Part shown: piece by piece, positions 1-64,000 of the stretch
Layout of the letters: each line of letters starts with the position of its first letter
How positions within the stretch are numbered: position 1 is the stretch's first letter
Notes under the pieces: generated by a model
Told to the model about the DNA's origin: nothing
Seen by the model: only the letters and a program-made list of their open reading frames with translations
The model's database searches: none
Program-made: the position numbers and the translations under genes
DNA from: a virus
Lineage: Duplodnaviria > Caudoviricetes
IMG/VR virus record: IMGVR_UViG_3300020463_000001
Coordinates: 32,001 to 96,000 of that record
Reading direction: 5' to 3' (one strand)
Length of the DNA: 64,000 bases

Positions 1-2
1 GA

Positions 3-134
3 CGCCGTATCTTTTACGGAGGCAAGATCGAATTAGAGATTGAGTTGACAAAAGAAGTCAGCATCATGGGTACGATTCGTCCGGTTGGGACTATCATGCC
101 TGTTTACGCAGAAGAAATCGTGGAGATTGTGTAG
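3..134 (+). CDS. hypothetical protein, 5'-truncated
   Basis: Open frame from the window start (RRIFYGGKIELEIEL...EIV) ending in TAG at 132-134, overlapping the next start; read by hand. Confidence 0.6.
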   Translation, partial: RRIFYGGKIELEIELTKEVSIMGTIRPVGTIMPVYAEEIVEIV

Positions 135-400
135 TGATTAAGTCATCTAAAGGAACTCAATTAGAACTTTTTGCCATTTCTGGCGAACAAGATCAGAAAC
201 TGGAAGAATTTATTGAGTACGTTCTCGATTTTTACAGTCCTGAGTCTGAACTTTATCCCGAAATGCAATTCACTAGGGAAGAAGTTGTTGCTGGTTACGA
301 GGAACGACTTATTCGCCACCAAGAACATGAGTTCGAAGGCGACACTATAGACCGCGAATGGGTTCGCGACATCGTTTTAGAAATGCGAGAGGCAGCATAA
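134..400 (+). CDS. hypothetical protein (88 aa)
   Basis: ORF track; TAATG-coupled to the next gene. Confidence 0.75.
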   Translation: MIKSSKGTQLELFAISGEQDQKLEEFIEYVLDFYSPESELYPEMQFTREEVVAGYEERLIRHQEHEFEGDTIDREWVRDIVLEMREAA

Positions 401-612
401 TGTTTACTAGAGAATATCTCCGCAAAGAATTAGAAACTCTAAAGTCAGAAGGCAAAGAATTTGGTGGTGAATTTTATTACAAGGAAAATATACATTCTTG
501 TAATAAGAACTTAGTTTCTTTTTGGAATAAACAAGAACTAAGAGAAGAGATTCCGGAGATGGAATACTACACTTTAGACTCTAATCACGGGTTAGGATGG
601 GAGTATTCGTAA
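400..612 (+). CDS. hypothetical protein
   Basis: ATG at 400 overlaps the upstream stop (TAATG); part of track ORF 358..612. Confidence 0.7.
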   Translation: MFTREYLRKELETLKSEGKEFGGEFYYKENIHSCNKNLVSFWNKQELREEIPEMEYYTLDSNHGLGWEYS

Positions 613-851
613 TGGAAACAATTTCCGCTGGACAATTTGTCAATCCCCTTACAGTCACCAAACTTAAGGTATACGAAACCGTAGATGGTTCGGAGATTAT
701 TGCTGGATCATCTCGCGGGCCCAGTGGAACTTGGGTTGCCGTCTATGATTGGAACAAGGAAGATAATACGCTCTACCGCATATGCAATCTTACCTATTCA
801 GAGAACAAAACTCTGATCGAACTTGCGGATTCTCTTTATTACGGAGAATAG
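612..851 (+). CDS. hypothetical protein
   Basis: TAATG coupling at 610-614. Confidence 0.7.
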   Translation: METISAGQFVNPLTVTKLKVYETVDGSEIIAGSSRGPSGTWVAVYDWNKEDNTLYRICNLTYSENKTLIELADSLYYGE

Positions 852-853
852 TC

Positions 854-1117
854 ATGGGGAATATCATAGATTTCCCCGGCGGAGATAAACCGAAGACAGA
901 CGAAGATCTGACAGAAGAGGAAAAAAGATTAGAGGCCGAGAAGTATGAAACTTTTCTGCGATACATACATTCTATCCGCGAAAGAATCTATGCAAAGAAT
1001 GAATTGGATCGTCAAACAGCAGAAGTTTATATCGCAGCAATCAATACAATATTTCCAGAATTGAGAGAAGCGATTAAGTACGCAATGGAAACTGAGATTG
1101 ACTGGAAGAAAAAATAA
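854..1117 (+). CDS. hypothetical protein (MGNIIDFPGG...)
   Basis: GGAG SD before ATG 854; 'NIIDFP' start is typical of small phage proteins. Confidence 0.75.
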   Translation: MGNIIDFPGGDKPKTDEDLTEEEKRLEAEKYETFLRYIHSIRERIYAKNELDRQTAEVYIAAINTIFPELREAIKYAMETEIDWKKK

Positions 1118-1118
1118 A

Positions 1119-1307
1119 ATGGAAAGTATTTGGAAATGTTTTGAAGTTTTTGATTCCAAACCAGAACGAGCCCATCGTGTATTTGAACTCCAGAGATATG
1201 CAAAGAAGAAACATTTGACTCTCAAATATGAGTTAAAACAAAACGACAGAGATGTTGTTTTATATTATCAATTTTTTGAAAACAAGGAAGAAAGTCAGTA
1301 TAAATAA
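1119..1307 (+). CDS. hypothetical protein
   Basis: ATG immediately after the upstream stop. Confidence 0.65.
   Translation: MESIWKCFEVFDSKPERAHRVFELQRYAKKKHLTLKYELKQNDRDVVLYYQFFENKEESQYK
1299..1306 (+). promoter_or_regulatory. T4-type late promoter TATAAATA
   Basis: Exact gp55 consensus upstream of a non-coding tract and tRNA-Gly. Confidence 0.7.
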
Positions 1308-1310
1308 TAT

Positions 1311-1480
1311 GACAGAATCGGCGATAGAGTCGAATACTCAACCAGTGATTGCATGGAGTTCTGCAGACTCCACCTACTAGGCTAGACTTTTCGTTCTCCG
1401 TTTTATTAAGGAGATCCCTAGAGGTAACAATCGTCTGAGTGTTGAGGATGACCTGAGTAAGTCATCTAGGATAAAACTGC
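1311..1480 (+). ncRNA. candidate structured RNA upstream of tRNA-Gly
   Basis: No long ORF; hairpins GGAGT/ACTCC, TCTCC/GGAGA, GATGAC/GTCATC; follows a late promoter. Confidence 0.35.
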
Positions 1481-1488
1481 TCACTTTT

Positions 1489-1563
1489 GCGGGTATCGTA
1501 TAAAGGCTATTACGTCAGCCTTCCAAGCTGATCATCTGAGTTCGATTCTCAGTACCCGCTCCA
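1489..1563 (+). tRNA. tRNA-Gly (TCC)
   Basis: GCGGGTA/TACCCGC acceptor stem, anticodon arm TCAGC-cttccaa-GCTGA, TTCGATT T-loop, encoded CCA. Confidence 0.95.
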
Positions 1564-1579
1564 AAGAGAGACTTTTGTA

Positions 1580-1801
1580 ATGGATACAATTGAAAACCTG
1601 TTGAAGACCCTTAGTTTGGGCACAGCAAAAATCACTTACAAAACTGTCAACTCTGGTAGAACGGAGTCTGTGATCGGAACCATGAAAGGTAAACCGATGC
1701 ATCAGAATTCTACTAGTGATGTTATTGTGGTACAAAATACAGAAACTAAACAGTATCAAGATATACGAGTTTCTACAATAAAGGATTGGAAAAAAATATA
1801 G
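1580..1801 (+). CDS. small SH3-like WYL_2/DUF2693-type protein
   Basis: Pattern AKITYKT..GRT..VIGTM...VIVV..TETKQYQDIRVSTI resembles the T4-like WYL_2 fold. Confidence 0.5.
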   Translation: MDTIENLLKTLSLGTAKITYKTVNSGRTESVIGTMKGKPMHQNSTSDVIVVQNTETKQYQDIRVSTIKDWKKI

Positions 1802-1807
1802 AATAAT

Positions 1808-1970
1808 GAGGCGTCTGCGATTTGAGGAAATGCTCTATAGAGAGCCTGAGTCAATTGCCCCCTAGTACTTCAGAGATGGCATTAATCGTGTGGGCAACAC
1901 GGTTCCTGTACTACGCACTGAGGATAGGATACGACAAGTTTTCCGATGGGTTGGATTCCCATCCGCCTCT
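1808..1970 (+). ncRNA. tRNA-like 163-nt RNA (acceptor stem plus T-arm, large internal domain)
   Basis: 5' GAGGCG (1808-13) pairs with CGCCTC (1964-69), which directly follows GATGGG-TTGGATT-CCCATC. Confidence 0.55.
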
Positions 1971-1979
1971 ACCCTCTTT

Positions 1980-2055
1980 GCCGGTTTAGCTCAGCAGGTA
2001 GAGCAACTCACTTGTAATGAGAAGGTCGGGAGTTCGATTCTCTCAACCGGCACCA
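1980..2055 (+). tRNA. tRNA-Thr (TGT)
   Basis: GCCGGTT/AACCGGC acceptor stem, CTCA-cttgtaa-TGAG anticodon arm, TTCGATT, CCA. Confidence 0.95.
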
Positions 2056-2070
2056 AATATCGGAGATTCC

Positions 2071-2214
2071 GTGATCATATTACGAAAGTGTAAAAGGTGT
2101 GAGGAATTAAAAGATGTAGATCTCTTCGTTATCGCGCATTATTCACAACTCGGCCCAATACATGGTACAATATGTAGACAGTGCGACGAACCAACCAAAA
2201 CCCCACCCAAATAG
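2071..2214 (+). CDS. small Zn-ribbon protein (CKRC...CRQC)
   Basis: GGAG SD then GTG at 2071; two CxxC motifs. The track start at 2017 lies inside the tRNA. Confidence 0.6.
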   Translation: MIILRKCKRCEELKDVDLFVIAHYSQLGPIHGTICRQCDEPTKTPPK

Positions 2215-2263
2215 AGATTCTAAATACTTATTGATTATAAATTAAGAGTATAGGGAATCTATT

Positions 2264-2740
2264 ATGGAAAACGAACAAGGCTCTAAAAAGAAAGATACCG
2301 GAAACAACTCTTCGCATTTGACGATGCGAACGCTTATGAGTGCGGATAATGTTTTCTTTGACGATCCTAAAGTTAAAATAGAAAGAATTCCTAGAAATGT
2401 CGCTGACAAATATATTGTGAGAGTAAGTTATGAACCTGTGTGGGTGAATTCAACTGGCGACTTCAATTCAACTGGCGAGATAGAAGATGTATTTGACATC
2501 ACTAGACAAGTCAACCAAATTCAAACTATCTTTAAGATTATAGAAAGAGATGATAAGACATATAAGACTGGATACGAAGCATATGAAATGCATTGTCCTA
2601 CTCTTTTGAAAATCGGGAAAGAACTCAATGAAATGTTTGGAGTCTGGTTGCTATACGCAGTATCTAAAATAATCCATTCAAAGAGCGAAAATCATTATAA
2701 TTTATTATGCGAGGCCTGGGAACCATTGAATCACTGGTAA
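2264..2740 (+). CDS. hypothetical protein (158 aa)
   Basis: ORF track; GGGA SD. Confidence 0.75.
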   Translation: MENEQGSKKKDTGNNSSHLTMRTLMSADNVFFDDPKVKIERIPRNVADKYIVRVSYEPVWVNSTGDFNSTGEIEDVFDITRQVNQIQTIFKIIERDDKTYKTGYEAYEMHCPTLLKIGKELNEMFGVWLLYAVSKIIHSKSENHYNLLCEAWEPLNHW

Positions 2741-2746
2741 AAAAAC

Positions 2747-2775
2747 TTGACAACTGCAGATTAAATCTGTATAGT
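2747..2775 (+). promoter_or_regulatory. sigma70-type early promoter TTGACA-17-TATAGT
   Basis: Consensus hexamers, 17-bp spacer, A-tract upstream. Confidence 0.75.
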
Positions 2776-2985
2776 GTATTCTAAGAAATGAAAAAACCTC
2801 AATTTCTTTTTTGTTATTAATTATGAACGAGGTGGCTGCGGAACTATACCTTCCAGTTCTAAAATAAGGGTATAGGGTTGGTTGCCAAAAGACCGCGACA
2901 ACTGTGGGTGATAGAGACTTTCCTCTCTCCCTCATCAACGCTCTTGATCCCACATTGTCGCACTTATTAATATATAGGAAATTCG

Positions 2986-3168
2986 ATGTCTGACGATGAT
3001 GATGGAAAGTATGAAGGGCCTGAAATGTCTGATGAAGAATTACTTCTCATCAAAATGGCGTTAGACTTAGTTGCGAAGAAGAGAGAAAGAAGAGAAAAAA
3101 ATAATGTCGTACATATTGAGAGATGGAGAGATAAGAACAAAAAAGACGAGCTCCCCGAAGAAAGATAG
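2986..3168 (+). CDS. hypothetical protein
   Basis: AGGA SD; ORF track. Confidence 0.65.
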   Translation: MSDDDDGKYEGPEMSDEELLLIKMALDLVAKKRERREKNNVVHIERWRDKNKKDELPEER

Positions 3169-3406
3169 ATTTAATTTAGAACAAGACATACAACAATGCT
3201 GGTTTATTACAGAAGATATTGATTTGCTCATGGAGTATATTCTTGAAAATCCGAAGTATCCTATGTCTCCCCAAGTAGAAGATTACGTCGCGAATAAGTT
3301 GCTGGGAATCCGAGAGTTGTATGAAATGAGATTTGAAAGATTGTGGGATACATTCCTGCAGTGTTATAAACTAACTCCCTACGGAGAGGATGTTAATGAT
3401 AATTGA
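3104..3406 (+). CDS. hypothetical protein (DRFNLEQDIQQCW...LLGIRELYEMRFERLWDTF)
   Basis: Motif resembles a recurrent small protein of marine T4-like phages; start uncertain. Confidence 0.65.
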   Translation: MSYILRDGEIRTKKTSSPKKDRFNLEQDIQQCWFITEDIDLLMEYILENPKYPMSPQVEDYVANKLLGIRELYEMRFERLWDTFLQCYKLTPYGEDVNDN

Positions 3407-4523
3407 TGAGACGTTGAAGTATGACTTCGATGATGTTTTGATTAGGCCTAAAAGGTCTGCCCTTAAGTCCAGAGAAGATGTAGATCTTTTTAGACTTCAC
3501 ACATTTAGGAACTATGAGGTTCCCTCACAATACGCTCCTAACTATCCAGAGTTTCTTAAGATAGAAGATTTTCCTTGTTGTCTAGGTCGAGAACCAAATC
3601 AAGAATTCCAGTATAAGGGAGTTCCGATAATGGCTGCGAATATGGATGGAGTTGGAACTATGAAGATGGCATCGACTCTATCTCATTCTGGAATATTTAC
3701 TTGTCTCAAGAAAAATTATAGTGCAGAAGAATTAATAAATTTCTTTAATGAAGAAACTCACCTAACGGAATGTGTCGCAGTAACCATTGGAATGACTCTA
3801 GAAGATAAAGAGAAGTTGGAACGAGTATATTCTGAAACAAAAATAAAGTATGTCTGTATTGATGTAGCAAATGGATATACGGAAAGTTTCTGTGACTATG
3901 TAGAAGATATTCGAAATACGTTTCCACACTTAGTTATCATCGCAGGCAATGTTGCAACTGCAGACCAAACTGGAGAACTGATTCTCAGAGGAGCGGATAT
4001 CGTCAAGGTCGGTATTGGGCCAGGATCTGTATGTACAACTAGAATTAAAACTGGAGTCGGGTATCCCCAGCTCTCCGCAATAATAGAATGTGCGGATGCC
4101 GCACATGGTTTGGGTGGCCATATTATTGCAGATGGTGGATGCCGCACTCCAGCAGATATTGCAAAGGCATTTTGCGCTGGTGCAGATTTTGTTATGGTCG
4201 GAGGAATGTTATCTGGTCATAAACAAGGTTTAGAAGATGACGCAGAAATAACTGATGGTAATATCACATTCTACGGAATGAGCTCCAAGACTGCAAATGA
4301 AACTCACAACGGCGGTCTCAAAGACTATCGTAGCGCAGAAGGAAGAGAAGTATTGATAAAGTATAGGGGAAATGTAGAACCTACCTTACATGACATTCTG
4401 GGGGGTCTGAGATCTACCTGTAGTTATATCGGAGCAAAGACACTCAAGGATATGTCCAAGTGCTGCACGTTCATCCGTACTACTCGACAATATAATACGG
4501 TGTATGAGCAAAACACCATATAA
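3390..4523 (+). CDS. guaC: GMP reductase, E. coli GuaC type (start may be 3396)
   Basis: DVLIRPKRS, AANMD, IDVANGY, KVGIGPGSVCTTR, GYPQLSA, FYGMSS, YRSAEG, GGLRSTCSY motifs. Confidence 0.93.
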   Translation: MLMIIDETLKYDFDDVLIRPKRSALKSREDVDLFRLHTFRNYEVPSQYAPNYPEFLKIEDFPCCLGREPNQEFQYKGVPIMAANMDGVGTMKMASTLSHSGIFTCLKKNYSAEELINFFNEETHLTECVAVTIGMTLEDKEKLERVYSETKIKYVCIDVANGYTESFCDYVEDIRNTFPHLVIIAGNVATADQTGELILRGADIVKVGIGPGSVCTTRIKTGVGYPQLSAIIECADAAHGLGGHIIADGGCRTPADIAKAFCAGADFVMVGGMLSGHKQGLEDDAEITDGNITFYGMSSKTANETHNGGLKDYRSAEGREVLIKYRGNVEPTLHDILGGLRSTCSYIGAKTLKDMSKCCTFIRTTRQYNTVYEQNTI

Positions 4524-4526
4524 ATA
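4519..4526 (+). promoter_or_regulatory. late promoter TATAAATA
   Basis: Exact consensus ahead of the fibre gene. Confidence 0.8.
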
Positions 4527-4543
4527 GTTCTTTAGGAATTATT

Positions 4544-6700
4544 ATGGCCGAAGCATATAACAACACCGTAACTACTTTACCAGAAATCACGGAAGATTTT
4601 TTCGCGTTTCTTGTTGTGCCTCCGGTCACATATTTTCGAAATCTTCAAACAACGGCAAGAGGGGTTTTGAGAGAAGACAGCTTTCTCAGAGTAACATCTA
4701 CTCAAGAAGAAGCAGAAAGTGTTAGAACATATCTGAAAGATAACTATGGCGTAGACACGCAAGTAGTTCCCCTCTCAGTAAATTTTAGAGAGGATTCAAA
4801 CGTGACATTATCACTAAAAAGATTAGTAGACGTAGAAGCAATAGATCGCGAACCAGATATCGGAGATTTAATCCAATACACTGGTAATCGCATGTTAATC
4901 CAAGGAGTAGATTCTCCAAGATATAATTTTGGAAGAATAGATACTCAATACGTCGATGAACATCCATCAAATTTATACTACACCAATTCCAGAGTCTCTT
5001 CTCATATAGGAACAACGTCACTAGATACTTTAACTCCAGATGAAGGTGATAACTCGACTAAAGTTGCAACAACGCAATATACTGATAGAGCAATCGCTAG
5101 TCTGATAGATTCTGCTCCGTCTACACTAGATACACTCAATGAACTCGCAGCAGCAATTAATGATGATGCGGATTTCCATACAACGGTATTGAGTGCGAAT
5201 GCAGCACTTCAGACTGAATTGGATACTACTCAGGCGGGGGCTGGTTTAACCGGAACCGGATTATACGAAGAAGATTCTAATACAACCTATCTTCGAGCCG
5301 CATCATCACTAAAGAATGCCGATTCTCTTTTAGATTCAGCATTATTTTCAATAGCGCAAGATTTAGATAGGACGCAAGCATCCGTTGGTTTAGATAGTGA
5401 CGGGGCTTTCATTTCTTTCTCAGATACTAATTACATAGATACTGCAACGACGATGAAAGATGCGGATGAGAAATTAGATGCACAGGCGAAAGTAAACGAA
5501 GATGCAATCGCAAACGAAGCGGTAACAAGGCAAAATGCGGATAGTGGGTTACAGATAGAATTAGATACAACTCAATCCGGAGCAGGACTAAGTGTATCTG
5601 GCCAATATTTCGCAAATAATTCTAGTACTCATTTGACCGCAGCAACGAGTCTCAAAGATGCGGATAATAAACTTGATGCCGCGTTGGTACAAGAAACTTC
5701 TGACAGAGCATCTGCAGATACTACCTTACAAACTAATATAGATTCCGAGGCATCTACAAGAGCATCTGCAGACACCGCATTGGATACTAGAATAGATAAT
5801 CTCCACGCAGTCGCAAGCTCTGGAAGTTACAATGATCTAATTAATAAACCAAGTCTGTTCTCTGGATCTTATAATGACTTGTCCAATAAACCAAGTTTGT
5901 TCTCTGGATCTTATAATGACTTGTCCAATAAACCAAGTTTATTCTCCGGTAACTATAGTGACTTGTCCAGTAAACCAAGTCTTTTCTCTGGATCTTATAA
6001 TGACTTGACCGATGTTCCCGCTGGAACAGACCTAACTGGTTATGCCACAGAAACATATGTCAATACTGCAGTTTCTAATTTAGTAGACTCTGCCCCTTCC
6101 GCACTAAACACATTGAATGAACTGGCAGCGGCACTGGGAGATGATTCTAACTTTAGCACAACAATAACAAATGCCCTTGCAAACAAAGCAAATACTTCAG
6201 ATATTTTTTCTGGCAACTATAATGACTTATCTAATAAACCATCTATTCCATCCGCATATAGTTTGCCAACTGCATCTAGTAGTACAAAGGGGGGTATTAC
6301 TACCAACTATACAACAAACGGAAAAAATTACGCAGTCCAGATGTCTGGTACAAACGCATATGTAAATGTTCCTTGGGTTTCTTCTACTGGTGGCGGTTTC
6401 TCTGGTGCGTATGCAGATCTTACCGGAAAACCTACTATCCCTACAAATAACAATCAACTGACAAATGGTGCTGGATATATTACTTCATCAAGTATCCCAT
6501 CAGTTCCCACGCACACTAGTCATTTGACTAATAATTCTGGATTTATTACTGCATCAAGTATCCCATCAGTTCCTACAAATAACAATCAACTAACAAATGG
6601 TGCTGGGTATATTTCTTCGATCCCTGCAGCCACTTCCCAAGCATTGGGTGGAGTCAAAGTATCATTCAGTAATGGCAATCTGTATATTTCGACAACATAA
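4544..6700 (+). CDS. tail-fibre-like protein (718 aa)
   Basis: DSAPSTLDTLNELAAA motif x2, SGSYNDLSNKP repeats, NNNQLTNGAGYI repeats, C-terminal GGVKVS..GNLYIS. Confidence 0.8.
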   Translation: MAEAYNNTVTTLPEITEDFFAFLVVPPVTYFRNLQTTARGVLREDSFLRVTSTQEEAESVRTYLKDNYGVDTQVVPLSVNFREDSNVTLSLKRLVDVEAIDREPDIGDLIQYTGNRMLIQGVDSPRYNFGRIDTQYVDEHPSNLYYTNSRVSSHIGTTSLDTLTPDEGDNSTKVATTQYTDRAIASLIDSAPSTLDTLNELAAAINDDADFHTTVLSANAALQTELDTTQAGAGLTGTGLYEEDSNTTYLRAASSLKNADSLLDSALFSIAQDLDRTQASVGLDSDGAFISFSDTNYIDTATTMKDADEKLDAQAKVNEDAIANEAVTRQNADSGLQIELDTTQSGAGLSVSGQYFANNSSTHLTAATSLKDADNKLDAALVQETSDRASADTTLQTNIDSEASTRASADTALDTRIDNLHAVASSGSYNDLINKPSLFSGSYNDLSNKPSLFSGSYNDLSNKPSLFSGNYSDLSSKPSLFSGSYNDLTDVPAGTDLTGYATETYVNTAVSNLVDSAPSALNTLNELAAALGDDSNFSTTITNALANKANTSDIFSGNYNDLSNKPSIPSAYSLPTASSSTKGGITTNYTTNGKNYAVQMSGTNAYVNVPWVSSTGGGFSGAYADLTGKPTIPTNNNQLTNGAGYITSSSIPSVPTHTSHLTNNSGFITASSIPSVPTNNNQLTNGAGYISSIPAATSQALGGVKVSFSNGNLYISTT
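5819..6010 (+). repeat. 42-nt tandem repeat, about 4.5 copies (SGSYNDLSNKPSLF)
   Basis: Units start at 5819, 5861, 5903, 5945, 5987. Confidence 0.95.
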
Positions 6701-7368
6701 TGACTAAATTTCATTATAATAACGGAGTACCTACTAATGTTTACTACAATAACCAAGTGGTAAATAAAGTATTCTATACAGACGCAAATGGAAACAATAC
6801 CGAAGTGTGGCCATTAACTCCTGCTACCCCGACTACTCCTGTTGCCCCGACTACTTCAATTGGAACTGCATTGACTGAGGTAGAAGTAACCTCAACTGGA
6901 TCGGGTCAACCTTTTATGCGAATTATTGTGAATTTTTTGGAGAATGGATTTATAGAAATTCGATCTCAGGAAGTAACCGCAATATCTGGTCATTCATTAA
7001 ATACAACTCCGATGCACTCTTCGTCTATTGGATACAGCGAACCTGATCCAACAATGTTTATTCAAGAATCGATTCTTCGAGAATTTAAGTGGACAACATC
7101 CGCAGCATCTAGTTTTTCTGGTTATCAATTTAAGTGCAGCGATAACCAAGGTACGGGATCTTCTTTGACTGAAGGCGGAGTTCTATCTAACTTCGATAAT
7201 TATTATACCTACGCTTACCAAGGCCCAGGCACGTTGGGATTTGTGCAGCTTAGGTTAGATAAAAACGGAATGGGCGATGCATCAAACACACATAAGTTTA
7301 CAATAAAAGATCCAACTGGAAATGAGGCTTCATTTAGTATTGATTTTTCAATTGAGATATCAGCATAA
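6700..7368 (+). CDS. putative fibre-tip adhesin partner
   Basis: TAATG-coupled to the fibre; N-terminal 'VYYNNQVVNKVFY...EVWP', P/T linker, domain paralogous to the C-terminus of 47668..49557. Confidence 0.6.
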   Translation: MTKFHYNNGVPTNVYYNNQVVNKVFYTDANGNNTEVWPLTPATPTTPVAPTTSIGTALTEVEVTSTGSGQPFMRIIVNFLENGFIEIRSQEVTAISGHSLNTTPMHSSSIGYSEPDPTMFIQESILREFKWTTSAASSFSGYQFKCSDNQGTGSSLTEGGVLSNFDNYYTYAYQGPGTLGFVQLRLDKNGMGDASNTHKFTIKDPTGNEASFSIDFSIEISA

Positions 7369-7371
7369 ATA
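7364..7371 (+). promoter_or_regulatory. late promoter variant CATAAATA
   Basis: Precedes the endolysin SD GGAGG. Confidence 0.55.
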
Positions 7372-7395
7372 GTTTTTTAATCGGAGGATTATAAT

Positions 7396-7848
7396 ATGGG
7401 ATTTAATTTATCATCAAGATCATTGAAGAGACTAGACGGAGTTGATCCGGATTTAGTCCAAGTAGTAAAATATGCAATCAAAGAAACCAAGATTGATTTT
7501 GGAGTCATCGAAGGTGTCCGTTCTATTCAGAAACAAGAAGAACTGGTTGCTGCTGGTGCATCACAAACAATGAAGTCAAAACACCTAGAAGGTCGCGCAG
7601 TCGATCTCATGGCTTATATCGGTAGTCGCGGAAGTTGGGAACTCAATGTCTATGATGAAATCGCAGACGCAATGAAAATCGGTGCGGAGAAAGTTGGTGT
7701 TGCGATTCGTTGGGGTGCTGCATGGACTATCAGTGATATCGGTGACTGGGATGGAACGATGGAAGATGCGATGAACTCTTACATCGATACGAGACGATCT
7801 CAGGGTAGAAGACCGTTCATTGATGCCCCTCACTTTGAGTTAATGTAG
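7396..7848 (+). CDS. endolysin, peptidase M15C (L-Ala-D-Glu peptidase)
   Basis: LSSRSLKRLDGV, EGVRS..Q, SKHLEGRAVD, RWG, DAPHFEL zinc-ligand motifs. Confidence 0.9.
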   Translation: MGFNLSSRSLKRLDGVDPDLVQVVKYAIKETKIDFGVIEGVRSIQKQEELVAAGASQTMKSKHLEGRAVDLMAYIGSRGSWELNVYDEIADAMKIGAEKVGVAIRWGAAWTISDIGDWDGTMEDAMNSYIDTRRSQGRRPFIDAPHFELM

Positions 7849-7851
7849 GGA

Positions 7852-7908
7852 CTGTCATAATTCTGTAACATTTTTTTATATATAGTATAGTTGTCACAAT
7901 TTTGTAAC
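7852..7908 (+). promoter_or_regulatory. two Pho-box-like (OmpR/PhoB family) direct-repeat sites
   Basis: CTGTCAT-AATT-CTGTAAC (7852-69) and TTGTCAC-AATT-TTGTAAC (7891-7908); TATAGT at 7881-86. Confidence 0.65.
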
Positions 7909-7928
7909 AATTATATTAGGAGTAAAAA

Positions 7929-8012
7929 ATGTCTAATGTTGCCCTGCTACGGATTCTCAGTCCAATTGCACTTTTTATGGTGTCACCATTCATCTGCGCG
8001 ATGGTATTATAG
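7929..8012 (+). CDS. 27-aa hydrophobic peptide MSNVALLRILSPIALFMVSPFICAMVL
   Basis: AGGAG SD at 7918-22; below the ORF-track cutoff; read by hand. Confidence 0.55.
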   Translation: MSNVALLRILSPIALFMVSPFICAMVL

Positions 8013-8030
8013 TTATATCAACTATCACTC

Positions 8031-8054
8031 TTAGACCAAATCGGTCTAAAAAAA
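8031..8054. terminator. short hairpin TTAGACC/GGTCTAA followed by an A-run
   Basis: 7-bp stem; the U-tract is on the minus strand. Confidence 0.35.
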
Positions 8055-8077
8055 CTTAAATTATTTTCAAAAAGTCC

Positions 8078-8135
8078 TTGACATTATCTCTCAAATCATT
8101 CATAATATACCCAAGTTAGTTGATTTGAGAGATAA
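8078..8135 (+). promoter_or_regulatory. early promoter TTGACA-17-CATAAT with a 15-bp inverted repeat (PeSL-like)
   Basis: TTATCTCTCAAATCA (8084-98) / TGATTTGAGAGATAA (8121-35). Confidence 0.75.
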
Positions 8136-8138
8136 AAT

Positions 8139-8432
8139 ATGCGAATGAAAGGTATTCCAGAACTTCCCCAATCGATGATAAATCAGATGACTCGTAAAGA
8201 GGCTTCTCGGATTGTCAATCGATTCGGTGGATTCGAAGGTGCCTCCAATGGTTCCTATGAGATGCGCCTTAAGTATCTGATGTTGTGCGATAAGTACGGC
8301 GAAGAAAGTGAAAAGGTCGATGACTGGATCATGTACTGGAGGCGCGAACTCAACGCACTCATCAAGCTTCACACTCCCAGAACTCTTTGGGAAAAGATGC
8401 TTTCTAAAATTGGTATTCACATCAAGATATAA
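8139..8432 (+). CDS. hypothetical early protein
   Basis: First gene after the early promoter. Confidence 0.75.
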   Translation: MRMKGIPELPQSMINQMTRKEASRIVNRFGGFEGASNGSYEMRLKYLMLCDKYGEESEKVDDWIMYWRRELNALIKLHTPRTLWEKMLSKIGIHIKI

Positions 8433-8442
8433 GGAGACTTTT

Positions 8443-8796
8443 ATGGGTTATACCGCAAGCTTTGTGACTGGTCAGACTGGTCACTATTCAATCCAAGAGA
8501 TCGATGGTGATCTCTTTGACCTCACCAATATGCAAGTAGGAGAGATTGGAACTAAGTTCGAACTTCCCGAAATGAAGTTTTTCAAGTCGGTTCAGTTAAA
8601 TGAACTGATCAGTGTCACCAAGGCGTGGGCTGAATCTTGGAATCTTCTTGCAACCAAGGTTATGGAAGAGGGTGTGGAGTTGACTGAAACTGTCGAACTC
8701 TATCGCGAAGCTTCTTCCGGAACCAGAGGTTGGAAGTGCATCGAATTTGGCGGAGTCAAGTACGCCATCAAGAGTGGAAAGTACCTTATCTTATGA
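8443..8796 (+). CDS. hypothetical early protein (MGYTASFVTG...)
   Basis: AAGGAG SD; ATG 8443 within track ORF 8308..8796. Confidence 0.75.
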   Translation: MGYTASFVTGQTGHYSIQEIDGDLFDLTNMQVGEIGTKFELPEMKFFKSVQLNELISVTKAWAESWNLLATKVMEEGVELTETVELYREASSGTRGWKCIEFGGVKYAIKSGKYLIL

Positions 8797-9011
8797 GGAA
8801 GTTTCCCACTGATCTAGATCTCTATGAAGAATATAGAGATTTTGATCAACCGCCTAGTGCTGTGGATGACGCAGCACAGGCGATGATGGAGTCTGCGACT
8901 CCAGAAGAGGAAGAAGAATTGCCCACTTGGGGTGAGATCATGAGAGATTCAGAAACGTGGCCAATACTTGCTGTTATAGTATTGACTTTAATTTTAAACT
9001 TTACTTGGTAG
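8793..9011 (+). CDS. hypothetical protein with a C-terminal TM helix
   Basis: ATG at 8793 overlaps the upstream stop; WPILAVIVLTLIL. Confidence 0.65.
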   Translation: MRKFPTDLDLYEEYRDFDQPPSAVDDAAQAMMESATPEEEEELPTWGEIMRDSETWPILAVIVLTLILNFTW

Positions 9012-9014
9012 AAC

Positions 9015-9230
9015 ATGAGATATCGACAAGAAATAACGGAATGGGATGAGAGTGACGGAAAAGTTTCTAACCACATCTACATCACATCAGGCAGTTCTCT
9101 AATGGGGTATATCCCAGTAGGAACTAAAACTCCTAAATATTTTTCAAAGCCACCATCCAATTGGAGTGTTTCGCGAAGAAAATTTAGGGATCTTACCAAA
9201 AAGGAATTACTGGAGTTGGACTTAGATTAA
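9015..9230 (+). CDS. hypothetical protein
   Basis: ORF track. Confidence 0.7.
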   Translation: MRYRQEITEWDESDGKVSNHIYITSGSSLMGYIPVGTKTPKYFSKPPSNWSVSRRKFRDLTKKELLELDLD

Positions 9231-9248
9231 AATAATCTAAAAAAAGTC

Positions 9249-9300
9249 TTGACTCGACTCTCAATATATGAGAGAATAGCTCAGTAAGTTGATAGAGAGA
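9249..9300 (+). promoter_or_regulatory. early promoter TTGACT-17-GAGAAT (extended TG), second copy of the 8078 leader
   Basis: Shares AAAAAGTC-TTGAC, CTCTCAA and AGTTGAT..GAGAGAT..AAATATG with 8070-8141. Confidence 0.65.
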
Positions 9301-9309
9301 TCCAAAAAT

Positions 9310-9753
9310 ATGTCCAATGTTTATTCTGTAAGAGGCGGCCTGAAAGGTGAATCTGAGATCGCTAGGATTACAGTTGAATGGTGTGCAAAAAAACTTCTTT
9401 CAAGATTCAGAACTCTTGATATTGAAGTCATCTTTAAAAATTTTGCAGACGGAACTCATGCAGAATGTCATCATATCGACAAAAATGAGTTTGAGATTCG
9501 TATCCAGAAAGGTATGAAAATCTTTGATTTGATATCTGCACTTTGTCATGAAATGGTTCATGTTAAACAGTACGCTCGTAAGGAATTGCGAGATGTTTAT
9601 GATGGCCCTTGGCACGTTGGAACGATGTGGAAAAAGTCTCCGAAAAACTGGGATAACGTCGAGTACATGGAACAACCTTGGGAAAAGGAGGCATATCGAT
9701 TGGAAGTGCCTTTAGCAATGGAGTGTTTTTGTGAAGCACACTCTGATTTCTAG
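9310..9753 (+). CDS. putative Zn metallopeptidase (SprT-like, HExxH)
   Basis: ALCHEMVHVKQY and PWEKEAY motifs. Confidence 0.75.
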   Translation: MSNVYSVRGGLKGESEIARITVEWCAKKLLSRFRTLDIEVIFKNFADGTHAECHHIDKNEFEIRIQKGMKIFDLISALCHEMVHVKQYARKELRDVYDGPWHVGTMWKKSPKNWDNVEYMEQPWEKEAYRLEVPLAMECFCEAHSDF

Positions 9754-9763
9754 GAGAGAAAAT

Positions 9764-9928
9764 ATGACAGGTTTCGATGAATGGGTACTGATTATGTACA
9801 ACGAGAACTGCAAAGAAAGAATGCATTATCAACTTCCGCGTTTTGAAAGACTTCAAGATTATATTGAGGCAAATAAAGAGTTTTTGGAAAAGAAATATCA
9901 GGAGATCCTTGATGCGAAAACCCCATAA
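9764..9928 (+). CDS. hypothetical protein
   Basis: AGGAG SD; ATG 9764. Confidence 0.65.
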   Translation: MTGFDEWVLIMYNENCKERMHYQLPRFERLQDYIEANKEFLEKKYQEILDAKTP

Positions 9929-10469
9929 TTATTATGTAGCAATCTATGCAACCATAATCTTTGCAACTGTTTTCATAACAAATGCGGTTCATGGTGCGGA
10001 GTTAATCGAAGCAGAAGTTATATCTTCTGAGCCCGTATATTACGAAGTGGTTAATAAAAGACCACAAAGAATATGTAGGGATGTTTTGGTTCCTATTGAA
10101 AGATATCGTTCTGGTGGCGGAAGAATCGGTCAATCTGTAGAACGTGAATTCGGGTCTACGGGGGGTCTAGTTGGCGCTGTAATAGGTGGCGGTTTGGGGA
10201 GTAGAGTTGGTGAGGGTAAAGGTAAAGTCCTTGCTACGATCACTGGAGTCGTTATAGGTGCCCGTGTTGGAGATAGGGTAGAACAAAATCGCAGAGAAAG
10301 GAACGCAGAATACAAAACTGTGAACCATTGCGAGACTGTTTTTACTGAAGAAGTATTTCAGAAAGTGGACTACTATAGAGTTACTGTAGAGGTAGACGGA
10401 ATGTATACTACTACTAACTCCAAGAGGCAGCCAGGAGTTGGAAGCAAGATTAAGGTACTAATGAAATAA
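9912..10469 (+). CDS. YcfJ-like glycine-zipper 2TM envelope protein
   Basis: Signal peptide; GGLVGAVIGGGLGSRVGEGKGKVLATITGVVIGARVG; C-terminal YRVTVEVDG...QPG..I. Confidence 0.75.
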   Translation: MRKPHNYYVAIYATIIFATVFITNAVHGAELIEAEVISSEPVYYEVVNKRPQRICRDVLVPIERYRSGGGRIGQSVEREFGSTGGLVGAVIGGGLGSRVGEGKGKVLATITGVVIGARVGDRVEQNRRERNAEYKTVNHCETVFTEEVFQKVDYYRVTVEVDGMYTTTNSKRQPGVGSKIKVLMK

Positions 10470-10894
10470 TGTTTGGACGGAAAAGAATTATAATGGATAG
10501 GGACAATGTACGTCCCTATATGATCCGGTGGCAATTGATAAAAGATAAAACCAGTACCTTGGGAGAAAGCAGGGATTTGAAGTTTAACATTTATCTTCAT
10601 AAGATTATGTTATCTGATGAGCCGGTTCTTCACGATCATCCTTGGGATTACTTCACATTCATTCTCTGGGGCGGATACTGGGAACATACACCAGAAGGAA
10701 AATTCTGGAGAGGGACAGGTCATTGGAGATTTGCCAAAGCAGAATCTTTACACTGGATAGAAATTCCGGAAGGATCTTACGCACTGAGTCTCTTTATGAG
10801 AACTAAGAAAACTCGCACTTGGGGGTTTAATACCAACAAGGGATGGGTGGACTATAAAAAATATTTAACAGAGCGAGCAACAAATGGGTCTTGA
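10469..10894 (+). CDS. cupin-fold protein
   Basis: LHKI..SD..LHDHPWDYFTFILWGGYWE...LHWIE motif. Confidence 0.75.
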   Translation: MFGRKRIIMDRDNVRPYMIRWQLIKDKTSTLGESRDLKFNIYLHKIMLSDEPVLHDHPWDYFTFILWGGYWEHTPEGKFWRGTGHWRFAKAESLHWIEIPEGSYALSLFMRTKKTRTWGFNTNKGWVDYKKYLTERATNGS

Positions 10895-11093
10895 GTACGC
10901 AGAAAAAAATTGGAATACATTAACTCAGTTGATAAAACAAATTGAGTCAGATGGAAAGGAGAAGATTAAAGATTATACTGGAATGCATATAATCACAAAT
11001 AAGTTTACTTATGGTCTTGTTCATGGCCGTCTTAGTGTATATGACAAGAAAGACAATTTACTCAATCCCATAGTCGGTGATCCTTTGGAGTGA
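10884..11093 (+). CDS. hypothetical protein
   Basis: ORF track. Confidence 0.65.
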   Translation: MGLEYAEKNWNTLTQLIKQIESDGKEKIKDYTGMHIITNKFTYGLVHGRLSVYDKKDNLLNPIVGDPLE

Positions 11094-11186
11094 TTTTGGA
11101 TCGGGGTGTTGTTTCCACGCAACACTAGAAAGGTGAATAAACATCAAAATTATGTTCACATTTCACACTATTTTTACCTCCTTATT

Positions 11187-11194
11187 TATAAATA
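11187..11194 (+). promoter_or_regulatory. late promoter TATAAATA inside the palindrome TTATTTATAAATAA
   Basis: Consensus is readable on both strands. Confidence 0.6.
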
Positions 11195-11277
11195 ATTTCG
11201 TTACTCAGAGTAACGAAGTGACGTTACACAAAGTAACTCAACCCTATGTCTTAAAGGAGGCAAAAAATAAAACAAGA

Positions 11278-11427
11278 ATGAGAAATATTGAGGAAAATCT
11301 GGTAAGTCAACAATCTAACAGTTGGATTTTCACAGATAATTTCGGAAGAAAGTTAGAATATTTTATGTATATCGCGATTGGGTTTGGCCCATCTATCGCC
11401 GCGTTACACGCGCTAGGAAATATGTAA
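11278..11427 (+). CDS. small membrane protein
   Basis: C-terminal hydrophobic segment; start uncertain (track start 11152). Confidence 0.45.
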   Translation: MRNIEENLVSQQSNSWIFTDNFGRKLEYFMYIAIGFGPSIAALHALGNM

Positions 11428-11684
11428 TGATCAGAAGAATAATAATCTCTGCAGTTGCATTCATCACCCTGACAGGATGCACAACCTCGACTACCAGCGA
11501 TCTCTCCAGATATGGATTTTCGAATATAAGTCCACAAAGAGAGATGCTCGGTAAATGTCTAAGTAAATACGGTATTCAGTACAGAAAAAAGACAGGAAGA
11601 GACTTAGTTTTCATTAACGGATACAGCGTATTTGATTATTGTAGAGTAATAGTAGCTAACACAGATTTCGGTGTTGCTGGTTAA
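11427..11684 (+). CDS. lipoprotein
   Basis: MIRRIIISAVAFITLTG-C lipobox. Confidence 0.75.
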   Translation: MIRRIIISAVAFITLTGCTTSTTSDLSRYGFSNISPQREMLGKCLSKYGIQYRKKTGRDLVFINGYSVFDYCRVIVANTDFGVAG

Positions 11685-11708
11685 AACTCCATTTTATCTT
11701 CAGAACCG

Positions 11709-11739
11709 CCCCGATTTGGGAGACTGAATCGGGGTTTTT
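11709..11739 (+). terminator. rho-independent terminator
   Basis: CCCCGATT/AATCGGGG stem plus TTTTT. Confidence 0.75.
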
Positions 11740-11767
11740 CTAAAAAATAAAATACTAAATATTTTTC

Positions 11768-12364
11768 ATGTCAAATTTTAATGATAGACTTTTCTACAAA
11801 AGATTGAAATTGATAGAAGCTCCTCACAATATTCTAACGACTAAAGTGAAGAAATTCGATTTTAAATTATACGATGCTCCACAATTAAGCGTGGAGATGA
11901 TAGATATCATGTTATTTCACGCTGGTCGAGGTCTTAGCGCGAACCAACTCAACCTAGACGCTCGAATATTTGTTATGCAGAAAAGTTCTGGCGAATACAT
12001 TACAGCAATTAATCCCAAAATAATATCCAAATCCAAAAAGACTCAATTAGACACGGAAGGCTGTTTGAGTTACCCCAATATATTCTTAGAAATATCTAGA
12101 CCAAAATCTGTCGAAGTAGAGTATTATGACGAACATGAAAACAAAGTAACTGAGTTTTTGGCCGGAATCGATGCAAGATGTTTTCAACATGAATTAGATC
12201 ATTTGAACGGCGTTGTCTATACATCGAAGGTATCCAGTCTGAAACTGCAGAGGGCGAAAAATCGTGCGAAGAAACAAACGAAAAATAATTATACTATAAA
12301 TAATAGTAATATTATGGGGGTTCATAATGGAACTGGATCTAAAAACAGAATTCGAAAAATATAA
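11768..12364 (+). CDS. def: peptide deformylase
   Basis: GRGLSANQ, EGCLS, QHELDHLNG motifs. Confidence 0.93.
   Translation: MSNFNDRLFYKRLKLIEAPHNILTTKVKKFDFKLYDAPQLSVEMIDIMLFHAGRGLSANQLNLDARIFVMQKSSGEYITAINPKIISKSKKTQLDTEGCLSYPNIFLEISRPKSVEVEYYDEHENKVTEFLAGIDARCFQHELDHLNGVVYTSKVSSLKLQRAKNRAKKQTKNNYTINNSNIMGVHNGTGSKNRIRKI
12295..12302 (+). promoter_or_regulatory. late promoter TATAAATA within the def 3' end, upstream of the lipase
   Basis: Exact consensus 25 nt before the lipase ATG. Confidence 0.6.
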
Positions 12365-13121
12365 AACTATCGAAAAGATAGGTGAGTATTCTACATCTGT
12401 CGCTAAACAACTAGCACTCTTTTCAACCCTAGTGTACAAGACTGATAACAAGCACTTTCTAGAGAATGCGTTATCCGGTTACACTAAATCACACTTTAAA
12501 ACTTTTGATAACGATGGTACAGAAGCACTCGTAGTAAAGACTGGAACTTGCATTGTTCTTTCTTTTCGCGGAACTGAACCAACAGAACTCAAAGATATCT
12601 TAGCCGATATCAATATCATTCCAAAAAAATCCGAAGAAAGACAGGGGATTGTCCATAGTGGTTTCGCAGAAGCCCTAGATAAAATTTGGGATGATGTGGA
12701 ACTCTATCTGGACTCAATCCATGCGTCCGGAGATCTGGTCTACATATGCGGTCACAGTCTTGGTGGGGCTCTTGCGACTGTCGCAGCTGCTAGATCGAAG
12801 TATCTTTGTCAAGTGTATACTTATGGCCAACCTAGAGTTGGAAATAGGAAATATGCAAAGAATGTAAAATCAACTATCTACCGTCATGTACAAGGAGCTG
12901 ATATAGTTCCTGCCGTTCCGTTACCTATGCTTTTCTATAGACATATCGGAGACATAAAAGTGGTAGACAAACAGAAAAAAATAGTATACACTACAAAGTC
13001 TTTAATAAATTTTGATTGGATTAGATTTAAACTTATGGTAGGATCAATCTTTTCCAAAATACCGTTAATGTCATTGGTCAAAGACCACAACATAACGGAT
13101 TATTATGATAATATTGCATAA
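12327..13121 (+). CDS. class 3 lipase (alpha/beta hydrolase)
   Basis: SFRGT, VHSGF, GHSLGG nucleophile, TYGQPRVG, DIVP, C-terminal DH. Confidence 0.9.
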   Translation: MELDLKTEFEKYKTIEKIGEYSTSVAKQLALFSTLVYKTDNKHFLENALSGYTKSHFKTFDNDGTEALVVKTGTCIVLSFRGTEPTELKDILADINIIPKKSEERQGIVHSGFAEALDKIWDDVELYLDSIHASGDLVYICGHSLGGALATVAAARSKYLCQVYTYGQPRVGNRKYAKNVKSTIYRHVQGADIVPAVPLPMLFYRHIGDIKVVDKQKKIVYTTKSLINFDWIRFKLMVGSIFSKIPLMSLVKDHNITDYYDNIA

Positions 13122-13129
13122 GGAATAAT

Positions 13130-13372
13130 ATGCCAACATACACTTATATTTGCAATTCATGTAATTATAGATTTGAGAAAATGCTGAAAATATCCGAAAG
13201 AAAAAGACCTCTACAGGAACCATGTGAAACGTGCGGAGAAAATACAGTATCTCAAACTATATTGCAAGTGAATGTCGGCGATCCGATTGCATTAGGTGTC
13301 AAGAAGATACCAAAAGACTTTAAAGAAGGAGTTTTAGATAAAGCCAGAAAAGTGCCAGGCGCTGCGATTTGA
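13130..13372 (+). CDS. FmdB-family zinc-ribbon protein
   Basis: MPTYTYICNSC...PCETCG. Confidence 0.85.
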   Translation: MPTYTYICNSCNYRFEKMLKISERKRPLQEPCETCGENTVSQTILQVNVGDPIALGVKKIPKDFKEGVLDKARKVPGAAI

Positions 13373-13424
13373 GTTTTACATTATGGAATATTATGGGATG
13401 GTGCTTAACACAAGGAGCCATTTC

Positions 13425-14129
13425 ATGGGTAAACATAGAAGGAAAACTGCGAGGTTCGCATTGAACGAGTCACACTTTAATTTAGTTGACATTCATCCAA
13501 TGACCGCGAATCAGAGCAGAGTATTTGAAGACTTTGAAGACGGAAAACACCTGTTTTTACATGGTGTCGCTGGAACAGGAAAGACTTACATTTCATTGTA
13601 TCTAGCATCAAGAGAACTATTTGACTTAGGCCCGAGATATAAAAATTTAAGCATAGTAAGGAGTATTGTACCTACAAGAGATATCGGGTTTTTGCCAGGC
13701 TCGGAAGAACAAAAGATGGAAGTCTATGAGTCTCCATATAAATCAATCTTCTCTGATTTATTTTGCAGAGGGGATGCGTACCAACTACTGAAAAAGAAGG
13801 GTGCGATTAATTTCATGACTACCTCATTCATCAGGGGAGTCACATTAAACGACACCATCATTTTAGTAGATGAGTGTCAGAATATGAATTTCCATGAGTT
13901 GGATTCAATTATTACGAGATTAGGAAAGAATTGTAGAATTATATTTTGTGGCGATTTCAGACAAAGCGATTTCACCAAAACAAATGATAAGGATGGCATA
14001 CTACAATTCATGAATATTATGAAGAACATGACGGATGTAGGATTTACAGAATTCGAAGAACACGATATTGTGAGAAGTTGTTTTGTTAAATCCTATATAC
14101 TCAATAAATTGCAGGCTGGAATAGTCTAA
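13425..14129 (+). CDS. phoH: PhoH-like ATPase
   Basis: GVAGTGKT Walker A, IGFLPG, IRGVT, VDECQN, GDFRQSD; AGGAG SD before ATG 13425. Confidence 0.92.
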   Translation: MGKHRRKTARFALNESHFNLVDIHPMTANQSRVFEDFEDGKHLFLHGVAGTGKTYISLYLASRELFDLGPRYKNLSIVRSIVPTRDIGFLPGSEEQKMEVYESPYKSIFSDLFCRGDAYQLLKKKGAINFMTTSFIRGVTLNDTIILVDECQNMNFHELDSIITRLGKNCRIIFCGDFRQSDFTKTNDKDGILQFMNIMKNMTDVGFTEFEEHDIVRSCFVKSYILNKLQAGIV

Positions 14130-14139
14130 GGAGTTACCG

Positions 14140-14466
14140 ATGGGCGATTTAGTAGATGCAAGAGATGTATTCGCGGTTAGGAAACATATCAACGCAAAAG
14201 ATTTGGAAGGTATTCAGAATTATATGAAAGCAGAGGAATATTCTAGAAATATATCTCATAGTCTGATGGAGAATATCATAGACGCAATTGATCAGTCTGG
14301 ATTTAATATATCAGAAAGAAAAATGCTAGATGATTTGACGTTTATTAGTATGGCAATAACTGCCAGTCTGGATAGACAGTTAGGTGTGGATAATCAATTT
14401 TACGAACATATCGGAAAAATGATTAAGAAAATTAAGTCTGAGATAGTTAAGGCTGAAATAAAATAA
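14140..14466 (+). CDS. hypothetical protein
   Basis: AAGGAG SD; ORF track. Confidence 0.75.
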   Translation: MGDLVDARDVFAVRKHINAKDLEGIQNYMKAEEYSRNISHSLMENIIDAIDQSGFNISERKMLDDLTFISMAITASLDRQLGVDNQFYEHIGKMIKKIKSEIVKAEIK

Positions 14467-14479
14467 GGAGGCACATAAC

Positions 14480-14524
14480 ATGAATTGCAAATGCTGCGAA
14501 TGTTGTAATTGTGATTGTTGTTAG
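14480..14524 (+). CDS. 14-aa cysteine-rich microprotein MNCKCCECCNCDCC
   Basis: TAAGGAGG SD 8 nt upstream; 8 of 14 residues are Cys; fills the gap between two genes. Confidence 0.6.
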   Translation: MNCKCCECCNCDCC

Positions 14525-14531
14525 ATAAATT

Positions 14532-15254
14532 ATGTTTAATCATGTGGAGTTTGAGTCTGATGACTTTGAACTTAAAACTGTGAATGAAGATGGAAAAAGA
14601 TGGTATGTTACTGATAGTGGTGGGAGATATCCATCCATCACTACAGTAATTTCTTACTTTAGTAAGGCCGCCATCATGGCGTGGAGAAAACGAGTCGGAG
14701 AAGCAGAGGCAAATAAAGTCTCTCTCAAAGCATCTCGTAGAGGAACCAACGTCCACTTAATGTGCGAAGACTATATTAACAATCTTCCTACAAAAAAAGA
14801 AGCGATGCCAAGTGACTTAGAAATGTTTCATATTATGAAACCAGTCCTTGACGAAAGAATTGGAAATGTCTACGCTCAAGAGTATGCGATGTATTCCGAT
14901 CATCTGGGAATAGCAGGACGATGTGACTGTATTGCGGAATTCGATGGTAAACTGTCCATCATAGATTTTAAAACGTCTAAGAGACCTCTCAGTGCGTTTG
15001 GTGGAGAGAAATTAGACAAGTATCTGAGACAGGCCTCGGGGTATGCAGTGATGTTTGAAGAACGAACTAAAATACCTGTTTCTCAGGTCGTTATTATCGC
15101 TGCAGTAGATAATGAATTACATCCGGAAGTTCATGTCTCAAAAAGAGACAAACATATCGGAGATTTGATTGGAATGATTGATGAATATTATGTCAAAAAT
15201 GGTCTGACAAATAATAATAACCATCAATTAAAAAAAGGAATAATTGGGAAGTAA
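14532..15254 (+). CDS. PD-(D/E)XK exonuclease (Cas4-like, common in marine T4-like phages)
   Basis: YPSITTV, RGTNVH, IAGRCDCI, IIDFKTS, Y..Q..GYA. Confidence 0.88.
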   Translation: MFNHVEFESDDFELKTVNEDGKRWYVTDSGGRYPSITTVISYFSKAAIMAWRKRVGEAEANKVSLKASRRGTNVHLMCEDYINNLPTKKEAMPSDLEMFHIMKPVLDERIGNVYAQEYAMYSDHLGIAGRCDCIAEFDGKLSIIDFKTSKRPLSAFGGEKLDKYLRQASGYAVMFEERTKIPVSQVVIIAAVDNELHPEVHVSKRDKHIGDLIGMIDEYYVKNGLTNNNNHQLKKGIIGK

Positions 15255-15321
15255 TGATTTCCAAATATTCCTCATTTATTTCACGGTTTTTTGACGAAAA
15301 TCGGAAGGTGAGGTACTAAAT

Positions 15322-15567
15322 ATGTGGGTATGGTTAATTCAAGCTATCGCTGGAAGTATAATCGGAAGTGCTACAAGCAGTTGGTTTCAGAACACTGCAG
15401 CAGGGAAATGGTTCTTTGCAAAAGTATCTTCACTATACGACTGGGCCGCAGTGCGGTATAATTTAAAAGTCTTGGACGCAGAAGATACATGGAGAAAAAA
15501 GTATCCAAATGTTTCTGCTAAAATGGACGAATTAGAAAGTAGATTGGAGGCGCTAGAAGAAAAATAA
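15322..15567 (+). CDS. hypothetical protein with a hydrophobic N-terminus
   Basis: GAGG SD; ORF track. Confidence 0.7.
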   Translation: MWVWLIQAIAGSIIGSATSSWFQNTAAGKWFFAKVSSLYDWAAVRYNLKVLDAEDTWRKKYPNVSAKMDELESRLEALEEK

Positions 15568-15590
15568 TTCACAAATTAAGGACACTCACA

Positions 15591-15821
15591 GTGGAAAACT
15601 ACAGACAACTTCAAGCAAGTCTAACAGACCTCAATTGGGATGGAGAAGATTACGAAGAGACTGTCGTGATATTTCCGACAGAACGCAATATCAAATCCGT
15701 AAAATCGATAACATCAGATTATACTAAATACTTTGATGTGATTAAGAACGCTGTGAGAAACTCCGCCTCGGTGAATTATGATCCAGACCTAGAGCCTATC
15801 GCAGTCTTATCTACAAACTAA
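15591..15821 (+). CDS. hypothetical protein
   Basis: AAGGA SD; GTG start. Confidence 0.65.
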   Translation: MENYRQLQASLTDLNWDGEDYEETVVIFPTERNIKSVKSITSDYTKYFDVIKNAVRNSASVNYDPDLEPIAVLSTN

Positions 15822-15832
15822 TGTAGAACTTA

Positions 15833-15861
15833 TTGACAAACCCTTCGTTATGTTATATAAT
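15833..15861 (+). promoter_or_regulatory. sigma70 promoter TTGACA-17-TATAAT
   Basis: Perfect consensus. Confidence 0.85.
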
Positions 15862-15897
15862 TGTTGAGTTATTTAACATAGCACAGGAATATTGCAT

Positions 15898-16440
15898 ATG
15901 AAATTTACGCTTCTGTTTGCCGTGGCGTTGGGAATATTTACACCCAATAAAGTGGCTACTAGTGTTCTGGATAGAGATGCATCAATTGAAGAAGAAGTTC
16001 GATGTCTTGCAGAGAACGTCTACTTTGAATCAAGAAATGAGAGTGTTATGGGACAAATCGCTGTCGCATATGTTACTCTCAATCGTGTTTTTGCACCAAA
16101 ACATCCAGACACTATTTGTGGCGTAGTCCGTCAGGGAGAATACAAAGAATCTTGGAAAACTAGGGCAACCAAAGATCCAAATGATGCGGTATTCATCCCT
16201 GTAAAGGACAGATGTCAATTTTCTTGGTACTGTGATGGTAAATCTGACAAAATACTTGATTTGACTGCATGGAAAAGTGCAGTCAATGTAGCCGCAATGG
16301 TTACAGTCGAGTACGGATCAGAACGACATAGTGATCCTACAGACGGAGCATTATGGTATCATGCAGACTATGTTCAATCCAAATTCCATTCTAAGTTGGT
16401 CTATACCACTAAGATTGGAACTCACATATTCTACCGATAG
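15898..16440 (+). CDS. SleB-like cell wall hydrolase (Hydrolase_2)
   Basis: CLAENVYFESRNE, AVAYVTLNRV, TICGVV, CQFSW, DPTDGALWYH, HIFY. Confidence 0.9.
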   Translation: MKFTLLFAVALGIFTPNKVATSVLDRDASIEEEVRCLAENVYFESRNESVMGQIAVAYVTLNRVFAPKHPDTICGVVRQGEYKESWKTRATKDPNDAVFIPVKDRCQFSWYCDGKSDKILDLTAWKSAVNVAAMVTVEYGSERHSDPTDGALWYHADYVQSKFHSKLVYTTKIGTHIFYR

Positions 16441-16452
16441 GAAAAAACTAGT

Positions 16453-16677
16453 ATGCTAAAGACTATGACTCAGAAAGAGTTCAGCGAAGAAATTGAAAAG
16501 TATGTAAAAATATCAAGAGAATCTTACATGGATTCCGTTATTATGTATTGTAAAGAGAATGATATGGACTATGAGAATATTAATTCTCTTATGAGTACGG
16601 TACTCAAACAAAAAATACAATTTGAGGCGGAAAACCTCAACATGATGGCAAAAACTGCTAATCAATTACCCCTGTGA
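16453..16677 (+). CDS. 33: late transcription co-activator gp33
   Basis: FSEEIEK..V....SYMDSVIMYC.EN...LKQKIQFEAENLN; position before gp59. Confidence 0.85.
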   Translation: MLKTMTQKEFSEEIEKYVKISRESYMDSVIMYCKENDMDYENINSLMSTVLKQKIQFEAENLNMMAKTANQLPL

Positions 16678-17378
16678 GGTCGGGTCTGGTCATGGCCAGC
16701 AGAAAAATGGATGATTTTGAATGTTATAAGATGTTTATAGCAATGAAAAATCATTTCTCCACAAAAAACGACTCCTATGATTACATAAAATATCGTGGAA
16801 GAGTCTCTATACCCGAAAATACCTACCTAAAACGAAAAGATCGTGCGATTTTCAAGGATTTGAGTAAAAAATACACTCGCAAAGAGTTGGAAAATTACTT
16901 TTTATCTGTATTTCTGTCTTCTAACGAAAATGGAACAGCAATTGCGAGAGGAGAATTCTTGAATTCTTCGGATTTACTCTCAGAAGAGACTCAAGATTAC
17001 TATAAACTCTGGAAAACGAGAAATCAGAGTCTTTCGTATCTGTTTGAGGAAGATTTTGGTAAAATTATGGACTCTGCTTTGGAAAATCAGTTAAATTTTA
17101 ACGAAATTTTCGAATGTATCGACGGAGATTATCCTTTGGTCATGCAAATGGAACGTAGAGGATTGATTTCTATTGAAACATTAGTGATTTTAGACAAAAT
17201 TCTCGATTTTTTGGACAATGTTAAGATACAGGATACGATATACTGGCCAATATACAAACGAAAGTGTAAAAAGTACTCAGGATTTTTAGTCATAAATAAT
17301 AAAACCTATACTAAAAAGGTGAGGAAAATACTAATAGAAGATTATTACGAAGAGTATGGTAAATCACTAGAGAAGTAA
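16674..17378 (+). CDS. 59: helicase loader gp59
   Basis: ECYKMFIAMKNHF...YDYIKYRG...KRKD..F..LSKKY. Confidence 0.88.
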   Translation: MRSGLVMASRKMDDFECYKMFIAMKNHFSTKNDSYDYIKYRGRVSIPENTYLKRKDRAIFKDLSKKYTRKELENYFLSVFLSSNENGTAIARGEFLNSSDLLSEETQDYYKLWKTRNQSLSYLFEEDFGKIMDSALENQLNFNEIFECIDGDYPLVMQMERRGLISIETLVILDKILDFLDNVKIQDTIYWPIYKRKCKKYSGFLVINNKTYTKKVRKILIEDYYEEYGKSLEK

Positions 17379-17379
17379 A

Positions 17380-18720
17380 ATGCATTTAGCAGTAATTACA
17401 CTTTTGTCGGCACTTGCAATCAGTGGAGTCGCCGCTTATTATTCTATATTTGGATTGGCAAAGATATTTTCTGCAGCCGTTCTTCCAATTATCATTATGG
17501 GTGTTGTTCTTGAGGTAGGTAAACTCGTAACTGCATCTTGGTTATACCGAAACTGGAAAACTTGTCCATTATTGCTCAAGAGTTACTTTGTAAGTGCGGT
17601 AGTAGTCTTGATGTTCATAACATCTATGGGCATATTCGGGTTCTTATCGTCTGCACACATAGAACAGACATTAGGGAATCAAGAGAATCAATCTAAGATA
17701 CTCAGAGTAGAAGAAGAAATTCAACGGACAGATTATCTTATTGACGCATCCGAGGCAAAGATAAAAGATCTAGAGACTGCGGACATAGATTTCTCTGATG
17801 GGATACAGAGTCAAATAGATAGAGAACAACAACGAATCGATACCGCATATGAACGTGCGGATCCCCAAATAAAATCTCAAATGGCTATTATCGAAAGAGA
17901 GAATGAGATAATCGAAAATAGAGTCAAACCCTACAGAGATGAAATTGCAAATATCGATTCTCGCGTAGAACAACTAGACGAAGCCATAAAAGAGAATAAC
18001 GTAAGAATAATCCAAAGAATTGTCGGTACTATTGTTGATGGTTCTTATGGAGAAGAAACTGCATCTAAAGTAGACTATTTCAGAGATCAACAATTAGAAG
18101 AAAGAGACAAACTTCTGGAAAAAATTGACGAACTAAGAAACAAGGATAATCAAAATGTAGACTCCGCAATGGATCAAATTGCAGATATAAGAGAAACTGT
18201 GCGTCAGGAGATAACTGACTCCAATGCTCTCATACAACGTCTTAGATCGCAACTGGGTGCGCCTGTGAACGATAATAAATTAGAGTTGGTTGCAGAACAA
18301 AGAAATATTATAGATACCTTAGAAGACAAACTGGACGATCTGAACCTAGAAAAATTTGATCTGGAAACCAGTTATCGACAACTGGAAGCAGAAGTCGGGC
18401 CAATTAAGTATATTGCAGAACTTGCTATTGGGAATAACGCATCAGAAGAAGCATTAGAGAACGCAGTCAAGTGGATAATACTTCTTATCGTATTTGTATT
18501 TGATCCTCTTGCGGTACTTCTTTTGATTGCCGCGAATATGAACTTGGTGCAAGTTAAGAATGCAAAACTCGTAGAAGGGGGCATACTTGCCCATGTTCCA
18601 GATTTTGATGATGCGGAAAATGTACTAATGAAAACCTCTGATGGATGGCAGAGGCTTGATAGAACAGAGAAACGTCGAAGAGATCTCAACGAAACTTTGA
18701 AAGAAAATAAAGAAACTTAA
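17380..18720 (+). CDS. membrane-anchored coiled-coil protein
   Basis: Three N-terminal TM segments (SIFGLAKIF, LEVGKLVTASWL, ITSMGIFGFLS), long coiled coil, C-terminal TM (IVFVFDPLAVLLLIA). Confidence 0.8.
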   Translation: MHLAVITLLSALAISGVAAYYSIFGLAKIFSAAVLPIIIMGVVLEVGKLVTASWLYRNWKTCPLLLKSYFVSAVVVLMFITSMGIFGFLSSAHIEQTLGNQENQSKILRVEEEIQRTDYLIDASEAKIKDLETADIDFSDGIQSQIDREQQRIDTAYERADPQIKSQMAIIERENEIIENRVKPYRDEIANIDSRVEQLDEAIKENNVRIIQRIVGTIVDGSYGEETASKVDYFRDQQLEERDKLLEKIDELRNKDNQNVDSAMDQIADIRETVRQEITDSNALIQRLRSQLGAPVNDNKLELVAEQRNIIDTLEDKLDDLNLEKFDLETSYRQLEAEVGPIKYIAELAIGNNASEEALENAVKWIILLIVFVFDPLAVLLLIAANMNLVQVKNAKLVEGGILAHVPDFDDAENVLMKTSDGWQRLDRTEKRRRDLNETLKENKET

Positions 18721-18734
18721 GGAGAAATTATATT

Positions 18735-18959
18735 ATGCCAATAAAATATCAGAAAAGCGCGACAAACGTGAATCGACAAACAAAAAAGAAAACAATAAAA
18801 CATTATTATATGAAGAGCCTCAGCAAAGATGAGGTTTTGGACAAATACTATACAGCAAATAAACCGAAACTAAAACAAAAATTCCGAAATGAGTTAATCT
18901 CAAAGCGGGGTTTCACACAAGAATCTCTTCAACTTGCGGAAGCAAGTAGGGATAATTAG
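18735..18959 (+). CDS. hypothetical protein (MPIKYQKS...HYYMK)
   Basis: AAGGAG SD; upstream of gp32. Confidence 0.75.
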   Translation: MPIKYQKSATNVNRQTKKKTIKHYYMKSLSKDEVLDKYYTANKPKLKQKFRNELISKRGFTQESLQLAEASRDN

Positions 18960-18962
18960 TAG

Positions 18963-18991
18963 TTGACAAACCAATATTACTTTGGTATGAT
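18963..18991 (+). promoter_or_regulatory. sigma70 promoter TTGACA-17-TATGAT for gene 32
   Basis: Consensus with an extended -10 TG. Confidence 0.75.
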
Positions 18992-19053
18992 ACTACACAA
19001 TATCATAATGATGATATTAACATACAAAAATACTACGAATATAAGGAAATATA

Positions 19054-19959
19054 ATGTCGAATGCATTCGCAAAACTCAAAAAAGGAAAGGACTTCAGCAA
19101 GCTCACTGCTGAGTTAGAGAAGATCCAATCCCCCCAACAAACTTCTTCCAACAGGGATGATCGTTTCTGGAAGCCAACTACAGACAAAACCGGAAATGGT
19201 TATGCTGTAATCCGTTTCTTGCCGCCTCCTGCGGATGAAGATTTGCCTTGGGTTCGCGTCTTTACTCATGGGTTCAAAGGCCCAGGCGGTTGGTTCATTG
19301 AGAACTCTTTGACAACCTTGGGTAAGAAGTGCCCTGTCAGTGAAGCAAACACTGAATTGTGGAACACTGGAACTACGGAAAACCAAAACCTTGCGAGAGA
19401 ACGCAAGCGTAAGTTGAAGTATTTCTCAAACATCTATGTGGTGAGTGATCCCGCTCATCCAGAAAATGAAGGTAAGGTATTCTTATACCAGTTTGGTAAA
19501 AAGATCTTTGATAAGGTCTCTGACATCATGCAGCCTGCGTTTGAGGATGAAGAACCTACAAACCCATTTGATTTATGGGAAGGTGCGAACTTCAAGTTGA
19601 AGATTCGAACTGTAGACGGTTATATCAACTATGACAAGTCTGAGTTTGACTCTGTTAGTGCATTGTCTGATGATGATGAGGAATTAGAAGCAGTTTTTAA
19701 CAAAGAGTATTCTTTGCAAGAGTTTGTTTCTCCTGATTCATTCAAGACTTATGAACAGTTAAAGGAACGTCTTGATAGAGTTCTTGGTACTGTATCTGTG
19801 ACTAGGACTGCTGCAGAGGATATGGTTGAAGACACAATGGAAGTTCCATTCGCTGTCGAAACTCCGGCTCCTGCTCCTGCTAGGGAAAAGGTCGCAACCA
19901 TAGAAGATGAGGAAGATGATGCCTTATCTTACTTTGAGAAGTTAGCAAACGAGGATTAA
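19054..19959 (+). CDS. 32: single-stranded DNA-binding protein gp32
   Basis: DDRFWKP..DKTGNGYAVIRFLP, HGFKGPGGWFIENSLTT, FGKKIFDK, PFDLWEGANFKLKI, acidic tail. Confidence 0.97.
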   Translation: MSNAFAKLKKGKDFSKLTAELEKIQSPQQTSSNRDDRFWKPTTDKTGNGYAVIRFLPPPADEDLPWVRVFTHGFKGPGGWFIENSLTTLGKKCPVSEANTELWNTGTTENQNLARERKRKLKYFSNIYVVSDPAHPENEGKVFLYQFGKKIFDKVSDIMQPAFEDEEPTNPFDLWEGANFKLKIRTVDGYINYDKSEFDSVSALSDDDEELEAVFNKEYSLQEFVSPDSFKTYEQLKERLDRVLGTVSVTRTAAEDMVEDTMEVPFAVETPAPAPAREKVATIEDEEDDALSYFEKLANED

Positions 19960-19968
19960 TATCTCTCA

Positions 19969-19998
19969 GGGGCGAGGAAACTCGCCCCATTCTTTCTT
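19969..19998 (+). terminator. rho-independent terminator after gene 32
   Basis: GGGGCGAG/CTCGCCCC stem followed by a T-rich tail. Confidence 0.75.
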
Positions 19999-20000
19999 GC

Positions 20001-20085
20001 GGCGGGGTTCCCGAGCGGTCAAAGGGATCAGACTGTAAATCTGACGGCTATGCCTTCGAAGGTTCGAATCCTTCCCCCGCCACCA
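20001..20085 (+). tRNA. tRNA-Tyr (GTA)
   Basis: GGCGGGG/CCCCGCC acceptor stem, TCAGA-ctgtaaa-TCTGA, long variable arm, TTCGAAT, CCA. Confidence 0.96.
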
Positions 20086-20087
20086 TC

Positions 20088-20267
20088 TTATCCCTTCTTA
20101 TAAATCTTATAAGCACCATACAGAATCGCTGCGTATGCAATGTACGCAACAATAGATTTAACAAACAATACTGCAACGCCGGCGGCGATTAATACTGCTC
20201 CATCCCATGTAGAAGCTTCTCCTACTTTCTCTTTCAGTTTTGCTTTTAGATATTCTAATTGTAACAT
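20088..20267 (-). CDS. small membrane protein, holin-like
   Basis: AAGGAG SD before ATG 20267; EASTWDG motif followed by two TM helices. Confidence 0.55.
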   Translation of the reverse strand: MLQLEYLKAKLKEKVGEASTWDGAVLIAAGVAVLFVKSIVAYIAYAAILYGAYKIYKKG

Positions 20268-20277
20268 AAGATTCTCC

Positions 20278-22752
20278 TTATACTGCACCGGATAGTGCTG
20301 AGTTGATTTTGTTAAAGCTGTTTTCAGTATTGTATGCTTTTGTTGGAATTACAGTACTGCTTGAATTTGATACATTATTGTTAGTAACATTTGACAGATT
20401 ATTGAGTATGGGACTGATATTGGTCGCTGCAACTTTTTCTATCGCGTTCTCCTTCATGGTCATCGCGGCCGCATTCTTCATTCCGGCCGAAGGTGAACTT
20501 ATATTTCCTAATTCTTGCGTAGGAGCCCCAGAAACTTGTTGCATGGGTGTGGATTCTCTAGCAGGAATAACTGCACCCCCACTGTCTCCAACACTCTGAG
20601 AAGAACTCTGTGTTCCTTGAGCGAGTTCTGTGGGTATGATCGATACATTTGCGTTCTCAGGAGAAGATAAATCTGGTGAAATTCCTGTTACATTTTGGTT
20701 CACTGGGGTACTGGATCCATCTACAGAAACTCCATCTCTTATCGCAGTAACATTTTCTTGATTAGTATTTTCTGTTGTCGCTGGAGTTATATTTGATTGG
20801 GGTTCGTCATCTCCGCCGAAACCCAGAAAGTTTGATACACTATCTCCCACATTACCTATAGCATCTCCTACTTTTCCTGCAACTTCTTTTCCTGTTTCTA
20901 GTGCCTTTTGTGCTCCATCTTTTATATTATTTCCGACATTTTTTACGGCGTCCACGGGGCCCTTAATAATACCTAATACTTTTTCTACTAAGTTGCTAAA
21001 AAATTCTTTGATAGAATCAAATGCGGAACTTATCGCCCCGCTGACTTTTTCTGGAATTGATGAAATAAATTCACCAATCTTTTGAGGAAAATCTGAAGTT
21101 ATAAACGCAACTGCGGCAGCAATTCCAGCGCCTACTGCCATTATTTTTAATGCAACTGGACTGAACAACATAGAAAGAACTCTAGGAATTCCCATCAAAA
21201 ATCTCAAAACTCCCTTAAACATACCAATGCCACCGGCAATTGATTCAAATGCCCCCTTACTTTCTTCTCTTGATTCTTCTGCACTCTCTATCGAATCTTC
21301 TAGAAGAGATGATTGTTTTCTTTCTACTCGTAAATTTGCTTGGTCAGATCTCTTTTTTTCTCTTTGAGTTTCTATTGCACTGAGTTCTCCTTCCGATTGT
21401 TGAGACCCCAAATATTCTAATAAATCTCGTATCTCTTGAAGAAAGGGGGAACTCACAGGTACTTCAGAATCTCCGGAAGATTCTTCTGTTCTAACTGGTG
21501 TTATTTGTGGAACCTCAGACGAAGATTCTATTGTTTCTCTAGTGATACTTTGCTCGCCCGCAGCACCAGCGACAGTTTCTCTAGAAATATCAGACACATT
21601 GGATATATTATTATCTGCTCCTTCTCTGATAGTTGATACTTGAGAGGTATCTATAGTATTACTTTGTTCGCCCGGAGCTCCTGTAATAGTTTCTCTAATA
21701 GTTGATACTTGAGAGGTATCTATAGTATTACTTTGTTCGCCCGGAGCTCCTGTAATAGTTTCTCTAGAAGTATCAGAGACATTGGATACATTATTGTCTG
21801 CCCCTTCTCTTGTAGATGATATTCGAGTTGTGTCTGTAGATTGCCCAGAAATTTGAGTTATATCTGGCGCAGTTTGATTTGTTATTTGATTTACCTCTGC
21901 CGAGTCTGCTTCAATTTCTGTTATAGGAGAAACTCTTTCTTGGTCTGTAGGTTGCAAATCTAATCCTACACTGTCTCTCAGTTCCTGTATCCTTTTTTGT
22001 TCCGCTTGGGCGTTTTCTCTTTGTTCTTTTGCAATCTTGGATTGTTCTATAATTCTGTCTCTTTCTTCATTATAGATTTGTTCTCTGGTCTTATTAGCCT
22101 CTTCTGCCTTCTTTTGTATATCTTCTTCGGAGAGATTTAATTTATTTTGGACATCAGATTCTGAAATCTGTTCTCTCAGAATTCTTCTTTCTTCTGAATC
22201 AATTCTTTCCTGCTCTCTAAAAAGTTCTCTTTGTTTTTCTCTAATTTCTTTTTCTTGACGTTTCTTCTTTCTGAAATTTCGGAACGCAACTACCCCCTTT
22301 CTTACACTATCGCCCAAGAATTTAACTCCTAACGCAAGGATAGGACTATCGGAAACCACACCAGCGACTACCGCACTAATATTAGTTACGCCTTCAGTGA
22401 GAGTATCTGTAATCTTTGCGCCGACATCATTCATCAACGAAGAATCCGATTTAACTCGTTGGTCATGCATTTGGATTAGTGATTGAAATCTTTGTTTGTC
22501 AGAATCCCCGACTTCTTTGGAGTCTCCAATTAACTTTGCAATATTCGCCATTTCCTTTCTACTGGCTCTGCGCTCTTTTGCGTCCATGTCTCCCTGTTTT
22601 GATATCAGTTCTGATACTTGTCGCAGAGCCTCATTTGTGGTATTGGATTCCATTTCGCCAGAGGCTTTGTCTAGACTCTCAGACAGACCCCGATAGTCCA
22701 TATTTACGGATTCTAATTTATCGATTACTGAGTCTAGACTTGCTTCAGCCAT
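20278..22752 (-). CDS. gp29-like baseplate hub / tape-measure protein
   Basis: Coiled coil, low-complexity and amphipathic segments; lies downstream of gp26/gp51. Confidence 0.55.
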   Translation of the reverse strand: MAEASLDSVIDKLESVNMDYRGLSESLDKASGEMESNTTNEALRQVSELISKQGDMDAKERRASRKEMANIAKLIGDSKEVGDSDKQRFQSLIQMHDQRVKSDSSLMNDVGAKITDTLTEGVTNISAVVAGVVSDSPILALGVKFLGDSVRKGVVAFRNFRKKKRQEKEIREKQRELFREQERIDSEERRILREQISESDVQNKLNLSEEDIQKKAEEANKTREQIYNEERDRIIEQSKIAKEQRENAQAEQKRIQELRDSVGLDLQPTDQERVSPITEIEADSAEVNQITNQTAPDITQISGQSTDTTRISSTREGADNNVSNVSDTSRETITGAPGEQSNTIDTSQVSTIRETITGAPGEQSNTIDTSQVSTIREGADNNISNVSDISRETVAGAAGEQSITRETIESSSEVPQITPVRTEESSGDSEVPVSSPFLQEIRDLLEYLGSQQSEGELSAIETQREKKRSDQANLRVERKQSSLLEDSIESAEESREESKGAFESIAGGIGMFKGVLRFLMGIPRVLSMLFSPVALKIMAVGAGIAAAVAFITSDFPQKIGEFISSIPEKVSGAISSAFDSIKEFFSNLVEKVLGIIKGPVDAVKNVGNNIKDGAQKALETGKEVAGKVGDAIGNVGDSVSNFLGFGGDDEPQSNITPATTENTNQENVTAIRDGVSVDGSSTPVNQNVTGISPDLSSPENANVSIIPTELAQGTQSSSQSVGDSGGAVIPARESTPMQQVSGAPTQELGNISSPSAGMKNAAAMTMKENAIEKVAATNISPILNNLSNVTNNNVSNSSSTVIPTKAYNTENSFNKINSALSGAV
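21629..21766 (-). repeat. two perfect 69-nt tandem copies (RETITGAPGEQSNTIDTSQVSTI)
   Basis: Period 69 nt (21629 vs 21698); degenerate flanking copies. Confidence 0.9.
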
Positions 22753-23072
22753 TATTTTTCGCCGTTAAAGGATTTGTTTGATTTACTTGTTCCGGCATAC
22801 AGACCAAACCAGGCAGCACCCGCCCCAACAATCACTGAGATAAGACCGGATTGTTCCATAGATGGTGCTGGAAGATCCATATACCAAAGAACTGTTTTGT
22901 ATAATAAGAATATATATACAGATAAGAATAATCTTGGAAAAATTCTCCAAGCATCTACTGCAGCAGCAAGATGAATCATTTTTTTGTATGGATTACTTCC
23001 GCTGTTTACTGTATCTGTGTCAATTTCTAGATCTATTTTAACTTTTTTTGTTAAAGGTTTTTCTACTGCCAT
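22752..23072 (-). CDS. 2-TM membrane protein (DAWRIFPR), possible holin
   Basis: Two hydrophobic helices and charged termini. Confidence 0.55.
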   Translation of the reverse strand: MAVEKPLTKKVKIDLEIDTDTVNSGSNPYKKMIHLAAAVDAWRIFPRLFLSVYIFLLYKTVLWYMDLPAPSMEQSGLISVIVGAGAAWFGLYAGTSKSNKSFNGEK

Positions 23073-23081
23073 AATAATTTC

Positions 23082-23243
23082 CTATTTTTTCATTCTATCT
23101 TTTTCTTCTTGTAGATAGTTCAAGAGCATTGATACATAGATTTCTCTTTCCCACGGCATCATGTTCTCTAATTCTGTCAGACTATATTTATGGTGTTGCA
23201 TCAATGCGAAGTTCGTCTGATAGAGAGAATATAATGTTTCATG
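23082..23243 (-). CDS. 51: gp51-like baseplate hub assembly protein frame (first ATG at 23201; possibly reached by -1 frameshift)
   Basis: HETLYSLYQTNFALMQHHKYSLTELENMMPWEREIYV..L..YL.EE; absent from the ORF track. Confidence 0.8.
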   Translation of the reverse strand, partial: HETLYSLYQTNFALMQHHKYSLTELENMMPWEREIYVSMLLNYLQEEKDRMKK

Positions 23244-23251
23244 ATATAAAC

Positions 23252-23983
23252 CTATACGAAAAAATCGGTGATTCCTCGTAGTTTAAAGGTATTTGTCCAT
23301 CCACAATCAGGACATTTCACAACTGCATCAGTTACGCACTGAGGCATAGTCTCAAAAAAAGTATTTATCTTCTGAAACTGCATTTGCGACAAAGATTCTA
23401 GAAATTCAGAAACTTCTTCATCATTAGAATCCGCAATATCATAAACTTCATCGCCATCATAGATATATTCGATACAATTTTTTAACATTTTCATTGTATC
23501 TTCAAATGTATTCAGATTCTGAACACCCTTAAGGATTTTAAAATCTGGATACTTCATTATCACACCAATAGTATCTGTTAAATCAATTCTATTTGTATGA
23601 TCCTCATTATTTTCAATTTCAACATTGTCGAGATTGATATCAAATCTAACATCTTTCTCAGTAGTTGATCCGTCTTCGGAACCAGCCGGACAGTCATGTT
23701 TATAATTTAACTGTACGATGTTTCCTACAGACTTACTACGAATGTTGACAAACAAATACTCTATATCAAATGTCGCAAGACTTTCAATCTTTACGCCTTT
23801 GGTAATAATGCAGTTCGCAATAATTTGTTTTGCTGCATCTACTTGTTCTTCAACATCGTCTCCTTCGTTAGCCATCAATAGAATCTTTTCTTCCCTAACC
23901 AAAAAAGGTCTAAACTTGATTTTTTTCTTGGTTGACGGAATTGTAAGATTATAAGTTGGCGTATCTAACTTAGGTAGAGCCAT
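23252..23983 (-). CDS. 26: baseplate hub subunit gp26
   Basis: MALPKLDTPTY.LTIPSTKKKIKFRPFLVREEKILL, DIEYLFVNIRSKSVG, VIMKYP, C-terminal CPDC. Confidence 0.92.
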   Translation of the reverse strand: MALPKLDTPTYNLTIPSTKKKIKFRPFLVREEKILLMANEGDDVEEQVDAAKQIIANCIITKGVKIESLATFDIEYLFVNIRSKSVGNIVQLNYKHDCPAGSEDGSTTEKDVRFDINLDNVEIENNEDHTNRIDLTDTIGVIMKYPDFKILKGVQNLNTFEDTMKMLKNCIEYIYDGDEVYDIADSNDEEVSEFLESLSQMQFQKINTFFETMPQCVTDAVVKCPDCGWTNTFKLRGITDFFV

Positions 23984-24022
23984 TCTAATCTCCTATAATA
24001 AAAAATAAGTCACTACTATTAT

Positions 24023-24688
24023 TTAGTCTGACTTTCTCCACTTGCGATATGCCATTGTGACAGGTAAACTTGCAATTTCTTCTGATGCGTATGCGTAGGT
24101 TATCTGTCCAATAGAAATCGGGTATGCCTCTTCAAAGGTCACAGAATAATTTGAAAAGTGTTCTAGTCCTTTATCTTCTAAACTTCCAAGTGTTTGTTTA
24201 ACTTTATCTGTTGTAGACTGAGATTCATTTTGATTTGAAGTTCTATCATATGAGTAGAATGTACAGTCTTTGACGATATCATCGTAGTATGACACATATG
24301 CAGTTTTATAACTTATCGCCAAATCCATCCATGCACTGAAGAAATCTCTTTCTTTCAAATTTTTACTTAAATATACATTGAATGACAAATCTTCATATAT
24401 CATTCCGTATGCGGATTTTCTTGGTGGGCCATAATATTGAACTTCTTCTGTAGCGAGTTGTTTGCCAGGCAGTTCTAGATTATCAATCCTTAGAGTCAAG
24501 TTTTCTGTCATTCCATCTCTAAGAGTAGATGGAAGTCCATCTGGATACGGTATACTTAATGCATAAGTATTGGGTATTAATAAGTCATTAGATACTCTAG
24601 AAGTAAAATTGTCTATACTAAATTTTCCTCCTCTTTTGAGGATAGTACCTCCGTAAAGGTTACTACTTGTTGGTGAATTCCCTGCCAT
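24023..24688 (-). CDS. 54: tail tube initiator gp54-like
   Basis: LELPGK, FFSAWMD, FEEAYPISIG, VTMAYRKW (gp19/gp54 fold). Confidence 0.75.
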   Translation of the reverse strand: MAGNSPTSSNLYGGTILKRGGKFSIDNFTSRVSNDLLIPNTYALSIPYPDGLPSTLRDGMTENLTLRIDNLELPGKQLATEEVQYYGPPRKSAYGMIYEDLSFNVYLSKNLKERDFFSAWMDLAISYKTAYVSYYDDIVKDCTFYSYDRTSNQNESQSTTDKVKQTLGSLEDKGLEHFSNYSVTFEEAYPISIGQITYAYASEEIASLPVTMAYRKWRKSD

Positions 24689-24690
24689 TC

Positions 24691-25287
24691 TTATCCTCTC
24701 GCGGAATCAGACCAGACTTTACTCGCGCTGGCCTTTTTGAATCTTTGTACTGGAAGGAATATTGCAATATCCCATTCATTTGCGTCTATCGTCACAAAAC
24801 TACTTCTCATATTATTGTATAAGTATCTTTTAATGCATGGTTTAATTGTACTGAACTTACTTGCACCCTGTAAGACTCTGTATGATAAAGCAAGTCTAGT
24901 AGTGGAGTCGTAGTTTTTATTTGTAGCAATATTACTCAGACTATTCATGATCAACATTCTGTTTCTAGGAGATACATAATGCAAATTCATCCCCAGAAAT
25001 CCTCTAGGGAAGTAATCCACTGCGAATATCAACGGAAACTCATCGTAGTACGGCAATTTGTCCTTAAACTTCGGATCGTAATTATAGAAATACATTTTTC
25101 CTATCTGTGGAGTTGCTGCCTTTCTATCTGAGTCAGATAAAAGACTTCTCCTACCCGGCTGTCGGGACAATGCACTTGTTACTGCACTCTGTCTCACCTT
25201 TTTGCTAAACCACTCTCTAGCCGCCGATGAGTTCGGTTGTATACCCTTCTGGGCCAGTCGTTTGAGTAGTGGTCTAAAGTCTGCCAT
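24691..25287 (-). CDS. 2: DNA end protector protein gp2
   Basis: IGKMYFYNYDPKFKDKLPYYDEFPLI, FLGMNLHY, CIKRYL, W..AIFLP..RF. Confidence 0.93.
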   Translation of the reverse strand: MADFRPLLKRLAQKGIQPNSSAAREWFSKKVRQSAVTSALSRQPGRRSLLSDSDRKAATPQIGKMYFYNYDPKFKDKLPYYDEFPLIFAVDYFPRGFLGMNLHYVSPRNRMLIMNSLSNIATNKNYDSTTRLALSYRVLQGASKFSTIKPCIKRYLYNNMRSSFVTIDANEWDIAIFLPVQRFKKASASKVWSDSARG

Positions 25288-25300
25288 GTTCTATTTATGT

Positions 25301-26695
25301 TTATTTTCGATAAACTTTCACAGGAAGTTCAGTATAACCTCTGACAAATGATGAAAAAGTGCGTTTCTCTTCTCCTACAACCTCTATTCGATCAAATCTT
25401 TTCATAATTTCTTCCCAGAGAACCTTGAGTTGTAGTTCTGCGGTTCTGTTTCCCATACAACGATGGATTCCAAAACCAAATGATAAATGATTACGAGCAT
25501 TCTCTCTATCAATGATTAGATCTTCTCCATTGGGGAAAACTTCTTCGTCACGATTTCCGGAAAGATACCACATTAGTATCTGGTCATGTTTTTTGATTTC
25601 TTTGTCTCTGATCATGCAGTCATTGTTTGCGGTTCGTCTCATATATGCGAGAGGGGTTTGCCATCTAATAATTTCTGATACCATATTCGGTATCAATCCT
25701 AGATCTCCTTTTAGTTTTTCGTATTCTGACGGAAACAGGTTAAGTCCATGAACACCAGCAGTCATAGAATTTCTTGTAGTATCATTTCCTCCCACAATCA
25801 GTAGAATAAGATTACCTAGAAACTCCATTGGCTCCATATCTTTTGTGTGTTCTCCCTTGACCATCATAGAAACAAAGTCATTTGTGGGTTCTTTCTTTCT
25901 CATTTCCCAGATTTCGGTAAAATACTGAAGACATTCTACTAATTCGTCAATTCTTTGTTGTTCGGTATCGATAATTCCTGCGCCAGGCACTGCAGTCGCA
26001 ACATCAGACCATCGTGTTAACTTTCTGCGTTCTTCGAATGGAAAATCAAAGAGAGTTGCGAGCATTTGTGTAGTCAGTTCAATAGAAACTTTGTCTACCC
26101 AATTAAATGTCTCATCTTCGGGCAAAGAATCTAAAACTGCACCAGTCCTTTCTCTTATCATGGGTTCTAGTCCCATCATACTTCTCATAGAGACTACCGG
26201 AGCAACTGTTCGTCGTTGCAGATCATGTTTGGGCGGATCCATTGCGATAAACAAAGAGATATCTAACGAACCTTCTGGACGGGGACTTCCGACAGGATAC
26301 CCTATTGTTATCATTGGTTCAGAAGAAAACTCTTGGTGATTCATATCAACTTTTTTGATATCATCATATTTTGTCAATGACCAGAATCTTCCAGCAACTT
26401 CTGTCTCATTAAAGTGTATTGGATCTTCTTCTCTAAGTCTTTTAAACATTTCAAGACTTTTGTTTTCTTCAAAGAGTCTATTCCATACTGGGTTGAGTGT
26501 CTCTAGAGGAACATCGTATGCGGAAGGAATTTCACCAGTAAATTCATCTTGTTCTGATCCTGCTCTGGCAAATCCCGCAGCTGCAGCGGATTCTCTTTCT
26601 TCTAGTACCGCATAGTGTTCGCCATCATTGCCATTACTACCGATGACATCCATTCTTTTCTCATCTTCGTCTGTCCACATTGGTTCGTTGCTCAT
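25301..26695 (-). CDS. cytochrome P450, CYP153-like
   Basis: FIAMDPPKHD, VSIELTTQMLATLFDFP, LLIVGGNDTTRN, EIIRWQTPLAYMRR, SGNRDE, HLSFGFGIHRCMG; GGAGG SD. Confidence 0.95.
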   Translation of the reverse strand: MSNEPMWTDEDEKRMDVIGSNGNDGEHYAVLEERESAAAAGFARAGSEQDEFTGEIPSAYDVPLETLNPVWNRLFEENKSLEMFKRLREEDPIHFNETEVAGRFWSLTKYDDIKKVDMNHQEFSSEPMITIGYPVGSPRPEGSLDISLFIAMDPPKHDLQRRTVAPVVSMRSMMGLEPMIRERTGAVLDSLPEDETFNWVDKVSIELTTQMLATLFDFPFEERRKLTRWSDVATAVPGAGIIDTEQQRIDELVECLQYFTEIWEMRKKEPTNDFVSMMVKGEHTKDMEPMEFLGNLILLIVGGNDTTRNSMTAGVHGLNLFPSEYEKLKGDLGLIPNMVSEIIRWQTPLAYMRRTANNDCMIRDKEIKKHDQILMWYLSGNRDEEVFPNGEDLIIDRENARNHLSFGFGIHRCMGNRTAELQLKVLWEEIMKRFDRIEVVGEEKRTFSSFVRGYTELPVKVYRK

Positions 26696-26709
26696 AATGC
26701 CTCCATATT

Positions 26710-27150
26710 TTAACTATTTAGTTTGGGTAAAATATGTTTTTCGGTGATGATCTTAAAATCCCATCCCTTCATTTCGCAGTATTTCTCTGCGGCCTTCCAT
26801 TTTGCTTCATTGACACCCCAAGTCTTCATCTCATTGATATATCTTTTCTGATTTTTCTTTTTTCTGGGTGGTTTTGTTTCTCGATTTGGTTTGATTTCAA
26901 TCATACTAACTTTATCTTTCGTTTTTACTATAAAGTCTGGATAATATCTATGTATTTTATGATCTATGGGAGACAAATAGGGAATTACAATTTCTTCACT
27001 TGCCCATGAAAGAATGAGGGGATTTCTATCGCAATAGATCATAAATCTTCTCTCCCAACTGGAGCGATACACTATTTTCGATAGATCACCTATGTATTTT
27101 TTGGGATTCTCTGGAGTATATCTACCTTTGTAGGTAAATTTCCGCAACAT
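26710..27150 (-). CDS. 4: head completion nuclease gp4
   Basis: YKGRYTPENPKKY.GD...IVYRSSWE, WASEEI.IPY, HRYYPDF, IEIKP, NEAKW.AA. Confidence 0.95.
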   Translation of the reverse strand: MLRKFTYKGRYTPENPKKYIGDLSKIVYRSSWERRFMIYCDRNPLILSWASEEIVIPYLSPIDHKIHRYYPDFIVKTKDKVSMIEIKPNRETKPPRKKKNQKRYINEMKTWGVNEAKWKAAEKYCEMKGWDFKIITEKHILPKLNS

Positions 27151-27162
27151 TCAAAAACCTCA

Positions 27163-27193
27163 TATAAATAATAGGTGTAAATAATTATTTATA
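27163..27193. promoter_or_regulatory. divergent late promoters
   Basis: TATAAATA on + at 27163-70 and on - at 27186-93, between gp4 and gp48. Confidence 0.75.
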
Positions 27194-27213
27194 AAAAATA
27201 AAACGGACTAGTT

Positions 27214-28128
27214 ATGGCAGAAGAAACTACACAAACTAAGATGCGTGATACTGTAGAACGGGCGGTCGATAAAGCCAGATCGCCGACCACAAGTCTAAAA
27301 TTTCCTAGTAGGTTGGGAGAAGGGGGTACAGAACTTCAGAGTTTCATAGAATTTAGAATTCTAAAAGAATCTAACACTAGGGAACAGACACAAAAGAAAC
27401 TCATGGAAAGTTTTGGAAGGGGGGGTGAACCCGAAACCCCTGATCCGACAACCACTAAGATAAACACTCGCGTCGAATCTGGTTCAGTGATAAGTCTATT
27501 CATTCCCGAAAATCTTGCAACCCCTACTGCTGCACAGTATGATTCGCAGACAATGGGCTCAATTGGTGGTTCATTGACTAACCTAGTTGGAGGAAGTTTT
27601 GCAGACCTCAAAGATGTCGGTGCCGGAGGAAATATGGGGGCCACTGCGTTAAACGAAGTAGTACAAACAGCGGGCAATCTTCTCGGCGGTGGAGCGGGAG
27701 ATGTTATCAATCAGGCAGTTTTTAACCGAGCCGCAAATGCAGCAAAATATCTACTCTTCAAAGGAATAGATTTTAGAAAATTTCAATTTCAATATAATTT
27801 TGTACCACAAAATTTACAAGAGTCTAAAAATCTTGAAGAAATAATTAAGATATTCAGACAGGCAATGTTGCCAGATATTGTTTCTGTGGGGTTTTATGAT
27901 ATACCGCAATCTTTTCAAATCCAATATGTCATTAAAAAGGCAGATGGAAACCCTGCACCCATAATACATCAATTTAAACCATGCAATCTTGAAGAATGTA
28001 ATGTATCATATGGAGCGAATGGAAGATTCACTTTGACAGAGGCTGGTTATCCTGCTAATATTCAGTTATCTTTGACCTTTTCTGAAAATGAGCAGGTTAC
28101 GAGAAAAGATGTAGACGAAGGATTTTAA
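27214..28128 (+). CDS. 48: baseplate tail tube cap gp48
   Basis: LFKGIDFRKFQFQYNFVPQN..ES..I..IIK.FR..MLP, LTFSE. Confidence 0.85.
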   Translation: MAEETTQTKMRDTVERAVDKARSPTTSLKFPSRLGEGGTELQSFIEFRILKESNTREQTQKKLMESFGRGGEPETPDPTTTKINTRVESGSVISLFIPENLATPTAAQYDSQTMGSIGGSLTNLVGGSFADLKDVGAGGNMGATALNEVVQTAGNLLGGGAGDVINQAVFNRAANAAKYLLFKGIDFRKFQFQYNFVPQNLQESKNLEEIIKIFRQAMLPDIVSVGFYDIPQSFQIQYVIKKADGNPAPIIHQFKPCNLEECNVSYGANGRFTLTEAGYPANIQLSLTFSENEQVTRKDVDEGF

Positions 28129-28130
28129 GA

Positions 28131-28676
28131 ATGGCAGGTAAAAGTTTATTTAATAAGGTTCCCTATACAAACTATGACATATTTCTCAACAATAAAAATA
28201 GAGTTGTAAAGAATATATTTAAAGTTGCTCAAGTTGTAGAGAAATATCAAGTAGAACCATCATCTTCATATGAATATATCGTAAAAGACGGAGATACTCC
28301 AGAAATCATTTCTCAGTTATATTATGGTTCTCCTTTATATCACTGGACAATATTAGTATTTAATAATGTAATAAGTTTTTATGACGAATGGCCATTAAAT
28401 TCTTCTGCATTTGCAACCATGATAGCAGAAAAATATGGAGATGTCCTTACTGCAGAAACTACTCCGCACTGTTATGTACATAAAACGAATTCTACAAAAA
28501 TAAGTCCAGAAACTTATAATTTTTTTACCGAAGATTTTGAACGAACACAATATGACTTATATTCTAAGTTTGAATATGAGAATGAACTAAATGAAAAAAA
28601 TAGAGTTATCCGAGTCATAAGAGATGATGTTGTAGATGATTTTGTGAAAGAATATGAAAGAGTTATTAGGTTATGA
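28131..28676 (+). CDS. 53: baseplate wedge gp53
   Basis: YIVKDGDTPEIIS..YYGSP.YHWTIL.FN, EWP, YENELNE.NR.I.VI. Confidence 0.92.
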   Translation: MAGKSLFNKVPYTNYDIFLNNKNRVVKNIFKVAQVVEKYQVEPSSSYEYIVKDGDTPEIISQLYYGSPLYHWTILVFNNVISFYDEWPLNSSAFATMIAEKYGDVLTAETTPHCYVHKTNSTKISPETYNFFTEDFERTQYDLYSKFEYENELNEKNRVIRVIRDDVVDDFVKEYERVIRL

Positions 28677-29878
28677 AATTTGCTGGCCAGTATGATGTAA
28701 AAAGTTTTAAAGTATATCAAACTGAAGACATGGGAATTGATCTTGGTGGTGTATTTTTAGAATTATCAATTTATGAGAATATATTCTCTCAGAGTCTGTC
28801 TGTTCGGGCAACTATAGTGGATACTTATGATTTTATAAAATTAATACCCATTATTGGTCAAGAGTCGGTAGAATTGGAACTAGAAATGACATCTGAACCA
28901 GAAGAAGAGCCAATAGATCCAATAAAACTAGATTTGGTTATCTATAACATAACTAACATAGAACAAGAAGGAGAAAATATTACTTATGTATTAGATATGA
29001 CAACTAAAGATTTCATTACAAATTTTGAAAAAAGAATTTGCACTGGACACAGAGATGAGAGCTCGTCTTCAATAGTTAAGAGAGTGTTTGGAGAACTAAG
29101 TTCAAAAAAAGAATTAAACATTACTTCAAGTAACGACAGTCAATCTTTAGTAGTACCAAATATGACTCCCTTCAGGGCAATAAATTGGTTGAAAGATAAA
29201 TCATTTTCTGATACTTATTCTGCCCCCTATTATTTTTTCGAAACTGTTAATGAATATAGATTTAAACCTCTTTTGCAGATGGCAGAATCAGAATCTAAAA
29301 GGGAGTATGTTAAAGCAGTTCCAAACACAGAAAATCCCGCTGCAGAGGAAACAAAATTATTAGATTACTCAGTAATATCCAAATTTTCTGTATTGGATAA
29401 TATAACATCCGGAATGTATGCAACAAAGGCAAGAACTGTAGATTTAATAGGAAGAACATATGAACAGTTTGATCATAACTATTGGAAAAATAATTATTCC
29501 CCAAAACTCGCAGAGAATAAATTACAATCAAGTTCTGCATATAATTACTCTCCCACAAATGAATATTTACTTCCGGAAAACTTTCTCAATCCATATCAAC
29601 AGGATAAATTTTACCTACAGTCAAAAGCAAACGAACAAATATTCAAAAACTTTAAAATAAAAATAGATGTTTTTGGTGACAATCGAATTTCTTCTGGTGA
29701 CGTAATTAAATTAGTATTTCCAGAAATATCTCCGCCAGAAGACGAGAGAGGCAGAGAAGAAGATAAACATTATAGTGGAAATTGGTTGATAGTCGCAATA
29801 AAACATACCTTTGGGAAAAGAAACTACACCATGACTATGGAGTTAGTCAAGGATGGTTCCGGAGTCAGTTATGGATAG
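28673..29878 (+). CDS. baseplate hub protein, gp27-like
   Basis: IYENIFS..L, VPNMTPF.AI.WL, YFFET, GD.I, YSG.WL..AIKH; sits between gp53 and gp5. Confidence 0.7.
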   Translation: MKFAGQYDVKSFKVYQTEDMGIDLGGVFLELSIYENIFSQSLSVRATIVDTYDFIKLIPIIGQESVELELEMTSEPEEEPIDPIKLDLVIYNITNIEQEGENITYVLDMTTKDFITNFEKRICTGHRDESSSSIVKRVFGELSSKKELNITSSNDSQSLVVPNMTPFRAINWLKDKSFSDTYSAPYYFFETVNEYRFKPLLQMAESESKREYVKAVPNTENPAAEETKLLDYSVISKFSVLDNITSGMYATKARTVDLIGRTYEQFDHNYWKNNYSPKLAENKLQSSSAYNYSPTNEYLLPENFLNPYQQDKFYLQSKANEQIFKNFKIKIDVFGDNRISSGDVIKLVFPEISPPEDERGREEDKHYSGNWLIVAIKHTFGKRNYTMTMELVKDGSGVSYG

Positions 29879-30716
29879 TCTAATTAACTCCAACCTTATT
29901 TGGTGGCAAGGTACTGTTCAAGATGTCGATGATCCAGAGAAGATTGGACGAGTCAAGGTTAGGATATTTGGATATCATACAGAAGAAGTAGATATCGATT
30001 TATTACCTTGGGCTTCACCGATACTACCAATTACTTCTGCAAGTATTGGTGGTCTTGGAACATCTCCGACTGGTGTAGTTACTGGTGCATGGGTAATTGG
30101 TTTTTTTCGCGATGGGTCTTCTGCAGAAGATCCGATTATATTTGGTACAGTTCCGGGCAAACCACAAAATGAGATAAACAAAGAAAATAAATTTTCTGAT
30201 CCTGCTGGACTTTATCCTACAGAGAATAAAGATTCTTTGTTACCCAATGGTAGTGTTCTTAGGGAATCTGATGTCAATAGACTTGCGACTGGAGACAATA
30301 CTTCAGAGACGATTGTACAGGAAAAGAAGGATTCACTAGACTCAAAGTCAGGAGAACCATCCACACCATATGCGGCAGAATACCCACACAACAATGTAAT
30401 CAGTACTAAGTCAGGTCATCATGTGGAGTTCGATGATACGCCAGGCGCAGAAAGAATACACATCTATCATAAATCAGGAACATTCATAGAAATTCACCCA
30501 GACGGTACTACAGTTAAGAAGTCAAAAAGTGACGATTATGAGATAGTAGAGGGAGATAAGACAGTCCATATTACAGGTAATTATAAGATGATAGTAGATG
30601 GAAAAATTTCTGTTGATGTAGGTTCGTCTGCGGAGTATAAATATGGTGGAACACATAAAGTAAATTCGGGAGGAACTCACACGATTGAGGCCCCCAAACT
30701 AGACTTAAATCCGTAA
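29871..30716 (+). CDS. 5: baseplate spike gp5 (OB fold plus beta-helix, no lysozyme domain)
   Basis: WWQG.V.DVDDP..IGRVKVRIFGYH, LPWA, SGHHVEFDDTPGAERI. Confidence 0.92.
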   Translation: MDSLINSNLIWWQGTVQDVDDPEKIGRVKVRIFGYHTEEVDIDLLPWASPILPITSASIGGLGTSPTGVVTGAWVIGFFRDGSSAEDPIIFGTVPGKPQNEINKENKFSDPAGLYPTENKDSLLPNGSVLRESDVNRLATGDNTSETIVQEKKDSLDSKSGEPSTPYAAEYPHNNVISTKSGHHVEFDDTPGAERIHIYHKSGTFIEIHPDGTTVKKSKSDDYEIVEGDKTVHITGNYKMIVDGKISVDVGSSAEYKYGGTHKVNSGGTHTIEAPKLDLNP

Positions 30717-30722
30717 AACATC

Positions 30723-31154
30723 ATGGCATATTCAAACACATCATCAGAAAATAGAATTGGTTTGCTCGGGGGCGATCAGTATCTAGATATTGATTTGTCC
30801 TTTAAAAGAAACCCTATTACTAACGATGTAATGATGAAAAAAAATGTTAATGCGGTAAACCAGTCATTGAGAAATCTTCTTCTAACAAATAGATTCGAAA
30901 GACAATTCTCTCCATCTTTTGGGGGAAATATATACAATTCTTTATTCGAGCCCCAAGACGAATTTACGGCAAGAGATTTAGAAGATAGAATTTCTAAAAC
31001 TATTACTAACTTTGAAAAAAGAGTTCAAGTTGTGGGTGTTTCCGTAGAATATCCAGAACTCTACCAAAATTCGGCAAAAATACAAGTAGTTTATGTCTTG
31101 ATTGCAACTGATGAGGAAGTGACAACTACATTTACTATAGAGAGAGTAAGATAA
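30723..31154 (+). CDS. 25: baseplate wedge gp25
   Basis: Y.DIDLSF..NP.T.D, AV.QSLRNL.LT...ER.F.P.FG. Confidence 0.93.
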   Translation: MAYSNTSSENRIGLLGGDQYLDIDLSFKRNPITNDVMMKKNVNAVNQSLRNLLLTNRFERQFSPSFGGNIYNSLFEPQDEFTARDLEDRISKTITNFEKRVQVVGVSVEYPELYQNSAKIQVVYVLIATDEEVTTTFTIERVR

Positions 31155-33019
31155 TGGCAAGAACTATTCAAATATCAGATCTTGATTTTAAAGATATTAA
31201 AAGAAACATAATTTCATATATGAAGGCCGACTCGACTTTTTCGGATTACGATTTTGAGGCTTCTGGTTTGAATACTCTAATGGATATATTATCGTATAAT
31301 ACACATTACACTTCATATTACTTAAATATGGTTGCAAATGAAATGTTCTTGGATACTGCAAGAATCCGAGAGAATGTGGTTTCCAGAGCGAAAATGTTGG
31401 GCTATGAATCCAGATCTAATGTCGCCCCGAAAGCCGTTGTCTCAATTGTTATAGAAAGGGTTGGCCCGTTAGAAAGCGAAACATCTACTGTTCTAATTAA
31501 CAACGAATTCAAGTTTTCTGCAAACTTGGATGGTGTTTCTTATAATTTTTTTCCAGAAGTTCCGAGGTCTGCCCCAGTATTATCGTCCACTGTTGCAAAT
31601 GACGGAATTACTGTAACTACTCGATATTTTTTAGGAGACTTGGTTTTGGTGCAGGGAAATCCAGTCACAGAATTTTTTATAGTAGATACGACTAATCCAA
31701 ATCAAAGATTTATTTTGTCTAATGCAGATGCGGATACTTCTTCAATAAAAGTTACTGTGCGAGAAGATTTGACTACTGACGAATTTACAGAATTCAAAAG
31801 ACCAACAGATACTATGGATTTAAGTGATGTATCTACTTCCTTCTTTGTCCAAGAAGTCGAAAGTGGCTTATATGAAATATTTTTCGGAGACGGAGTATTA
31901 GGAACCTCGTTAGAAAGTGGAAATTTGATTACAGTTGATTATTTAACTACATCCGGAGCAGCTGCAAATGGCATTGCAAAAATAAATACCAGCGCTACAG
32001 ACACAGATTTCAAAATAACAGAATTAACTACCGTAAATAAAGTTTATGGGGGTTCAAATAAAGAAACTACAGATTCTATCAAGTTTTATGCTCCTAGAAC
32101 TTTTGAAGGTCAAAATAGAGCAGTAACAGTAAGAGATTACAAAACAATTATACCTAAGATATACACGCAGTCATCCTCTGTAAATGTTTGGGGTGGAGAA
32201 GACAATGACCCTCCCCAATTTGGAAGAGTTTATATTTCAATCAAACCAAATGACGGAAGTTATCTTACAGATTTCGAAAAAACCACGATACAAAATAGAC
32301 TCAAAACAGACTATTCTATATTAACCATTCTTCCAGAAATTATTGATCCAAATTATACAAAACTTCTTGTATCCACTAATGTAAAATATGATAATGAGGC
32401 TACTATTCTTGGAGAAGACGAATTAAAAACAATAGTTTTAAACACTATCAAAACTTTTAGTGATACTTTTATGAACGAATTTGACAATTACTTCAGATAT
32501 TCTAATTTCATCAGTGCAATTGATAATTCTAATGACGCAATAACCAATAATACTACTACAGTTAACCTTCAGATTGAAAAGAAGATAACATTAAATGCCA
32601 GATCTCAATATGTTTATAATTTTAATAATGAGATTGCTGTCGGATCGATATCTTCCACTGGATTCAAGTCTATGAACTCAAATAATCTTTTATATATTGA
32701 AGATACTTCTGATACTGCTCTCAAGTTTTACTATACAGATTCTAATGGAAAGAAAGTATATGTTGATACGGTGTCGGGAACGATAGACCACAAAAAAGGA
32801 AATATAATCCTAAACGATCTCACTATAATAGAATTAGAAAATAATTCAAGTCTTTTAAAAATAAAAATGACTCCAAAAGATCAAGATGTATTCCCTAGAA
32901 GAAATCAAATATTAGTTATCGATACACAAGAAGTATCAATAAATATGATGGCAGATACTGATGATTATAATAATAATTACGACATCACTACTCAAAGCGT
33001 AAGTATCATCAGAAGATAA
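31154..33019 (+). CDS. 6: baseplate wedge gp6
   Basis: LDFKDIK, DYDFEASGL..LMDIL.YNTHY, NEMFLDTA..R.NVVS.AK.LGY, QNRAVT..DY. Confidence 0.95.
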   Translation: MARTIQISDLDFKDIKRNIISYMKADSTFSDYDFEASGLNTLMDILSYNTHYTSYYLNMVANEMFLDTARIRENVVSRAKMLGYESRSNVAPKAVVSIVIERVGPLESETSTVLINNEFKFSANLDGVSYNFFPEVPRSAPVLSSTVANDGITVTTRYFLGDLVLVQGNPVTEFFIVDTTNPNQRFILSNADADTSSIKVTVREDLTTDEFTEFKRPTDTMDLSDVSTSFFVQEVESGLYEIFFGDGVLGTSLESGNLITVDYLTTSGAAANGIAKINTSATDTDFKITELTTVNKVYGGSNKETTDSIKFYAPRTFEGQNRAVTVRDYKTIIPKIYTQSSSVNVWGGEDNDPPQFGRVYISIKPNDGSYLTDFEKTTIQNRLKTDYSILTILPEIIDPNYTKLLVSTNVKYDNEATILGEDELKTIVLNTIKTFSDTFMNEFDNYFRYSNFISAIDNSNDAITNNTTTVNLQIEKKITLNARSQYVYNFNNEIAVGSISSTGFKSMNSNNLLYIEDTSDTALKFYYTDSNGKKVYVDTVSGTIDHKKGNIILNDLTIIELENNSSLLKIKMTPKDQDVFPRRNQILVIDTQEVSINMMADTDDYNNNYDITTQSVSIIRR

Positions 33020-33023
33020 TTAA

Positions 33024-36000
33024 ATGTCAAGTCCCAACTTAAAAAACATTTCTTCTATTGTTAAAGAATCTTTGCCCTTCCATATTAGGGAAGGGGAGTA
33101 CGATAATTTTGTAAAATTTATAGAACTATACTATGAGTGGTTGAGTCAAGATGGAAATCCTCTTGATGTTATGTCTGAAATTACAGAATATGGCGATCTC
33201 GACAAAACATTAGATATATTTGTAAATCAGTTCAAGTCTGAAATCGGTGCAGTATTTCCATCTGTTACAAGAATACGAGACAAAAATACAAATGCTAAAA
33301 TTCTAGGTGCCTTATTTAATTCTACCGTTCAGTCTAATTCAGAAAACGAAACATTCATTCAAGACACTTTTATGGGGAATGGAATAGTATCTGAATTTTT
33401 AATGTCTTATAGAGATCCTTCTTATTATTTCGGAAGAGATGTTTCTCCGTATGTTGCTGATCTAAAAGTCTATACAAATCCATCTAATCCATTTTCTGGC
33501 TCTCCTGCAACCGATTCTAGTCTGTTATCTTTTCCCAACGATTACACAGAGTTAACAGAAGGGACAGATTATTATTTAAATGACGATAGATTAGTTTTTG
33601 GAGAAGAAGATAATATTCTGGCTCCATTGAATGGAGTTTCTATTGTAGTAGTATTTCAGTTAAGGACGAATCCTACAACAACTCCAGATAAAAATATAGA
33701 AGAAGAAAAAAAGAAAAAATTTACAGATCAAAATCACTTTCTTAAACTACTTCGAGATTTTTATCAATCAAAAGGTTCTCAGAAATCTTTGCAATTTTTA
33801 TTCAGAGCATTTCTCAACGAAGATATTGATGTTTATTATCCGAAAGAAAATATTTTTAAAGTAAGTAATAATAGATGGGTTCAGAGTAAAAGTATAAGAA
33901 CGAATCCGAATACTACTTCTGCGGCTGGAACTCCTGTCAGAATTATAGGGGAAACGAGTTCTGCAATAGGGATAGTAGAATCTGAAATTAATTACACTCG
34001 TTCTAATTTCAACGTCAATGAATATTTTTTAGGAGATGTTTCGGGTGAATTTCAAGACCAAGAAAATGTTTTTGTCGAGATGGACGATGGAAGATTGGTC
34101 AGAGAACAGTTATACTCTTGCATTACTGGTTTTGAAGTAGTAAATCCTGGCAGCAATTATCCTAGAAATTTCGTTTTAGACTTTAATTTGGGAACGATTG
34201 GATCTGGCGTTGGATTTAGTGCAAAAATTAATAATACAACAACTGGAGAAGTTACCAATATAAATGTCAATACTGCCGGAGACAACTATATTACCGGAGA
34301 ATTTGTCGAGTTTGTAAATGATGGAACATTTGGATCTGGAGCCATAGGAAGGATATCGCGAGTTGGTGGAGTTGAAAGAGATTTCGATATTACATGGACT
34401 CAAAACACAAGAAATCCAAGTTATCCACAAGTGGTATGGGACATATCGGACTATCCAGATGCTGTATTTGATTCTCAAACTTCTAGAGAAGTAGAAGTTT
34501 ATCTGGTAAACAGAGATACTAGTTATGATGATGTTGTTTTATTATATGATTTCGATACGGTAAAATCGTCATCAATATTTTATGAGTTTAAAAATGATAC
34601 TAACAGTGATCGCCATAATGCGTATAGAGAAAATCCTTCTTTCGGATCCGCGATAGGTAACTTTAGTTTATCTCTAAGGGGAGATGGATATGTTAGAATA
34701 CCTACAGCTGCAAGTTATTTCCACGATATACCCTCATTTACAATAGATTTTTGGTATTATGGAACTGGAGGTTCAGATTCTGTCGTATTTGCATTTAACG
34801 GAATAGGCCAGAATGATAACGCAGATCTTTTTGTGATGCGTCACCTCGCATCCGGTCAGTTTGAGATGATTGCTTCTGATGGAGGTAATGTAAGAAGAGA
34901 TTATACTTCCCCCACTGATGTTCAGTTAACCCAATCGAATACTTGGAGACACGTTACAATATATTCTTCTGCCGCTGATGGGACTACGATATATCTTGAC
35001 GGAACAGAAGCAGCAGACTTTCCAGATTTAATTGTAGATATGAGAGAAGATGCAATTCTTACTATTGGCGCAGATAACGATGACGCAGATAGTGGTAGCG
35101 ATATGTCAACTGCATTTTTTGGTTCTTTTAGAATAACTAAAGGAAGAAGATTTACAGAATATCAAAATCAGACAACTGGAGCAATCCAAATATTTGGTTG
35201 GGATTTAGACCCCATTCAAGTTGCGAGAAGATTATCTGACTACCAGTTTTCAATTAGTTCTGTCAACAATACAATATCATTTATGGACTATAACACAGGA
35301 GGAGATTTAGTTCCTACGGCAATACCAGATTGGCAATCCTTACAACTTAAATTTAAGAACATTGGTAAAGGGCCGGTAGAAAAAATTGATTTGGTTACTG
35401 GTGGATCTGGATATGCAAGAAACCCATATGCATATATCTCCGATACTTCCAACGGTTATGTGTCCGGAGGTGCTGGGGCATCAGTATCGGTGACTGGTTC
35501 AAATATTGGAGGTATCGAAGGAATAACAATTCGTCAGGACTCATCAAATCCCTCTCAGGATGGTTTTGGCGTAGGGTACACAACTCCTCCCACAATAGAT
35601 TTAACTCCCATAGGAGACGGTATGGCGCAAGTAAATGTACTTACTGGGCCTCTATGTGTCAGAGAAGGGGCGTTTGTAGATGATCAAAGTTTTGCATCGT
35701 CCGATAACAGAATTCACGATGGATATTTGTGGCAAGATTACTCATATGTTGTAAGAGTTAACAGAGTTATTGATGAGTGGAGAGATCTTATCAAGAGAGT
35801 CATTCATCCTGCGGGCATGATGGTCTTCGGAGAAGTTACTCTTACTTCTAAGATTGAAGGAAAGAGGCTCAAGCAAGCAATTCTCTATTTATTCTACGAA
35901 ATCATCAAGAATGTCGATGTCACGATGAAGAACATGGACGGACTTGGAAAATGGACTGGCGGAACTGAACTTGACGGATCTGGAAATGTTGTCAATAAAC

Positions 36001-37238
36001 AAACTCCAGTCAACTCACAGGATTTGATGTCTTCCGGTCTTATCTTAGAGTACAATAATCGCCAATACAGTCTACATTCTCTTAGTGGAGTTTCAGACGA
36101 TACTCCAGTGGGCGCAACAGTCGATAAAGGAGAAGGTAGATACACTTTGATGGTCAATGCGGATGCCTCTGGTGGAGGGGCAAATAATTTTTCAGAAATT
36201 AATTACGTTGCATTAAATCATCATGATCAATTCTCCAAGAGTCAGAAACATTACTATGAAAGTGGTATTATCGGAAATTTCTTTACTTTCTACAATGTGT
36301 CAGAAGAAATAATAACTGGAGATGAACATAGAGTTACTCGTTCATTCGCTAAATTTGAAGTAACTAGTGCAGCCTCTACTGATCATTATATTTTACTTGG
36401 AGTTAATTTATTATCATCATATGGAGATCTTGATAATGATTTGAATACTCCGGGCAATACAGTAGAATTTAGATGGGATAAAGTTTCAAGGGGCAATGTT
36501 AGTCGGATAAATACTAATTGGGTAGGTTCTGTAAGAGATGGAGCAGATCCCAGAGATGAAAAGTTTATTGTAAATATCATTACTAGACAACAAGAGATAC
36601 CGAGTCTAGGAACATCTTACAGAAGTTTAGAAAGATTTAAGTTCTTTTTTGATACTACATTCTCATTTGATGACTTGATAAGATATCGTTTTAGTCCACA
36701 ACAAGAGGCATTAGATTCTCCATATCTTGCATATTACGGATATACTGGTGCGTTTAGAAATACTTCAATGGCAGGAAATCAGGTCACGTTAGTTCAGAAA
36801 GAAGATAAAACAAATGTATGGGGAGTTGTCCCAGTATTTTCGCAAAATAATTTTGTAGGTATTACTGATGGAACAGATCATGATTGGCCCAATACAACAA
36901 TACAAAAAGTAGAAGAATTATTTGAAAGAAATTATCACGCAGTTTTGGATTCTAGAATTACTTTAACTCCAAAATACTTGGTAATAACTGACGAAAATCC
37001 AGAAACCGATGGTCTGAGAGTTGCCGGAATGACAAATCTTTCTATTGAAAGATCTAAGTTCAGAGAAACTCCACAAGTATTAGACAACAACTTCGAAACT
37101 GTGAAAATAACAGACATAGATTCAAAATATCTGGAAAAAACAAATTTTGCACATGAAACAATTTTGAGTGTTTATGATACGAATAATATTCCATCTACAC
37201 TACAAGAACTAGAATCCTTAGTGCAATTGATAGATTAA
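33024..37238 (+). CDS. 7: baseplate wedge initiator gp7-like, with a LamG/ConA insert
   Basis: F..FIELYYEWL, FYQSKGS..S..FLFRA, QD..LWQDYSYV, IHPAGM..FGE. Confidence 0.82.
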   Translation: MSSPNLKNISSIVKESLPFHIREGEYDNFVKFIELYYEWLSQDGNPLDVMSEITEYGDLDKTLDIFVNQFKSEIGAVFPSVTRIRDKNTNAKILGALFNSTVQSNSENETFIQDTFMGNGIVSEFLMSYRDPSYYFGRDVSPYVADLKVYTNPSNPFSGSPATDSSLLSFPNDYTELTEGTDYYLNDDRLVFGEEDNILAPLNGVSIVVVFQLRTNPTTTPDKNIEEEKKKKFTDQNHFLKLLRDFYQSKGSQKSLQFLFRAFLNEDIDVYYPKENIFKVSNNRWVQSKSIRTNPNTTSAAGTPVRIIGETSSAIGIVESEINYTRSNFNVNEYFLGDVSGEFQDQENVFVEMDDGRLVREQLYSCITGFEVVNPGSNYPRNFVLDFNLGTIGSGVGFSAKINNTTTGEVTNINVNTAGDNYITGEFVEFVNDGTFGSGAIGRISRVGGVERDFDITWTQNTRNPSYPQVVWDISDYPDAVFDSQTSREVEVYLVNRDTSYDDVVLLYDFDTVKSSSIFYEFKNDTNSDRHNAYRENPSFGSAIGNFSLSLRGDGYVRIPTAASYFHDIPSFTIDFWYYGTGGSDSVVFAFNGIGQNDNADLFVMRHLASGQFEMIASDGGNVRRDYTSPTDVQLTQSNTWRHVTIYSSAADGTTIYLDGTEAADFPDLIVDMREDAILTIGADNDDADSGSDMSTAFFGSFRITKGRRFTEYQNQTTGAIQIFGWDLDPIQVARRLSDYQFSISSVNNTISFMDYNTGGDLVPTAIPDWQSLQLKFKNIGKGPVEKIDLVTGGSGYARNPYAYISDTSNGYVSGGAGASVSVTGSNIGGIEGITIRQDSSNPSQDGFGVGYTTPPTIDLTPIGDGMAQVNVLTGPLCVREGAFVDDQSFASSDNRIHDGYLWQDYSYVVRVNRVIDEWRDLIKRVIHPAGMMVFGEVTLTSKIEGKRLKQAILYLFYEIIKNVDVTMKNMDGLGKWTGGTELDGSGNVVNKQTPVNSQDLMSSGLILEYNNRQYSLHSLSGVSDDTPVGATVDKGEGRYTLMVNADASGGGANNFSEINYVALNHHDQFSKSQKHYYESGIIGNFFTFYNVSEEIITGDEHRVTRSFAKFEVTSAASTDHYILLGVNLLSSYGDLDNDLNTPGNTVEFRWDKVSRGNVSRINTNWVGSVRDGADPRDEKFIVNIITRQQEIPSLGTSYRSLERFKFFFDTTFSFDDLIRYRFSPQQEALDSPYLAYYGYTGAFRNTSMAGNQVTLVQKEDKTNVWGVVPVFSQNNFVGITDGTDHDWPNTTIQKVEELFERNYHAVLDSRITLTPKYLVITDENPETDGLRVAGMTNLSIERSKFRETPQVLDNNFETVKITDIDSKYLEKTNFAHETILSVYDTNNIPSTLQELESLVQLID

Positions 37239-37247
37239 AAAAAGTTT

Positions 37248-37255
37248 TATAAATA
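37248..37255 (+). promoter_or_regulatory. late promoter TATAAATA
   Basis: Upstream of gp8. Confidence 0.8.
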
Positions 37256-37288
37256 TAGGATTAGACAATTTTTAGAGGATAATGATCA

Positions 37289-38977
37289 ATGGCGGCAATA
37301 ATCACAAATAGACTCAGAATATTTAATGCACAGCAGTTCATTGAATCACTTTCAGAACAAACTCCATTGTGGGAGGGCGGGGTATCCTACTCCGAGGGCG
37401 ATGTGGTTTTATATCAATCAAACCTTTATATCGCAGTAGAGGCCGGTACTTCCGATATTAGTTTACCCCCAACACATACTACTGGAGTTTCTTCTGGTGG
37501 TTCGGTGTTGCGATGGGCATTCTATAATGTGTCACTTTACAACAACCTTTACTTGGGCATCGGCAAAAACACATCTTGGACAGATGACTCAAACCCCCCA
37601 ACCCCATCAGATTCAGTAAAAGAACACTATACAGTAAAAAACGACTTGATTGCAATGAAAAAAGTCGGAGAAGATACTATTACTCTAGCACTTCCTAGAA
37701 TTGACTGGGAAACTGGTAGTGTCTATACAATGTATGATGATCTAGATCCAGAAGAAATTATTCCAAATGGTTATGTCCTTACAGAAGGAAATAACCAATA
37801 TAATGTTTATAAGTGTATCAATAATTCTAAGTGGACGGATACTTCTGTCGGTGTAGCGCCAGTCGCATCAACAGTAAAACCAACAGGAACTTCTACAACA
37901 GATCTTATAGAAACTGGTGACGGGTATGTGTGGAAGTATATGTATTCTGTGCAGTTGGATAGAGCACTGAAATTTCTAACAAAAGATTATTTTCCAGTTA
38001 AGTATTTGACTGCACAGCCAACAAATACTACTTCAGCAGATTATGTACAGTACCAAGTACAACAAAGTGCAAAATCATCTTCTGGTGCAATTGACTTTGT
38101 TAAAATTGTAGACGATGGAGATGGTTCTGGCCACGCCGGAGGTAGAGGATATCTTCAAAATATGAATCATTCTGGAGTGACTATTGGTGCAACTACAACC
38201 TCATTTTCTTTCACTCCGTCTTCCAGCGATATGATTCAAAGAGCAACCGATGCCGGTACAGGAGGATATGACGATTATTCTCTAGTATTTATATCAGGAA
38301 ATACATCATATCAACAGACAATTTCTTCGTTCTCTTTTAGTGCTGGCCAAGTTGACATAACTTTAGACGGAGTATTTCCTGGCCTGACAGGATCACAAAC
38401 TGGTGATATTATTATTGCACCGGAAGTTCAACTTGCAGGAGATGGAACTGGAGCAACGGCATACGGATTGACCCAAGGAACTGAAATCGCAAAGGTAGTT
38501 GTCAGCAACGGCGGAAGTGGTTATACCTATGCAACTGCAACAGTTTTGCCGGCACTTTCCAGTGGAACAGAGTGTCAGGTTAGAGCAATAATGTCGCCAG
38601 GCGATGGACACGGATGCAACCCAGTAGAAGAACTTGGCGGTTACTATGCAATGGTTGCTCTTAAATTAGAATATGACGAACAAGATACTAGAAATGGAAA
38701 TACCGAATCTGTATTCCCTGTCGTATCTAGTTCTTTAAGTGGATTTGACCCAGTATTCAGACAGATTATAATACTATCCGATCCAGTAGACACTTCTACA
38801 AGTAAGATTGCATACAATACAACCTACAGAGGCCCTTCACATCCAGAATACGGAGATGGAAACTCTGAGTTTGACGTAAACGCCGGAACTGGTAAAGTTC
38901 TTTACATAGAAAACAGACAACCTGTTTCAAGAGCAGTAGACCAAATCGAAGATATTAAAGTAGTATTCGAATTTTAA
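37289..38977 (+). CDS. 8: baseplate wedge gp8
   Basis: MAAIITN..RI.NA..F, PRIDW..G..Y.MY, YKCINN, DGY.WKYMY, ISP..GHG, GKVLYIENR..R..DQ.EDIK.V.EF. Confidence 0.9.
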   Translation: MAAIITNRLRIFNAQQFIESLSEQTPLWEGGVSYSEGDVVLYQSNLYIAVEAGTSDISLPPTHTTGVSSGGSVLRWAFYNVSLYNNLYLGIGKNTSWTDDSNPPTPSDSVKEHYTVKNDLIAMKKVGEDTITLALPRIDWETGSVYTMYDDLDPEEIIPNGYVLTEGNNQYNVYKCINNSKWTDTSVGVAPVASTVKPTGTSTTDLIETGDGYVWKYMYSVQLDRALKFLTKDYFPVKYLTAQPTNTTSADYVQYQVQQSAKSSSGAIDFVKIVDDGDGSGHAGGRGYLQNMNHSGVTIGATTTSFSFTPSSSDMIQRATDAGTGGYDDYSLVFISGNTSYQQTISSFSFSAGQVDITLDGVFPGLTGSQTGDIIIAPEVQLAGDGTGATAYGLTQGTEIAKVVVSNGGSGYTYATATVLPALSSGTECQVRAIMSPGDGHGCNPVEELGGYYAMVALKLEYDEQDTRNGNTESVFPVVSSSLSGFDPVFRQIIILSDPVDTSTSKIAYNTTYRGPSHPEYGDGNSEFDVNAGTGKVLYIENRQPVSRAVDQIEDIKVVFEF

Positions 38978-39000
38978 AAATTAATTGATAGAGAAAGAGT

Positions 39001-42000
39001 ATGGCATCCAATTTTAATGTAACTCCATATTATGATGACTATGACGTAAATAGTGGATATCTCAAAATACTGTTCAAGCCGGGTAACTCTGTTCAAGCAA
39101 GAGAACTGACACAAATTCAGTCTATCTTACAACAACAGATTGCGAATGTATCAGACCACTTCTTCAAAGAAGGTGCGATGATCATTCCTGGCCAATCAGC
39201 GATTGATACAGATATAACTTTTTTAAAAATAGGTTATCAAGACAATTCTGTTACATACAACTCTGCTGCAGATTTTGTAGGCAGAGTAGTTGTCGGTTCT
39301 ACTACAGGAATTCGAGCTCTTGTTGTCCATGCAGAAAACGCAACAGGTTCCACGGATACCGATGATCCCGATACCCTCTATGTTAAATTTATTAGTGGTG
39401 CCGATGTCTCTGATTATTCTTCGGTAGATTTTGTTGAGGGAGATAGTATATCCTTCTTGCCGGAAGAAGTTCTCACCACAGAATCAATTTCTTCAATGAG
39501 CGATTATGCGTGTGAAGTAAAACCATCATCCGATACTTCAATTGGAAAAGGTTCCGTTGCATTTATTGAGTCTGGAGTTTATTACCTTCAAAAGCATTTG
39601 GTAATGGTGAATGACCAAAAAATAGTTCTTGATAAGTACTCGAATAAACCATCATACAAAATCGGTCTGCAAGTCAACGAAGCTTTTGTCACAAGTAATA
39701 TGGACAATACTCTCCTTGACAATGCACAGGGAACAACAAACTTTAATGCGCCCGGCGCTGATAGATATAGAATATCCCTAGTATTCTCTAAGCGGTCAAT
39801 TGACGAAGTAGACACAAGCAACTTCATTGAACTTATCAGTGTTCGTAACGGAGTTGTGGAATCTCATGTGAGAACTACCGAATACTCTGTCTTAGAAGAA
39901 ACTCTGGCAAGAAGAACTTATGACGAATCTGGAGATTATACAGTAAGACCATACCAGATAGATGTTAGAGAACTGTTAAATGAGAATGGCAACAGGGGTG
40001 TATCTACGTTATCGGACTTCGAATTTACAAACGAAGTGGATGCTAAAGAAATGGCCCGAACACGGTTTTTTGACGAACCAGATATGATTGACCTTGCAAC
40101 TGGAAATGGACAGGCTCACACTGCAACACCAAACGACAGAACAAAATATCCAGAACAAAATTTAGATTCTACTGGAACCATATTCTATCCGGGCAAAACT
40201 CACGATAGTTTAGTTTCCGCACTTAGAGGAAGATTGGCGATTGGAATTGAGCCAGGCAAATCATACGTTAGAGGATATGAATTAGAAACTTTGGTAACTC
40301 AATTTGTAGATTATAAGAAATCTAGGGATCACATACAAAAGAATAATGAATATCTTACAACAAAATTAGGAAATTTTGTTTACCTTACAGATGTCATGGG
40401 TCTGCCCATACCAAATCAAACAGTAGATTTATTGAATATTAATGTTGCCGGTAATACTCATGTTAAAATTGACGATGACCCGACATTTAATGCTTCCGAT
40501 GGATCTACCAGTGAGGGAAAATCTACTTACGATAAAAATCAAATAAGTGCCGACTTTTCTACATGGTCATCAAATAATCCTATCGGTTCTGATGTTATTG
40601 GTACTGCAAAGATACGATATGTCGAACATTACGCACATGACCAAGACTCAGATTATTTATCCGCAAACTTTGCGCCTGGCGTGTCGAATGATGACAGTGC
40701 AATCTACAAAGTATATTTGTACGACATTAAGATGGAAATTAATCCAAGAACAAACAGAGAATATTTGTTAAACGACTTGAGGTCGATAGAGTCGCAGTCT
40801 GTCGCTGGGGCGTTTAATTTATTTAACGGAAATATTTTGGTAGAATATACTCTAGTAGATCAATTATCTACTTTTGATAATAAGAATATCGTATATTCTG
40901 AGTATCAAGATTCTCTGGTTAGAGGAGTTGTATATCACAGCTCTTCTAATAAAATATTAGTAAAAACTTTAGGAGCAGGAAATCCAACTTCGGTGGCTGT
41001 CGGTGAGTTAAATCCAAGACTTTTTGAGAGCAATGAAGTAATACGAGAAGTTGAATATGATACTACCCCAGAAAATGCTTTCTCTGGTTCTGTTAATCAT
41101 GATATTGGTTTAACCCCAAACAACGCAAGAGTTATATCTCGCAATGTTATTTTTAATACTTCCGGTTCAAGTATTATAGACACCGGATCTGATTTTGTTA
41201 AAACTATTAGGTTTGTCGATGACGATAGCGGAAATTCCAGCGTAGATACTTCATATACGGTTCAAATGAAATTTGAAAATGTTTCGCAAGCGTATGGAGG
41301 TTCTGGTAGTCAAGTAGAATTAACTCTAGGAACAAACTCCAATCAAATATTTGGTTCCTTTAACGAAAAATATTATTTTGCATACACACCAACTACCGGA
41401 AGCGGAGAACCTGTAGTACATAAACTGACATCTGATAACGTGGTATTATCCACTGATGGAAATAATAGAGTTACTACTGCGTTAGTATCGATAGAAGATT
41501 TGTCTGCTGGCAATAATGTAGTAGTTTATGCTCCAGTAATTAAGACCAACGCTGCAGAAAAAACAAAAACTCTGGTAGAAAATCAAGTCATATTCCCATA
41601 TTCAGCAAGAAAGACAGATGGAACTTTTGTTGCGTCTGAAACATATGCGGCAAATCCATCTTCCACATGGTATTCTTTAGATCTGTATGGTACAAATAAT
41701 ACTGGATCAGTTTTCAACTCTAATACTACTGACAGTTTAGGAAATTCTCTCGCATTGACTTCTATTCAATTAGAACATTCTGATATATTTGAATTAACTG
41801 CAGTATATGATACCTGTACTGTTTCAAATGTAATCTATCAAATAGATTCTGTCGGCACTAAAAAATTCTACAATGAAATGACTGCAGCCGAGTTAAAGTT
41901 TGCTCTTGACGCATACTTAGAATACGAAGAAACAGGAGTTAATCCAACCGGATTTGCAGATGTTCCAGTAAAAATTGTAGACATAACTGACAGATATACT

Positions 42001-45000
42001 TTAGATAATGGCCAAAGAACTGGGATGTATGACATTGGAGATATTAAAATACAACCAGGCCAAAGCGAATGTGCTGGTCGAGTTGCAATCGTTTACTCTT
42101 ACTTTGATCATAGTACTGGAGGAGATTATTTCTCTGCAGATTCTTACACACACTCGACTTCTGGTATAGAATATTCACAGATACCAACATTTAAAGATAG
42201 TCGCTTATCCGATGTATTAGATTTTAGACCTAAGACTGTCAGTGCGGATTTATTTACTGAATATTCCCTAGCAACCCCCCTAAAGTTTGGCAAAGTGTCT
42301 ACTACTTCTAGCACGCCGCTGGATAACTCATATGTTATTGCAGATTATCGCCAGTATCTGCCAAGAAAGGATAAGGTATATTTGAGTAAAGAAGGAGATT
42401 TCTTAATAAAATATGGAGCTCCATCAATTTCTCCAAATTATCCAGAAGATCCAAATGACGGCATGGTTATCTATAAACTCGCAACGGATCCATACAGTCT
42501 AGGGACAGAAAGCATAACTGCAGAGATGTTGGATAATAGACGATATACTATGAGGGATATTGGCAAGTTAGAAAAACGAATTAAGACTGTAGAATACTAC
42601 ACATCATTATCTTTATTAGAAAAAGAAACAAAAGATATGGATGTTCTTGATGAAAATGGTCTGGATAGATTTAAAAACGGATTTGTTGTAGAACCATTTA
42701 CAAGTCATAATATTGGGGATGTTTTTGATACTCAATATAATTGTGCAATTGATGTAGTAAATAAAGAACTTAGACCAGTTTTTAATCAAAAGAATACTCC
42801 CATGAATTTTAATCAGTCGGAATCGACTCTTTATAGTATCAAAGATGGGATGGTTATGCTGCCATATTCTTCGGCCGTTCTTGCGGGACAAGGCAAATCT
42901 TCCAAAACAGTTTCGGTCAATCCATACGCGATAATGGGATTTAGGGGTTATGTTAAACTATTCCCAGAGCAAGATGATTGGAAAGACACTAATAGGGGCA
43001 ATGGTTCTCAAAATGGAGGCGTAGGAGGAGATTTAAATTGGCCTCCTTATGAATCGGATGAAGATGATGATTTGAGTGATGGTTCTCCAAAGGGATCTAG
43101 ACCAGAACAAAATTTCTTTATTAGAGAAAGAAACGTATTTTTCCATGCATCTGGAATGAAACCAAAGACAAGAGTATTTGCATACTTTGATGGAACTCCT
43201 GTATCACAATTTTGCATAACCACAAAAACTATCAAAGTTACTGGGGTATCTTCTGCAGATAATTTTATTCAAACATATGAATCAGAAATTATTGACAATA
43301 CTGGGGATATGACTCTGGTGAACAATCAGGGCCATGAAGTTAGAGTAGTGGGAATTCAGTACGTTGACGCAAGTAGTTTAAATTTTTATGTGATTGACAA
43401 TATCGACACAAACACTTTCACTGCCGGACAGGCTGTATTCTTAGTCGGGCCCAATTTTACCAACGGAATATCGCCAGGCAAATTTGCCTTAGAGACTGGT
43501 TCTAATAGTTCAACTCTAGTTACTGACGAATCTGGAAACTTAAGGGGTTTATTCGCAATACCAAATACGGAAGAAATGAGGTTTAGAACCGGAGATAAAA
43601 TATTCAAATTGTCCGATCAACAATCCAGTACAGCTTTTAGTCAAACAGAGGCAGAAGGACTTTACTCCGCAAAGAGTAAATTAGACTCTTCAAGTTCTAC
43701 TAGACAGGAAAGATATAGTTCTCAGTTCGTTCAGAGTAATGGTTCGGTAAGAAATCAAATTGGTGAAGGATCTAATCAATTTAATCCTATTGCACAAACG
43801 GTCATGACAGACAAGATTGGAGGAGCATTTCTTACATCAGTAAATATTTTCTTCTCATCAAAAGATTCGGTTATACCAGTAAGTGTAGAATTGAGAAATA
43901 CAGTTGGGGGGTATCCGGGCAAGACAGTTCTTACTAGAAAAACTTTATATCCTTCTAATGTATTGACTTCTTCTACCGGAAATCTTGCAACAAACTTTTT
44001 ATTTGACGCTCCAGTTTACATAGAACAAGGAGTAGAATATGCAATAGTCGTTTTGGCAGATTCGCAGGATTATAGTGTTCATGTTGCAAGACTTGGTGAA
44101 AATTCTCTAGATGGGACTGGAACTATTAGTAAACAACCATATAGTGGAGTATTCTTTAAGGCGGCATCAACTTCTTGGGCACCGGAACAAATGGAGGATA
44201 TGAAGTTTACTCTGTTTAGAGCTCAGTTTAATACTTCAGTAAGTTCTACATTATATTTTGAGAATAAGGGGACGGATAAGTTAGGATATCCTTCGAATAC
44301 CGTTCAGTTAGGAACATCTTCTATCGAAACATTCGCTGGATCTGACAATGTTCGATTTCATGTTCCCAACCACGATTTAGTATCTTCTGGTGGGTCGAAT
44401 ACACATTACTATGTGACTATTGCCGGACTCAATTCAAACGCAAGATATGGGGGAGATACAAATACAAACGCATGGTTGGGGTCTGAATTGAATGGAACTC
44501 ATGAAGTAGTTGCTACTACATTAAACACTTTCGATATATTGATGACCAATGTCAAATATGTCGGAGGAAACAGTATTGCAGGGACATCAAAGGCTTCTAC
44601 TCTTGCATCATCAGGAAGATTTAATCCATCTCCAGATTCTTCTGGGAAAGTTACTGCAGAGGTGAACTCTAAGTTTGATGTTTTAGTTCCTATAATACAA
44701 ACATTGCAATTACCACAGACAAATGTCACCTATTCGATGAAGACTACCAGCGGACAGTCCCAAGACTCAGATATGCCGACTGGCGTTAAAGATAGCTCTT
44801 GGACTAATTTTGTTCCAAATAAAGATATATCTTTCGATACCCCAAGAGCAGTGTATTCCCCATATAACGAAAATAATTTTGGAACAGGAAGCAGTAATTT
44901 TGAGAAAAAATCTCTTGCGTATAAGTTGACACTATCATCAACGCAAGATAATATATCTCCAGTAATTGATACCCAAAGGTTTAGTTCTACATTAATATCT

Positions 45001-45459
45001 AATGTGGTAAATTATCCCATATGGACTACGAATACAGATTCACAAGGAAATTCTACTGATACTTCTTCTAATTATACAGATTTTATATCGGAAAGACAAA
45101 ATACTGGAGGAACCGTAGAATCTAAGTATATTACTAGAGAAATACAATTAAATCAACCGGCAACATCATTTAAAATTGTGTTAACAATGCATCGCCCTCA
45201 AGATGCAGATGTCGATTTGTATTATAAGTTAAAAACTAGTGATAGTCAAGACTATCGAAAATTGAATTATGAATACATTTCTAGACCAGAGGGATACTCC
45301 CAATCTTCTATAGGAGTAGATCAGTTTACAGAATTTGATTATGATGTTAAGGGCCTAACTGAATTTTCATCATTTGGAATTAAGATAGTAATGCGAAGTA
45401 AGAACTCTGCATTGCCACCTAGAATAAAAGATTTGAGGATTATCGCTCTTGCGAACTAA
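39001..45459 (+). CDS. VrlC-like (DUF4815) large baseplate/structural protein
   Basis: NFNVTPYYDDY...ILFKPG.SVQARELTQIQSILQ, APGADRY, LARRTYDESGDY, RRYTMRDIG.LE.RI..EYYTSLSLLE. Confidence 0.88.
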   Translation: MASNFNVTPYYDDYDVNSGYLKILFKPGNSVQARELTQIQSILQQQIANVSDHFFKEGAMIIPGQSAIDTDITFLKIGYQDNSVTYNSAADFVGRVVVGSTTGIRALVVHAENATGSTDTDDPDTLYVKFISGADVSDYSSVDFVEGDSISFLPEEVLTTESISSMSDYACEVKPSSDTSIGKGSVAFIESGVYYLQKHLVMVNDQKIVLDKYSNKPSYKIGLQVNEAFVTSNMDNTLLDNAQGTTNFNAPGADRYRISLVFSKRSIDEVDTSNFIELISVRNGVVESHVRTTEYSVLEETLARRTYDESGDYTVRPYQIDVRELLNENGNRGVSTLSDFEFTNEVDAKEMARTRFFDEPDMIDLATGNGQAHTATPNDRTKYPEQNLDSTGTIFYPGKTHDSLVSALRGRLAIGIEPGKSYVRGYELETLVTQFVDYKKSRDHIQKNNEYLTTKLGNFVYLTDVMGLPIPNQTVDLLNINVAGNTHVKIDDDPTFNASDGSTSEGKSTYDKNQISADFSTWSSNNPIGSDVIGTAKIRYVEHYAHDQDSDYLSANFAPGVSNDDSAIYKVYLYDIKMEINPRTNREYLLNDLRSIESQSVAGAFNLFNGNILVEYTLVDQLSTFDNKNIVYSEYQDSLVRGVVYHSSSNKILVKTLGAGNPTSVAVGELNPRLFESNEVIREVEYDTTPENAFSGSVNHDIGLTPNNARVISRNVIFNTSGSSIIDTGSDFVKTIRFVDDDSGNSSVDTSYTVQMKFENVSQAYGGSGSQVELTLGTNSNQIFGSFNEKYYFAYTPTTGSGEPVVHKLTSDNVVLSTDGNNRVTTALVSIEDLSAGNNVVVYAPVIKTNAAEKTKTLVENQVIFPYSARKTDGTFVASETYAANPSSTWYSLDLYGTNNTGSVFNSNTTDSLGNSLALTSIQLEHSDIFELTAVYDTCTVSNVIYQIDSVGTKKFYNEMTAAELKFALDAYLEYEETGVNPTGFADVPVKIVDITDRYTLDNGQRTGMYDIGDIKIQPGQSECAGRVAIVYSYFDHSTGGDYFSADSYTHSTSGIEYSQIPTFKDSRLSDVLDFRPKTVSADLFTEYSLATPLKFGKVSTTSSTPLDNSYVIADYRQYLPRKDKVYLSKEGDFLIKYGAPSISPNYPEDPNDGMVIYKLATDPYSLGTESITAEMLDNRRYTMRDIGKLEKRIKTVEYYTSLSLLEKETKDMDVLDENGLDRFKNGFVVEPFTSHNIGDVFDTQYNCAIDVVNKELRPVFNQKNTPMNFNQSESTLYSIKDGMVMLPYSSAVLAGQGKSSKTVSVNPYAIMGFRGYVKLFPEQDDWKDTNRGNGSQNGGVGGDLNWPPYESDEDDDLSDGSPKGSRPEQNFFIRERNVFFHASGMKPKTRVFAYFDGTPVSQFCITTKTIKVTGVSSADNFIQTYESEIIDNTGDMTLVNNQGHEVRVVGIQYVDASSLNFYVIDNIDTNTFTAGQAVFLVGPNFTNGISPGKFALETGSNSSTLVTDESGNLRGLFAIPNTEEMRFRTGDKIFKLSDQQSSTAFSQTEAEGLYSAKSKLDSSSSTRQERYSSQFVQSNGSVRNQIGEGSNQFNPIAQTVMTDKIGGAFLTSVNIFFSSKDSVIPVSVELRNTVGGYPGKTVLTRKTLYPSNVLTSSTGNLATNFLFDAPVYIEQGVEYAIVVLADSQDYSVHVARLGENSLDGTGTISKQPYSGVFFKAASTSWAPEQMEDMKFTLFRAQFNTSVSSTLYFENKGTDKLGYPSNTVQLGTSSIETFAGSDNVRFHVPNHDLVSSGGSNTHYYVTIAGLNSNARYGGDTNTNAWLGSELNGTHEVVATTLNTFDILMTNVKYVGGNSIAGTSKASTLASSGRFNPSPDSSGKVTAEVNSKFDVLVPIIQTLQLPQTNVTYSMKTTSGQSQDSDMPTGVKDSSWTNFVPNKDISFDTPRAVYSPYNENNFGTGSSNFEKKSLAYKLTLSSTQDNISPVIDTQRFSSTLISNVVNYPIWTTNTDSQGNSTDTSSNYTDFISERQNTGGTVESKYITREIQLNQPATSFKIVLTMHRPQDADVDLYYKLKTSDSQDYRKLNYEYISRPEGYSQSSIGVDQFTEFDYDVKGLTEFSSFGIKIVMRSKNSALPPRIKDLRIIALAN

Positions 45460-45467
45460 TATAAATA
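45460..45467 (+). promoter_or_regulatory. late promoter TATAAATA
   Basis: Directly after the VrlC stop. Confidence 0.75.
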
Positions 45468-45470
45468 TTC

Positions 45471-45701
45471 ATGAAAGATATAAAAGATTATTTAATAGTA
45501 AAGGAAGATAGAACTCTGAGAAGAGATCCATATTCTGGTGCTATAATAAATTTTGATAATGGTGCGTATGTTAAATACATGAAAAAGTTGAAAAAGATTG
45601 AGATGCAAGAGAGGGAAATAGAAGGTTTAAAAACCGAAATAACGGAAATAAAGGGACTTCTGAATAAAATTTTAGAGAGCAAACAACATGGCAACATTTA
45701 A
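45471..45701 (+). CDS. small coiled-coil virion-associated protein
   Basis: L.RD..SGAIIN.D...Y..Y; usual neighbour of VrlC-like genes. Confidence 0.7.
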
Positions 45702-47661
45702 TTATCCAACAACAAACAATGTATTAAGGACTGATACCTTTGATGCGTGGAAGAATAAAACTAATGAGTTGAATTCTCACGGACTTTATATTGAGTCCTT
45801 GATAGGGAATTTCAATAACTTAAACACGGCTAATAAAACTATAGTCGGGGCATTCAATGAGATTCATGGCGAAACAGATGTAAACACCGCAAACATTGGA
45901 GATGTTGCCTCTCTTAATTCTGCATATACTTCTGCATCGAACCTTTCGACTGCGATGAATAATTTGTATACGACTGCAACAAATTATACCAATACACAAG
46001 TTGCAAACGAAGCAGCAACAAGACTTGCTGAAGATAATACTTTACAAAGTAAAATAGACACAATTGAAGTTTCTGCTGGATTGACCGGAAACGGCGGATA
46101 TATTCAACAATCAAGTCTCAGGTATATTGCATCTGCATCCAATCTTGCAGACGCAGATACAAAATTAGATCAATCACTAGATGCAACTCAACAAGAACTA
46201 GATGTTACTCAAAGTTCTATTGGAACAGAAGCAGACGGAACTTTACCTCTTTCTGGAAATTATATTTCCGGTACAGTTAAAGTATCCTTGAGCGCACTAG
46301 ACAGTCAAGTATATGTCAACGAAAATGCAATTGCAAATCTGAATGCATACGCGAATAGAATCCAAAATGAATTAGACGCGACTCAGAGTGGTGCCGGTCT
46401 TGGAAGTTCTGGAGGGTATATCGGAACAATTTCTGGTGCATCGACTCTATCACAGGCAGACACTATCCTACAACAACAAATATCTTCTAATGACAGTGAA
46501 CTGGCCAATCATGAAATTAGACTGCAACGAACCGCAACAACTATTAATTCTTTTTTAGGTGCAGCTTTAGGAGATACTCACAGTTACTCTGGAACAAATT
46601 ACATAGATTCGCAGACTGTCCGTAATGCTGTACAGTCTCTAGATACTGAAGTCAAACAGAATGAAACTCAAATAGGTATAATTCAGGCAAAGCCAGGGTA
46701 TGAATTCGATCCGACAACACTTCATCCTGTGGCGTTAAGTGGAGACTATGATGACCTCGATTCTGCAAATGTTCCTACAAATCTAAATGAGTTTACTAAT
46801 GGCACACCAGCAGAATATTTCTTAAAGAACACTAATAAATTAAGTGTATCAAATTTACCAAACGGTACAGTATATTCTGCGTCTGATGGATCTACTTCAA
46901 ATATTTCTGATGTTATAATAGATACTCTAACTCTAAGAATAGCAGGTTCTAGTCAAAACGTCAGTTTTGAAAATACTCATCCTAATCAGTATGTTCAAGA
47001 TGTATCTATGAGTGGAAACACTCTAACATTAACTGACAGGGATGGGACTACTACATCATACACTCCGTCATTTACTGATAATGATACCACATACACAGCA
47101 GAGTTGCCACTGAGTATCGACAGCAGCAATGAGATAAGCCTCGGTAAAATAGGAACTTCAAATCTTCCAACAGGAACTCTTTCTTCATTGCAACCACTTA
47201 CTTCCGTTACTGGAAATCAACAATCTGGAATTAGATTCGCAAGAAGTGGCATAGGCATGACAGATTTCTATGATACTCATCCCAGTGAATATATTAAGAA
47301 GCCTTCTAAAAGTGGTAATACTTTGACTTTGACGAAACAAGACGGAACTACCCTATCTTATACTCCGTCATTTACAAACACAGACACTACATATAGCCCC
47401 GGCACAGGAATTAATATTAACGGAACAGTAATAAGTACTTCCTTTACAAATACTAATACTTGGCATTCGAATACAAATGCCAGAGAAGGTTATGTTGCTT
47501 CCGGCAGTGGCCAATATAATAAAGTTTGGAAAACTAACTCCAGTGGCACCCCTGCATGGAGAAATCCCGATGATAGTACTTGGGGCGGTAAAAAGATATC
47601 AGTGGTTAGTTCTCTGCCTTCTTCTACAGATGCAAACACCATTTACTTCATCAAAGAGTAG
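45688..47661 (+). CDS. fibre / fibritin-like protein
   Basis: N-terminal [20 protein letters not shown] repeats, [18 protein letters not shown] repeats, C-terminal [17 protein letters not shown]. Confidence 0.75.
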
Positions 47662-47667
47662 TAAAGT

Positions 47668-49557
47668 ATGCCCATACAAGTACCAAATTCCAATGGCACA
47701 TTCAGTGACCTAAAAGAAATTTATGTCGGAAGAGATTCGATATCTCAAGTTTATTCTGGCAGTGATTTGGTATGGGCAAAAGATATTACGCAAGTAACTT
47801 TGCCTAATAGTACGAACTATAATACTAGTTTAAGAAAAAATTGGTTAGCCTATGATCAATGGAGAAATGAAACTGGAAAATGTTATTTTCAAATTAATGG
47901 TTGGGCAATTAATGAAATACAATGTCAGAATAAAAGTGTAGGAAACTTTAGCACTAGTTCGGGAGATGGAGTTTCTAGTAATAGTACATTCGAAACTAAT
48001 TATAAATCAAGCAATTACTTTACTCATGGAGGAAAAGATTATACCATTATAAAAGATCTTTCAGTTATAAATGGATATTTCCCTCTTACCTTTACATTTC
48101 AGACATATTGTCTGGGTAGCCCATCAGATAATAATATTAATAATTTATTTTTTATCACTACTGCAAATTCTACTTCAAATGGTCGATTGGATAAAGATCA
48201 AAGTATTGCATCTAATACTCCGTTGATAGTCAATCAACCGACTAACAGAATTGAACTAGATGATGTATATCTTTTACCAAACGATAATAGTCAAAGGAAT
48301 TTTACTATTGGTCAAAAAAATAGGTCAGGCACTTATAGGTTAGCTAACTATGAGGGGAGGAATCCACAGAATTATGATGTAAGACCACTTCCTTGGAAAC
48401 AAGGTAATGCCATGAATAGTGTTGGTGATGCAAATATAAATTCTCAGAGCGGAAGGGTTATTATTCTCGCTAATGACAGTGGTTTGGATGCATCAAGAGG
48501 TTTTAGAGATAATACTACAGACTACTGGGAAGGAACTTCAAATCCAGATCAATTCTCTTTTAACACTCAAATTTCTGTAACAATGATGGCAAAAAAGGAC
48601 GATTGGACGGATAAAGACATATCCTTCGTTCAAATATATTCTCGACAGGGCTCTGGTAGCAGACCTTCTTCGGAATTAGATTTTAATGATATAAAATTTA
48701 TGCAAAAAGTAAATTTCTGTCTATTAACTGAAAGTCAATATGTAGATAAAGTTTCTTCTAATAAGTTTACCAGAATTGTGCGGTCGAATTTACAATCATA
48801 TCCTCAACTTTCATTGCCAAAAACATCAGATAATTCTGTCAGACTGAGGTGGGAACCAGCTGCGCCGGAACCAGACACTGCTGGCACTACTCCTTCAGTC
48901 AGTACTCCTGTTGTAACCGAAACGGAGGATATTGTTTCTACATCAGATGTTAGATATATTACAAATAAATATACTCCCGTTGATGACAATTCTATCCAAT
49001 CCGTTACGATATCATTTCTTCCCGATGGATTTATTGAACTACAGGGCATGGCGAAAAAATCAATCTTATTTTCTGGCAACAACGCCAACAATAGAATAAT
49101 TGGAGGATCGACTATTGTAACTGTGAGTAATAAATTCAAATGGCATGAGGATGCTGGAACTTCGGCAATGACTGGGACTTACGAAGCTAAGGCAAGGCTT
49201 ATATCTGGCAAAAGAATTACTATGGCAGATAATCAATATAAGAAAATGACGATTGGTGGGAGTCAGGCAGTATATAGACTTTTCAGCAACGAAGAAGTAA
49301 AGACCCGGCTTCACATTGAAATTAGGAATGCTGATACTAGAGAAATAGTTGCGACTTGGAACCAAACTCTAGAGCTCAAATTGGATCCAGATAATAATAA
49401 CACTTCTAGTAATACAAATACTACAACCGAGTCTACTATCGCGGAAGATAATACTCAACAAGAAACTACTCAACAAGGAAAGTGGGTTCTTGTTCCCAAT
49501 CCAGATCGTGCATACCCCGATTTAGTATGGGTGCCAACTACGAAGGCACCTTCGTAG
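47668..49557 (+). CDS. putative fibre-tip adhesin / receptor-binding protein
   Basis: N-terminal IYVGRDSISQVYSGSDLVW, beta-rich body, P/T linker. Confidence 0.6.
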   Translation: MPIQVPNSNGTFSDLKEIYVGRDSISQVYSGSDLVWAKDITQVTLPNSTNYNTSLRKNWLAYDQWRNETGKCYFQINGWAINEIQCQNKSVGNFSTSSGDGVSSNSTFETNYKSSNYFTHGGKDYTIIKDLSVINGYFPLTFTFQTYCLGSPSDNNINNLFFITTANSTSNGRLDKDQSIASNTPLIVNQPTNRIELDDVYLLPNDNSQRNFTIGQKNRSGTYRLANYEGRNPQNYDVRPLPWKQGNAMNSVGDANINSQSGRVIILANDSGLDASRGFRDNTTDYWEGTSNPDQFSFNTQISVTMMAKKDDWTDKDISFVQIYSRQGSGSRPSSELDFNDIKFMQKVNFCLLTESQYVDKVSSNKFTRIVRSNLQSYPQLSLPKTSDNSVRLRWEPAAPEPDTAGTTPSVSTPVVTETEDIVSTSDVRYITNKYTPVDDNSIQSVTISFLPDGFIELQGMAKKSILFSGNNANNRIIGGSTIVTVSNKFKWHEDAGTSAMTGTYEAKARLISGKRITMADNQYKKMTIGGSQAVYRLFSNEEVKTRLHIEIRNADTREIVATWNQTLELKLDPDNNNTSSNTNTTTESTIAEDNTQQETTQQGKWVLVPNPDRAYPDLVWVPTTKAPS

Positions 49558-49599
49558 TTGGATCAGTCGTATAACATAGGATGTAAATAGAGATATAGT

Positions 49600-51576
49600 A
49601 TGGCAATAAAATTAATAAACAGTCTTAACGATTTGCCTAATTATGGTGTTTCTGTGTCTAGATCTGGGTTTACCAAACTCACAGATACTGGAGGAATCGA
49701 TAGCACTGGAGCAGTTTCTGGCGTGGGTCTCATGATGACTCTTGCATCAGATATGACTGCCAGCTGGCAACTATATAATGGAGATTCAACTCCAGACAAT
49801 AAAATACAATTGGTCGGTGTCGGAGATAATGCGAATACTGATGTTACTAAACAATTTTTTAATCAGTTGCCTATCAATTCTCAGACGTATTTCGGTCAAG
49901 CAAACTTCGGGCCAGTGGGAAATTTAAGACAACACGTTTTACTATTCGAAACAACCAACGAAATATTACCAAATCGCGGATCAGTATCTAGAGGAGTCGA
50001 TCAATCATATAGAGTAAGATTTGAATTTGATGAACGCCCCAGATTACATACAACAGATGTTGAATTTAATAGAGAACTGTATCAGTTAAATTTAAGACTG
50101 AGGTCTATGGGAAGAGCGCAGTATGTTGTCGGGTCTCAAATAAACGAAACCTCGACTTCGCAACATCAACTAGAAACCACTAAAGATGCAGATAATAATT
50201 TAGTTCATACTGGTTATACGTTCAACGGCACTTGGGCGGTATCCGATGGGATACCAAATTGTATGTATGGATGGATGAAAATTAATGTAGGTACATCAAA
50301 TCAACTTTTGAACAATGGAACTGTATTAGAATCGATATCGGGTAACGATGGTCTTATCACCCTAGAAAATGGATCTACTCTTACTACATCAGTTGTACGA
50401 ACTCCGGGCGAATTGGTAGATCTTCATTTTGAAGATGTGGTGATACCAGCACAATCTCTCGTTTTTCCATACGATGGTATTAATCAATATTCAGTGGGAG
50501 AAGTTATTTCTGGGCCTGGCGGAGCATCTGCTACTGTTCATAGTGTATCGACATCCTCTACAACTCAAAGTGTTACTTTTTCTGATTGGAATAACATCGA
50601 TTTTGATGAGGGGGAAACTATTACTGGCGCAAATAGTTCTTTGTCTCTTTCTTTAACTCTTGTTACTACACAAATAAATAGAAGTAAGAGATTTAGAAAT
50701 AAGAGAAAGGGAAAGGGTTGGTTCAAGAGATTTCCTAAAATTGGAACAAATCTTGAAGGAACTTATCCCATGTCATATCGATTAACTATGACAGAACGGG
50801 GATTTGTTTTATATATGTTTGATGATGCTGCCAGTGATCAATCAGATGATTATGCTTGGACTTGTGTTCAAAGAACTGTTGATAATACAGAGGGAACTAC
50901 GCCGTCAGACGAATCTACCAGATTTCCTGTCCATGTTCTATATTCTTGTTCCAGAGAAAGTGTATATGCGAGAGATTTCGGTGTATATTTCTCCGAGTCT
51001 GCCGCAAACCTTCAAACTGCAGAAACTGCAGTTAACAGTGTTTTTGATAATGAGGGGAATCAGTACACAGTAGATAGCCTAGGAAATGATAGTTTTTATA
51101 TTTTAAGTCCTTACGATAGAGAAGATTCTCTTGCAGATGAATTTACTGCAAAACTTATCTGGCGATTTGTTGCGAGAGAATTTGATATATTAAAACCTTG
51201 GGATGTTCATAAACTTGCGACTAAACACCAGACCGACAGTAATGCGATTATAAATCCTCTAGAACAGTTAGCAATCACTAACGACAATAGATTTGTAATT
51301 ACATTCCCAACTGGTTTGACAACGCAAAGATTTATGTATCCGAAAGAAGAAATAGACCTCATATGTTTTTCTTCTGCGGAGGTTGTGGCTGAAGGAAGTA
51401 ATGTTCCTATGAATACATATCTTCCTTCTGGAAACGCAGACAATAGAAGATATCAGGGAATGAGGTCAACTCTTGCTAATGGAAATGGCATGAGAATTAT
51501 GTTATTAGTGAACGGAAGACACATCTTTAACAGTGATGTTAACATTGGAACAGATACTTCCGCAAACTTAATTTAA
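49600..51576 (+). CDS. unassigned family, paralog 1 (658 aa), probably structural
   Basis: Shares ordered motifs with the next two ORFs. Confidence 0.75.
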   Translation: MAIKLINSLNDLPNYGVSVSRSGFTKLTDTGGIDSTGAVSGVGLMMTLASDMTASWQLYNGDSTPDNKIQLVGVGDNANTDVTKQFFNQLPINSQTYFGQANFGPVGNLRQHVLLFETTNEILPNRGSVSRGVDQSYRVRFEFDERPRLHTTDVEFNRELYQLNLRLRSMGRAQYVVGSQINETSTSQHQLETTKDADNNLVHTGYTFNGTWAVSDGIPNCMYGWMKINVGTSNQLLNNGTVLESISGNDGLITLENGSTLTTSVVRTPGELVDLHFEDVVIPAQSLVFPYDGINQYSVGEVISGPGGASATVHSVSTSSTTQSVTFSDWNNIDFDEGETITGANSSLSLSLTLVTTQINRSKRFRNKRKGKGWFKRFPKIGTNLEGTYPMSYRLTMTERGFVLYMFDDAASDQSDDYAWTCVQRTVDNTEGTTPSDESTRFPVHVLYSCSRESVYARDFGVYFSESAANLQTAETAVNSVFDNEGNQYTVDSLGNDSFYILSPYDREDSLADEFTAKLIWRFVAREFDILKPWDVHKLATKHQTDSNAIINPLEQLAITNDNRFVITFPTGLTTQRFMYPKEEIDLICFSSAEVVAEGSNVPMNTYLPSGNADNRRYQGMRSTLANGNGMRIMLLVNGRHIFNSDVNIGTDTSANLI

Positions 51577-51592
51577 GTGATGAAAAAAGTTT

Positions 51593-51600
51593 TATAAATA
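51593..51600 (+). promoter_or_regulatory. late promoter TATAAATA
   Basis: Upstream of paralog 2. Confidence 0.75.
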
Positions 51601-51636
51601 GTCAGATAAGTAAAATATGTCTCAAAGGAGAAAATA

Positions 51637-54600
51637 ATGCCTGTTGCAAGTGGATATAGTATTCAAAGAAATGAAATCATTAATATACCTCATCGTCAGC
51701 AATATGAAACCCATTCTGCTGAAGGTACAAAGAACCAGTTTTTCTTGAGGTCTAAGATTGATTTCGCAAGTAAAGATTGGGAGTGGAGCATCAAAGTTGG
51801 TGGTGTTCGCTATGATTTAGACAGAACAATCTCTCCTGCCTCTGTTACAAATGGAGGAAACTCCCAAAGAAATGCTCAGGGAGTTTCAGCGGCCAGCGGT
51901 ACTGCTTCTGGTAAGACTGACCAAGCAATTTGGGATTCTTCTACGGAAACCTATGCAGAAGGAGATACTGTTTCTGGATCTGGCGCGGTAAAGTTTGATC
52001 AGAGTCTTGGTGTATTCGGGGGCATCGAATTCGCACCAGAGTATACTCCATCCGGCAACGAAATCCTAGAGATTACATATCAAGAACATGAAACTCAATG
52101 GACTGGTTCCAGAGGCGGACTTCTTTTCCAACTTGCAAGTGATATGTGTATCCATCCGTATGATTCTCCAGAGATATTCAAGTATATGGGTTCCGCTAGT
52201 CCAATTGGACTTTCAGAGTCTTTTAGTGAGGACTTTAGTGAGAACCCAGCAACTAACACTGCTCAAGCGATTGAGGATGCTAGAAAAACTGCAAGAACTC
52301 CTAATGCGGTTTACAAACTTATTAGAGAACACTCAGTAACATATTCGGCTGTAGATATATCGGACTCAGATCCGTCCAACATTACTCCAAAAACATTAAC
52401 TAGTGATTTCCCATTTTCTATTGCTGATTTAGGAGACGGAGAATTCCGAGTATCTATTGCAGGAAGAGTTATCCAAGATGAATACTGGTCTGTTGAACAA
52501 AACTCAGATCGTTCTGTAACCATTAAGTTATTGGTTGCTTCTTCTGAATTCAACTGGGTATCTGACGCAAGTTCCGTCGAAGTTATTGTAGGTTTTCACT
52601 GGAAGCATTCACTCGCAGTTCCATTTGGTGCAAAGTTTGGGCCATTCGATCCTGACGGCGGACAAATCACATATACCAACCCGTCTTCTGGAAATAGAGC
52701 AACTATATTATTTTCTGATCTTGTCGATGATACCGATCCAGATAATCCGGTTGCGACTGGACTTAACACTGGTAAAACTCAATCTGCAGACTTAGATTTT
52801 ATCAAGTCAGGAGATCTGTTCCTACTAGAATTCAAAGATGACGAACAGTTTATCCCTGCGTTTAATCTGATTCACCCCAAACCAGTAAGTAATTCCAAAG
52901 AAGATGTTCTTGCTGCACTGAAACAAGTCACTACAAAATTTCTTGTAGAATCCGCAAGAGGAACTGACTTGCTATCAGATGACGAATTGACTCCGATCTC
53001 TACCGATCCAACATCAAATAAGACCAAACCACAAAACTGGAGAATTCGTTTTGAGTATAGTGGTGATGGTGCTCAGATTAAGGTCAATGTTGCAACAGAA
53101 TATCAACTCCTTGATGACATGACAATTACGCAAGGGCAAGGAAGAGATGGTGCGAAATATCCCATCTACAGAGAGCCGGGCGAATTATGTGATGTTTACC
53201 AAGAACCAAGTATTGGTCGAGGTGTTGTCACCAGAATTCAAAAGGCCAAGTCACAATTCTTTACAAGAGTTTCTAAATCTGAGGATGAGGTCGCAAGATC
53301 ATATCCAATGTCATATAGAATGACAGTAACCGACCACGGCATGGGATTGTTCATATTTGACCAAGCGTCAGTAGACCAAGATGATGATTATTCTTGGTTC
53401 GTTGTACAACGTCATGTTGATCAATCTACTGGACAACCAGAATTCTCAGGTAAGTCTCCTGTACACTGTGTATACTCGCCAACAAAACGACCAGTAGAAA
53501 TTAGTGATTTAAACACATATTACTCAACACAAGATGTTGCAGATCTTTCTAAGCCAAGAAATATCTTCGATAGTTTTGGTAGAGAATTAGAAACAGAAGC
53601 TCCTACAATCTTTGTAAATAGAGATCAGAGTTTCTTTAATGACTTTGTGAACGCAATTGACTTCACAGGAACATACGCTATTCCAGAAACTTCTGGTGGT
53701 CAATCGGTGTATAAAGATGAACTAGATGTTGGTTTTATCGGCGGTGCGGATGTCAGTGATGATATCGCAATACTATATTGGAATGATGGAGCAAGCGATC
53801 CCAAACCAATAAATGAATTACAAATTTTAGGATTTGAGAGATTAGGAAGATCTGGACAAGGAACAAATATCGGAAGGGTGGCCAATACTATTGGGCCATT
53901 TGCTACGGCGACAGCACCGTCTGTTTCGATTAATTCTCAAAATGGTGCAAGTTGGCAGACAAACCCAGCACAACAGACTGGAACACAACTTTCTGGAAAC
54001 GTAACATTCCCAGTTTCTGCATTAGAAGCAGTTTCTAATTTTGAAGATGCTACTAGTCAAACTCCGGGCCCGACTGCTACTGCTCCTGCAACTCTTTCAG
54101 ATTGGGACGATCCATCTTATGCACTCTTAGATATCCTCTTCAACGAAGTATCTGCAAACAGAGAAAAGGTATTTGAAAGTTTAGTAGTTGCTCTTGACGG
54201 AGTAGAAATCCTACGAGATCCTAACGCATATGTCCTTACATATGACGAATGGGTACGAAATGGAGATCCATCAACAGTACAAAGATTCTTAGAGGGTCTT
54301 GATAATGCTGGTGTTAAAAATTTTGGAACTAGCTTTAAGTTGCCGGAAAATTCTAGCAATGTCACTGCGAACTTTATCACTAACATTGGGAATGCGAAAA
54401 ACGAATCTAAGAGTACCAGTAGTCAGTCTGGAGACGATTATGATACTGACTTTGTAACTAATATACAAGGTCTAAATACAACAGCCTATCTAGTAATTTC
54501 TACAGATTCTGTTGGGTTGAGAGGTAAATTGCCAGGAGATCCAATCTTCTCAGATTACGGAACATCTCAGCTGAACTTGACTGCAGGGCCCAACAGGTAT

Positions 54601-55308
54601 CTGTATGACTTCTTCAACCAGACTCTGTACTTTAGAGACACACCAAGATCAGGTTCTTCGTTCTCTATGAAGTTGGTGAACTATAACTCATCTACTCCAT
54701 CACAGACCACATACATTGTGACGGTTCCGCCGGATAGAGATCTTCCGGATCGTAACCAAAACTCTGTTAAGACTATCAACAGGTTTATCGTAAGAGAAAG
54801 TGATGTATTGAAACCTTGGGATTATCATACTTCTGCAACAATGCATGAGGCAGATTCTAACTCAATCATCAACCCACAAGAGCAGTTGTCAATCACTCAG
54901 GATAGGGATTTCGTATTTAGTTTCCCAACTCAGTTGACTTCTCAGAGATTCTATTATCCTAGAAGTGAATTAGACTTGATTGCGATTTCTTCTGCTGACT
55001 TCTCTACACAGGCTGGTCACATTGAAATTGACAAGTATTCTGACTCTGACGGAAAGAACGGAACTCTATTTGTTGGCGCTAATCAAGAAGGTATCAATCC
55101 TACTGGAATTTCTGATAGTGCTGGGCCATTTAGGTTTGCAGCGCATACCGGGCCAGACAACAGACAGTACATCTGGAAGAAGAATAAGAGGAAGTATGAA
55201 GGTATGATGAGTACAGAACCAAATGGTAACGGTATGAGAGTGTTCTTACAGGTTACTGGTTCTAGTGTACGTTATAGTGATGTTACCGAAGGTGAAGCTC
55301 CAGCATAA
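51637..55308 (+). CDS. unassigned family, paralog 2 (1223 aa)
   Basis: YPMSYRMTVTDHG, WFVVQRHV, KSPVHCVY, VRESDVLKPWD, IINPQEQLSITQD, GNGMR. Confidence 0.8.
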   Translation: MPVASGYSIQRNEIINIPHRQQYETHSAEGTKNQFFLRSKIDFASKDWEWSIKVGGVRYDLDRTISPASVTNGGNSQRNAQGVSAASGTASGKTDQAIWDSSTETYAEGDTVSGSGAVKFDQSLGVFGGIEFAPEYTPSGNEILEITYQEHETQWTGSRGGLLFQLASDMCIHPYDSPEIFKYMGSASPIGLSESFSEDFSENPATNTAQAIEDARKTARTPNAVYKLIREHSVTYSAVDISDSDPSNITPKTLTSDFPFSIADLGDGEFRVSIAGRVIQDEYWSVEQNSDRSVTIKLLVASSEFNWVSDASSVEVIVGFHWKHSLAVPFGAKFGPFDPDGGQITYTNPSSGNRATILFSDLVDDTDPDNPVATGLNTGKTQSADLDFIKSGDLFLLEFKDDEQFIPAFNLIHPKPVSNSKEDVLAALKQVTTKFLVESARGTDLLSDDELTPISTDPTSNKTKPQNWRIRFEYSGDGAQIKVNVATEYQLLDDMTITQGQGRDGAKYPIYREPGELCDVYQEPSIGRGVVTRIQKAKSQFFTRVSKSEDEVARSYPMSYRMTVTDHGMGLFIFDQASVDQDDDYSWFVVQRHVDQSTGQPEFSGKSPVHCVYSPTKRPVEISDLNTYYSTQDVADLSKPRNIFDSFGRELETEAPTIFVNRDQSFFNDFVNAIDFTGTYAIPETSGGQSVYKDELDVGFIGGADVSDDIAILYWNDGASDPKPINELQILGFERLGRSGQGTNIGRVANTIGPFATATAPSVSINSQNGASWQTNPAQQTGTQLSGNVTFPVSALEAVSNFEDATSQTPGPTATAPATLSDWDDPSYALLDILFNEVSANREKVFESLVVALDGVEILRDPNAYVLTYDEWVRNGDPSTVQRFLEGLDNAGVKNFGTSFKLPENSSNVTANFITNIGNAKNESKSTSSQSGDDYDTDFVTNIQGLNTTAYLVISTDSVGLRGKLPGDPIFSDYGTSQLNLTAGPNRYLYDFFNQTLYFRDTPRSGSSFSMKLVNYNSSTPSQTTYIVTVPPDRDLPDRNQNSVKTINRFIVRESDVLKPWDYHTSATMHEADSNSIINPQEQLSITQDRDFVFSFPTQLTSQRFYYPRSELDLIAISSADFSTQAGHIEIDKYSDSDGKNGTLFVGANQEGINPTGISDSAGPFRFAAHTGPDNRQYIWKKNKRKYEGMMSTEPNGNGMRVFLQVTGSSVRYSDVTEGEAPA

Positions 55309-55355
55309 GGAGTTCCCCCTTCGTAATATCTCATAAATAATATAAAGAGGAAAGT

Positions 55356-58300
55356 ATGTCTTCGACTTTGAATTATCCATTTAAGTCTTCCGGATTTTCA
55401 GTACAAAGAAATGAAATACTTACTGTTCAACCTCCTTATTATACTCACCTATTACAAGGAGATGGGACATCAACTTCGTTTCCAGTTTATGCGGAAGAAG
55501 GAAAGAAACCAAATCTGAACTTATCAGACGTTCAGCAGTTTCGCGTGTTTCAAAACTCTGTCAATGGGCCAGAATATAGTTTAGATAATATAACTGGCGA
55601 TTCTTCTTTCTCAAACAACGGCGAATTCTATTATACTCCTCCGCAAACTTCAGATGATTCTGATAACGGAACTATAACATTTAGAACTGCTCCAGCTGGA
55701 GGATTAAAAATTCTAGTTCAATACTTTCCTGTAGTTAACTCAGGAAATGCTGATCCAGCAGGAATTCTTCAGAGTCTTGCGAAAGATTTAACATTACATC
55801 CATATCGAAATGATTTCTCTGAAGCATGGTCATCTAATCAACAGAAGAAATCTACTGCCACCATTAATCTTGCAACTAATTTTGTTGAACAGTCAGGAAC
55901 CATAACAGTAACTGATTCTGATGGGGCCTCAGTCAATTTTGATGCAAATGATGTCGGAAAAAGAATTAGAGAGAAATATGGATCTGGTATGTTTGTGATA
56001 GATTCTGTTACAGATAATGTTGCAAATATAACTGTAGTATCACCAAAGTCCGATTCCTCTACGACTTCTTATACAGAGGGAGAGTGGATGTTAATAATTC
56101 CTAGCTCTGATGTAGAACCTCAAGCATATAATATTATTTATCCGAGAGTACAAGATTCTGATATTACACATCCATCAATAAATTTTGATGGACAACAAGA
56201 TCACACCTCAGTTATGGATTGTATCAGAAGAATCGGGTCTGTATTTGTAGTAGAATCGGAAAAGGGAACAGACATTCTTTCCTCACTAAAAGACATTGAT
56301 TCTTCTAATACATTTATACCTACTACTGCCGTTGCTTCTCAAGTCGCACAGGAAAATCGAACACCACAAAAATGGAGAATGAGATTCTTTTATGATACTA
56401 GAGATGAATACATTCATGTAAATATTGGAACTAAATTTCAAATAATGGACGATGGAGATATATCTCAAACAGTAGGCAGGGATGGCATAACATCTGGCCC
56501 CACAAGAAATCCCGGCGAACTTTCCGATGTATACTATAAGTTTGACGAAAGAGGAAATAAAGCAAAATCTGGTTTTTATAGAAGACAAGGAAAGACTGAT
56601 ACAAATATCGCTGGAAGTTATCCTATATCATATCGACTTACTTGTTCGGATCATGGTACTGCGTTTTTTATCCAAGATCAAGCATCTATAGACGATGATG
56701 ATTATGCATGGTTTGTTGTGCAACGTCATGTCAATAATATTTCTGGTAAAATAGATCTGGAAGACGGAAAGTCTCCCGTTCATTGTGTCTATGCACCCTC
56801 TAAGCGTCCCACAGAGGCGTCCGATTTTAACATGGGTTTCTATGCATCATATTCATCACAAACCTTTGCTAACGGAAAGACAGTCATTGAAACAACAGAT
56901 TTGGGCCCAATCTTTAAAACTGATGGAACTCAACTAACACCAGAGACACCAATACAATTTACCATCGTTACTGACAAAGATCCAGTAGCAGTTTCTTCTG
57001 CAGGAACATCATACTATAGAGGAACAAGTTATAGAATCCCTCCTAGTGATTACGATCCAATTCACGAAATCAATATTGCAGATTATGCTTTGGGTTCTGG
57101 AAACTATGCACTTCCTCTTGGATCTAATTATACTACAAAGGGTGTTTATAACAAACTTATGCCACCCGATGTGGGACTTAATACTGCAGGCGATATGTTG
57201 GGATATCCAATTGGTCAGACAGGAACTCCAACTCCCAACGCACCAACTGATGCGATAGAAACTGCAGATCAGGAATTTGCGGTCATATCTTATGCATCAG
57301 CAGCAACATCTGGTATTCAATTATCTAATCCGGATGGGCTTAAATATGTCCCTAAAAAATTAAATACATTAAGTCTTTCTAGACAAGAACAACTGGGCCC
57401 AGCAGAATCTGGGTTATCTCCATATCAAGTTCAAATTTTCGACATTGATTCTGGGGGAAGTAATGGGTTAGCCGATCTTGTCGAAGGAATAGATTATAAT
57501 ATTGTAAAAGAAAATGATGAATACTGGTACTTTCAATTTGTCACAAAAGATACGGATAATATCATTCCTAATGCATACATATCTGATCTTGTTGAGGGCC
57601 CAAATATGCCCGGCGCAAATTCTTCCAATCCTAAATCTTTATCTAGGATGGGGTGGTATGATTCTTCTGGCATTTTAGTCGAACCAAGAAATGTTCTATT
57701 AAACGGGGCAATCATACCAAGCTCGCATTATACTATTGATCAGGAAATAAACTTCACAGTCAAGGTTGCGGCTTTTAATATTCCGGCAGGGTTCGCCTCT
57801 GCAGATCTTACTTTTGATAATGGAAATAGAACAGCATCTGGAGTATCTGTAACACAGACCGGAACACAAGGAGAGTTTGCAGTTTCTGTAGTAGTTAATG
57901 AATCAGACTCGACACCTTTCCCAATAGGTTCCAGTGTTATTATGGAAGACTCTGGAAACACTTATACGTTTATTGTTGACGAAGTTTCTACAACTATGGT
58001 AATAGATCCGATATTTAAATATGTTAGGGGCGATACTGTAGTACTTGGTAATAGTGATGTACTAGAAATTAAATCTTATTTCAGTCCAGAGAATACAAAG
58101 ATTATTTTATCTTATGTTTGGAATGGGGCTGGTTATCAAAACAAATATATCAATCCATTTGGAGGTTCATCACAAATAAGATCACAAACTCAGATTAAAC
58201 CTCTTTATGAAGTTAATAGGTTAGATGTTTTTGTAAATGGAGTAGAAATTAATTCTTCTCCGTATCCAAATGGGTATTTTATAGAATCTGATGGTGATGT

Positions 58301-59117
58301 AACATTTAGAGATATAAGTTTGAGTTTACAAAACGAATATGTCTACTCTATGCCTCAGGATACAATATATATTAAGAATGATTTAGTGAAGGGAGAACAA
58401 CTCAAATTCTCTTATGAAAATTATAATTCTGCAGAGGAAACGGACTCTTCTGCAGCATCTTATTTGTTGGAAATACCAGAAGATAGAGATATACCAAGTG
58501 CTTGGTCTAATTTGCACAAAGATACAATTGCAATATACAGATTTGTTGTGAGAGAAGATGATGTTCTTAAGCCTTGGGATTTTCATGTGTCTGCGATAAT
58601 TCCACAAATAGATAGTCCAGCTATTATCAACCCACAGGAACAATTGTCAATCACTCAGGATAAGACTTTTGTATTTACATTCCCTTCTCCTTTGACAACT
58701 CAGAAGTTTATCTATCCAAACTCTGAAATGGATTTACTGTGTTATTCTGGTGCAAGTTCATCTACCCTTGGAGGATTCACTAGTATTGGTACTGCAGCGT
58801 CTCCTAAATACGATCTGGATGGAAAACAAGTAAGTCTTGCAACTGACATCACTGGATCTTACAGTCTCGACAACGGAATTGGAGTTGCGCCTAGCGCATC
58901 ATCTGCGGGGGATTATACTTCTGCGAGTGGTGATGTTCTTAACTACAGAGACATATATTCTTGGCACACCGGAACTGACACATCAACAACTTCTGCATCT
59001 AGATCTTATGTGGGTATGCAATCTACACAAAGTTATGGAAACGGCATGAGAATATTCGTTCTAGTAAGAGGTGGGCCAATCAATCCTATATATTCGGATT
59101 TTGTTGTTAGGACTTAA
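55356..59117 (+). CDS. unassigned family, paralog 3 (1253 aa)
   Basis: Same motifs in the same order; CATAAATA at 55332. Confidence 0.8.
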   Translation: MSSTLNYPFKSSGFSVQRNEILTVQPPYYTHLLQGDGTSTSFPVYAEEGKKPNLNLSDVQQFRVFQNSVNGPEYSLDNITGDSSFSNNGEFYYTPPQTSDDSDNGTITFRTAPAGGLKILVQYFPVVNSGNADPAGILQSLAKDLTLHPYRNDFSEAWSSNQQKKSTATINLATNFVEQSGTITVTDSDGASVNFDANDVGKRIREKYGSGMFVIDSVTDNVANITVVSPKSDSSTTSYTEGEWMLIIPSSDVEPQAYNIIYPRVQDSDITHPSINFDGQQDHTSVMDCIRRIGSVFVVESEKGTDILSSLKDIDSSNTFIPTTAVASQVAQENRTPQKWRMRFFYDTRDEYIHVNIGTKFQIMDDGDISQTVGRDGITSGPTRNPGELSDVYYKFDERGNKAKSGFYRRQGKTDTNIAGSYPISYRLTCSDHGTAFFIQDQASIDDDDYAWFVVQRHVNNISGKIDLEDGKSPVHCVYAPSKRPTEASDFNMGFYASYSSQTFANGKTVIETTDLGPIFKTDGTQLTPETPIQFTIVTDKDPVAVSSAGTSYYRGTSYRIPPSDYDPIHEINIADYALGSGNYALPLGSNYTTKGVYNKLMPPDVGLNTAGDMLGYPIGQTGTPTPNAPTDAIETADQEFAVISYASAATSGIQLSNPDGLKYVPKKLNTLSLSRQEQLGPAESGLSPYQVQIFDIDSGGSNGLADLVEGIDYNIVKENDEYWYFQFVTKDTDNIIPNAYISDLVEGPNMPGANSSNPKSLSRMGWYDSSGILVEPRNVLLNGAIIPSSHYTIDQEINFTVKVAAFNIPAGFASADLTFDNGNRTASGVSVTQTGTQGEFAVSVVVNESDSTPFPIGSSVIMEDSGNTYTFIVDEVSTTMVIDPIFKYVRGDTVVLGNSDVLEIKSYFSPENTKIILSYVWNGAGYQNKYINPFGGSSQIRSQTQIKPLYEVNRLDVFVNGVEINSSPYPNGYFIESDGDVTFRDISLSLQNEYVYSMPQDTIYIKNDLVKGEQLKFSYENYNSAEETDSSAASYLLEIPEDRDIPSAWSNLHKDTIAIYRFVVREDDVLKPWDFHVSAIIPQIDSPAIINPQEQLSITQDKTFVFTFPSPLTTQKFIYPNSEMDLLCYSGASSSTLGGFTSIGTAASPKYDLDGKQVSLATDITGSYSLDNGIGVAPSASSAGDYTSASGDVLNYRDIYSWHTGTDTSTTSASRSYVGMQSTQSYGNGMRIFVLVRGGPINPIYSDFVVRT

Positions 59118-59132
59118 ACCTTAATAAATTAT

Positions 59133-59166
59133 CATAAATAAAAGGAGGCTTGTGTCTCCTTTTTTT
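59133..59166 (+). terminator. terminator hairpin overlapping late promoter CATAAATA
   Basis: AAAGGAGGC-TTGT-GTCTCCTTT followed by a T-run. Confidence 0.6.
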
Positions 59167-59182
59167 ATATCCAGAGAACCCG

Positions 59183-62100
59183 ATGGCAGATTTTAAAACA
59201 ATATTTTTATTTGAAGATTATGTCGCTACGGAGATTGGCGCACAACCTCAATCTGTCGGATCGAATGAAATTTTAGTTTCCGGCTTGGATGATTCCGTTG
59301 TACTGGTTTTTCAAAATGGATTTATGTATGTTGATGATATTTTCTGGGGAAATATCGTATCCGTACAAAATGGCGATAGGCTACGATTACAAGTTAATCA
59401 TCAAGTTATAAACGAACCAGTAGAATATGAAATACTGGTTCTAGAAAGATCTTCTGGGTTTGTCTTTGAGGTCACTGATTCCTTTACATGGAATGTGGAA
59501 ATAAATGATCCTCTGGCAAATGAACCGGCAAAATTTTCAACACAATCTTCCACCGACGAAAATAATAGAATATCAGACATTCTGACATCTATTGTTGCTT
59601 CGAGTTTATCAGAAGCGATTACTGCGAATAGAAGTTCTGCAACCTCTACATTGGGCCAAATAGAACCAGAATTAATTCTAGAAGTTTTACAAAAGGCTGG
59701 ATTTATAGAAACAGATACTTCTGGAGAAATAGATTTAAATTCTCTAAGTCAAGTATTTGACAGCTTTAGAGAAATTATAAACGATACCTCTAGAAATATT
59801 GTAGAAGATATTTTATCCGACGAAACTCTAATACAACAATTCACTTCAGATGCTGAAGAAAATTTAATAGTAGACATAGAAAATACTTCAGAACAATTAA
59901 AAGAATCATTCACAAATAGATTGAACGAAATGTTTTCTGAAGTATCAGAAACTACTTCCGTACAAACTACAGATACAGATGAAACTCAAGACATTTCTGC
60001 AATAGATTCTACTACTATTGCAGAAGAATCATCAATAACTTCAGAAACGACACAAATAAATGTTTCTGAATTGGTAGAAGAAAAAACACAAACACTGACA
60101 GAAACAAAAGAAGTATTACAATCAATTCAACAATCTGTGGACGAGAGTTCTGATGATGCGGATTTGTCTCAACAGGCGTTTGCAGAATTCTTAGAGTCAA
60201 CTGAAATTAATGATAAAGTTCTTGGAGAACTTTCTGAGTTAATTGATTTACAAGATCCAAAACCAATAGATGAATTAATTGAGAATGTTGAACAATCTAT
60301 ACAAACATTCCAAGATTTACAAGAAATAGAACAATCTAATCCTCAAGTATTTGTAGATATTCAAGAAGCACTAGGAATTAATGTAGATCCACAGTTTGAT
60401 GAAACATTAGATATCATACAAGAAAATACCCAGTTATTTGGTGAGTTGGATGATCTAATACAAACTAATTTACAATTATTCCAAACCTCATTAGAAACCG
60501 ACAGGTTTGAAGCGAAATCTTTCCATGAAATAAGGTCAATAGGTTTCAGAACTATAGATGAATTTAGTGATAGGTTGTTTGCGGAACGATCAGAAATAAT
60601 AGATGTATTGACAAAATTAGTTTCTGAATTTATAGAAGAAGCCCTGATAAAAACCTTAGTCACTGCTGAAGAAGAATTATTAGTCGATGCACTACAGAGA
60701 TTGTTTGGAGAAGAACAAGAATCCTTTGATTTAGAAACTATAAGAAGAACAGAGATAACAGACATAGATGATGTCTTCGCAAAAACTTTAATAGAAGAAC
60801 TAGAAAAACAATCAGAATTTCAATATGATTTAGCAGAGACAACTCTCTTAGATACTCTGGTCAATCTCAATATTGTAAGTTTCGTAGAAACATTCCTAGA
60901 GAATGTTCAAAATCTAATAGAAGATACTGATAAGGTTCAGTTACTAGATCAAACCCTTATATCAGAACTAGAAAATAATTTTGAAAGTTTAATAATAGAA
61001 TCATCTTTTGATGATATAATTGACGAATTGAAGGCCTTAGATTTTACTGAAGATGTCCCAGAGATACAGGATCTATTGAGGTTTGTATCTACAGAAGAAA
61101 GTGAATTTGTAGAAAATATTTTAAGATTATTTGATACCGACGATTCAATCAGTGGCGAATCTATAATAGAAGATGAAACTACCGAGAGTGTCACTGGAGA
61201 AGAATCAAGAGAGGAGGAAACTGACTCTATTGTTTCTGGAGAAGATTCTATAGGAGATGAAACCGACGAAACAATTTCATCATCCGATGTAATAGGAGAC
61301 GAAAGCACTCAGACTGTTACTGGAGAGGAAGAACGCGAAGAAGAATCTGATTCTACTATCTTCGGAGAAGATATTATAGGAGATGAGTCTTCTACCACAA
61401 CAGAAGGTACGGACACTGTTGGAGAAGACACACAATCATCTCAATTAGCAGAAGACGAATTAGGAGAAACTTCTCCAGAGATTGTAAACGCAGAACAAGA
61501 AGTAATAGATACAGGAGATTCTTCAGATGTTTCAGAACAAGAAGTAGTCGATACTGGTGATTCTTCAGATGTTTCAGAGCAGGAAATAGTAGATACTGTT
61601 GCTCCTCCAGATAACGCAGTAGATCCAATATCTGATGTTGGTATATCTTCTGATGAAAGTTTAGAAGAATCCTCCGATACTGTTGCTCCTCCAGATAACG
61701 CAGTGGATCCAATATCTGATGTCGGGTTATCTTCTGATGAAGCAGAAGAAGAAGCATCCGATATATCAGATCCAGCAGATGAAGTATTGGAAGATGCTCC
61801 GGATGTGTCTATATCTCCAGAAGATGCGATAGAAGTTACAGAAGACACTGCGATATCTTCAGATGTCGGTGAGGTAGATCCAAATGACACTGGCGATTCG
61901 GCAGATCTTGGTGAAGTTCAGCCAGATGACACTGGTGATTCCGCTGATGTCGGAGAAGTAGATCCGAGCGACACTGGGGATTCTGCTGATGTCGGAGAAG
62001 TAGATCCGAGCGACACTGGGGATTCTGCTGATGTCGGAGAAGTAGATCCAAATGATACCGGAGACTCTACTGATGTTGGTGAAGTAGATCCAAGCGACAC

Positions 62101-62614
62101 TGGTGATTCTGCTGATGTTGGTGAAGTAGATCCAATAGACACCGGAGACTCTGCTGATGTTGGAACAGAACAACCAACAGATACTGGAGATTCTGCGGAT
62201 GTCGTTGAAGAAACACCTTCTCAAATCGGCGATTCTACCAACGATTTTGAAGAAGACCCATCTATCGTGGGCGATTCTACAGATGTAGTCGAAGACGATC
62301 CAACAAACATAGGAGATTCTTCCGATGATGTTGAAGATGAAGTAAGTGAAATAACAGATGAAGCAGACGAAACTGAAACTGACGCAGGAAATATTAGTGA
62401 TGGTGCTGGTGAATCAGAGACTCCGTTAGACAATGCAGACGACGGACAAGATCCAGATGAGGTGAACGATGACTTTGAAACAAAGGGAATCATACAACTC
62501 CGAGACGGGACGATGACATTTTATAAACTAAGACCATTCAGAATCGCAACTTCTGATCAATTCATTGGGCCATTTATAGATAGACTTGGAATAAGTAGGG
62601 ATATAAGGTTATAA
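59183..62614 (+). CDS. very acidic large protein with a 14-aa repeat region
   Basis: ATG 59183 within track ORF 59150..62614; D/E-rich throughout. Confidence 0.8.
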   Translation: MADFKTIFLFEDYVATEIGAQPQSVGSNEILVSGLDDSVVLVFQNGFMYVDDIFWGNIVSVQNGDRLRLQVNHQVINEPVEYEILVLERSSGFVFEVTDSFTWNVEINDPLANEPAKFSTQSSTDENNRISDILTSIVASSLSEAITANRSSATSTLGQIEPELILEVLQKAGFIETDTSGEIDLNSLSQVFDSFREIINDTSRNIVEDILSDETLIQQFTSDAEENLIVDIENTSEQLKESFTNRLNEMFSEVSETTSVQTTDTDETQDISAIDSTTIAEESSITSETTQINVSELVEEKTQTLTETKEVLQSIQQSVDESSDDADLSQQAFAEFLESTEINDKVLGELSELIDLQDPKPIDELIENVEQSIQTFQDLQEIEQSNPQVFVDIQEALGINVDPQFDETLDIIQENTQLFGELDDLIQTNLQLFQTSLETDRFEAKSFHEIRSIGFRTIDEFSDRLFAERSEIIDVLTKLVSEFIEEALIKTLVTAEEELLVDALQRLFGEEQESFDLETIRRTEITDIDDVFAKTLIEELEKQSEFQYDLAETTLLDTLVNLNIVSFVETFLENVQNLIEDTDKVQLLDQTLISELENNFESLIIESSFDDIIDELKALDFTEDVPEIQDLLRFVSTEESEFVENILRLFDTDDSISGESIIEDETTESVTGEESREEETDSIVSGEDSIGDETDETISSSDVIGDESTQTVTGEEEREEESDSTIFGEDIIGDESSTTTEGTDTVGEDTQSSQLAEDELGETSPEIVNAEQEVIDTGDSSDVSEQEVVDTGDSSDVSEQEIVDTVAPPDNAVDPISDVGISSDESLEESSDTVAPPDNAVDPISDVGLSSDEAEEEASDISDPADEVLEDAPDVSISPEDAIEVTEDTAISSDVGEVDPNDTGDSADLGEVQPDDTGDSADVGEVDPSDTGDSADVGEVDPSDTGDSADVGEVDPNDTGDSTDVGEVDPSDTGDSADVGEVDPIDTGDSADVGTEQPTDTGDSADVVEETPSQIGDSTNDFEEDPSIVGDSTDVVEDDPTNIGDSSDDVEDEVSEITDEADETETDAGNISDGAGESETPLDNADDGQDPDEVNDDFETKGIIQLRDGTMTFYKLRPFRIATSDQFIGPFIDRLGISRDIRL
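61139..62482 (+). repeat. 32 x 42-nt (14-aa) register, core unit DSADVGEVDPSDTG
   Basis: Protein parses into unbroken 14-mers from DDSISG to DDFET; near-identical DNA copies around 61870-62200. Confidence 0.85.
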
Positions 62615-62615
62615 G

Positions 62616-64000
62616 ATGCCAGTATTTTTTGGATCCGGTAATATAATAACGAAAGCGAAGACAGTTCGTATGTCTTCATTTATCTATACTGAAGCTTCCG
62701 AAGTTGATATTACCTATGAAAACCACTTCAAAGAATATGTCATTGACATGGTTGATGGGTTTTCTGAGCGTCAAAATATTTACTATGATCCATTTAAATA
62801 CAGCGATTATCTTGACCGAGTTACTTCTACTTCATTTGATACCAAGGAAGTCTATAGTGGAGAAAGATACAATACATTTTTCAATTCCCCCGAGCATAAC
62901 TTGGAATATATTTTGGGATCTTCTTTTAATACAGAAGACAACACTAATCTTATAAACACCAAATATGTTTCGGAGATATATCAATCTCTGGATAATCTTC
63001 TTTCTACTGGAATGTCTTACGAAGAAGTAAGTGCAAAAATTCGAGTGCAATTGTTAGCATATTCATTTATGACTCTAGATGTATTTGAAAGAAAGAAAGA
63101 GTACGCTCTTAGAAATTTAAATATAGTCGAGGATCAAATAAAAGAACTTGGCGGACAAGATATAGAATCGAAACAATTACTTCAAGCACTTTATTTTAGC
63201 ACAAGTAGTCAAGATGTTAAATCCGCACTAAATCCTCTTGACGGAACTCTCAATTTAAATATTGTTACTGAACTATTTATTAAATCTAGACTAGAAGACT
63301 TCTCACTAAATAAGAGTTCGTTTATTTTAGATATAGAAGAAAGGGGAATATACAAAGAAATAGAAAGGGCCACTTTTGAAGAAACTGTTCCCATTCTACA
63401 AAATCCGGAAACTGGTCTTTACTATCTAGAGTTTAAAGATACGATAGAACAGATAGACGATTCTATGTTTTTTGATAACGATGTGGATAGAGTGTATGAG
63501 GCTCAGAATTTAATATACGGAAGTCCTAATGTAGAATATCATCCAATTAATAATTTCTTCCAAAGATATATGCCAAGACAAGCAGCATCAGGTGAACATC
63601 ATGAAATCATTTCGGATCTTGTAATTGAAACTGAATTTTATACCCAAGAGAAAAATGATATATTAATTAACCTAGAACCAAAGTATATCTCAGATAACGA
63701 CAAGACTTTTATTCGTAGTATATTCTATATTGAACTAGACGATTATCAGGATTATCTTGGTTATGTTCCATATGTTAAATCTTCTACAGATACTGCATAT
63801 ATTCCGGACGAACAGTTTTTACAAACAAAAGTTCACATCCCAGATAAGAATATCTTTAAGTTTAGATATGAAGAAATTAAGTTTGGTGGTAAATATGTGG
63901 TCACTGAGGCTGGAGAAGTATTTGTATTTTACAATACTATGGAAGCAAGATATGCCGGATACTATAAAGACTATGATACTCTTTATGAATACATCAATGA
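62616..64000 (+). CDS. hypothetical protein, 3'-truncated (MPVFFGSG..., over 460 aa)
   Basis: Translated by hand; the frame stays open to the window end. Confidence 0.75.
   Translation, partial: MPVFFGSGNIITKAKTVRMSSFIYTEASEVDITYENHFKEYVIDMVDGFSERQNIYYDPFKYSDYLDRVTSTSFDTKEVYSGERYNTFFNSPEHNLEYILGSSFNTEDNTNLINTKYVSEIYQSLDNLLSTGMSYEEVSAKIRVQLLAYSFMTLDVFERKKEYALRNLNIVEDQIKELGGQDIESKQLLQALYFSTSSQDVKSALNPLDGTLNLNIVTELFIKSRLEDFSLNKSSFILDIEERGIYKEIERATFEETVPILQNPETGLYYLEFKDTIEQIDDSMFFDNDVDRVYEAQNLIYGSPNVEYHPINNFFQRYMPRQAASGEHHEIISDLVIETEFYTQEKNDILINLEPKYISDNDKTFIRSIFYIELDDYQDYLGYVPYVKSSTDTAYIPDEQFLQTKVHIPDKNIFKFRYEEIKFGGKYVVTEAGEVFVFYNTMEARYAGYYKDYDTLYEYIN

Follow-up and report, generated by a model that had tools for sequence, protein, structure and literature searches.

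A putative Pho promoter heading a swappable gene slot

A 160-bp stretch that follows the endolysin gene of a T4-like phage is probably a promoter dependent on the phosphate-starvation regulator of the host, and it appears to head a small, swappable gene slot. The stretch lies within a 64,000-nt piece of phage DNA (hereafter, the window), which represents bases 32001–96000 of a complete genome (200,733 bp, 38% G+C) with direct terminal repeats; unless otherwise stated, coordinates are those of the window, and all features lie on its plus strand. According to the mechanism that we propose, PhoB~P in a phosphate-starved host would bind an upstream box (box 1) and recruit sigma-70 RNA polymerase to the hexamer TATAGT, 11 nt downstream, and transcription would start at about position 7893, as judged from sequence, geometry, and conservation. 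By analogy with E. coli phoB, which represses itself, a second box (box 2) would most likely be an operator through which high PhoB~P limits or switches off expression. A conserved stem-loop and an early promoter, resembling the promoter-early stem-loop (PeSL) units of T4-like phages, would close the slot and enable cassette exchange; sister phages carry a 103-aa protein in the slot, and the phage of the window and four other haplotypes keep only 27 codons there, which drift at nearly the neutral rate. The layout described in the initial annotation, with two boxes, TATAGT at 11 nt, an AGGAG Shine–Dalgarno (SD) sequence, and a 27-aa ORF, all preceded by the endolysin gene, was present in full.

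The genome carries T4-type baseplate, tail, and single-strand-binding genes, phoH, and three tRNAs, and the phage is T4-like, with marine heterotrophs as its probable hosts. The initial annotation had seen the locus in the light of cyanophage pstS, and this framing had to be abandoned: the box is of the proteobacterial CTGTCAT type, and psbA and pstS were both lacking from the complete 200,733-bp genome. The cyanobacterial Pho box consists of tandem 8-bp PyTTAAPyPyT/A repeats (PMC10976474), and inspection by eye of positions 7849–7928 revealed none. The type of the predicted box thus argues against a cyanobacterial host. A search of the phage for AsiA gave no match, and the controls were likewise silent.

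Box 1 and the −10 hexamer

The endolysin gene (7396–7848) encodes an M15-family peptidase of the L-Ala-D-Glu peptidase type (Pfam PF13539), which shares 61–68% identity with phage endolysin/L-alanyl-D-glutamate peptidase proteins (tblastn). It is preceded by a T4-type late-promoter-like element (CATAAATA, 7364–7371; TATAAATA in relatives, which read TATAAATAG at the aligned place). Box 1 (CTGTCATAATTCTGTAAC, 7852–7869) begins 3 nt past the endolysin stop codon and consists of the half-sites CTGTCAT (7852–7858) and CTGTAAC (7863–7869), separated by the spacer AATT. It occupies the place of the −35 element, where the sequence reads TAATTC, and is followed after 11 nt by the −10 hexamer TATAGT (7881–7886), which is TATAAT in the haplotypes with the 103-aa ORF. 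A consensus promoter scan of the plus strand called no −35-bearing sigma-70 promoter here. The E. coli promoter PphoA is composed of a Pho box, N10, and TATAGT (PMC8601176), and in the bacterial promoters with an 18-mer identical to box 1, a TAnnnT hexamer likewise lies 10 nt past the box, versus the 11-nt gap in the phage.

The textbook Pho consensus with up to three mismatches matched the genome once, against 0.64 matches expected, which is not significant alone; therefore, a matrix test was needed. The matrix was the published one of 12 E. coli Pho-box sites (PMC3978041 Table S4), the training sites of which score 11.6–21.2 bits. Box 1 scored 21.84 bits, exceeding all 12 training sites, and ranked first among 401,432 genome positions, and its score was reached in none of the 60 simulated genomes. 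Furthermore, boxes 1 and 2 each fit NTKTMAYHWWHYNKTMAY, a multi-species degenerate PHO consensus on which synthetic promoters for phosphate depletion in E. coli and P. putida were based (PMC8601176), at 18 of 18 positions. The genome holds four matches to this consensus, against 2.0 expected, and two matches on one strand within 60 nt of each other occurred in 0 of 200 simulations; the twin box is single-copy in the 200-kb genome. The matrix score, the presence of the same sequence at bacterial Pho genes, the canonical position before a −10 hexamer without a −35 element, and the conservation in relatives (both described below) strongly support the prediction that box 1 is a Pho box, as the initial annotation had proposed. 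As to the effect of such sites, many PhoB sites in E. coli are reported to be transcriptionally inert (PMC10294691), and predicted Pho boxes in cyanophages are unreliable predictors of binding and regulation (PMC10976474), so that the functional claim made here is a computational one.

Identical boxes at bacterial Pho genes

The 18-mer of box 1 occurred in identical form 23 times in approximately 186,000 one-per-species bacterial and archaeal genomes, and at least 10 of these 23 occurrences immediately preceded a gene of the Pho regulon that had the same orientation. The genes behind it were pstS in L130 and L145 (one passing the NCBIfam PstS equivalog cut-offs and the other a PstS-family model; here and below, L numbers designate individual contigs or genomes), phoB in two Cellvibrio genomes (L149, passing the equivalog cut-off with 364 bits, and L148, with the same context), a gene for a PhoB-like regulator, with PhoB as the best match, in a member of the Bryobacterales (L131), phosphate-selective porin O/P operons in four Thermodesulfobacteriota genomes (L128, L134, L135, and L147), and a PHO4 transporter gene in a marine gammaproteobacterial MAG (L142). 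The marine gammaproteobacterial MAG with the identical box before PHO4 also encodes a P450 that is 53% identical to the phage P450, which is too little to name it as the host.

The phage genome encodes no OmpR/PhoB-type DNA-binding domain (Trans_reg_C), and an unrelated T7-like marine phage (L002 and L004, from IMG/VR) carries an identical 22-mer, CTGTCATAATTCTGTAACATTT, followed by N10-TATACT. Therefore, the protein that reads the box is most likely host PhoB. That the repeats are read instead by another OmpR-family regulator, or by an unrecognised phage factor, is most improbable. Many winged-helix regulators do bind direct repeats with a 10–11-bp period, the opposite-strand half-sites GTTACA may resemble those of OmpR, and TGTAAC repeat arrays are common in phage contigs; however, another regulator would not account for the exact 18-mer before pstS, phoB, phosphate porin, and PHO4 genes or for a score above every E. 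coli training site, the Trans_reg_C domain is missing from the phage, and a motif found at one locus only is a poor fit to a general class of phage promoters.

Conservation of the promoter among relatives

Pattern scans and look-ups of IMG/VR, JGI, ENA, and Logan contigs turned up eight haplotypes of the locus. Among GenBank phages, megablast with the locus gave no matches; a distant blastn search matched the endolysin only. All haplotypes share the order endolysin, twin boxes, SD, ORF, stem-loop, early promoter, and 97-aa gene. In the 57-nt core from box 1 to box 2, the window did not differ at all from L001, L006, and L126 (0/57), with endolysin synonymous divergence of 0.24–0.27, and it differed at 2/57 sites from L124, 4/57 from L104, and 6/57 from L153; synonymous differences in the adjacent endolysin gene were 0.24–0.33 across the core comparisons, including those with L104 and L153. 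At a neutral divergence of approximately 0.25, the probability of zero changes in 57 sites is near 1e−7. The endolysin itself is constrained as a protein, with pN of 0.01–0.04 versus pS of 0.24–0.36 among relatives (dN/dS about 0.07; pS 0.27 and pN 0.02 between the window and L001).

Within the heptamers, the changes were confined to positions that are degenerate in the Pho consensus (C/T at positions 1 and 7 and C/A at position 5), the sole exception being CTGCAAC in L153; box 1 was invariant or altered only at degenerate positions in seven of the eight haplotypes. The −10 hexamer alternated only between TATAGT and TATAAT, and the spacing of the boxes stayed fixed despite indels immediately ahead of box 1 and of the SD sequence. 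The boxes, the −10 hexamer, and their spacing are under strong purifying selection. The initial annotation had let its reading stand or fall with the conservation of the boxes in relatives, and they were kept across all eight haplotypes.

In L151 (360–440) and L152, the endolysin stop codon has changed from TAG to TAC, and the frame runs for four more codons and ends at a TAA inside box 1, so that the endolysin coding sequence overlaps the Pho box. Separately, one contig from an RNA library spans positions 7917–8144 and another covers part of the endolysin gene; such contigs cannot reveal a start or a strand, nor prove that they derive from RNA at all.

Between L104 and L153, only 7 of 312 nt of the 103-aa ORF differ, whereas the genes flanking it have pS values of 0.24 and 0.68. 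Clearly, the cargo moves between phages. The boxes could accordingly be conserved mainly as a recombination flank homogenised by cassette exchange, or they could bind PhoB without any transcriptional effect. The exchange of cargo, the known mediation of swaps by PeSL-type flanks (PMC4122927), and the inert PhoB sites of E. coli mentioned above all fit such a reading, which we nevertheless judge to be very unlikely. Recombination gives no reason for a top-scoring Pho box to match exactly those in front of bacterial pstS and phoB, for substitutions to spare the specificity positions, or for the −10 hexamer and the spacing to persist; moreover, the ORF between the two conserved flanks diverges freely, and the flanks are therefore not simply young.

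A second box over the predicted start site

Box 2 (TTGTCACAATTTTGTAAC, 7891–7908), with the half-sites TTGTCAC (7891–7897) and TTGTAAC (7902–7908), covers the predicted start site, from about +1 to +16; being downstream of the −10 hexamer, it does not share with box 1 the feature of replacing a −35 element. On the E. coli matrix, it scored 13.54 bits, which is inside the E. coli range and ranks third in the genome; chance would supply approximately 4.6 sites of this quality per genome, and box 2 is therefore not significant by itself. It carries weight because it lies 39 bp from the top-scoring site, is kept in relatives, and reaches 19.2 bits in the haplotype of L151/L152, where it reads CTGTCATAATTTTGTAAC. 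The 39-bp spacing on the same strand was invariant in all haplotypes. RNA structure at box 2 did not go beyond that of shuffled controls (z +0.5), which rules it out as the cause of the conservation; the region being unstructured as RNA, its conservation points to a role at the DNA level. We also considered a second PhoB-dependent promoter past box 2, and rejected it because there is no usable −10 hexamer at the proper distance and its start would hit or pass the SD sequence.

Besides its activating Pho box, E. coli phoB has a weaker PhoB site at the core promoter, through which transcription is repressed at high PhoB~P (Gao and Stock 2018, PMC6194859). That site comprises two overlapping antisense half-sites, whereas the putative operator of the phage is a full box on the same strand, and the sources consulted contain no direct precedent for a Pho box located just after a −10 hexamer. 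A more elaborate, distinctly unlikely reading is that the twin boxes form a PhoB band-pass switch, with the stub in the slot as a retained membrane micropeptide, or with boxes on multi-copy phage DNA that soak up PhoB. With a high-affinity activating box at −35 and a weaker operator over +1, the cassette would be active only when PhoB~P is at intermediate levels, or for a short burst soon after a starved cell is infected. If this were true, an ocean phage infecting heterotrophs would read, and possibly rewire, host phosphate signalling without carrying a phosphate-uptake gene.

Contents of the slot

Downstream of box 2, an SD sequence (AGGAG, 7919–7923; AGGAG, AGGA, or GAGG in all haplotypes) lies 5 nt before the ATG of a 27-codon hydrophobic ORF (MSNVALLRILSPIALFMVSPFICAMVL, 7929–8012, ATG to TAG). 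The short form was present in most of the recovered contigs, and five haplotypes keep exactly 27 codons, with GRAVY values of 1.6–1.9. In L104/L125, L151/L152, and L153–155, the slot between the same promoter and the same stem-loop is filled by a 103-aa ORF (L104:3491–3802, L151:439–750, and L153:1061–1372), which encodes a protein with an N-terminal signal peptide and two cysteines and ends in a TAG stop homologous to that of the short ORF. The signal peptide is nearly invariant among the carriers, and the mature part varies. The 103-aa protein has three close relative clusters only and belongs to no family in Pfam or NCBIfam; its AlphaFold model was poor (pLDDT 53, all-beta), and the only leads from the ESM Atlas were weak ones, DUF6491 (0.87) and viral clusters without a name.

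The signal peptide of the 103-aa protein was the sole relative of the 27-aa peptide that was found. The short ORF aligns with it ungapped, with BLOSUM62 P values of 0.0002–0.004 for the L001 and L006 types (the L001-type matches include W8, P12, and A22–Y23) and a borderline P of 0.05–0.07 for the window type in composition-preserving shuffles. At the DNA level, 30–35 of 78 nt agree with the 5′ end of the 103-aa gene, which is no better than at other in-frame offsets. The 27-codon ORF is probably a stub of the signal peptide of the 103-aa secreted protein, and the simplest reading of these sequences would be an old in-frame deletion that fused signal-peptide codons to the original stop, followed by drift. 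As the good ribosome-binding site has been kept, the 27 codons are probably still translated.

The initial annotation had interpreted the ORF as a phosphate-responsive micropeptide, which might act on PhoR, a transporter, or lysis timing. A functional membrane micropeptide, perhaps a co-opted signal peptide that targets a membrane protein of the host or the membrane as such, is in our estimation unlikely. In its favour is the retention of a good SD sequence, the ATG, and 27 hydrophobic codons in five short haplotypes. In addition, the two classes of short-form alleles differ at 17/84 nt (window versus L001), and the absence of change in the promoter (0/57) despite this divergence indicates that selection still acts on some part of the short-form cassette. 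Against the micropeptide, the same 17 differences give pS 0.23 and pN 0.20, that is, a dN/dS of about 0.9, versus about 0.07 for the endolysin; purifying selection on the ORF was not detected, in a comparison that has low power with 27 codons. Neutral simulation left the frame open 65–79% of the time, and the retained open frame and the hydrophobicity were not beyond neutral expectation (P 0.06–0.12). The alignment to the signal peptide of the 103-aa protein likewise counts against an independent micropeptide, and we found no support for an action on PhoR, a transporter, or lysis timing. A role as a holin or in lysis timing was also set aside as unsupported, the ORF having only 27 residues and sister phages carrying a periplasmic-type protein in the slot. 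The short ORF illustrates how what looks like a micropeptide gene may be all that is left of a larger one. Returning to the stub reading, the conservation of a promoter over a seemingly useless stub is puzzling: because the promoter is strongly kept over drifting codons, the stub, its transcript, or PhoB binding itself should still be of use.

The downstream boundary of the slot

Behind the ORF, a stem-loop (8031–8049) with a 7-bp stem (TTAGACC/GGTCTAA; −8.5 kcal/mol, z −5.5) is followed by an A run, and its stem is invariant in the haplotypes, variation being confined to bases of the loop. We rejected an intrinsic terminator here, as there is no U tract and the terminator scan made no call. 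A strong sigma-70-type early promoter, TTGACA-17-CATAAT (8078–8106), which agrees with the consensus at 11 of 12 positions, comes next, and the stretch of 70 nt between the ORF stop and the early −35 element shows 1–5 differences among the haplotypes. Judging from its sequence, this stem-loop and early promoter form a PeSL-like unit that would bound the slot downstream. Searching the genome by blastn for further copies of the 70-nt unit returned only the unit itself and a 24-nt hairpin copy; this second copy of the stem-loop (CTCTTAGACCAAATCGGTCTAAAA, 23/24 nt) is located at genome positions 28388–28411, 3.6 kb before the start of the window.

The boundary leads into a 97-aa early gene (8139–8432), the conserved downstream neighbour, which is 70–95% identical in relatives and belongs to no Pfam family. 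Around the early −10 element lies a 15-bp inverted repeat (8084–8135; −20.1 kcal/mol, z −6.0), the right arm of which (8121–8135) holds the GAGAGA ribosome-binding site of this gene, and relatives show compensatory changes in both arms. Read-through transcripts would hide the ribosome-binding site, and transcripts begun inside the loop would not. The repeat resembles the promoter-dependent translational control of the T4 genes e and soc.

Comparison with known systems

Phosphate limits growth over large ocean areas, and the use of the host phosphate sensor by phages has been demonstrated mainly in cyanophages. The present locus makes it possible to test whether the nutrient status of a host other than a cyanobacterium gates phage genes, and its layout, with an activating box, a −10 hexamer, and a second box, offers a test bed for PhoB switching on and limiting one promoter.

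As in proteobacterial PhoB promoters such as E. coli phoA and pstS, the phage promoter has an 18-bp box of two heptamers with an A/T spacer, which replaces the −35 element, and a TAnnnT −10 hexamer. Unlike those promoters, it is set in a lytic T4-like phage, has a −10 gap of 11 rather than 10 nt, and carries its second full box just past the −10 hexamer, not upstream in phase. Host control of phage genes as such is already known: host PhoBR controls genes of the cyanophage S-PM2d (PMC10976474), as it does pstS of P-SSM2 according to the work cited in that paper, and host PhoB binds Pho boxes at stx2 on the prophage BP-933W (PMC3978041). Like S-PM2d and P-SSM2, the phage described here is a marine T4-like phage with host PhoB sites, in this case predicted ones, before its own genes; unlike them, it has a CTGTCAT box, and its cargo is an orphan secreted protein or a stub, not a phosphate-uptake gene. 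It shares with BP-933W the placement of Pho boxes before phage-borne cargo (binding being predicted here), but BP-933W, a lambdoid prophage of a temperate phage, resides in an enteric host and carries a toxin operon as cargo.

PeSL cassettes border swappable small ORFs in T4-like phages (PMC2839356, PMC4122927), and here too a stem-loop and then an early promoter border a variable ORF that is replaced between conserved flanks; in contrast to the PeSL of T4-like phages, the unit is single-copy, and the upstream flank is the putative Pho promoter rather than another PeSL. What appears to be new is the combination, in a marine T4-like phage that lacks phosphate-uptake genes, of a proteobacterial-type box with a sigma-70-type −10 hexamer, a second box over the predicted start site, and a promoter that would head swappable orphan cargo.

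Related boxes in other phages and bacteria

Degenerate-box matches in viral contigs numbered more than 100, and they were mostly TGTAAY repeat arrays or coding sequence, not the twin-box element. Arrays of TGTAAC/TGTAAT with a 10–11-bp period were frequent in phage contigs (e.g., L025, L034, L043, and L058); some are inverted terminal copies at contig ends, with an iteron-type look and unrelated to the locus. In the T4-like IMG/VR contigs L041 and L066, three or four phased heptamers (AGTCAC, CTGTCAC, and CTGTAAC) lie directly before TTGACA and a TATAAATA late element and precede a 79-aa gene, a gene for a small membrane protein, and an IscA/HesB-like gene.

Among bacteria, the four Thermodesulfobacteriota genomes with porin O/P operons (L128, L134, L135, and L147) and another MAG (L141) have a second box 22 nt upstream of the identical Pho box. 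Behind these boxes is a conserved, Cys-containing ORF of approximately 62 aa (MECPxLKG...), followed by the phosphate porin O/P gene; the ORF has no family match and may represent an undescribed member of the Pho regulon. In a Rickettsiales MAG (L129:5356–6961), a 521-aa GH108 + CHAP protein that resembles a phage-type lysin is encoded 22 nt downstream of the exact Pho box, and this may be another lysis-related gene beside a Pho box. In the T7-like marine phage (L002:3040–3260 and L004:870–1190), CTGTCATAATTCTGTAACATTT is preceded by TGTAAC repeats and located upstream of SSB-like, primase-helicase, and DNA polymerase genes, and the phage may therefore hold its replication genes under the control of host PhoB.

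What the first reader, a model, noticed from the sequence alone, without database searches (positions are those of the whole stretch)
14464..14524. 14-aa metallothionein-like microprotein (8 Cys)
Seen: a perfect TAAGGAGG SD, 8-nt spacer, then MNCKCCECCNCDCC-stop, filling the gap between a hypothetical gene and the exonuclease. Cys is encoded by both TGC and TGT, so this is not a simple DNA microsatellite. Known: CC and CxC clusters define metallothioneins. Inference: a minimal phage metal (Zn/Cu/Cd) or Fe-S binding peptide that annotation pipelines would miss.
Basis: partly seen in the sequence, partly recalled or inferred. Interest (0 to 1): 0.7.

Follow-up and report, generated by a model that had tools for sequence, protein, structure and literature searches.

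The report
Eight-cysteine micro-gene in marine phage
A 14-codon gene that is more than half cysteine is real and belongs to a family of tiny, apparently undescribed peptides carried by many ocean phages; they probably hold metal or iron-sulfur clusters, but that has not been tested.

Summary
TAAGGAGG (14464-14471), an 8-nt spacer, then ATG 14480 to TAG 14524 encode MNCKCCECCNCDCC, 7 nt before a PD-(D/E)XK exonuclease gene that has no Shine-Dalgarno (SD) site of its own.

The host genome is a complete 200.7-kb T4-like marine phage related to Pelagibacter phage HTVC008M. Its proteins hold only 0.55% Cys.

The ORF is not a chance repeat. I found 44 phage contexts (34 distinct peptides, 13-17 aa with one exception) with the same CxCCxCCxCxCC spacing. 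Most are SD-led, tightly packed between genes, and sit next to at least 17 unrelated gene families.

In loci found through neighbouring genes only, Cys codons vary T/C at third positions (6 of 8) and never at first or second positions (0 of 16).

Near-identical phages either carry the roughly 57-nt SD+ORF cassette intact or lack it cleanly. Among bacterial genomes only SAR86 showed the same spacing, as acidic, leaderless versions.

In one phage lineage the ORF abuts an NfuA-type Fe-S carrier gene, in both gene orders.

Best reading: a translated thiolate-cluster (metal or Fe-S) micropeptide that also passes ribosomes to the exonuclease. Metal binding and translation are untested.

This scan noted the same family before on other DNA (SAR86 and marine phages). 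I found no description of it in the papers I searched.

The parts
14140..14466 (+). Upstream 108-aa gene of unknown function. Its TAA stop codon forms the first three bases of the micro-gene's SD.
   Evidence: ORF list. No Pfam match. Conserved upstream of the exonuclease in close relatives.
14464..14471 (+). Shine-Dalgarno site TAAGGAGG, 8 nt before the ATG.
   Evidence: Sequence. SD of 4 nt or more at 3-12 nt spacing in 84% of family members against 20% of random ATGs, and of 5 nt or more in 63% against 7%.
14480..14524 (+). Micro-gene: 14 codons plus TAG, encoding MNCKCCECCNCDCC (8 Cys, spacing CxCCxCCxCxCC).
   Evidence: Identical or 1-2 residue variants in L003-L007. 44 phage contexts with 34 distinct peptides. 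Codon-position test, p = 2e-4.
14469..14529 (+). Presence/absence cassette (most of the SD, plus the ORF and its trailer). ORF-less alleles replace these 61 nt with TAGG, a net difference of 57 nt.
   Evidence: Alignment A1. A metatranscriptome-library contig joins 14468 to 14530 with TAGG between.
14525..14531 (+). 7-nt A/T-only gap (ATAAATT) with no SD. It implies termination-reinitiation coupling into the exonuclease gene.
   Evidence: Sequence. ORF-less alleles have AAGGTAGG before the same ATG. No promoter or terminator nearby.
14532..15254 (+). Downstream 240-aa PD-(D/E)XK exonuclease gene. It has only three Cys and lacks the four-cysteine Fe-S cluster pattern typical of Cas4 nucleases.
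   Evidence: Pfam PF12705. Annotated as exonuclease in HTVC008M and cyanophages. Translation.

Best explanation
The ORF is a real micro-gene of a complete 200.7-kb T4-like marine phage. Ribosomes load on the strong SD, translate 14 codons and release fMet/Met-NCKCCECCNCDCC. Its eight thiolates, in the fixed spacing CxCCxCCxCxCC, most likely wrap a small metal-thiolate or iron-sulfur cluster. Candidates are Cu(I) or Zn/Cd as in the shortest metallothioneins, or one [4Fe-4S] as in 16-residue synthetic ferredoxin peptides.

It is one member of a widespread, unannotated family of 13-17-aa peptides in marine phages, with acidic leaderless counterparts in SAR86 bacteria. In this phage lineage it is a discrete cassette of about 57 nt (SD plus ORF), either present intact or cleanly absent.

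Where the cassette is present, the exonuclease gene 7 nt downstream has no SD. That gene is then probably translated by ribosomes that terminate on the micro-gene and restart.

Shown: the sequence, conservation at the coding level, family membership, the indel and the neighbourhoods. Inferred: translation, cluster binding, the identity of the metal and the coupling.
For: 1. Non-random. The pattern occurs once in the window against 0.00 in shuffles and once in the genome. Genome-wide Cys is 0.55%.

2. Family. There are 44 phage contexts and 34 distinct peptides, with ATG 0-4 codons before the motif (five in one outlier) and a stop 0-2 codons after it. The variable positions are almost only K, N, E, D, S and T, with T at x4 in 21 of 34, and no aromatic residues within the motif.

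3. Gene-like setting. SD of 4 nt or more in 84% against 20% of random ATGs. Gaps of about 0-20 nt to flanking genes, and at least 17 downstream and 16 upstream gene clusters.

4. Selection. In seven distinct sequences found only through neighbouring genes, 6 of 8 Cys third positions vary T/C and 0 of 16 first or second positions vary (Fisher p = 2e-4). I saw no decayed copy; the ORF is either intact or absent.

5. Persistence. An identical SD+ORF occurs in contigs from three other samples (L005-L007).

6. Cluster link. Of 11 loci found with an NfuA-type carrier gene (PF01521+PF01106, invariant GGGCQGC), 8 have the micro-ORF directly adjacent, 7 downstream and 1 upstream. One IscU gene lies directly downstream of a family member (L216). 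Several family-bearing contigs encode IscU elsewhere (L267). Only 1 Fe-S hit turned up in 2.23 Mb of control viral loci. Fe-S assembly genes are known auxiliary genes of HTVC008M-like T4-type marine phages (PMC5332604).

7. Coupling. ORF-less alleles have AAGGTAGG before the exonuclease ATG, while ORF-bearing alleles have only ATAAATT.
Against: There is no direct evidence of translation. No RNA-library contig covered the ORF.

The Cys conservation in the large family set is partly forced by the search pattern. Only the small neighbour-ascertained set is unbiased.

All NfuA adjacencies lie in one variable slot (DUF6267 to cytidylyltransferase) of one phage lineage, so they may reflect an insertion hot spot and not function. 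IscU adjacency is rare (1 of 80 IscU loci). By tblastn with the phage NfuA and IscU proteins I found no such gene in this phage.

Close relatives do well without the ORF, so it is dispensable.
Confidence: 0.55

Rival explanations
1. Cysteine-sensing or purely coupling leader ORF. The peptide is irrelevant. The run of Cys codons makes ribosome transit, and so re-initiation on the SD-less exonuclease gene, depend on charged tRNA-Cys. This would tie expression to the sulfur status of a host that may depend on external reduced sulfur.
For: Polycysteine short ORFs act this way in mycobacteria (10.1101/834739). The exonuclease lacks an SD and starts 7 nt after the stop. About half of the family members are followed within 0-10 nt by a gene with no SD of its own. 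The selection test cannot tell Cys codons from Cys residues. The phage has no tRNA-Cys.
Against: The downstream genes are at least 17 unrelated families, none in cysteine metabolism. Many downstream genes have their own SD overlapping the stop codon (TAAGGAG, TAGGAG). In L144 and L205 a promoter-like TTGACA/TATGAT pair separates the ORF from the exonuclease. No RNA structure sequesters the next start (z = -0.72). A sensor needs only Cys codons, not the fixed CxCCxCCxCxCC spacing or the conserved K and T residues. The ORF is SD-led, not leaderless.
Confidence: 0.12
2. A translated thiol peptide with a role other than holding metal. Examples are a redox buffer or antioxidant in high-light surface water, or a small inhibitor or decoy that attacks a host metalloprotein, thiol enzyme or defence protein.
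For: The evidence that it is a selected coding gene is the same. It is an accessory gene with presence/absence polymorphism, which is typical of host-interaction genes. HTVC008M-type phages carry redox genes such as peroxiredoxin.
Against: Eight Cys in 12 residues with CC and CxC spacing is the signature of cluster-forming thiolate peptides. Adjacency to NfuA-type carriers points to clusters. No partner or target gene is consistently linked.
Confidence: 0.2
3. A non-functional by-product: a TGY-rich trinucleotide repeat or selfish mini-insertion that happens to be open and to follow an SD.
For: Very short. Absent from close relatives (L002, L008-L010). TGY-rich microsatellites are common in viral contigs.
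Against: The start and stop positions are conserved across 44 contexts in unrelated neighbourhoods, SDs are enriched, third-position-only variation is seen, and the spacer residues are conserved. Microsatellite hits look quite different: long poly-Cys frames with no start or stop.
Confidence: 0.05

Closest known systems
Shortest metallothioneins (Neurospora crassa / Agaricus Cu-thionein, about 25 aa, 7 Cys; also bacterial SmtA/BmtA PF02069 and mycobacterial MymT), recalled from established knowledge
   Same: Very high Cys content, CxC and CC motifs, only small hydrophilic or charged spacer residues, no aromatics, gene-encoded.
   Different: About half the length (13-17 aa), no detectable homology, no His ligands, a fixed CxCCxCCxCxCC spacing of its own, carried by phages. 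Metal binding is unmeasured.
Mycobacterial polycysteine leaderless short ORFs, the 'Cys ribulon' (Canestrari et al., bioRxiv 10.1101/834739)
   Same: A tiny unannotated ORF dominated by Cys codons at the head of, or inside, an operon. Downstream translation is potentially linked to it.
   Different: SD-led and not leaderless. Downstream genes are unrelated to cysteine metabolism. No RBS-sequestering duplex. Strict spacing and conserved non-Cys residues.
SAR86 leaderless 8-Cys micro-genes (MC[DE]CC[DS]CCEC[TS]CC..K); not found in the papers searched, noted earlier by this scan and re-found here
   Same: Identical CxCCxCCxCxCC spacing, length of 14-16 aa, marine surface habitat.
   Different: The bacterial forms are acidic (net -1 to -3), start directly with MC and follow a TATAAT-like box with no SD. 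The phage forms are mostly neutral to basic (K-rich), have 1-4 extra N-terminal residues and an SD. No phage copy of the SAR86 type was found.
Synthetic 16-residue ferredoxin 'maquette' peptides that assemble one [4Fe-4S] cluster (recalled knowledge, not checked here)
   Same: A peptide of this size with four or more Cys can hold an Fe-S cubane. Family members sit beside NfuA-type cluster carriers.
   Different: The maquettes use CxxCxxC spacing taken from ferredoxins. There are no data for CC-rich natural peptides.

Membership tests
Phage/SAR86 CxCCxCCxCxCC micro-gene family (undescribed) | Eight Cys in the exact spacing C-x-CC-x-CC-x-C-x-CC within a 13-17 codon ORF | tested here: met
   The window peptide is MNCKCCECCNCDCC. 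The same spacing occurs in 34 distinct phage peptides and 13 SAR86 peptides.
Phage/SAR86 CxCCxCCxCxCC micro-gene family (undescribed) | Phage type: SD at 3-12 nt, hydrophilic spacers (K/N, K/E/S, N/S/T, T/D/E), packed within about 20 nt of flanking genes | tested here: met
   TAAGGAGG with an 8-nt spacer. Spacers are K, E, N, D. The gaps are 13 nt upstream and 7 nt downstream.
Metallothioneins (operational class) | Low mass, about 30% Cys or more in CC/CxC motifs, no aromatic residues | tested here: met
   57% Cys and no aromatic or hydrophobic residue apart from Met1.
Metallothioneins (operational class) | Binds d10 metal ions in thiolate clusters | not testable with these tools
   Needs a peptide metal titration. 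The fold and complex tools require 30 residues or more.
Metallothioneins (operational class) | Sequence homology to a described MT family (for example PF02069, PF00131) | not testable with these tools
   The profile and PDB searches need 20 residues or more and the peptide has 14. By eye it has no His and no SmtA-type length.
Cys ribulon leader ORFs (10.1101/834739) | Leaderless mRNA start at the ORF's AUG | tested here: not met
   The ORF is SD-led and internal to a polycistronic unit, with no promoter-like site nearby.
Cys ribulon leader ORFs (10.1101/834739) | Downstream genes belong to cysteine or sulfur metabolism | tested here: not met
   Exonuclease here. Elsewhere cytidylyltransferase, IscU, NfuA and many unknown genes.
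Cys ribulon leader ORFs (10.1101/834739) | RNA duplex that hides the downstream ribosome-binding site unless ribosomes stall | tested here: not met
   The fold of 14440-14580 has z = -0.72, and no pairing covers the exonuclease start.
RiPP precursor peptides | Leader plus core peptide with a dedicated modifying enzyme nearby | tested here: not met
   Only 0-4 residues precede the Cys core. The neighbours are diverse, and none of those scanned against Pfam or PHROGs is a maturase.

The most novel reading that the evidence does not exclude
Marine phages, and SAR86 bacteria, encode the smallest known gene-coded metal or Fe-S cluster peptides. On this reading the 13-17-residue, eight-thiolate carrier works with phage NfuA/IscU-type proteins to store or hand over clusters, or to capture scarce or toxic metals, during infection. 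It would be a class of auxiliary metabolic gene that no gene caller or viral annotation pipeline sees.
Probability: 0.3. Interest if true: 0.8.

Novelty: new variant of a known kind. Interest (0 to 1): 0.6.

Why it matters
If the peptide binds metal or Fe-S clusters, ocean phages carry a trace-metal or cluster-handling gene far below annotation cut-offs. It would also be roughly half the size of the shortest metallothioneins I know of. It sits beside Fe-S assembly genes already counted as viral auxiliary metabolic genes, and it has counterparts in SAR86, one of the most abundant surface-ocean bacteria. That would add a missing piece to how infection reshapes iron, copper, zinc and sulfur use in metal-poor seawater. 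The clean present/absent polymorphism among near-identical phages also offers natural allele pairs for testing its fitness effect.

Tried and rejected
**Expression.** Contigs of four metatranscriptome libraries laid on 13383-15254 cover parts of phoH, the 108-aa gene and the exonuclease. None covers the micro-ORF. One carries the ORF-less allele. This gives no evidence either way about transcription or translation of the ORF.

**Deposited phage genomes.** blastn of 14455-14540 gave only chance-level hits (E of 0.7 or more). The search with the NfuA-micro-cytidylyltransferase region found no close isolate.

**RNA structure.** The fold of 14440-14580 is no better than shuffles. There is no promoter or terminator at the ORF.

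**Fusions.** Long-frame pattern hits are off-frame repeats and not domain fusions.

**IscU linkage.** It is not general: 1 of 80 IscU loci.

**Own genome.** No second Cys-rich micro-ORF with an SD, no NfuA or IscU by tblastn, and no tRNA-Cys.

**SAR86-type copies in phages.** No acidic, leaderless copy was found.

**Tools not usable.** Pfam/NCBIfam, PDB, structure prediction, the atlas search and complex prediction were not run, because the peptide (14 aa) is below their minimum lengths.

**Literature.** No searched paper describes polycysteine or metallothionein-like phage micro-genes.

**Exonuclease as an Fe-S nuclease.** I considered that the downstream exonuclease might be a Cas4-type Fe-S nuclease needing a cluster donor. 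I rejected this because it has only three Cys and lacks the four-cysteine Fe-S cluster pattern.

Full report
**1. What is in the sequence**

One search shows the stop codon of a 108-aa ORF (14140-14466) embedded in TAAGGAGG (14464-14471). An 8-nt spacer follows, then ATG at 14480 and 14 codons reading MNCKCCECCNCDCC, ending at TAG 14522-14524. After 7 A/T-only bases comes the ATG (14532) of a 240-aa PD-(D/E)XK exonuclease (Pfam PF12705).

The codon pattern for CxCCxCCxCxCC occurs once in the window even with two mismatches allowed, against 0.00 in 100 shuffles. It occurs once in the whole genome. That genome is a 200,733-bp virus record with direct terminal repeats, rated complete. Its nearest named relative is Pelagibacter phage HTVC008M, with T4-like cyanophages further away.

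Cys makes up only 0.55% of codons in the phage's long ORFs, and the phage has no tRNA-Cys. A 57%-Cys ORF therefore stands far outside the genome's composition. No other SD-led Cys-rich micro-ORF exists in the genome.

**2. Close relatives: a clean presence/absence cassette**

I fetched 80 viral contigs through the exonuclease protein. Five carry the ORF at the same place:
- L005-L007 are identical to the window, SD included, and come from three other samples.
- L003 reads MDCKCCECCNCDCC.
- L004 reads MDCKCCKCCNCDCC.

L002 (98% exonuclease identity), L008 (93%) and L009/L010 (88%) lack it entirely. In those loci the upstream stop is followed by AAGGTAGGTT and the exonuclease ATG.

Alignment A1 shows one block indel. 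A contig from a metatranscriptome library carries the ORF-less allele, joining 14468 to 14530 with TAGG between. This is a net difference of 57 nt. I saw no frameshifted or decayed copy.

Where the cassette is present, the exonuclease has no SD (ATAAATT). Where it is absent, the exonuclease has one. So in this phage the exonuclease is probably translated by termination-reinitiation from the micro-gene. That step is inferred. More distant relatives place a promoter-like TTGACA-N17-TATAAT directly before the exonuclease. The window has no promoter or terminator there.

**3. A large family**

Besides poly-Cys microsatellites in long frames, the scans returned 44 distinct contexts with 34 distinct peptides.

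- Each peptide is M plus 0-4 residues (five in one 19-aa outlier), then C-x-CC-x-CC-x-C-x-CC, then 0-2 residues and a stop. Apart from that outlier, lengths are 13-17 aa.
- The four variable positions, which the pattern did not fix except partly at x1, are almost only K/N/E, K/E/S, N/S/T and T/D/E.
- T occupies x4 in 21 of 34 peptides, and no aromatic residue occurs within the motif.
- An SD of 4 nt or more lies 3-12 nt upstream in 84% of members, against 20% of random ATGs in the same loci. For 5 nt or more the figures are 63% against 7%.
- The ORFs sit about 0-20 nt from their neighbours, next to at least 17 downstream and 16 upstream unrelated gene clusters.

This is an autonomous small gene and not an appendage of the exonuclease. 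In L144 and L205 it lies at the same phoH-exonuclease junction of a distant relative, but a promoter-like TTGACA/TATGAT pair separates it from the exonuclease.

**4. Selection without ascertainment bias**

The pattern scans force Cys, so I used only loci reached through neighbouring genes: the exonuclease and a cytidylyltransferase. In seven distinct sequences, 6 of 8 Cys third positions vary T/C. None of the 16 first or second positions varies (Fisher p = 2e-4).

At the cytidylyltransferase locus the ORF is again either intact or absent. Three contigs there carry a different 6-Cys micro-ORF, MCKCESCKCDPCTCSN, in the same slot.

This shows selection on Cys codons. The fixed spacing and the conserved K and T residues argue that the peptide is what is selected, and not merely the codon content.

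**5. Bacteria**

It returned bona fide micro-ORFs of this spacing only in SAR86: 19 contexts and 13 peptides, of the form MC[DE]CC[DS]CCEC[TS]CC..K. These are acidic, start directly with MC, and follow a TATAAT-like box with no SD.

Earlier notes of this scan led me to include D/E at x1 in the pattern. The result reproduces those notes. No SAR86-type copy appeared in viral contigs.

**6. Functional clues**

In one phage lineage the ORF lies in a variable slot between a DUF6267 gene and a cytidylyltransferase. That slot often also holds an NfuA-type Fe-S carrier gene (PF01521+PF01106, invariant GGGCQGC).

- Of 11 loci fetched with the NfuA alignment, 8 have the micro-ORF directly adjacent: 7 downstream and 1 upstream.
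- The three without it are in other contexts.
- One family member directly precedes IscU (L216), but this is 1 of 80 IscU loci.
- Several family-bearing contigs encode IscU elsewhere: L267 at 4.3 kb, and the contigs of L258 and L239.
- Control viral loci totalling 2.23 Mb gave one Fe-S hit. That control is heterogeneous, and the family loci are not independent.

Fe-S assembly genes are known auxiliary genes of HTVC008M-like T4-type marine phages, one of which was assigned to SAR86 (PMC5332604). The window's own genome has no NfuA or IscU by tblastn. Its exonuclease has three Cys and lacks the four-cysteine Fe-S cluster pattern typical of Cas4 nucleases.

The link to clusters is therefore suggestive only.

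**7. Mechanism and rivals**

The best-supported reading is a translated eight-thiolate peptide that holds a small metal or Fe-S cluster, with ribosome hand-over to the exonuclease as a by-product. My odds are about 0.85 that it is a selected coding gene and about 0.55 for the full statement.

- **Cysteine-sensing leader model** (10.1101/834739). It fails three of its defining features here: the ORF is SD-led, the downstream genes are not in Cys metabolism, and no sequestering duplex exists (z = -0.72). The SD-less exonuclease keeps a coupling or sensing side-effect possible (0.12).
- **A thiol peptide with a redox or inhibitory role** cannot be separated from the main reading with these data (0.2).
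- **A non-functional repeat** is very unlikely (0.05).

**8. Novelty**

Searches for polycysteine or metallothionein-like phage small genes found nothing beyond the mycobacterial work. The family is below gene-caller cut-offs.

This scan has noted the family before on other DNA (SAR86 genomes and other marine phages). The same stretch was also listed in an overlapping window.

I class it as a new variant of a known kind, the cysteine-rich cluster-binding peptides. It has no homology to any described family that I could test, and its function is untested.

Noticed in passing
L444:1440-1500 (also L445, L446): A different SD-led micro-ORF, MCKCESCKCDPCTCSN (6 Cys, CxC-type spacing), occupies the same slot upstream of the cytidylyltransferase where other phages carry the 8-Cys ORF. 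This suggests a wider set of Cys-rich micro-genes that replace one another.
   Followed up: partly
L673:1147-1806 versus L669:1201-1866: The micro-ORF and the NfuA-type Fe-S carrier gene occur in both orders (micro then NfuA, and NfuA then micro) between DUF6267 and the cytidylyltransferase. This slot is an accessory-gene hot spot that can also be empty (L440-L443).
   Followed up: partly
window 14525-14531; L002:480-500: The exonuclease has no SD when the micro-gene is present (ATAAATT) but has AAGGTAGG when it is absent. Gain or loss of the cassette swaps how the exonuclease gene is translated.
   Followed up: partly
whole genome G000 (window 1-64000 = G000 32001-96000): The phage's predicted proteins are extremely Cys-poor: 290 Cys in 53,193 codons of long ORFs, or 0.55%, with 77% of them TGT. 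The five phage tRNAs (Gly, Thr, Tyr, Asn, Arg) do not include Cys.
   Followed up: no
window 11768-16440: An accessory-gene-rich stretch on one strand: peptide deformylase (11768-12364), class-3 lipase (12327-13121, overlapping the deformylase ORF by 38 nt), an 80-aa zinc-ribbon protein (13130-13372), PhoH (13383-14129) and a cell-wall hydrolase (15892-16440).
   Followed up: no
L001, L011-L013, L020-L029, L056-L072, L080-L081 (about 60 nt before the exonuclease ATG): Most distant relatives have a near-consensus TTGACA-N17-TATAAT promoter directly upstream of the exonuclease. The window's lineage has none and reads through from phoH.
   Followed up: no
L327, L329, L343, L355, L360, L361 and others (SAR86 genomes): The SAR86 8-Cys micro-ORFs start about 6-8 nt after a TATAAT/TATACT box with no SD, which suggests leaderless mRNAs. 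Their peptides are acidic, whereas the phage ones are mostly neutral to basic.
   Followed up: partly
window 14268-14687, run X18: A contig from a marine metatranscriptome library carries the ORF-less allele of this junction, from a relative about 95% identical. The polymorphism is therefore present in independent samples. DNA carry-over in the library cannot be excluded.
   Followed up: no

Follow-up and report, generated by a model that had tools for sequence, protein, structure and literature searches.

The DNA analysed here, referred to as the window, is a stretch of 64,000 nucleotides from a virus record that is complete (200,733 bp, with terminal repeats and a CheckV completeness of 100%). 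On its minus strand lie, in this order, a tube-like gene, gp26, a reading frame resembling gp51, an open reading frame of 106 codons and a tape-measure-like gene. The features to which the text refers are as follows.

24023..24688, minus strand: tail-tube-like gene (gp54/gp48-type tube initiator) directly 5' of gp26; matches phrog_45, 'tail tube', with E = 9.6e-33
23252..23983, minus strand: gp26, the putative short chaperone form (TAC-N), 243 aa and 27.8 kDa; PF12322, phrog_150
23283..23285, minus strand: TAA closing the −1 frame, six codons 5' of the heptamer
23258..23264, minus strand: slippery heptamer T_TTT_TTC, the proposed slip site, in the X_XXY_YYZ register of the gp26 frame
23254-23252, minus strand: TAG stop codon of gp26, read directly
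23082..23258, minus strand: extension in the −1 frame, the gp51-like tail; 58 codons and a stop, RIGLYHE...DRMKK; phrog_634, phrog_150
23199..23204, minus strand: first canonical start codons in the −1 frame (TTG at 23204, ATG at 23201), without a Shine-Dalgarno sequence
22752..23072, minus strand: predicted membrane protein of 106 aa; phrog_10198, E = 5.5e-23
20278..22752, minus strand: tape-measure-like protein of 824 aa; weak matches to phrog_58 and to phrog_4070, 'tail length tape measure protein', E about 1.5e-4

An earlier note on this DNA had located the end of gp26 upstream of the tape-measure-like gene. The order is right, but the gene for the 106-residue protein (23072..22752) intervenes. 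The same tube-like gene neighbours gp26 in Vibrio, Sinorhizobium and Pelagibacter phages, and the gene of phage phiM12 that is syntenic with the tape-measure-like gene is annotated as tape-measure-like. Scans of the window for promoters and terminators returned nothing beyond chance.

The ATG of gp26 is preceded by a Shine-Dalgarno sequence, AGGAG. Residues 9-242 of the protein match positions 2-218 of the 219-position profile PF12322 (T4_baseplate), with an E-value of 1.5e-64. This is the single PF12322 gene in the complete genome of 200,733 bp; any gp51-type protein that the virus needs must therefore come from the gp26 locus. On the minus strand the gene ends GAT TTT TTC GTA TAG, and the codons GAT TTT TTC contribute T 23264, TTT 23263-61 and TTC 23260-58 to a heptamer that can be read directly, in frame, where the earlier note had placed it. 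The −1 frame continues past the slip site as FF-RIGLYHETLYSLYQTNFALMQHHKYSL...MKK, up to a stop codon at 23084-23082. The claim that this continuation is gp51-like is borne out by its match to phrog_634, the 'baseplate hub assembly catalyst' (gp51), with an E-value of 7.7e-27 for the 58 codons; the tail also matches the C-terminal end of the gp26 PHROG itself (phrog_150, positions 232-276). The predicted fusion, composed of gp26 residues 1-242 and the 58 residues of the tail, would be 300 aa long with a mass of 34.9 kDa, the junction reading ...GITDFF followed by RIGLYHE.

On its 5' side, the −1 frame is closed by the TAA at 23285-23283, so that it can be entered only at the heptamer or beyond. 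Between this TAA and the heptamer the frame contains no ATG, GTG or TTG, and the first canonical starts, TTG 23204 and ATG 23201, are codons 20 and 21 counting from the first Phe of the heptamer. This agrees with the earlier note, which had seen a TAA just upstream and no such codon before the residues LMQHH. No Shine-Dalgarno sequence accompanies this internal TTG or ATG, whereas gp26 and the next gene each have one. On a reading of the locus that dispenses with recoding, a small separate gp51 would be translated from a near-cognate or internal start, either an ATA at 23255-23253 or the TTG or ATG at 23204/23201, and the T run would simply encode a conserved Asp-Phe-Phe at the end of gp26. 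GenBank does give gp51 a coding sequence of its own, of 58 aa in S-PM2 and 60 aa in S-CRM01, and several relatives (S-PM2, S-CRM01, MA01) have an ATG 3-6 codons past the site, where a small gp51 may be initiated separately. However, initiation at the TTG or ATG of the window would lose 18 conserved residues (RIGLY...NFA). The annotated starts of gp51 differ between GenBank records, and the records of S-WAM1 and avDM12 omit the gene for want of a start. A joined or slipped coding sequence is marked in none of the 12 GenBank/RefSeq records examined.

These 12 phage records were compared together with 66 related IMG/VR loci found with the gp26 protein. Both parts are present in 62 loci (the window, 59 IMG/VR contigs, S-WAM1 and S-PM2), and in all 62 the gp51-like peptide lies in the −1 frame relative to gp26, with TTTTTTC or TTTTTTT at the gp26 end. 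Eight distant T4-like phages have the same layout: Vibrio phages D479 and ValKK3, Sinorhizobium phiM12, Pseudomonas pf16, Aeromonas avDM12, the freshwater cyanophage S-CRM01, Pelagibacter Mosig and Synechococcus MA01. Each of the 72 loci examined has TTTTTTY at this position. Dereplication at 90% identity left 33 junctions, from marine contigs, cyanophages and T4-like phages of Vibrio, Sinorhizobium, Pseudomonas, Aeromonas and Pelagibacter. The earlier note had suggested aligning the 3' ends of gp26 across marine T4-like phages; among the dereplicated junctions TTTTTTY is found in the same frame in 33 of 33, as TTTTTTC in 29 and as TTTTTTT in four, and the tail is in the −1 frame each time.

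The codon just 5' of the run is GAT, AGT, TCT, AAT or GCT. The residue thus varies between Asp, Ser, Asn and Ala, while the third base is T in 33/33; elsewhere in gp26, the same codon families end in T with a frequency of 0.65. Likewise, the first Phe of the pair is always TTT (33/33, against a background of 0.71), and the other Phe-Phe pairs within gp26 occur in all four codon combinations. A naive calculation for the joint invariance of the T-ending codon and the TTT gives a P of about 10^-14.7. It treats the sequences as independent, which they are not, but the T has survived at least four changes of amino acid. Since the third-base T is kept across four amino acids, it is not explicable by protein conservation, which argues against the T run reflecting only a conserved Asp-Phe-Phe end of gp26. 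The T run is six or seven bases long in all 33 lineages, six in the window and never more than seven. The gp26 stop is located at the heptamer or at most two codons beyond it in nearly all lineages. About 9 nt 5' of the heptamer there is also a GAGG, which could in principle act like the internal Shine-Dalgarno sequence of dnaX; since it falls on a Gly codon that hardly varies, and is absent from some lineages, we assign it no such role.

The periodicity of sequence variation changes at the junction. Numbered in the gp26 frame, the entropies at codon positions 1, 2 and 3 of the 33 junctions are 1.28, 1.03 and 1.62 on the 5' side of the heptamer, with the maximum at position 3, and 0.80, 1.56 and 1.00 from +13 onwards (counted from the heptamer start), where the maximum corresponds to the third position of the −1 frame. 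This switch indicates that the coding constraint moves to the −1 frame directly past the gp26 stop. In the window it does so about 45 nt before any start codon. Among the relatives, conservation of the peptide FFR(I/V/L)x(L/M)xH..L..YY..NF.LMQHHKYSL extends to its very first residue, and no ATG, GTG or TTG is found 5' of the site in 32 of the 33 junctions. The first such codon on the 3' side is in a variable position, anywhere from codon 3 to codon 28. The earlier note had held that a conserved start with its own Shine-Dalgarno sequence would count against a frameshift; a start that wanders in this way, together with the lack of a Shine-Dalgarno sequence at the TTG and ATG of the window, points the other way.

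A frame break at a homopolymer may also be an error of sequencing or assembly, or a sign of a decaying gene, the true gene then being a continuous gp26-51 frame. Homopolymers are error-prone in some sequencing chemistries. However, the same break is seen in all 72 loci, which come from independent metagenomes and from finished genomes of cultured phages, and the stop of gp26 is kept within two codons of the heptamer in nearly all lineages. The run of six T residues is reproduced without insertion or deletion in a DNA contig (X2). Two contigs from RNA libraries, X10 record 5 (22929-23812) and X17 record 12 (23008-23299), also span the site without an indel; contigs hide minor forms, and for the runs behind these two an RNA origin at the gp26 locus is not proven. 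The indel-free contigs X2, X10 and X17 rule out an assembly error and an edit present in the majority of molecules. We consider the explanation by artefact or decay to be refuted in practice by the comparative data, with a probability close to nil.

In phage T4, gp26 and gp51 are listed as hub assembly chaperones; both proteins are made and are needed for assembly of the hub and tail, and both are absent from the virion (PMC3004832). T4 genes 26 and 51 are adjacent and divergently transcribed. In T4 gp51 (249 aa), residues 1-201 match the whole of the PF12322 profile (E = 3.9e-52). The C-terminal residues 200-248 can be aligned with the −1 peptide of the window, beginning at residue 1 of that peptide (E = 2e-5). 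T4 gp51 is thus built as the fusion is predicted to be, from a gp26-like domain with this tail behind it. T4 and the window therefore resemble each other in that the short form (gp26, 208 aa, in T4) is a PF12322 protein and the long form has the same domain order; they differ in that T4 has two separate, divergent genes and no slippery run, while the window has one gene and a −1 frame without a start.

T4 gp26 ends ...KEFFELL, but its Phe-Phe is encoded by TTC TTT, which is non-slippery. The Phe-Phe ending with non-slippery codons, which the earlier note would have taken as evidence against recoding, was met with only in T4, the very case in which a full-length gp51 has a gene of its own. In Aeromonas phage phiAS4, gp26 has no Phe-Phe at its end, and a separate gp51 of 249 aa is present. 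As judged from their sequences, T4 and phiAS4, with a separate gp51 and no heptamer, are a natural control that favours the frameshift reading. T4 gp51 also shows the tail working when joined to a PF12322 domain, a further point against a small free-standing gp51. Taken with the variable start, the absent Shine-Dalgarno sequence and the invariant third-base T, this makes independent initiation of a small gp51 an improbable account of the locus.

An AlphaFold2 model of gp26, calculated from an alignment of 20 sequences, has a mean pLDDT of 85.7 and a pTM of 0.78. In an exhaustive VIA search of 48,161 chains, the first three ranks are taken by 3FGX_B (Z 8.2), 3KLU_A (Z 7.1) and 2OB9_B (Z 7.0), each of which aligns with residues 1-95 of the model over 83-86 residues; the chains ranked below are unrelated, with Z of 5.5 or less. 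Z values of 7-8 are close to the noise ceiling of the tool, and common arrangements can give such values. A Foldseek search of the model against the PDB gave no significant match; among its hits, only HK97 gp13 (2OB9) superposed sensibly on a local scale, with a probability of 0.72 and an E-value of 1.1. A paper that cites Pell et al. 2013 (PMC9603447) gives 3FGX, 3KLU and 2OB9 as the three phage tail assembly chaperones of solved structure. Because all three top chains are known chaperone structures, support for the fold is stronger than the individual scores would give. With moderate confidence, the model suggests that the N-terminal domain of gp26 carries the tail assembly chaperone ('spiral') fold, which it would share with HK97 gp13.

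The locus may be compared with the G/GT pair of phage lambda. In both, the upstream frame carries an X_XXY_YYZ heptamer close to its end (G_GGA_AAG in lambda), and the −1 extension has no start of its own. In each, the locus is located between a tube-type gene and the tape measure gene, with the tube-like gene of the window occupying the place of lambda V. In contrast to lambda, a gene for a small membrane protein precedes the tape-measure-like gene of the window. There is no detectable sequence similarity between gp26 and lambda gpG; gp26 is about twice as long and has an extra C-terminal domain with a Cys-x-x-Cys pair, and its extension is short (58 aa). The −1 frameshift in tail assembly chaperone genes is reportedly conserved, as described by Levin et al. 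in 1993 and by Xu, Hendrix and Duda in 2004.

Two other systems resemble the window in their T runs. In phage P2, Christie et al. are said to have found in 2002 a frameshift that gives E and E+E' on a T-rich run, TTTTTTG, in a contractile-tail phage. As is proposed for the window, a myovirus tail chaperone is there made in two forms by a −1 slip on a T run just 5' of the tape measure gene; the protein family of P2 is regarded as unrelated by sequence. The tail chaperone frameshift of the Vandenendeviridae and Andersonviridae has an invariant GTTTTT motif (PMC12846349, 2025). The case for it is of the same comparative-genomic kind as that for the window: a T run at the 3' end of the short form, a −1 frame that stays open in all the genomes, and a downstream open reading frame misannotated as a separate gene. 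The phage families and the chaperone sequences are different.

The earlier note had proposed that gp26 and gp26-51 are the equivalent of the lambda G/GT-type chaperone pair. This proposal is supported by the heptamer, the −1 frame, the constrained tail without a start, the architecture of T4 gp51, the loss of the heptamer where gp51 is separate, the fold and the gene position. Very probably, a slip on TTTTTTC gives a short and a long tail chaperone from one gene. That it is a ribosomal −1 frameshift, making a 243-aa gp26 and a 300-aa gp26-51 as G/GT-like chaperones, we hold at a probability of about 70%.

A stimulatory RNA structure downstream of the slip site is common at −1 frameshift sites, although not defining for those of the G/GT type. 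We folded 55 nt starting 3 nt past the heptamer and compared the result with shuffled controls, scoring each sequence singly because the hairpins are clade-specific in sequence and in register. The mean z over the 33 junctions is −1.65, with 12 of them below −2, while control windows elsewhere in the same loci have mean z values from −0.6 to +0.3 with 0-5 of 33 below −2. The hairpins start 5-9 nt past the site and differ in sequence by clade, with z values of −5.4 for S-PM2, −5.8 for S-WAM1 and −4.3 for MA01. RNAalifold returned no shared structure for 29 junctions. For the window and its nearest relatives (L005 and L006), no downstream structure is predicted, with z values of +1.24, +1.27 and +0.61; a second estimate for the window gave −0.25 next to the +1.24.

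The same two products would arise if RNA polymerase slipped on the run and added one U to U6 in some transcripts. The signal is a pure homopolymer and is kept as such, and the clade of the window lacks a downstream hairpin. A long form making up a few per cent of the total may suffice, GT of lambda amounting to about 3-4% of G (PMC9603447). The title of Vladimirov, Gautam and Davidson (Virology 2022, 566:9-15) suggests a non-translational mechanism, although PRFect takes that title to mean separate genes. Against transcriptional slippage stands the length of the run, which at six or seven is short and in the 33 lineages never exceeds seven. Slippage of bacterial RNA polymerase usually needs a run of 8-9 or more. 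At position 7, 29 of the 33 junctions have a C even though TTT is the commoner Phe codon (0.71), which indicates that the run is held short. The hairpins of many clades are at a spacing typical of ribosomal frameshift stimulators, and neither X10 record 5 nor X17 record 12 contains an indel at the site, with the reservation that contigs mask minor variants. Slippage by the polymerase therefore appears unlikely to us, though less so than a separately initiated gp51.

For the ribosomal frameshift, the following course of events may be envisaged. Most ribosomes would stop at the TAG of gp26 and release the short form of 243 aa. A minority would slip back by one base on U_UUU_UUC as the two tRNA-Phe molecules, one in the P site and one in the A site, move together from UUU UUC onto UUU UUU, a −1 event of the textbook kind. 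No gene for tRNA-Phe was found in the 64,000-nt window. The slipped ribosomes would bypass the stop codon two codons on and add 58 residues, producing the long form of 300 aa with its gp51 tail. The short form would be the counterpart of T4 gp26, and the long form that of T4 gp51. The N-terminal domain shared by both forms would hold the tape-measure protein, as in lambda G/GT, and the rare long form may use its tail to attach the complex to the hub or tube during growth. A complex prediction for the 59-aa tail with the tube-like protein scored 0.00, but the fold of the partner was uncertain, so that this score speaks neither for nor against binding.

The earlier note knew of no established case of such a frameshift in T4-like phages; that view has been superseded. 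Citing papers take from Vladimirov et al. 2022 that gp26 and gp51 are the tail assembly chaperones of T4-like phages (PMC10885494, PMC12846349), and one of them attributes to it poly-T frameshift signals in the short-form genes of these phages (PMC12846349). As far as these citing papers convey, the gp26/gp51 frameshift of T4-like phages was thus already published in 2022, and the window is a further, unannotated example. Since the core idea is published, the added value of our analysis is modest. New for the genome of the window are the argument from a single copy in a complete genome, the control provided by T4 and phiAS4, the switch in the periodicity of constraint and the match in fold. 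Also new is the finding that the AT-rich marine clade to which the window belongs lacks the hairpin present 3' of the site in many clades of cyanophages.

We tentatively put forward a wider proposal, which we regard as possible but on balance doubtful. The layout of one gene with a frameshift would be ancestral and by far the commonest in T4-like phages, with T4 genes 26 and 51 a derived duplication, and the slip in the AT-rich marine clade would be ribosomal without a downstream RNA structure, helped at most by the nearby stop codon or the upstream GAGG. If true, a ribosomal slip free of structure would differ from what the title of the 2022 paper implies and from the clades of cyanophages that bear hairpins.

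The gp51 of cyanophages and marine vibriophages has been described as 'only about 20% of the length', lacking the first 200 or so residues, which was left unexplained there (Sullivan et al. 2010, PMC3037559). On the reading preferred here, the annotation would be corrected, the 'gp51' of marine T4-like phages being no shrunken gene but the C-terminal tail of gp26 in its long form of 300 aa. T4-like phages would also offer natural comparisons for the stimulators of frameshifting, between the frameshift layout and two genes and between sites with a hairpin and sites without one. The T4 lineage would then conform to the general pattern of long-tailed phages, in which the tail chaperone comes in a short and a long form.

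The reading frame downstream of the slip site has been treated inconsistently in the databases. Some deposited genomes leave the gp51 tail, which completes the predicted long form of the chaperone, without annotation, producing an apparent intergenic gap of 190–270 bp:

S-WAM1 (KU686210), 2511–2700, unannotated gp51 tail
avDM12 (OP380604), 1511–1778, unannotated gp51 tail

Other deposited genomes assign differing start codons to this tail, and ribosomal slippage is marked in none of the 12 phage records examined.

The window carries a further small gene, encoding a protein with a hydrophobic core, in the interval that separates the chaperone from the tape-measure-like gene:

22752–23072, minus strand, gene for a 106-aa protein (phrog_10198, E = 5.5e-23)

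In phiM12 and Mosig small open reading frames fill this slot, while S-PM2, S-CRM01 and MA01 have no open reading frame there. On the strand opposite the tape-measure-like gene, and just beyond its 3' end, lies the tRNA-Tyr gene, one of three phage-borne tRNA genes; a tRNA-Phe gene was not found within the 64,000 nucleotides:

20001–20085, plus strand, tRNA-Tyr (GTA)
1489–1563, plus strand, tRNA-Gly (TCC)
1980–2055, plus strand, tRNA-Thr (TGT)

Phage morphogenesis genes also surround a cytochrome P450 gene, flanked on one side by the gene for the gp2 DNA end protector and on the other by an endonuclease gene:

25301–26695, minus strand, intact cytochrome P450 (PF00067, E = 2.4e-20), heme-binding motif FGFGIHRCMG
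26710–27150, minus strand, 146-aa protein, TnsA-like endonuclease domain at the N terminus (PF08722, E = 2.2e-22)

The TnsA-like protein is perhaps a mobile nuclease or one of the homing type, which could account for the P450 insertion.

Upstream of the T_TTT_TTC heptamer at the end of gp26 there is a short string:

23283–23275, minus strand, GAGGA stretch, about 9 nt 5' of the heptamer

Its spacing is that of the internal Shine-Dalgarno stimulator of dnaX, and comparable GAGG or AGGG strings are present in many relatives. Because the stretch shares bases with an almost invariant Gly codon, protein-coding constraint alone may explain why it is conserved.

On the 3' side, a strong hairpin lies 5–9 nt from the heptamer in many cyanophage clades (z-scores of −3.6 to −5.8 against shuffled controls), with stem sequences that vary from clade to clade:

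S-PM2, 2511–2570, hairpin
S-WAM1, MA01 and related loci L015, L010 and L051, hairpin

Such a hairpin is absent from the window's own clade, the Vibrio D479 lineage and the lineages of loci L053–L062. The slip site stays fixed, and the stimulators around it appear to have been acquired or lost again and again.

Follow-up and report, generated by a model that had tools for sequence, protein, structure and literature searches.

A CYP153A-type cytochrome P450 gene between genes 4 and 2 of a T4-like marine myophage, with a probable donor lineage in OM182-type Gammaproteobacteria

The window, that is, the whole stretch of 64,000 nucleotides analysed here, corresponds to bases 32001-96000 of a 200,733-bp IMG/VR record that carries direct terminal repeats and is rated complete. 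It contains a block of minus-strand genes of T4-like type into which a cytochrome P450 gene is set, with the following features given in the direction of transcription.

27186..27193, minus strand: perfect T4 late-promoter consensus TATAAATA upstream of gene 4 (motif search; putative function)
26710..27150, minus strand: T4 gp4-type head completion protein (PHROG 218 'head closure', E 4e-59; Pfam Tn7_TnsA-like_N)
26700..26704, minus strand: GGAGG ribosome-binding site, 4 nt before the P450 ATG (sequence)
25301..26695, minus strand: CYP153A-type cytochrome P450 of 464 aa, P0001 (PF00067, PDB CYP153A matches, dN/dS, nesting in a cellular CYP153 clade)
26612..26686, minus strand: phage-specific N-terminal module of the P450, residues 4-28, ending in MWTDEDEKRMDVIGSNGNDGEHY (alignment; recurrence in unrelated phage proteins)
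25292..25298, minus strand: ATAAATA late-promoter-like motif between the P450 and gene 2 (motif search)
24691..25287, minus strand: T4 gp2-type DNA end protector (PHROG 429, E 2e-54; matches proteins annotated 'DNA end protector' in isolated phages)
24023..24688, minus strand: tail-tube family gene, next downstream of gp2 in the same block (PHROG 45 'tail tube', E 1e-32)
23252..23983, minus strand: gp26 baseplate hub subunit (Pfam T4_baseplate, E 1.5e-64)

Beyond gp26 there is a tape-measure-like gene, and gp48- and gp53-like genes run divergently on the opposite strand; the tail-tube family gene may, going by gene order, be the counterpart of T4 gp3. The P450 reading frame is uninterrupted, without internal stops, from its ATG at 26695 to the stop codon at 25301-25303. 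Gene 4 ends with a TAA at 26712-26710 that is followed by 14 nt, including the GGAGG, before the P450 ATG, and only 13 nt separate the P450 stop from the gene 2 ATG at 25287. An earlier note on this DNA had described a P450 gene co-oriented between gp4 and gp2 with gaps of 14 and 13 nt, its own GGAGG Shine-Dalgarno sequence, a late promoter motif upstream and phage-like, AT-rich codons (GC3 is 29.5%, like that of the neighbouring phage genes), and every one of these points was borne out by the sequence.

With the perfect TATAAATA upstream of gene 4, and given that no terminator-like site was found on the minus strand from this motif down to gene 2, late co-transcription of the P450 is plausible. 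The ATAAATA downstream of the P450 is kept in all carriers of the gene and also occurs in the gp4-gp2 spacer (22-32 nt) of the P450-less sister phage L017, and the GGAG core of the ribosome-binding site is retained in those P450 copies that have no upstream hydroxylase gene (see below). Short contigs of about 95% identity in two metatranscriptome libraries give slight support to expression of the P450, DNA carry-over in such libraries being possible.

As judged by its relatives, the gene is a CYP153A-type P450. The Pfam p450 profile (PF00067) matches the 464-aa protein with E 2.4e-20 and 73 bits against a 22.8-bit cut-off, and in a search of solved structures the best 13 chains are all CYP153, headed by 6hqg, 3rwl (CYP153A7) and 7ant with E around 1e-143 and 479 bits. 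Bit scores were 442-480 for CYP153A structures, 382 for CYP153D17 and 348 for 6hqw, as against only 201 for CYP125, the first family outside CYP153, so that the named CYP153 members are closer relatives of the phage protein than any P450 outside the family. Under the CYP nomenclature, at least 40% identity to a named CYP153 places a protein in the family and at least 55% in subfamily A; homologues from alpha- and gammaproteobacteria that carry no formal CYP name, that of HTCC2143 for instance, are 53-60% identical to the phage protein. NCBIfam contains no CYP153 model, its best match to the protein being SolI, below cut-off, and no PHROG family matches the P450. Structure prediction with AlphaFold2 from alignment A1, which has 14 rows, gave a poor model (mean pLDDT 51.5). 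In the translation, the superfamily's FxxGxHxCxG heme-thiolate loop, the acid-alcohol pair of the I helix and the ExxR of the K helix are all found, together with LFIAMDPP, and the three catalytic motifs are unchanged relative to the cellular homologues in alignment A1:

25775..25792, minus strand: I-helix oxygen-activation motif GGNDTT, residues 302-307 (translation; invariant in A1)
25664..25675, minus strand: K-helix ExxR motif EIIR, residues 341-344 (translation; E341 and R344 invariant in A1)
25451..25480, minus strand: heme-thiolate loop FGFGIHRCMG, residues 406-415, with Cys413 (translation and DNA; invariant in A1)

The claim of a complete CYP153-type P450 with I-helix, ExxR and heme-cysteine motifs thus held in full, and the phylogeny proposed as a check nests the gene within the CYP153-type genes of Proteobacteria, which excludes a placement outside CYP153.

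The same gene order, gp4-P450-gp2, was recovered in 9 further contigs from other samples (8 from IMG/VR and 1 from ENA), with 90-96% protein identity. Run X2, which comes from another sample and another study than the possible source, yielded contigs covering 24600-25534 and 25555-27055 with 0 differences, so that both junctions of the P450 are bridged, and in run X3 both were bridged by a diverged relative; an assembly chimera, against which the junctions were to be checked, is therefore excluded. A survey of gp4-gp2 intervals, also proposed beforehand, showed how narrowly the gene is distributed. Of the 80 viral loci that gp2 retrieved as a query, the P450 was present in 8 of the 8 whose gp2 is at least 91% identical and absent from the 71 others with both genes, where gene 4 adjoins gene 2 with a gap of 3-138 nt in 70 of the 71; the nearest P450-less sister, at 77% gp2 identity, has a gap of 22-32 nt. 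The P450 is, in view of these 71 related contigs that do not have it, a clade-specific insertion. The single exception in gap length (L068) has 639 nt between gp4 and gp2 with a reverse-strand ORF bearing an HNH-type motif, which indicates that this junction accepts mobile DNA. Neither tblastn with the P450 nor megablast with its 9.6-kb neighbourhood found a match among 50,697 phage records (INPHARED/GenBank, a set that holds the isolated phages), so the lineage has no isolated relative there; in the best isolated phages, gp26 and gp2 are only 38-46% identical, the 46% belonging to gp26.

The P450 has been under long-term purifying selection in these phages: pairwise comparison of the phage copies (27 pairs) gives a median dN/dS of 0.08 at dS values reaching 0.8, compared with 0.08 for gp4, 0.04 for gp2 and 0.04 for gp26. 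Its GC content of 39.4% and its GC3 of 29.5% resemble those of its phage neighbours, against a GC3 of 48-66% in the cellular relatives, and from this composition and the low dN/dS we conclude that the gene is both old and functional in the phage. The thought that it might be an assembly chimera, cellular contamination or a decaying passenger gene without a phage function could draw on the empty tblastn among the 50,697 phage records and on the want of a PHROG family, but it runs against the same junctions in 9 further contigs and an independent run with its bridging contigs, against a base composition that matches the phage, against a dN/dS of 0.08 over dS values up to 0.8, and against catalytic motifs that are all intact; we consider it ruled out, with a virtually nil residual probability.

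A cellular origin of the phage P450, with OM182-type Gammaproteobacteria as the apparent donor lineage, is well supported by sequence comparison. In a search of 5.8 billion proteins, a phage-type sequence came first (91% identity), followed by 444-aa cellular proteins with 77-79% identity and by many marine gammaproteobacterial proteins with 71-75%. A careful maximum-likelihood tree gave the phage clade a support of 100/100 and its union with the cellular clade of P0003/4/9/10/11/13 a support of 100/98, and in a quick tree the phage and sister clades together nest in a clade (98*) that includes a metagenome-assembled genome (MAG) labelled OM182 MED-G155. The cellular sister genes are chromosomal, with the common order P450-DUF5916-Lin0512-SMT methyltransferase-(nucleosidase)-ADH, also found in the OM182 MAG MED-G155; among the genes around them are those for a TonB-dependent receptor, an imelysin-like protein, DUF4856 and DUF5916, and the sister genes do not lie in alkane-degradation operons. 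The nearest NCBI protein, P0004, carries the label 'Acidimicrobiaceae', and this group was rejected as the donor, given that the near-identical P0009 adjoins a TonB-dependent receptor and is syntenic with the OM182 MAGs.

A second gene of the phage points the same way, namely the one encoding the iron-sulfur protein SdhB, which is 80-82% identical to its counterparts in these OM182-type genomes, a value equal to that of the best cellular match among the 5.8 billion proteins; for P450 and SdhB alike, the record of the closest cellular protein gives a contig of 2,766,274 bp. Since P450 and SdhB, independently acquired, both trace to the OM182-type lineage, we take an OM182-type bacterium as the probable host of the phage, an assignment that draws on the origin of two genes rather than on a direct link. 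The alkane- or lipid-using marine host suggested in the earlier note would fit with such a donor lineage and its chromosomal, syntenic CYP153.

As for electron supply, the earlier note had seen no redox partner in the window, and the search of the rest of the genome agreed: Fer2, Fer4_15, Flavodoxin_1, Pyr_redox_2 and NAD_binding_1 had no match anywhere in the complete phage genome, that is, it encodes no ferredoxin, flavodoxin or reductase of these types. The three-component CYP153 operon of ferredoxin, P450 and ferredoxin reductase is thus present neither beside the gene nor elsewhere in the genome, and the cellular sister P450s are likewise without adjacent partner genes. Because the phage encodes no canonical partner, the simplest reading is that its P450 would draw on the electron carriers of the host. 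The phage does encode SufT-like, SdhB and alternative oxidase proteins:

G000:C1 18908-20530: SufT-like (PF01883), SdhB and alternative oxidase genes (profile matches)

The SdhB is complete (NCBIfam PRK05950, 356 bits against a 228-bit cut-off) and the alternative oxidase matches PF01786 with E 1e-70. With all three encoded by the phage, one might propose that its own SdhB, matured with SufT-like help, donates electrons to the P450 instead of a host ferredoxin. This we regard as highly improbable: SdhB is a subunit of complex II with no known role as a P450 donor, its gene lies about 37 kb away from the P450, the genes of its cellular relatives belong to normal sdhCDAB operons, and the phage genome has no reductase gene.

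Putting these results together, our preferred explanation, to which we give a probability of about 0.72 as a whole, is that an uncultured T4-like marine myophage lineage captured a class I, CYP153A-family P450 from an OM182-type gammaproteobacterium and that the captured gene was inserted at the gene 4/gene 2 junction, where, with its own ribosome-binding site, it would most likely ride on a late transcript starting from the TATAAATA that precedes gene 4. During infection, the host would supply the P450 with heme and, through ferredoxin and ferredoxin reductase, with electrons, and the enzyme would hydroxylate the terminal methyl group of aliphatic chains, be they alkanes, fatty acids or lipid acyl chains, thereby feeding or reshaping the lipid or hydrocarbon metabolism of the host during phage production. 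The gene had been proposed to be an auxiliary metabolic gene, and that proposal agrees with the hallmark phage genes around it (gp4, gp2, gp26, gp48, gp53), with its cellular origin, with its absence from related phages and with the purifying selection on it. Counting against this explanation are the location of the cellular sister genes, themselves uncharacterised, outside alkane-degradation operons, and the late timing, since a gene expressed early would have longer to bring the phage a metabolic benefit.

A different role for the same captured enzyme was also considered, in which it remodels lipids or the envelope rather than serving catabolism, hydroxylating, at a late stage of infection, acyl chains of host membrane or ornithine-type lipids; a second, membrane-bound di-iron hydroxylase would be its partner in some phages, and the outcome might be a change in membrane properties, lysis or superinfection. 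What speaks for it is an extra 323-aa FA_hydroxylase gene located between gene 4 and the P450 in one sub-lineage (contigs L006/L007 and L180), whose product matches PF04116 with E 9e-24 and has the ornithine lipid hydroxylase OlsE as its best NCBIfam match, below cut-off. Its stop codon comes 1 nt before the P450 start, and an RNA-library contig spans the junction of the two genes; the position of the P450 among late genes and the location of the cellular sister genes outside alkane operons point in the same direction. On the other hand, the substrates of characterised CYP153A enzymes are free alkanes, alcohols and fatty acids, the OlsE match reaches 94 bits against a cut-off of 475, and the phage of the window itself has no second hydroxylase gene, so that we find lipid remodelling unlikely. 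Co-transfer of the phage FA_hydroxylase with the P450 was rejected, the former being only 26-30% identical to the FA_hydroxylase encoded about 6 kb from the cellular P450s.

A further point against the preferred explanation concerns the specificity of the captured enzyme. The stem branch leading to the phage P450 clade is long (0.37 in the quick tree), and 16 residues fixed in all phage copies differ at sites where the 28 closest cellular sequences show at least 90% conservation. These substitutions cluster at residues 119-139, presumably in the B-C region, and at 272-280; positions 246/249 and 369/370 are additional pairs. From the long stem and the 16 fixed substitutions, the specificity of the P450 may have shifted, and they hint at a change of substrate or of redox partner.

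Compared with known systems, the phage protein matches the CYP153A structures (CYP153A7 3RWL; 6HQG, 7ANT, 5FYF, 8B2P) over its P450 core, residues ~50-462, with E of ~1e-133 to 1e-143, and shares with them LFIAMDPP, GGNDTTRN, ExxR and FGFGIHRCMGNR, which implies a class I type; it differs from them in being phage-encoded, in its 25-aa N-terminal module, in the 16 fixed substitutions at sites conserved in its relatives and in having no partner genes. The OM182-type chromosomal CYP153 genes (clade of P0004/P0009/P0011; MED-G155, L099) are the sister clade, at 77-79% identity, and are also partnerless, but they have a GC3 of 0.48-0.66 as against 0.295, lack the module and occupy a conserved chromosomal neighbourhood. 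Viral P450s have been described before: those of giant viruses and of Mycobacterium phage Adler were described by Lamb et al. 2019, as summarised in PMC9405906, which also names a herpesvirus, and none of those covered there has viral redox partners. They are like the present gene in being virus-encoded without viral partners, host partners being inferred, and unlike it in CYP family and host group; the present one is a gene of a T4-like marine myophage, fixed in a globally sampled clade and with a clear donor lineage. Furthermore, cyp153 and alkB appear among the putative viral metabolic genes of a cold-seep virome preprint (10.64898/2025.12.10.692286), and viral hydrocarbon-degradation genes ('vHYDEG') were reported by Ru et al. 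2023, as cited in PMC13343209. Such genes are of the same kind as the present one, alkane hydroxylase genes carried by viruses and put forward as auxiliary metabolic genes. They are catalogue entries, whereas the present case comes with its complete genome, a precisely located insertion, a sister lineage that lacks the P450, an analysis of selection, a donor lineage and the module. It is well supported, then, that viral P450s and phage metabolic genes are kinds already known and that this P450 is a real further member; in the literature search, the phage P450 with its genomic setting, donor and N-terminal module was not found described.

Bacterial alkane consumption starts with CYP153 and AlkB enzymes. 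Much of this alkane in the open ocean comes from cyanobacteria, in a short-term hydrocarbon cycle, and in photic-ocean transcriptomes cyp153 was expressed only by families of Pseudomonadales (PMC13488336). The capture of a CYP153-type P450 and its retention under strong selection suggest a possible role of phages in the oxidation of hydrocarbons or lipids in the sea, and a selectively maintained CYP153 in a globally sampled phage clade would put part of alkane oxidation or lipid hydroxylation under viral control. Our results also offer a candidate phage-host pair for uncultured OM182-type bacteria and, for P450 research, a bacteriophage P450 with a traceable donor, lineage-specific substitutions and a phage-specific N-terminal module.

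The phage P450s of this clade share with their cellular homologues the initial Met-Ser, after which comes a 25-aa insert, the N-terminal module, ending in PMWTDEDEKRMDVIGSNGNDGEHY, that is absent from all cellular homologues in alignment A1 and conserved in 8 of 8 phage copies despite many synonymous changes. Neither Pfam nor PHROGs has a family for it, a full-text literature search for the motif GQNGNDG found no paper, a search of the ESM Atlas with the N-terminal part gave no usable match, and no paralogue was found in the phage's own genome. Its pattern, …W.DEDEKRMD.IG.NGNDGEHY, recurs at the N-terminus of an RNR-alpha-like protein of a Vibrio phage and at the C-terminus of a 'nucleotide kinase' of a Pseudomonas phage, and recognisable carriers also include a 5'-3' exonuclease and a DUF3310 protein, with many further carriers of unknown type. 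One tentative reading, which we hold to be rather doubtful, is that the module is a portable docking or targeting peptide grafted onto diverse enzymes, which would recruit the P450 to a phage-defined partner or compartment, such as an electron donor, an enzyme complex or the virion; if true, the phage P450 would not be a free-floating enzyme of the host type. More than 120 viral contigs encode the peptide IGQNGNDGEHY without any change; in the 80 ORFs examined (23-431 aa), it stands at the N-terminus 13 times, at the C-terminus 16 times and in the interior 51 times.

All phage copies of the P450 share 16 fixed substitutions, such as G128M, R249I and LAH278-280MVK, at positions where the closest cellular CYP153s show at least 90% conservation, and in the P450 of the window (P0001) these fall in clusters at residues 119-139, 246-249, 272-280 and 369-370 (window ~25584-26341). 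This P450 carries an N-terminal peptide module of ~22 aa, …W.DE.EKRMD.IGQNGNDGEHY, which we also found elsewhere, in more than 120 viral contigs overall:

Window 26612-26686, minus strand: module at the N-terminus of the phage P450
L176:398-450, L177:501-572 and L175:401-478 (loci on other contigs): further copies of the module
P0125, P0126 and L186-L265: further carriers of the module

Its placement varies among unrelated proteins, being N-terminal, internal or C-terminal, and the carriers include RNR-like, DUF3310/nucleotide-kinase-like and 5'-3' exonuclease proteins, besides many unknowns. The module has no family in Pfam or PHROG, and a full-text literature search for the motif GQNGNDG found no paper on it; we regard it as portable across viral proteins.

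The gp4-gp2 junction where the P450 resides also varies in content. In one sub-lineage of the P450 phage clade, an additional FA_hydroxylase gene separates gene 4 from the P450, which starts 1 nt after the stop of this added gene, and one distant relative (L068) has a reverse-strand insert at this junction:

L007:5028-5999, plus strand: FA_hydroxylase gene of membrane di-iron type, 323 aa
L180:2665-3633 and L181:3-473: further copies of this gene
L068:3375-3974, minus strand: ORF of 199 aa that contains an HNH-type motif, assigned to its family by eye only

The closest NCBIfam model for the phage FA_hydroxylase is OlsE, with a score below the cut-off, and identity to the FA_hydroxylases near cellular P450 genes is only 26-30%. 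The HNH-type ORF of L068 indicates that the junction takes other mobile inserts too.

Regarding the cellular side, the nearest named P450 (P0004) is labelled “Acidimicrobiaceae bacterium” in NCBI. A near-identical gene in a single-cell assembly (L091) adjoins a TonB-dependent receptor in a neighbourhood whose synteny is common to OM182 MAGs, and the NCBI label looks like a binning error. Outside the window, the phage genome (G000:C1) carries a full-length SdhB iron-sulfur subunit, 80-82% identical to the SdhB of OM182-type genomes, and a methyltransferase gene ~0.9 kb downstream of its block:

G000:C1:18908-20530 (L178:2909-4531): three adjoining genes for a SufT-like Fe-S assembly protein, SdhB and alternative oxidase
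G000:C1:21404-22237 (L178:5405-6238): Dam-type N6-adenine DNA methyltransferase (PF02086, E 4e-39)

The window also contains three phage tRNA genes:

Window 1489-1563: Gly-TCC
Window 1980-2055: Thr-TGT
Window 20001-20085: Tyr-GTA
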